From: Pseudomonadota bacterium
GTDB taxonomy: Bacteria > UBA10199 > 2-02-FULL-44-16 > JBDRGF01
Direction: 5' to 3'
Length of the DNA: 13,409 bases
Assembly: GCA_043818055.1 (NCBI GenBank)
Contig: JBDRGF010000011.1
Span: forward strand, 1-13,409
Part shown: positions 1 through 13,409 of the stretch, in pieces
Numbering within the stretch: the stretch's first letter is position 1
Layout: the number at the start of each line of letters is the position of its first letter
Notes under the pieces: model-generated
Told to the model about the DNA's origin: nothing
Database searches by the model: none
Seen by the model: the letters and a program-made list of their open reading frames with translations, nothing else
Position numbers and translations under genes: made by a program

Positions 1-2
1 GG

Positions 3-1358
3 CTAACAGTGCGAATATGCAAACGATTTGACGGCGGCAGGGCGCATTGGGAGAGCGACACAGTATTCTGACTTTTTGTCCTTTCCAGAACCTCGCCATA
101 CCCTTCCTCCATGCATCTCCACTATCTTCTTCGACAAGGTAAAATCGAGGTCGGTATCTTCATTTAAAGCCATTTTATCTTTGTTGGCCACATAGGGAGT
201 GGTGTTTGGGTAGATGTCCTTGACAGATACCATCAACATATCACCCTTTTTAAAGGTGGTGAAGGATATTTTGTTCTTTCTTTTGCCACCCCCCATCGCA
301 TGAAGGATGGTGGTAAAGACCTGAGAGAGCCTGTCCTCATCGCCATATATGCCAGCTATTTTTGGATCGATCTCTATAGAAAACTCCATGTTGCGCTTGA
401 AGACCTCTCCCTGTGCTACAGCTCTGAGCAGCCTGTCTATATTAACCCGCCTCACATCCAAATGAAGCTGATTATTTTCAAGCTTTGAAATATCGAGCAT
501 GGTCTCGACCGTCTTCATGAGCCCGGTTCCTGATTGCCTTACCATCTTCAGATAGTTCACCTGTTCAGAATTCAGCTCGCCATACGTCCCATTGGCGATC
601 AGTTCAGTGAGGCCGATTATTCCATTGAGAGGCGTCCTCAATTCATGTGAGAGATTTCTCAAAAGCTGATCCCTGAAGCGCTTCGATTCCTGCAGCCTCT
701 TGTTCTGACTGAGGAGGAGGCTGTACATATTCGCATTGTGAATAACCATTGCGCTCTGAATGCTGAGGTAATTGAGCAGCTCAAGCGTCTCACAATCATA
801 GTTATCAACATTTCCAAGATTGATAAGGCCATGAAGTTTGCCGGCGATAAAAACAGGTACAACAGCAAAGGCATTAAAGTGAACCATGTAACGAAGGGCT
901 TCGTTTTTTATCCTGGACGGAGCAGAAGATTTGGAGATGACATCTCTAAGAACGATATTCTTATAATCTGTAATATAATCGAAAAAGATATCCCCCTCTT
1001 CTACGAGAAAGGATGTGAGTCTGCCCTTGAAAGTCGCCTTGACGCGAAATTTACAATCCGAACCCTTCACAAGAAAAGAACCCTCAGCGGCGCCAACTGT
1101 CGTAACAAAGAGCTCAACGATCGACTCATAGAGGCCAACCCCTCTCTTTCTGGCAGTCTTTTCGGTGAATGATTTTAGGATATCATGATAATCAAACCTG
1201 GGACGGCCGAGAAAACAATGAACAAACCACTCACGAAGATTTCTCCATTTGTAAATGCAGATCCCGCAAAGCAGAATGGATGACAAAATTAAAAAAAGAG
1301 ACAAGAGATACGGATATCCCTTTTCTAATATGGAAAATAGCCCGTCCAATTTTAACAC
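3..1358 (-). CDS. Membrane-anchored GAF-HisKA sensor histidine kinase-like protein with degenerate HATPase domain (probable pseudokinase/phosphatase)
   Basis: 451-aa ORF with GTG start, GGGGGAG Shine-Dalgarno upstream and TAG stop at 3-5. N-terminal hydrophobic helix, GAF-like segment (VVPVFIAGKLHGLINLG...ELLNYLSIQSAMVIHNA), H-box LSHELRTPLNGIIG, and HATPase remnants (GDEDRLSQVF, SKKIVEMHGGRVW). Confidence 0.88.
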   Translation of the reverse strand: MLKLDGLFSILEKGYPYLLSLFLILSSILLCGICIYKWRNLREWFVHCFLGRPRFDYHDILKSFTEKTARKRGVGLYESIVELFVTTVGAAEGSFLVKGSDCKFRVKATFKGRLTSFLVEEGDIFFDYITDYKNIVLRDVISKSSAPSRIKNEALRYMVHFNAFAVVPVFIAGKLHGLINLGNVDNYDCETLELLNYLSIQSAMVIHNANMYSLLLSQNKRLQESKRFRDQLLRNLSHELRTPLNGIIGLTELIANGTYGELNSEQVNYLKMVRQSGTGLMKTVETMLDISKLENNQLHLDVRRVNIDRLLRAVAQGEVFKRNMEFSIEIDPKIAGIYGDEDRLSQVFTTILHAMGGGKRKNKISFTTFKKGDMLMVSVKDIYPNTTPYVANKDKMALNEDTDLDFTLSKKIVEMHGGRVWRGSGKDKKSEYCVALPMRPAAVKSFAYSHC

Positions 1359-1420
1359 TTATCTCCCCCACCCTATCTCATTGAAATCTATCTTTGAATC
1401 CCCCAAAAACTAACATCGTG

Positions 1421-1449
1421 ATTATACACTATTTTATTAATGATTGGAA
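1421..1449 (-). promoter_or_regulatory. Candidate sigma70 promoter for the sensor gene
   Basis: Minus strand reads TTCCAA-17 nt-TATAAT, about 60 nt upstream of the GTG. The -10 is perfect and the -35 is weak. Confidence 0.4.
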
Positions 1450-1480
1450 GAGAATGATTGATAAAATGTTATTTTTTTTA

Positions 1481-1508
1481 ATGAGTTGTGAGTCACTCAT
1501 CACTAGTT
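1481..1508. repeat. Short heptamer repeat with strand switch
   Basis: ATGAGTT GTGAGTC | ACTCATC ACTAGTT. ATGAGT/ACTCAT form an inverted repeat. Confidence 0.4.
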
Positions 1509-1510
1509 TG

Positions 1511-1537
1511 CATTTCTCACACCTCTTGTGAGAAATG
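1511..1537. promoter_or_regulatory. Perfect 11-bp inverted repeat (operator or hairpin candidate)
   Basis: CATTTCTCACA-CCTCT-TGTGAGAAATG in the divergent promoter region. Confidence 0.55.
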
Positions 1538-1539
1538 TT

Positions 1540-1599
1540 TCCAAATTTCAAATCTCAAACTCCAAATCTCAAATAAATCACAAATTTCAAATTCCAAAC
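1540..1599. repeat. Degenerate heptamer tandem array (NNCAAAY), 5 + 3 units
   Basis: TCCAAAT TTCAAAT CTCAAAC TCCAAAT CTCAAAT [AAAT] CACAAAT TTCAAAT TCCAAAC. Confidence 0.92.
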
Positions 1600-1626
1600 G
1601 AGAATCAAAATTAGCAAAGGAATTCC

Positions 1627-1654
1627 TTGATATTGTAAATTTTATCAATATTAT
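1627..1654 (+). promoter_or_regulatory. Candidate sigma70 promoter for the S41 protease operon (possibly leaderless)
   Basis: TTGATA-16 nt-TATTAT, ending 9 nt before ATG 1664. No SD precedes the ATG. Confidence 0.4.
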
Positions 1655-1663
1655 CTCCCCACT

Positions 1664-4333
1664 ATGAAAAAACATCTCATCACTACAATAATTCTTCTTC
1701 TCATCCCGTTCTCTTCATTCGCTGTTCCGCCGACCGGCATAATTACGGCAAAGAGTCTGGGGGCAGTGGAAAAGCACTACCTCGATCGCAAGGATATACG
1801 TCCCCGGGAACTTCTCGATGCTGCTTTGGAAAATCTTCAATACAACATTCCGGAATTTCAGATCATCAAGTCATCGTCCTCCAGCATCACTGTAAAAGTG
1901 GGGTTCGCGTCTAAGAATTTTAAAATTAGCCCGAACGTCACCCTCAAGGAGGTACCAACATTTTTATTCCACATCTATAAATTCCTGGAGGCAAATTACG
2001 ACGGGGATATCAAACAGGATCAGTTTGAACCTTTGGCAATCGACGGAATCCTTTCGAAGCTCGACGCCCATTCATCGCTCCTCATCCCCAAGATCTACAG
2101 CGAATTCAACATTGGAACGAAGGGGGAATTCGGCGGCCTTGGAATGGTAGTCGGTCTCAAAGATGGAAAAATAACTGTGATCTCACCCCTTGACGACACC
2201 CCTGCATCAAAAGTCGGAATGCGGGCAGGTGACAGGATCGTTCAAATTGAAAATGAATCGACTATTAACATGTCTCTCACAGAGGCCGTGAATATGCTAA
2301 GAGGGCCGGTCGGCACCAAAGTGACAATCGTCATTGAGAGAGGAGCTGGCGAGAAGATAAAACTTGAGATGAAAAGAGCCAAGATCCATATAGACAGCGT
2401 GAAGTCCAAGCTGATCAGCTCAAGACCCTCAAACAAGATAGGATATATAAAGATAAAAAACTTCCAGTCCAATACCGACGAGGATGTGGCAAAGGCCTTA
2501 AAAAAATTCGATACAGGTGGAAAGATGACAGGATTGATCATCGATCTGAGAAATAACCCCGGTGGTCTGCTCGACCAGGCAGCCAAAATATGCGATCACT
2601 TTCTTGAATCGGGCGTAATAGTCTCGACCGTCGCCGCCGGTAATAAGTTTATGGATAAGGAGAACGCCCATAAGACTGGCACCGAACCTACCTATCCCAT
2701 AGTCATTTTGATCAATCAGGGTTCTGCATCTGCATCCGAAATCGTTGCCAAAACCCTGCAGAACAACAGTCGTGCTATTGTGATGGGAGAGAATTCCTTT
2801 GGCAAAGGATCTGTTCAGACGATCTTCGATCTGGGTGATAATTACGCATTAAAACTTACAATTGCAAAATACCTCGCCAGCGGAACGACTGAGATCAAGA
2901 AGGAGGGCATCACACCAGATATCGAGCTCACTCCGCTATTCGCCGAAAAGGATACTATCAACATCATCCCCGATGAGAAAAAAGATTACGGAGAAGATTC
3001 TACAAAAAAGAAGGATGCTGTTAAAAAAGTCCCTACAGAAAAATCAAAATATAGCCTCTCTTTTTTAGATAAAAAGACTGAAAAGGATTGGGAAAAGATC
3101 AGCAAGGAAGAGCACGCAAAGGAGCCGAACATAGCAGATGATTTTGCGGTCAACCTGGCAATCAAACTGCTCACCAATGACAACATCAAAAAAGTTCCAA
3201 AAGTCATAGAGGAGCTCTCAAACGAGGAGCAACAGAAACTCACATCAGCCCTATCAAGTCTGAATATCGACTGGTCAGTTGGCAAAAAGCCTCTCAAAGC
3301 ACAGCCCAACCTGACTGACAGCTTAAATATTTTCAACAGCAATAAGAGCAAGAAATTGGAATCGATCCAGTCAGGGGATGCTGTCAATTTGGTTCTCACT
3401 CTCACAAACAATGGAAAAGAGACCTTGCACAGGGTGATCGCCAACACAACTTCTGAAAATCCATATTTTAACGAATTGGAATTTGTATTCGGTACACTTA
3501 AGCCTGGCGAAAGCAAGAGCTGGACCAGAGAGGTAAAAATTCCATTGGCCATGCCTCAACAGGAGGTCGAGATCAAATTTGAAAACAAATATGGTCGAAA
3601 TGCCAAATCTGCAGGGGAATTCAGCAAATCTATAACTCTGACTTCTGCCCCCTCCCCCCGATTCATGTTCAGCTATAAATTTTCAGGCGTTAAAACAAAT
3701 TCTCCAGTTCCTCAGAAAAAAAATCTGAATTTAAAACTGAAGGTCAGCAATCTTGGCCCGGGGGCAACAAGTGATGAATCCGTTGCAACGCTTTCGACCG
3801 AATCCCCAGAAACTGTATTCATTCAGAAAGGAAGGGTCGATATTCCCCAGTTGAAACCGGGTGAATCAAAATCCATAGACTTCAGCTTTTATATTCAGCC
3901 TGATACAAAAACTGAAGTGGCACAGCTCGAGTTGATTTTATTCGATTCCAAAAATTTGGTTTCTATCAGCAAAAAAATACAGCTCAACCTGACCAACGGA
4001 AAAATCACCCCTCCGGAATCGGTGCAGTATCAGGCGCCAAAAATCACTTTGAGCAACATACCCAAAACCTCAACCTCTGCCACATTGAACCTGAAGGGAA
4101 AGATAGAGGATGATGAAATTGTGAAGGATTATTATGTCTTCGTAGGAAGGGAAAAACTTGTCTACTCCCTCTTCCCCAGGGCAAAAAATGAAGCGGTCTT
4201 TACGACAACCCTTCCACTGGAAAAGGGAAATAATCTCATCACTGTAATAGCAAGGGATCAGCACCGCCTTTCATCATCCAAAAGTTTTATCGTCAGACTG
4301 GTCGAAAAAGATAGCAAAACAATTCAAAAATGA
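1664..4333 (+). CDS. Secreted carboxyl-terminal processing protease, S41A family (PDZ + peptidase) with C-terminal CARDB/Ig-like extension; MXAN_5808-like
   Basis: 889 aa. Signal peptide (MKKHLITTIILLLIPFSSFA), LDAHS, GEFGGLG PDZ entry, DLRNNPGGLL, INQGSASASE (catalytic Ser), GENSFGKGSVQ (catalytic Lys), GITPDI. Two C-terminal beta-rich repeats both contain LKPGESKS. Confidence 0.93.
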   Translation: MKKHLITTIILLLIPFSSFAVPPTGIITAKSLGAVEKHYLDRKDIRPRELLDAALENLQYNIPEFQIIKSSSSSITVKVGFASKNFKISPNVTLKEVPTFLFHIYKFLEANYDGDIKQDQFEPLAIDGILSKLDAHSSLLIPKIYSEFNIGTKGEFGGLGMVVGLKDGKITVISPLDDTPASKVGMRAGDRIVQIENESTINMSLTEAVNMLRGPVGTKVTIVIERGAGEKIKLEMKRAKIHIDSVKSKLISSRPSNKIGYIKIKNFQSNTDEDVAKALKKFDTGGKMTGLIIDLRNNPGGLLDQAAKICDHFLESGVIVSTVAAGNKFMDKENAHKTGTEPTYPIVILINQGSASASEIVAKTLQNNSRAIVMGENSFGKGSVQTIFDLGDNYALKLTIAKYLASGTTEIKKEGITPDIELTPLFAEKDTINIIPDEKKDYGEDSTKKKDAVKKVPTEKSKYSLSFLDKKTEKDWEKISKEEHAKEPNIADDFAVNLAIKLLTNDNIKKVPKVIEELSNEEQQKLTSALSSLNIDWSVGKKPLKAQPNLTDSLNIFNSNKSKKLESIQSGDAVNLVLTLTNNGKETLHRVIANTTSENPYFNELEFVFGTLKPGESKSWTREVKIPLAMPQQEVEIKFENKYGRNAKSAGEFSKSITLTSAPSPRFMFSYKFSGVKTNSPVPQKKNLNLKLKVSNLGPGATSDESVATLSTESPETVFIQKGRVDIPQLKPGESKSIDFSFYIQPDTKTEVAQLELILFDSKNLVSISKKIQLNLTNGKITPPESVQYQAPKITLSNIPKTSTSATLNLKGKIEDDEIVKDYYVFVGREKLVYSLFPRAKNEAVFTTTLPLEKGNNLITVIARDQHRLSSSKSFIVRLVEKDSKTIQK

Positions 4334-5268
4334 TGAAGATATTTGAGGGGTCGACAAACTATAACGAGTCAAGCCGGCATAAAACGATAGTTGCCATCGG
4401 CAACTTTGACGGTGTTCATCTTGGACATTTGAAACTTTTGCAGCTTGCAAAGGAGATGGCTAAGAGAAAAAACAGCAGGCTGCTGGCTTACACATTTTTT
4501 CCTCATCCCGCCGCCTTGCTTGCACCACAACTAGCACCTTTACTGCTGCAAACAATTGAACAGAGAAAGAGATCGCTTGAAGAGGCCGGAGTTGACATCT
4601 GTATAATTGAGCCCTTCGATCATGCCCTTTCCGGTGTAAGCCCTGATTACTTTTTTCATGAAACACTTCTAAACAGACTTCATGCCTCAGGAATCGTAAT
4701 AGGATACGATTTTACTTTCGGCAAAAACAGGTCAGGAAATACTGCAATGTTGCAATCGCTCGCACAAAAAGAGAAAATAGAGCTCATCGTAACACCACCC
4801 CAGTTAATCGATGAAATTCTCATCAGTTCAACCAACATAAGACAGGCCCTGCGGGGTGGACAGATCGATTTGGCAAACAAACTCTTGGGCAGAGCTTATG
4901 AAATCACAGGATTGATAATACCGGGTCGCGGTTTTGGCAAAGAGATTGGCGCACGAACTGCAAACCTTAAACCGTACAGCCAGATCATCCCATCTGATGG
5001 CGTATATCTTACTGAAACAACAATTGATAAAACTTACCCTTCGATAACCAGCATAGGCAATAACCCTACATTCTCTTTTAAACAACATAGCATTGAGACA
5101 CATCTTTTGGATACAGAGAGAGATCTGCAAGGAGTACAAGTTTCCATCAACTTTTTACACAGAATGAGAGATCAGAAAGCATTCAATTCGGTCGAAGAAC
5201 TGACGCATCAGATCTCTGATGATTTAAAAGAAGCGAGAAAAATGCATGAGAAAAGAAAAGGGATTTGA
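4330..5268 (+). CDS. ribF: Bifunctional riboflavin kinase / FAD synthetase
   Basis: GNFDGVHLGH, FFPHP, GYDFTFG, ISSTNIR, LLGR, TANL, SIGNNPTF, IETHLLD, R-D-Q-K-A-F. Start overlaps the protease stop (ATGA). Confidence 0.96.
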   Translation: MMKIFEGSTNYNESSRHKTIVAIGNFDGVHLGHLKLLQLAKEMAKRKNSRLLAYTFFPHPAALLAPQLAPLLLQTIEQRKRSLEEAGVDICIIEPFDHALSGVSPDYFFHETLLNRLHASGIVIGYDFTFGKNRSGNTAMLQSLAQKEKIELIVTPPQLIDEILISSTNIRQALRGGQIDLANKLLGRAYEITGLIIPGRGFGKEIGARTANLKPYSQIIPSDGVYLTETTIDKTYPSITSIGNNPTFSFKQHSIETHLLDTERDLQGVQVSINFLHRMRDQKAFNSVEELTHQISDDLKEARKMHEKRKGI

Positions 5269-5494
5269 TCATCCAAGGTTGTTCGGCTTTCTCTATATAG
5301 ATGATAGAGAACTCACGATCGCCCACAGAGTCGATCGACATCTGAGATCCATCGATCCAAAAATCAGATGCCTGCCTCTAAAAATCAACAAAAGGAAAAT
5401 TAAGAATGTATATAAAGCTATGCGCCTTCTGGATATTGAGGGAGGAATTATAGCCGGTGGGTGTCAAAGATTAGGCACTTTCCGTATATATTAA
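5246..5494 (+). CDS. Small protein resembling a degenerate shikimate dehydrogenase N-terminal (substrate-binding) domain; possibly a gene remnant
   Basis: 82 aa, overlapping the ribF end by 23 nt. RLFGFL...LPLKI...KAMRLLDIEG follows the spacing I recall for the AroE N-terminus (LYGVIG...FKV...KGIRALGxxG) but lacks the SxSP and TxPxK motifs. Confidence 0.5.
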   Translation: MRKEKGFDHPRLFGFLYIDDRELTIAHRVDRHLRSIDPKIRCLPLKINKRKIKNVYKAMRLLDIEGGIIAGGCQRLGTFRIY

Positions 5495-5576
5495 CCCGCT
5501 TTAATTTTACCTTCATTTTTATCAGTCTTTTGCTCTTATTTATTATCTAGTTACAAATTCTTGACAATGGGTATAT

Positions 5577-5593
5577 TTGGCATGATTCTTGAA
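5577..5593 (+). promoter_or_regulatory. Candidate sigma54 (-24/-12) promoter
   Basis: TTGGCATGATTCTTGAA versus consensus YTGGCACGRNNNTTGCW (GG-N10-GA). It lies 24 nt before the ATG, and a GAGG SD is at 5608-5611. Confidence 0.6.
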
Positions 5594-5617
5594 GTGAATA
5601 TGTCATAGAGGTATTAT

Positions 5618-6076
5618 ATGAAACAAATAAAATTATCAGTATTGGTTATTGAGGATAACCCAGTCCTACTCTCCTTTTGGGAAAGGATCTTAAGCGACAT
5701 GGGCATACCGAAGAAATCTCTTCACTTCACTTCAGATGTTTTGGAAGCAAAGGCGCTTCTCAGTAAGTATGCATTCGATCTGTTGATATCAGATGTTGTG
5801 TTGCCGGATCTCAATGGATACCAACTTGCACGATTCGCGATAGAAAAAAATCCTGGAATCAGAATATTGCTCACCACCGGATATAGCGCAAATTTGAGCA
5901 GATTTGATCTTAAAGGTTTAAAAGCCCATCTAATCCATAAACCGTATCAGGACCTCAACCGCCTGACTGCGATGATCTCACATGTAATAAATGATGAGGA
6001 CCCATTCGAGGATGCCACCGAAGACAGTCATTCGGAAAATGACTTCTATCCCGATATCACGGAGTGGTCATTGTAA
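5618..6076 (+). CDS. Single-domain CheY-like response regulator with acidic C-terminal tail
   Basis: VLVIEDN, DLLISDVVLPDLNGYQL (phospho-Asp), LLTTGY and HKPY. SD GAGG. Confidence 0.92.
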   Translation: MKQIKLSVLVIEDNPVLLSFWERILSDMGIPKKSLHFTSDVLEAKALLSKYAFDLLISDVVLPDLNGYQLARFAIEKNPGIRILLTTGYSANLSRFDLKGLKAHLIHKPYQDLNRLTAMISHVINDEDPFEDATEDSHSENDFYPDITEWSL

Positions 6077-6105
6077 TGCGACATGATTCGAGTATGCAAA
6101 TTCCC

Positions 6106-6133
6106 GTAGGGGCGGTTCGCGAACCGCCCCTAC
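6106..6133. repeat. GTAG-type REP palindrome (may also act as a terminator hairpin)
   Basis: Perfect 28-bp palindrome GTAGGGGCGGTTCG|CGAACCGCCCCTAC between convergent genes. Confidence 0.85.
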
Positions 6134-6209
6134 AAATTAAAATCGGTTAGGATAACAAAAAAGTATTTACAATGAAACAAGGCGAACAATATCTTCAACT
6201 CCTTAAATC

Positions 6210-8414
6210 TTAAAACGCTCTACTCCCCAAAGGCACCAACCCTGCAAATTCGGCAATCAATCTTTGAACATGTCCATTCTTAAATGAAACAGTGACCTTT
6301 CTTCCCACGCTGGTTTTTTCACTGCTTTTGATTATGCCTATCCCTAACGTCGGATGCTGCACATGACAGCCGACCGGAAAATCCATAATTCGTTCATCAA
6401 CAGGTCGTTGGTCAAAATCATCTTCAATTCTATTATTATTCGCGACCACACTACCCTGAGAATATTTATTAAAAGAGGCCTTCATCTGAAATTCATTTTT
6501 TACAAGCAAATTATTCCTGTGAACGATTTGATCCGGCAGCTCGTTGATAAATCTTGAAATCGCGCCATAACGAGTAACTCCAAATCGCTGCCTTCGACAC
6601 GCTGAAAGAAGCGTCACTTTCTCCTTCGCTCGCGTCAAGCCCACATAGCAAAGTCGTCTCTCCTCTTCGAGTTCCTCTATATCTTCAATCGAGGATGCGT
6701 GTGGGAGAGTTCCCTCATCAAGCCCGATCACATAGACTATGGGAAATTCCAACCCCTTAGCCAGATGCAACGTCATGAGACTCACAACTCCAGCCGTCTC
6801 ATCGAACCTGTCGATATCGCTCACCAAAGCGACCTGATCCATAAATTCGCAAAGAAGACCCGTACCCTCTTTCCCGGATTTGAATTCGCTTATTGCGCTC
6901 ACCAGCTGGTTCACGTTTTCAAGCCTCACCTCGGATTCGAGCGACGAACTACTGACCAAATTGTCAAGATAGCCGCTCCTGTCGAGTATCTCATGCAGAA
7001 TATTTGAAAGCTCCATCTCGAAATGACGAGCATGTAGCTCTTCAAAAAGTGTCCTTATCGAAATAAGGCTCTCCCGCGTCTTTCCTTTGATGCCTATTTC
7101 ATCGAGTTTATACAGGGATGAGAAGAGAGAACCTCCGAAATCCTTTATCGTCAGATCAAGCCTCTCCAGACTTCGCTTTCCGATGCCGCGTGGAGGAACG
7201 TTGATGATTCTCGATAGCGAGACATCGTCATGAGGATCGAGAACAAGTCGCAAGTAGGCGAGCAGGTCCTTGATCTCCTTTCTCTGATAAAATTTCACTC
7301 CACCGAAAATCCGGTACGGTATCTGAAATCTCCTGAATGCATCTTCTATCGGCCTCGACTGCGCATTCATCCTGTAGAAGACAACCATGTCGCTGTAAAG
7401 TTTCCCCTTAGTCCTCTCTTCTGAGATCTTCTTTGCAACCTCATCTGCCTCTTCCTTTTCGGTCGGCGCCAGAATGAAGCTGATCCTCTCCCCTACCTCT
7501 TTTTCAGTCCAAAGAACTTTAGCTTTGCGGCCGGTGTTATTCGAAATCAGGGCATTTGCGGCATTGAGAATATTGCCAGTCGAACGATAATTCTGTTCGA
7601 GCTTGATCACGAGCGAACCCGGATAATCCTTTTCAAAATCGAGTATGTTTGAAATATCGGCGCCCCTCCAGCGATAGATCGACTGATCGTCATCTCCCAC
7701 GACACATAAATTTTTCCTTGAGCCGGAGAGCAATTTCAAAAGGGTATACTGGGCATGGTTCGTGTCCTGGTACTCATCCACGAGGAGATATTTCCATCTA
7801 TTGTAATGCGCATTCAGCACATCCTCATTTTCAGAAAAAAGCTTCACGACTAAACGAATCAGATCTCCAAAATCGACTGCAAAGGATGTCTGGAGGATCT
7901 CCTGATATCTATTATATATCCTCGAAATCTGTTTCAGATAGAAGTTGTCGGCAAGCTGTTCGAATTTTTTCGGGTCATGACACTCATCCTTCGCACGCGA
8001 TATCTTTTCTACAACGGATCTTGGTGGAAATTTCTTAATATCGAGATTAAGCTCAGCAAGCACGCGTTTCACAAGGGCCAACTGATCATTATCATCATAG
8101 ATGATAAAATTAGGAGCGAGTCCCGCTGCCTCGGAGCATCTTCTAAGGATATTGAGACATATCGAGTGAAAGGTTCCGACTGTGAGATCGCGATAACGAT
8201 TACCGACTATTCTCTCCAGACGAGAACGCATCTCGCCGGCTGCTTTATTTGTAAATGTCACAGCCAGAATATTGGAGGCCTGTACCCCGTTCGCCATGAG
8301 GTGCGCGATGCGGGAAATCAAAACCCTTGTCTTCCCGCTTCCCGCCCCTGCAAGAATCAAAAGAGGCCCATCCAGATGCTCAACTGCTATTTTTTGTTGT
8401 GGATTTAATTCCAT
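6210..8414 (-). CDS. pcrA: ATP-dependent DNA helicase PcrA/UvrD (SF1)
   Basis: 734 aa. AGAGSGKT, TFTNKAA, VDEYQDTN, VGDDDQSIY, LEQNYRST, MTLHLAKGLEF, EEERRLCYVGLTRA, and a C-terminal Tudor-like tail (VQHPTLGIG). Confidence 0.96.
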   Translation of the reverse strand: MELNPQQKIAVEHLDGPLLILAGAGSGKTRVLISRIAHLMANGVQASNILAVTFTNKAAGEMRSRLERIVGNRYRDLTVGTFHSICLNILRRCSEAAGLAPNFIIYDDNDQLALVKRVLAELNLDIKKFPPRSVVEKISRAKDECHDPKKFEQLADNFYLKQISRIYNRYQEILQTSFAVDFGDLIRLVVKLFSENEDVLNAHYNRWKYLLVDEYQDTNHAQYTLLKLLSGSRKNLCVVGDDDQSIYRWRGADISNILDFEKDYPGSLVIKLEQNYRSTGNILNAANALISNNTGRKAKVLWTEKEVGERISFILAPTEKEEADEVAKKISEERTKGKLYSDMVVFYRMNAQSRPIEDAFRRFQIPYRIFGGVKFYQRKEIKDLLAYLRLVLDPHDDVSLSRIINVPPRGIGKRSLERLDLTIKDFGGSLFSSLYKLDEIGIKGKTRESLISIRTLFEELHARHFEMELSNILHEILDRSGYLDNLVSSSSLESEVRLENVNQLVSAISEFKSGKEGTGLLCEFMDQVALVSDIDRFDETAGVVSLMTLHLAKGLEFPIVYVIGLDEGTLPHASSIEDIEELEEERRLCYVGLTRAKEKVTLLSACRRQRFGVTRYGAISRFINELPDQIVHRNNLLVKNEFQMKASFNKYSQGSVVANNNRIEDDFDQRPVDERIMDFPVGCHVQHPTLGIGIIKSSEKTSVGRKVTVSFKNGHVQRLIAEFAGLVPLGSRAF

Positions 8415-8422
8415 AAATTTTG

Positions 8423-8457
8423 ACTGATTACTGACAACTGAAAACTGACAACTGTTT
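8423..8457. repeat. Heptamer tandem array (ACTGNNN) x5
   Basis: ACTGATT ACTGACA ACTGAAA ACTGACA ACTGTTT, filling most of the 45-bp glmS-pcrA spacer. Confidence 0.9.
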
Positions 8458-8459
8458 TT

Positions 8460-10280
8460 TCACTCCACCGTCACGCTCTTCGCTAAATTGCGGGGTTGAT
8501 CGACATCCGTCCCCTTATAATCAGCAATGTAATATGCTATCAACTGCATAGGTATTGCAGCAAGTATCGGCGTAAGATGCGGATGAATGTTTGGAAGCGC
8601 TATAGTCTCATCGACGAGATCATCCAACCTGGCATCACCCTGCGAAACCAGCGCGACCACAGAGCCGCTCCTCGCTTTAACTTCCTCAATGTTACCAAAT
8701 ATTTTTTCGCTGTAGGAATCCTTCGGCGCTATTGCGATTATGCATACATCCTCGTCAACTAGTGCGATGGGACCATGCTTCAATTCTCCCGCAGGAAATC
8801 CTTCAGCATGCAGATAAGAAATTTCTTTTAGCTTCAACGCCCCTTCCAACGCCACAGGATAATTCATTCCACGTCCTATGAACAAAACCTGCGCTGAATG
8901 AGAATAAGCGACAGAGACTTGGTTGATAAAATCCGCGACATCCAAAACCAGATTCAGATAGCGGGGAATCATTTGTAAATCTTTAAAAATAATTTCTCTG
9001 TCATCGATCTTCCGACCCTTTTTCTCACCTAGATAGAGAGCCATCATATAAAGAAGAAGGAGCTGCGCAGTAAAGGCCTTGGTGGAAGCGACCCCTATCT
9101 CCGGCCCGGCTTCTATATTCACCGTCGCATCGCTTAACCTTGCAATCGAAGATCCCATGACGTTGCAAAGGCTCAATATAGAACAGCCGGCATCTTTGGC
9201 CAGTTTCAAAGCCGCAAGAGTATCGGCAGTTTCACCAGACTGCGAAATCGGAATCACCAGAGTCTTTTTGTCGATCAAAGGACCACGATATCTGAATTCA
9301 GAGGAGTAATCTACGATCACCGGAATTTTTGCCAGATTTTCTATCCAATATTTTCCGACCAGCGCTGCATGATAGGATGTTCCGCAAGCTACGATCGCAA
9401 TTTCATCTATATCATTCTTTTCAAAAACGGCATCAATCTCAGGAAATTTTAATTTTGATCTCTCCTCAATTCTGTCTTTAATAATCCTTTCCAAAACGGA
9501 GGGCTGTTCAAAGATCTCCTTGAGCATGTAATGTTTGAAGCCACCCTTTTCAGCCATAGATGAATTCCATGTGACAAAATATGGATGTCTCTTAACTTTG
9601 ACACCGCTATTATCAAAGAGCTGTATCTCTTTCATGCTGACAATAGCCAGCTCTCCATCCTCCATTGAAAGAACTTTTCTGGTGTAGGGAAGAAGTGCCG
9701 GGATATCCGATGCGATAAAATTTTCACCATTTCCTAGTCCAAGAATGATGGGTGAACCGGATTTCGCTACATAGATATTTTCCGCATCAGATTTGTGAAT
9801 CACCGCCAACGCGTATGAGCCGCGAAGCTCGAGGATTGCCTTTCGAATAGCAGCTACAGTATCCTTCTCCTTTTTCGAGTGATACCAGATCAGATGACAG
9901 ATCACCTCAGTATCGGTTTCAGATACAAATTCATGTCCATCATCTGCTAACATTTTTTTTAATTCATTATAGTTCTCAATGATTCCGTTGTGGACGACAG
10001 CGTAGCCGCCGGCTGCGTGAGGGTGGGCATTTCTTTCGGAGGGTTTTCCATGTGTAGCCCATCTCGTATGACCGATTCCAAGAGTGCCGGAGAGTGGGGA
10101 TTCTTTCAAGACCTTTTCAAGGTTAACCAACTTTCCAAAGGCCCTGGTAATCGAAATCTTCCCGTTATTCATTATCGCAACACCGGCCGAATCATAGCCG
10201 CGATATTCCAACCTCTTCAGTCCATCGAGAAGAATATCTTGAGCATTTTTCTTCCCGATATATCCGACGATTCCACACAT
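8460..10280 (-). CDS. glmS: Glutamine--fructose-6-phosphate aminotransferase (isomerizing)
   Basis: True start is MCGIVGY at 10280, not the ORF-track start at 10364. LEYRGYDSAG, GHTRWATHG, HNGIIEN, SQSGET, ASTKAF, EGALKLKE, C-terminal PRNLAKSVTVE. Confidence 0.98.
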   Translation of the reverse strand: MCGIVGYIGKKNAQDILLDGLKRLEYRGYDSAGVAIMNNGKISITRAFGKLVNLEKVLKESPLSGTLGIGHTRWATHGKPSERNAHPHAAGGYAVVHNGIIENYNELKKMLADDGHEFVSETDTEVICHLIWYHSKKEKDTVAAIRKAILELRGSYALAVIHKSDAENIYVAKSGSPIILGLGNGENFIASDIPALLPYTRKVLSMEDGELAIVSMKEIQLFDNSGVKVKRHPYFVTWNSSMAEKGGFKHYMLKEIFEQPSVLERIIKDRIEERSKLKFPEIDAVFEKNDIDEIAIVACGTSYHAALVGKYWIENLAKIPVIVDYSSEFRYRGPLIDKKTLVIPISQSGETADTLAALKLAKDAGCSILSLCNVMGSSIARLSDATVNIEAGPEIGVASTKAFTAQLLLLYMMALYLGEKKGRKIDDREIIFKDLQMIPRYLNLVLDVADFINQVSVAYSHSAQVLFIGRGMNYPVALEGALKLKEISYLHAEGFPAGELKHGPIALVDEDVCIIAIAPKDSYSEKIFGNIEEVKARSGSVVALVSQGDARLDDLVDETIALPNIHPHLTPILAAIPMQLIAYYIADYKGTDVDQPRNLAKSVTVE

Positions 10281-10281
10281 A

Positions 10282-10938
10282 TTATGTTCCCTTTTTCTTT
10301 CGTTTATAGTTTTCGATATTCTTCTGCTCCACACGTGAAAGCGCAAGCGATTGTGCAGGCACATCTTTTGTTATCGTTGACCCGGCGCCTATCGTAGCAC
10401 CCTTTCCTATCCTGACAGGGGCGACAAATTGCGAATCGCTACCCACGAAGACATCCTCTTCGAATATCGTTTGAAATTTCTGAAAGCCGTCGTAATTGCA
10501 TGTGATAGTACCACAGCCGATATTCGTCCTTGCTCCGACAACAGCATCGCCAAGATACGTGAGATGATTCGCCTTAGCACCCTTTTCAACCTTCGTCTTT
10601 TTCACCTCTACAAAATTCCCGATCCTCGCATCTTCACCGATCTCACTCTCCGGCCTAATTCTGGCGAATGGACCGATCTTCGCATTTTTCTTTATGATAC
10701 TACTCTCAAGAACTGAGTAAGGTTTGATCTCGACACCATCTTCGACTGTCATATCAGTAAGCACAGCCCCCACACTTAAGAGACAGTTTTCCCCGATCTT
10801 AGTATTTCCAAAGAGACACACCCCCGGAAATACTTTTGTGCCAGATCCAATTTCGACGCATTCATCTATATAAGCATTATCGACGTCGATAAATTCCACA
10901 CCATTTTTCAAATGTTTTTCGTTTATTTTATTCTTCAT
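10282..10938 (-). CDS. glmU: GlmU C-terminal half only: glucosamine-1-phosphate N-acetyltransferase (left-handed beta-helix)
   Basis: 218 aa. [63 protein letters not shown]. Begins at the GlmU linker helix, with an in-frame TGA a few codons upstream. Stop is 1 nt from the glmS start. Confidence 0.9.
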
Positions 10939-10950
10939 AATAAATAAGAA

Positions 10951-10999
10951 GCCTGAGGCCTGATGTCAGAAGTCAGAAGTCAGAGGCCTGAGGCCAGTT
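10951..10999. repeat. Heptamer tandem array (GYCWGWN) x7
   Basis: GCCTGAG GCCTGAT GTCAGAA GTCAGAA GTCAGAG GCCTGAG GCCAGTT. Two more related units, ACCAGGG ACCAGCA, lie at 11018-11031. Confidence 0.9.
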
Positions 11000-11135
11000 A
11001 CCGCTAGCAACCTTTCAACCAGGGACCAGCAACATTGCCTTATAATATCAATTAGTTACCAAATGTTTTAGGACTCCCCTATCCACAAAGAAGGGCAGAA
11101 TATAGCCGATACCGGCTCAATAAGACAAGCTAATT

Positions 11136-11164
11136 TTGACATTCGCTCAGAATCGTACTATACA
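11136..11164 (+). promoter_or_regulatory. Candidate sigma70 promoter
   Basis: TTGACA-17 nt-TATACA. The ORF-track TTG start lies inside this -35 box. Confidence 0.45.
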
Positions 11165-11174
11165 TATGTTTGCT

Positions 11175-11789
11175 ATGAATCTTTCCAACGCAAGACATAT
11201 TTCAAAAAGCCTCAAACTAGAGGTGATCACTATCACATCAAAATTCAAAAAACATCTCTCATCTGCTATCATCTTAAACTCGATCGTATTGATCATCCTC
11301 TTTGGCACTATCGGATATGTCACTACCATGCCGACGACGAAGCCATCCAAAAATGAAACAACTTCCGATCTAAATCTCGCGCTCGATCTCATCAATGCAC
11401 AGAAGAGAGTTCCAAATAAAACTGAAGTTGCAATTTCAACTGTCACAATTCCTGAAATAAAGGCTGAAGAGTCTACACCGATCGCGGTTGTAGAAGTTAA
11501 AGAAGAAAAGGAACCGGTAAAGCAAAACGATGTAAATCTGGAAATTGAAAAGATTGTGAAAAAAATTGGTGACGATTCTGATCAGAGCAAAAGAAAGCGG
11601 GCATTAGTTGCCAGACGAAATAAAACAAGCGCCGTCGACACACTCGACAACGAAACCGCCAGACTCCACTATCTAAAAACCAACAATATCAAGAAAGGGA
11701 GCGTAACAACTCCCACACCTGAACCTGAGATGAAATACTACGGCATTGACAGTTCTGTATTCATTCCATTTGAGAACGATCCACGGTAG
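11175..11789 (+). CDS. Hypothetical single-pass membrane protein (start uncertain: 11166, 11175, 11223 or 11232)
   Basis: Long ORF with a basic patch then a hydrophobic helix (AIILNSIVLIILFGTIGYV), a low-complexity E/K/T/P linker, and a C-terminal YYGIDSSVFIPFENDPR. No family recognised. Confidence 0.7.
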   Translation: MNLSNARHISKSLKLEVITITSKFKKHLSSAIILNSIVLIILFGTIGYVTTMPTTKPSKNETTSDLNLALDLINAQKRVPNKTEVAISTVTIPEIKAEESTPIAVVEVKEEKEPVKQNDVNLEIEKIVKKIGDDSDQSKRKRALVARRNKTSAVDTLDNETARLHYLKTNNIKKGSVTTPTPEPEMKYYGIDSSVFIPFENDPR

Positions 11790-11842
11790 ATGAGGGGTCG
11801 GGAAATTTTTCTGGCAAATGCTTCATTTACCGACCCCTCATC
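11789..11842. repeat. 13-bp inverted repeat hairpin directly after the stop codon (terminator-like or REP-like)
   Basis: GATGAGGGGTCGG (11789-11801) pairs with CCGACCCCTCATC (11830-11842). No U-tract follows. Confidence 0.65.
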
Positions 11843-11872
11843 CTGAGCGAGTGCTTTGATCGAAGGATCCAG
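11838..11872. repeat. Degenerate GTC-type REP-like unit (TCATCCTGAGCG...CGAAGGATC)
   Basis: TCATCCTGAGCGAGTGCTTTGATCGAAGGATCCAG with an ATCCT/AGGAT stem. Resembles the widespread GTCATCCTGAGCG-AAG-CGAAGGATC repeats. Confidence 0.6.
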
Positions 11873-11949
11873 AACCGGTTATAATGTTTCACTTTTTTGA
11901 GAAAGACCCCACCGCCCCCCTCAGGTCGATCAATAACTCCAAACATATT

Positions 11950-12034
11950 CAAGTGACAAGTTGCAAGGATCAAGACTTGAGGCTTTTCCCCTCTGCCCTT
12001 CCCCCAATGACATTTTCCTCTGTGCCCTTCCCCC
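11950..12034. repeat. Two adjacent heptamer arrays: (CAAGNNN) x4 and a duplicated C-rich triplet of units
   Basis: CAAGTGA CAAGTTG CAAGGAT CAAGACT (11950-11977). TTTCCCC TCTGCCC TTCCCCC (11985-12005) recurs as TTTCCTC TGTGCCC TTCCCCC (12014-12034). Confidence 0.7.
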
Positions 12035-12078
12035 TTTTTGACGGGGGAAGGTGGCTGAAAGCCGGATGGGGGTGAGGG
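12026..12078. repeat. REP/MITE-like double-hairpin element (CCCTCACCC...CCTTCCCCC-loop-GGGGGAAGG type)
   Basis: CCTTCCCCC-TTTTTGAC-GGGGGAAGG, then a GGCT-GAA-AGCC mini-hairpin, then GGATGGGGGTGAGGG. Confidence 0.7.
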
Positions 12079-12152
12079 TTTTTGGACCAAATTGTGACAT
12101 TCTATCCACGCATCTGTTTCTTTCCAGTACTATCCCAATCCCAGAACAGCCT

Positions 12153-13210
12153 TCACATACACGCAGTAGTCGCAGTTCGTAGGCTCGTAAATATTTCTTG
12201 TATGGGTCCAAAGCATTTTGTTCGCTTTATAATATTGGAACATAATAAACCTGCCAAGAGAAATCGAATTTCACCACCACAGTTTTTATAAATTTCACGT
12301 ATCACTAAATCACTAATCGGCAATTTACAAGGATTGTCAGTATCCTGTGAAAGTTTTTTTGCTCTAATTTTTAGAATATCTACTGCCTCATTTTCATTCA
12401 ATGATTCAAGATATGTTTCAGTCCCTCGAAAATTATCAACCAACCTTGCGCCATTTGGATGTTGCCTTATTGCGCCATACGCCCCCCTTAGCCCTAATAA
12501 AATAACCCAGAGCTTTTTTATTGAGAACAATTCGTCTCGCAGCTCATTTAATATTTGCACCAGAATATTTATATCTACGATATCAAGGTTATTGATGATC
12601 ACATATATTCCATTCTTTTCGAGATCCGGAAGAGCATTTTCTAAGAGTTGACGGTTGATTTGAGCCAACTGGCTTATGGATGCCATTGACGGATGAGCCT
12701 GGCCCTGGGAAGCGCCACCATATGAAGCACCAACCCCTACACCTGAGCACCACCTGTCGGTCTGCTTGCAGAAACAATCAGTTCGTTAATCCATTTGTGA
12801 CGTTGATTAATCTCTTTTGGAACAGAGCGCTTCAACTCATCGTATATGTGCATTAAAGAAAATATGATACTTGAAGTTATCTTCAACATAAGGCTTTGCG
12901 CAGTTTCATCGGAATTGATTTGAAGTTTATTCATATTTGGAATCAGACGCGAGGGTGAATGGGCAATGTCCTCGAATTGTGTTTTTGGCTTATCAAAAGA
13001 GGTAACATACTGCATAACATTCACAAAAGTGGTTTTCCCCACACCTGGATTGCCTGTAACCAAGTGAATACAGCCTTCTAAACCGGCCATTTGTGCAAGA
13101 TAACTGTGAACATCGCCCCGCCGCCCAACAAACTTTTCAAATCCTTCTTTTGATGGTTCCAAAGGGTCAGTAAAAAAGGGGTTTTTGATAAATCCAATAG
13201 CTTCATACAT
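12153..13210 (-). pseudogene. Frameshifted P-loop/AAA-like ATPase (about 352 aa if repaired)
   Basis: ATG at 13210 with AAGGAG SD. GFIKNPFFTDPL...FVGR, Walker A GNPGVGKTT, then TAG at 12737-12739. The downstream frame continues GVGASYGG..., with Walker B-like VIINNLD and lid motif GGEIRF. One added T gives GGAQVLGVGASYGG. Confidence 0.8.
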
Positions 13211-13235
13211 ACAAATCTCCTTTATTATCAATGAT

Positions 13236-13273
13236 ATAACTCAATTTGCAGAAATTTCTGCTAATTGAGTTAT
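13236..13273. promoter_or_regulatory. 38-bp near-perfect palindrome upstream of the ATPase (operator or recombination-site candidate)
   Basis: ATAACTCAATT-T-GCAGAAA|TTTCTGC-T-AATTGAGTTAT, with a single mismatched pair. Confidence 0.6.
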
Positions 13274-13303
13274 GGGCACCTCTAAAAACCTATGATTCCC
13301 GCT

Positions 13304-13381
13304 TGTCATCCCCGCGAAGGCGGGGATCCAGATTTGGCTAATACCTATCAATACTGGATCCCCGCCTTCGCGGGGATGACA
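13304..13381. repeat. GTC-type REP doublet (REPIN/MITE-like; dRS3/RPE-like architecture)
   Basis: TGTCATCCCCGCGAAGGCGGGGATCCAG (13304-13331) and its exact reverse complement (13354-13381) with a 22-bp spacer. Each arm is itself a hairpin. Confidence 0.9.
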
Positions 13382-13409
13382 CGAAGAACAAAAAGAACAA
13401 AACAAAGTA

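Follow-up and report, generated by a model that had tools for sequence, protein, structure and literature searches.

The 7-nt arrays between the genes of the window, by which we mean the whole 13,409-nt stretch of DNA that was analyzed, are best read as solo arms from a family of fold-back cassettes whose full form is a four-helix-bundle protein gene (PF05635/TIGR02436) between inverted 7- or 8-nt arrays, and we give this reading a probability of about 0.62. A gene-less form of the cassette would consist of the same arms around a short loop. The arms pair, they keep a polarity and a position, the gene-bearing and gene-less forms have a common anatomy, and the cassette is exchanged as one piece. 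Among the options that a preliminary description of this DNA had named for the arrays, mobile-element ends or scars is the one supported by gene-arm pairs and allele states. This reading joins two old puzzles, the excess of 7-nt repeats between bacterial genes and the role of the S23p/four-helix-bundle protein, and would give a testable origin to the unexplained 7-base repeats of many bacteria.

The window is one contig (C11) of a 2.93 Mb genome in 166 contigs that is 93.6% complete. GTDB holds no relative of this genome closer than the order, and a metagenome scan for close relatives yielded none, with a best identity of 52%. The window encodes a histidine kinase (3-1358, minus strand), an S41 peptidase (1664-4333, plus strand), FAD synthetase, a response regulator, UvrD, GlmS, the C-terminal half of GlmU (10282-10938, minus strand) and three proteins without a Pfam match. 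Two minus-strand open reading frames at 12153-13231 have no Pfam match; the upstream one has a P-loop motif, and the pair is possibly one broken ATPase gene. Genes across the genome (2525) were called with a purpose-written hexamer-model script, which makes distances to stops more reliable than those to starts.

Intergenic DNA of the genome has a strong period of seven. The 4-mer match rate reached 0.0159 at lag 7 and rose again at the harmonics 14 and 21; other lags gave 0.005-0.008, and coding DNA showed no lag-7 enrichment. Array detection yielded 302 arms in 1704 intergenic segments, as opposed to 7-14 in five dinucleotide shuffles. The period can be 7 or 8, as lag-8 intergenic arrays numbered 80 against 11-22 at lags 5, 6, 9, 10, 11 and 13. 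At least nine unit families coexist, which makes this genome a useful case; left arms are 21% G and 35% A and thus not built from a G-rich, quadruplex-capable unit. Although a median of 4.6 units per arm would fit a pentamer, the detection threshold biases this figure, and it is not counted as evidence. The C-A-purine motif noted earlier in many units is real insofar as YAR fits 71% of 334 arms, but a universal YAR core was rejected, as several degenerate triplets fit equally well or better in this genome. AG in phase ranks top across phyla (82% vs 22% for CT), though not in the class or in this genome. The absence of arrays inside genes is borne out for the window, and genome-wide the family patterns occur 11 times inside called genes vs 316 times outside. 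That arrays occupy most intergenic gaps was overstated: they are present in four of the eight non-trivial gaps of the window and in 299 of 1465 gaps of at least 40 nt in the genome (about 20%). Nor are the arrays independent with arbitrary units, as had been proposed, since each is a member of a dispersed family that recurs at other places in the genome.

Four arrays of the window stand up to scrutiny, those at 1540-1599, 8423-8457, 10951-10999 and 11950-11977, with lag-7 identities of 0.66, 0.75, 0.76 and 0.67. Lag 7 is the highest among lags 4-11 in each, a strict array detector returned exactly these four in the window, and TRF detected the first three. Two further stretches from the preliminary description did not hold. 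At 11985-12034, lag-7 identity is 0.47 with no clear peak (0.43 at lag 8 and 0.41 at lag 6), and the stretch is instead a 22-nt direct repeat at 29-nt spacing within a CCCTTCCCC...GGGGAAGG hairpin. The weak array at 1481-1508, a possible degenerate mini-hairpin of no assigned strand, is indistinguishable from chance (lag-7 identity 0.52, polarity score 0.9, fold z -0.28). Folding of five window stretches gave none better than shuffles and no folding pair in the window, no four-helix-bundle gene was found within it, and an Rfam scan of eight sources yielded three tRNAs only, with no family on the arrays.

The array at 1540-1599 is a solo left arm of the CAAA family on the plus strand (polarity score +50.7, fold z -0.01) between the divergent histidine kinase and S41 peptidase genes. 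Its inner motif is that of full CAAA foldbacks on contigs C12, C32, C33, C75, C90 and C153, and its right arm is absent. The array at 8423-8457, a solo left arm of the CAGT family on the minus strand (polarity score -23.4), has its first CAG unit 5 nt behind the TGA stop of glmS and extends almost to the ATG of uvrD (8414). It matches arms of four-helix-bundle genes from other phyla at 19 of 21 positions, which equals the top of the permuted control (16-19). A solo left arm of the AGAAG family spans 10946-10997 on the plus strand (10951-10999 in the preliminary description), with 15 family matches in the genome; it agrees at 20 of 21 positions with an arm at L003, a four-helix-bundle locus of this genome on contig C159 (control 16-19). 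The fourth array, at 11950-11977 on the plus strand, is a short solo left arm of CAAG type (polarity score +22.9), the only four-unit CAAG array of the genome, with a REP-like element on its inner side. For the arrays at 1540-1599 and 11950-11977, matches to known cassette arms did not exceed those of controls. The array at 8423-8457 is unchanged in spanning contigs of public runs X2 and X3 and the AGAAG array in an X3 contig (10912-11426), so that no change in unit number was seen in the public-run contigs spanning these two arrays, contigs being a form of data that drops rare variants. One of the public runs that span window arrays may be the source of the genome, and runs in which it had a small share gave no usable spans.

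The outer end of the AGAAG array lies about 8 nt from the ATG (10938, minus strand) of glmU (10282-10938), in which the N-terminal uridyltransferase half is missing. Upstream stretches of 153-270 open codons are seen in 25 of the 26 glmS loci that gave a match, and in the last one the locus end is reached. The best match to the uridyltransferase half in the genome is at 27%, on contig C159. Because the array sits at the glmU breakpoint, the AGAAG element may mark a deletion or rearrangement there. Degenerate CCAGC-type units follow the AGAAG arm at 10998-11035, and the recurrence of this two-family junction on contig C70 near position 7308 suggests stacked or nested elements.

Other repeats lie beside the arrays. 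The REP-like element CCCTTCCCC...GGGGAAGG at 11984-12090 (no strand assigned) is a hairpin with a 29-nt internal duplication and no heptamer array. It has 43 matches in the genome and lies on the inner side of heptamer arms in 23 cases vs 3 on the outer side. At L068:1285-2150 (G000 C73), a DUF559 gene is flanked by inverted copies of this repeat, orphan copies of which nest inside heptamer arms; this is a second type of gene-plus-repeat cassette. A perfect 14-bp GTAG-tagged palindrome of REP type at 6106-6133 (10 genome matches to a strict pattern) is a feature separate from the heptamer arms. The window further holds a 33-bp inverted repeat of the GTCATCCCCGCG family at 13304-13381, with 33 half-matches in the genome; its depth in public runs is very high, which makes it a common repeat in the community. 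An 18-bp hairpin at 11789-11870 overlaps a TCATCCTGAGC repeat with 16 genome matches, and a 19-bp palindrome hairpin occupies 13236-13273.

Across the genome the arms follow a consistent grammar. Of 109 neighboring arm pairs less than 100 nt apart, 63 are inverted and 5 direct, with 4.7% expected at random. Leave-one-out prediction of polarity, meaning which strand faces inward, was right for 126 of 130 hairpins (45-76 in the control); applied to foreign cassettes, the model from this genome fits only 33 of 47 and 16 of 23. Most arms stand alone (249 of 435 have no partner). Genes enclosed by inward-facing arms also include those for signal peptidase, a permease, an epimerase and ATP synthase D, which probably lie between separate elements.

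In 138 of 168 cases a left arm begins no more than 20 nt behind a stop codon, against 52 of 148 behind a start. The same proximity to a stop was seen in 8 of 56 cases in four other repeat families and in 64 of 162 with a loose GTAG pattern, and uniform placing would give 33%. In the GCATGT family the distance to the stop peaks at 9-11 nt, or the arm itself provides the stop. Where it does, the stop is in phase with the array in 27 of 65 cases, as expected from stop triplets in the units. The idea that an outside stop codon sets the phase of the array was discarded, with only 15 of 114 in phase. The TAGT family is an exception to the stop rule (1 of 7), and 12 of its 23 arms lie within 150 nt of a tRNA. 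As five arms also start 4-10 nt behind the 3' end of a tRNA, the position rule applies to gene ends as such and not just to ribosomes. An arm is close to 17 of the 46 tRNA/tmRNA genes, and at G000 C126:28903-28964 a hairpin of the TAGT family separates tRNA-Ile from tRNA-Ala, a tRNA pair typical of the 16S-23S spacer.

A defined gene-less element is seen in the GCATGT family, with at least 139 arms in the genome. Its 19 complete elements share a conserved loop and constant outer ends; nine measure exactly 87 nt, and several length variants are 87 nt minus 7 or 14 nt. The family thus has the terminal inverted repeats and the defined length of a MITE. In the 18 non-seed copies, core columns near the center are 92-97% fixed and alternate columns flip between two letters, with adenine columns 86-97% fixed. 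The copies are old, nearest neighbors among them being 62-91% alike. Partner arms are of a common subtype (rho 0.84), and mirror-copying of one arm from the other was rejected, as complementarity between partners does not exceed that between arms taken from different copies of one subtype. No clear target duplication was found at the 19 elements, whose longest flanking direct repeat was 4.7 nt vs 4.2 nt in the control (n=19, with A/T-rich fuzzy ends), and none was seen between the orthologous loci L298 and L299 described below. At L088 (G000 C73:5585-5700), three GCATGT left arms stand in direct tandem at 45-nt spacing.

The arms go together with genes of the four-helix-bundle family. The link to TIGR02436 named in the preliminary description is supported, as all five PF05635/TIGR02436 matches in the genome have arms. 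Each of the three full-length PF05635 genes, all outside the window, lies between inverted arms, so that the reading frame stands between complementary ends as in S23p-type elements, and the three use different arm families; the two partial matches are also armed. On contig C10, the gene replaces the center of a GCATGT loop, with the inner AAAAGC/GGTTTTGCC segments kept. These cassettes (L001, L003 and L082) and the window arrays lie between protein genes and not inside an rRNA gene. No cognate gene for the CAAT, CAAA, CAGT, TAGT and TAAG families is present in the 93.6% complete assembly.

The association extends beyond this genome. Of 80 four-helix-bundle loci from across phyla, 4 were dropped for short flanks, and among the other 76 an arm was present in 72, both arms in 54 and an inverted pair in 45. 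Within the class, the counts were 26, 24 and 23 of 28 loci (one dropped), and among 27 glmS control loci (two truncated loci left out), 5 had an arm and none an inverted pair. The four-helix-bundle loci are the best-scoring matches, a choice that may favor one subfamily. In 87 genomes of the class, gene count and array-pattern count correlated at rho 0.63 (0.83 for family means) and, within families, at r 0.41 (p 0.003). The pattern count includes the reversed control pattern, itself of period 7; the forward pattern alone gives rho 0.50. A strong gene match came with fewer than five pattern matches in 16 of 50 genomes, and at least five pattern matches came without a strong gene match in 6 of 37; the test pattern had zero matches in 43 of the 87.

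The four-helix-bundle protein is closest to solved structures 2GSC and 2RLD, of five chains each. The next fold neighbor is DGR Avd (8UB7 and 4DWL, Z 14.8 and 13.8; best match rmsd 2.5 over 110 aligned residues at 13% identity), with unrelated bundles reaching 13.8, and Avd was not among the sequence matches to solved structures. Other gene families that had been proposed as neighbors of arrays were searched for as well. GxxExxY gave one partial match, at a contig end. Two reverse transcriptase matches, which we take to be of group II intron type and Abi-like, lie on contigs C30 and C109, and the cassettes lie on C10, C33, C76 and C159. Two Y1 transposase (HUH/RAYT) matches were found in the genome, with no GTAG repeats at either locus by pattern search; GTCAT repeats were likewise lacking by pattern at three GIY-YIG loci, save one match. 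At L038:186-2571, a gene for a 288-aa nucleotidyltransferase-like protein overlaps a 511-aa reverse transcriptase gene in what looks like a defense pair.

In order to compare empty and filled sites, orthologous spacers were examined in two other genera, in the best 30 of 59 matching genomes for the sdhA-sdhB junction and the best 30 of 40 for a Flavobacterium spacer. Empty, gene-less and gene-bearing alleles were all found; this evidence comes from those genera and not from the organism of the window. One sdhA-sdhB locus lacked the upstream gene and was dropped; among the other 29 alleles, 17 were empty, 8 gene-bearing, 3 arms-only and 1 other. The empty alleles measure 5-20 nt, the gene-bearing ones have arms of several unit families, so that unrelated families occupy one site, and several filled alleles have an arm whose first unit is the host stop codon. 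The gene-bearing L298 is sister to the empty L299 (99/97) within a clade of empty alleles, and L295 and L300, with an 84-nt gene-less hairpin, are likewise nested among empty ones. The Flavobacterium spacer was gene-bearing in 16 of 30 genomes, arms-only in 11 (two weak), other in 3 and empty in none. Eight of its gene-less alleles are one CAAG hairpin, yet they are scattered over the host tree. With the host accounted for, arm similarity followed the protein (r 0.66, 0 of 2000 permutations); with the protein accounted for, it did not follow the host (-0.13). This test was made on 13 of the 16 gene-bearing rows after one long branch and two short matches were dropped. L298 and L299 differ at 4 of 15 letters before the stop and at 3 of the first 21 of sdhB, above background (p 0.009 and 0.002, in windows picked post hoc), which hints that short flanks are co-transferred with the cassette; in Flavobacterium only one of six flank windows agrees with this (p 0.027). 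A largely similar allele pattern would result from passive homologous exchange of entire spacers between species, which would not alone explain the colonizing of new sites.

From these observations we propose, tentatively and at somewhat less than even odds, that the cassette moves by homology-assisted replacement of the short spacer from a stop codon to the next start. Such movement would not involve cut-and-paste with target duplication, and no mobilizing enzyme was found in a check of the Y1 transposase matches and of 10 genes between or beside arms. By analogy with 23S intervening sequences, the transcribed stem would likely be cut by RNase III, making insertion into operons tolerable. An RNA-stem role would not be the whole story, because the wobble bias is weak and most arms are solo: a strong bias was rejected at a sense-strand G:U excess of 165 vs 128 (per locus p 0.06). 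The pentameric protein may bind about five units of an arm, a step that we hold to be less probable than the replacement route. Loss of the gene, and then of one arm, would leave the solo arms seen in the window. A broader and rather doubtful extension is that the pentamer is the mobility factor of widespread transposase-free selfish elements, binding about five units of its own arm family, targeting junctions at stop codons and tRNA ends, and spreading cassettes and gene-less hairpins in a homing-like manner, with the heptamers of cyanobacteria, Xanthomonas, Beggiatoaceae and the present genome as its footprints.

Other origins for the arrays are each improbable in our view. One is that a transposase or HUH nuclease moves the gene-less hairpins in trans, as MITE- or REPIN-like elements, with the four-helix-bundle gene as just one passenger of the loop. 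The fixed length, inverted ends and dispersed family agree with this, as do the two Y1 matches and a loop that also accepts the REP-like element (23 vs 3). We nevertheless consider it unlikely, given that target duplication is not clear, the arm family tracks the four-helix-bundle protein, pattern search found no GTAG repeats at the two Y1 loci, and none of the 10 scanned genes between or beside arms matched a transposase family. Quite unlikely, in turn, is de novo writing of arms by an enzyme such as a reverse transcriptase with an Avd-like pentamer that copies a short template repeatedly and with errors at RNA 3' ends. Variable positions with two states next to others 92-97% fixed, arms that abut stop codons and tRNA ends with the stop codon as first unit in several alleles, and Avd as the nearest functionally known fold (Z 14.8) would all suit it. 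However, unrelated helical bundles reach Z 13.8, neither reverse transcriptase match is beside any cassette, invariant adenines speak against DGR-type mutagenesis, and whole elements including the loop are inherited, with subfamilies. The error-prone reiterative synthesis proposed earlier fares no better, as partner arms are not copies of one another and the two arrays spanned by public-run contigs are without variation.

Ordinary polymerase slippage that favors 7-nt units, with selection retaining harmless intergenic ones, is very unlikely as the origin of the arrays, in line with the earlier judgment against simple slippage. A polymerase-footprint origin has been proposed (cited in the available text of PMC4692102), element lengths differ by whole units, and unit number varies among Coxiella strains (available text of PMC4990558), so slippage probably accounts for changes in unit number. 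It predicts no inverted pairs, fixed polarity, shared loops or gene link, and it does not predict close relatives without arrays (43 of 87 genomes had no match to the test pattern); inverted pairs, polarity, the cross-phyla gene link and the sdhA-sdhB alleles largely refute it. The least probable account is that the arrays are host regulatory sites (terminators, RNA stability or translation control) kept by selection and of no mobile origin. The tight position behind stops and before starts, the persistence of solo arms with conserved cores and the translational control proposed for TAACTGA repeats (available text of PMC4679880) speak for it. Against it, 17 of 29 genomes make do with an empty allele of 5-20 nt at the sdhA-sdhB junction, and one site is occupied by unrelated unit families. 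Later co-option of arms by the host is possible.

The fold-back cassettes can finally be set beside systems already described. Cyanobacterial STRR are 7-nt intergenic arrays oriented to neighboring genes. Polar heptamer repeats (Xanthomonas, Nostoc) and the heptamers of one 23S intervening sequence are each in print separately, and a literature search that covered few subscription papers found none that joins the gene family to intergenic heptamers genome-wide. In the Coxiella 23S intervening sequence, according to the available text of PMC4990558, GACAGAT heptamers precede the S23p reading frame, an RNase III site lies at the first repeat, and a homopentamer structure of S23p is cited. As there, we find a four-helix-bundle reading frame between complementary ends, heptamers directly before it and a patchy distribution; unlike there, the cassettes lie between protein or tRNA genes, number hundreds per genome and are mostly gene-less or single-armed. 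The GGGAATC and GGGGA(C/T)T repeats of Xanthomonas and Nostoc are intergenic heptamers in convergent pairs, with strands placed behind stops and before starts, and the available text of PMC4692102 reports the same stop-codon polarity for GGGAATC and leaves the function open. The 7-nt intergenic excess, convergent pairs and strand-specific proximity to stops all occur here as well. Those genomes have one G-rich, quadruplex-prone unit each and no gene link in the part of PMC4692102 available, whereas here at least nine unit families, mostly not G-rich, share one polarity. The TAACTGA arrays of Beggiatoaceae, 7-nt intergenic arrays oriented to neighboring genes, stand before start codons and are read as regulator binding sites in the available text of PMC4679880, which has no match for "four helix", "23S" or "intervening"; their unit resembles the right-arm reading of the array at 8423-8457. 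REP/REPIN with RAYT (PMC3733652, available text) also presents a small repeat-bracketed gene whose gene-less copies fill the genome. Unlike REP, REPIN and MITE systems, the cassettes have a partner protein without known catalytic activity, tandem 7-mers in place of GTAG palindromes and no clear target duplication. DGR Avd (8UB7, 4DWL) has a similar four-helix bundle, but at 13% identity and a score near those of unrelated bundles, and the linked reverse transcriptase, template repeat and adenine-specific variation of a DGR are lacking. The cassette family works like an intervening sequence or a REP system and belongs to neither.
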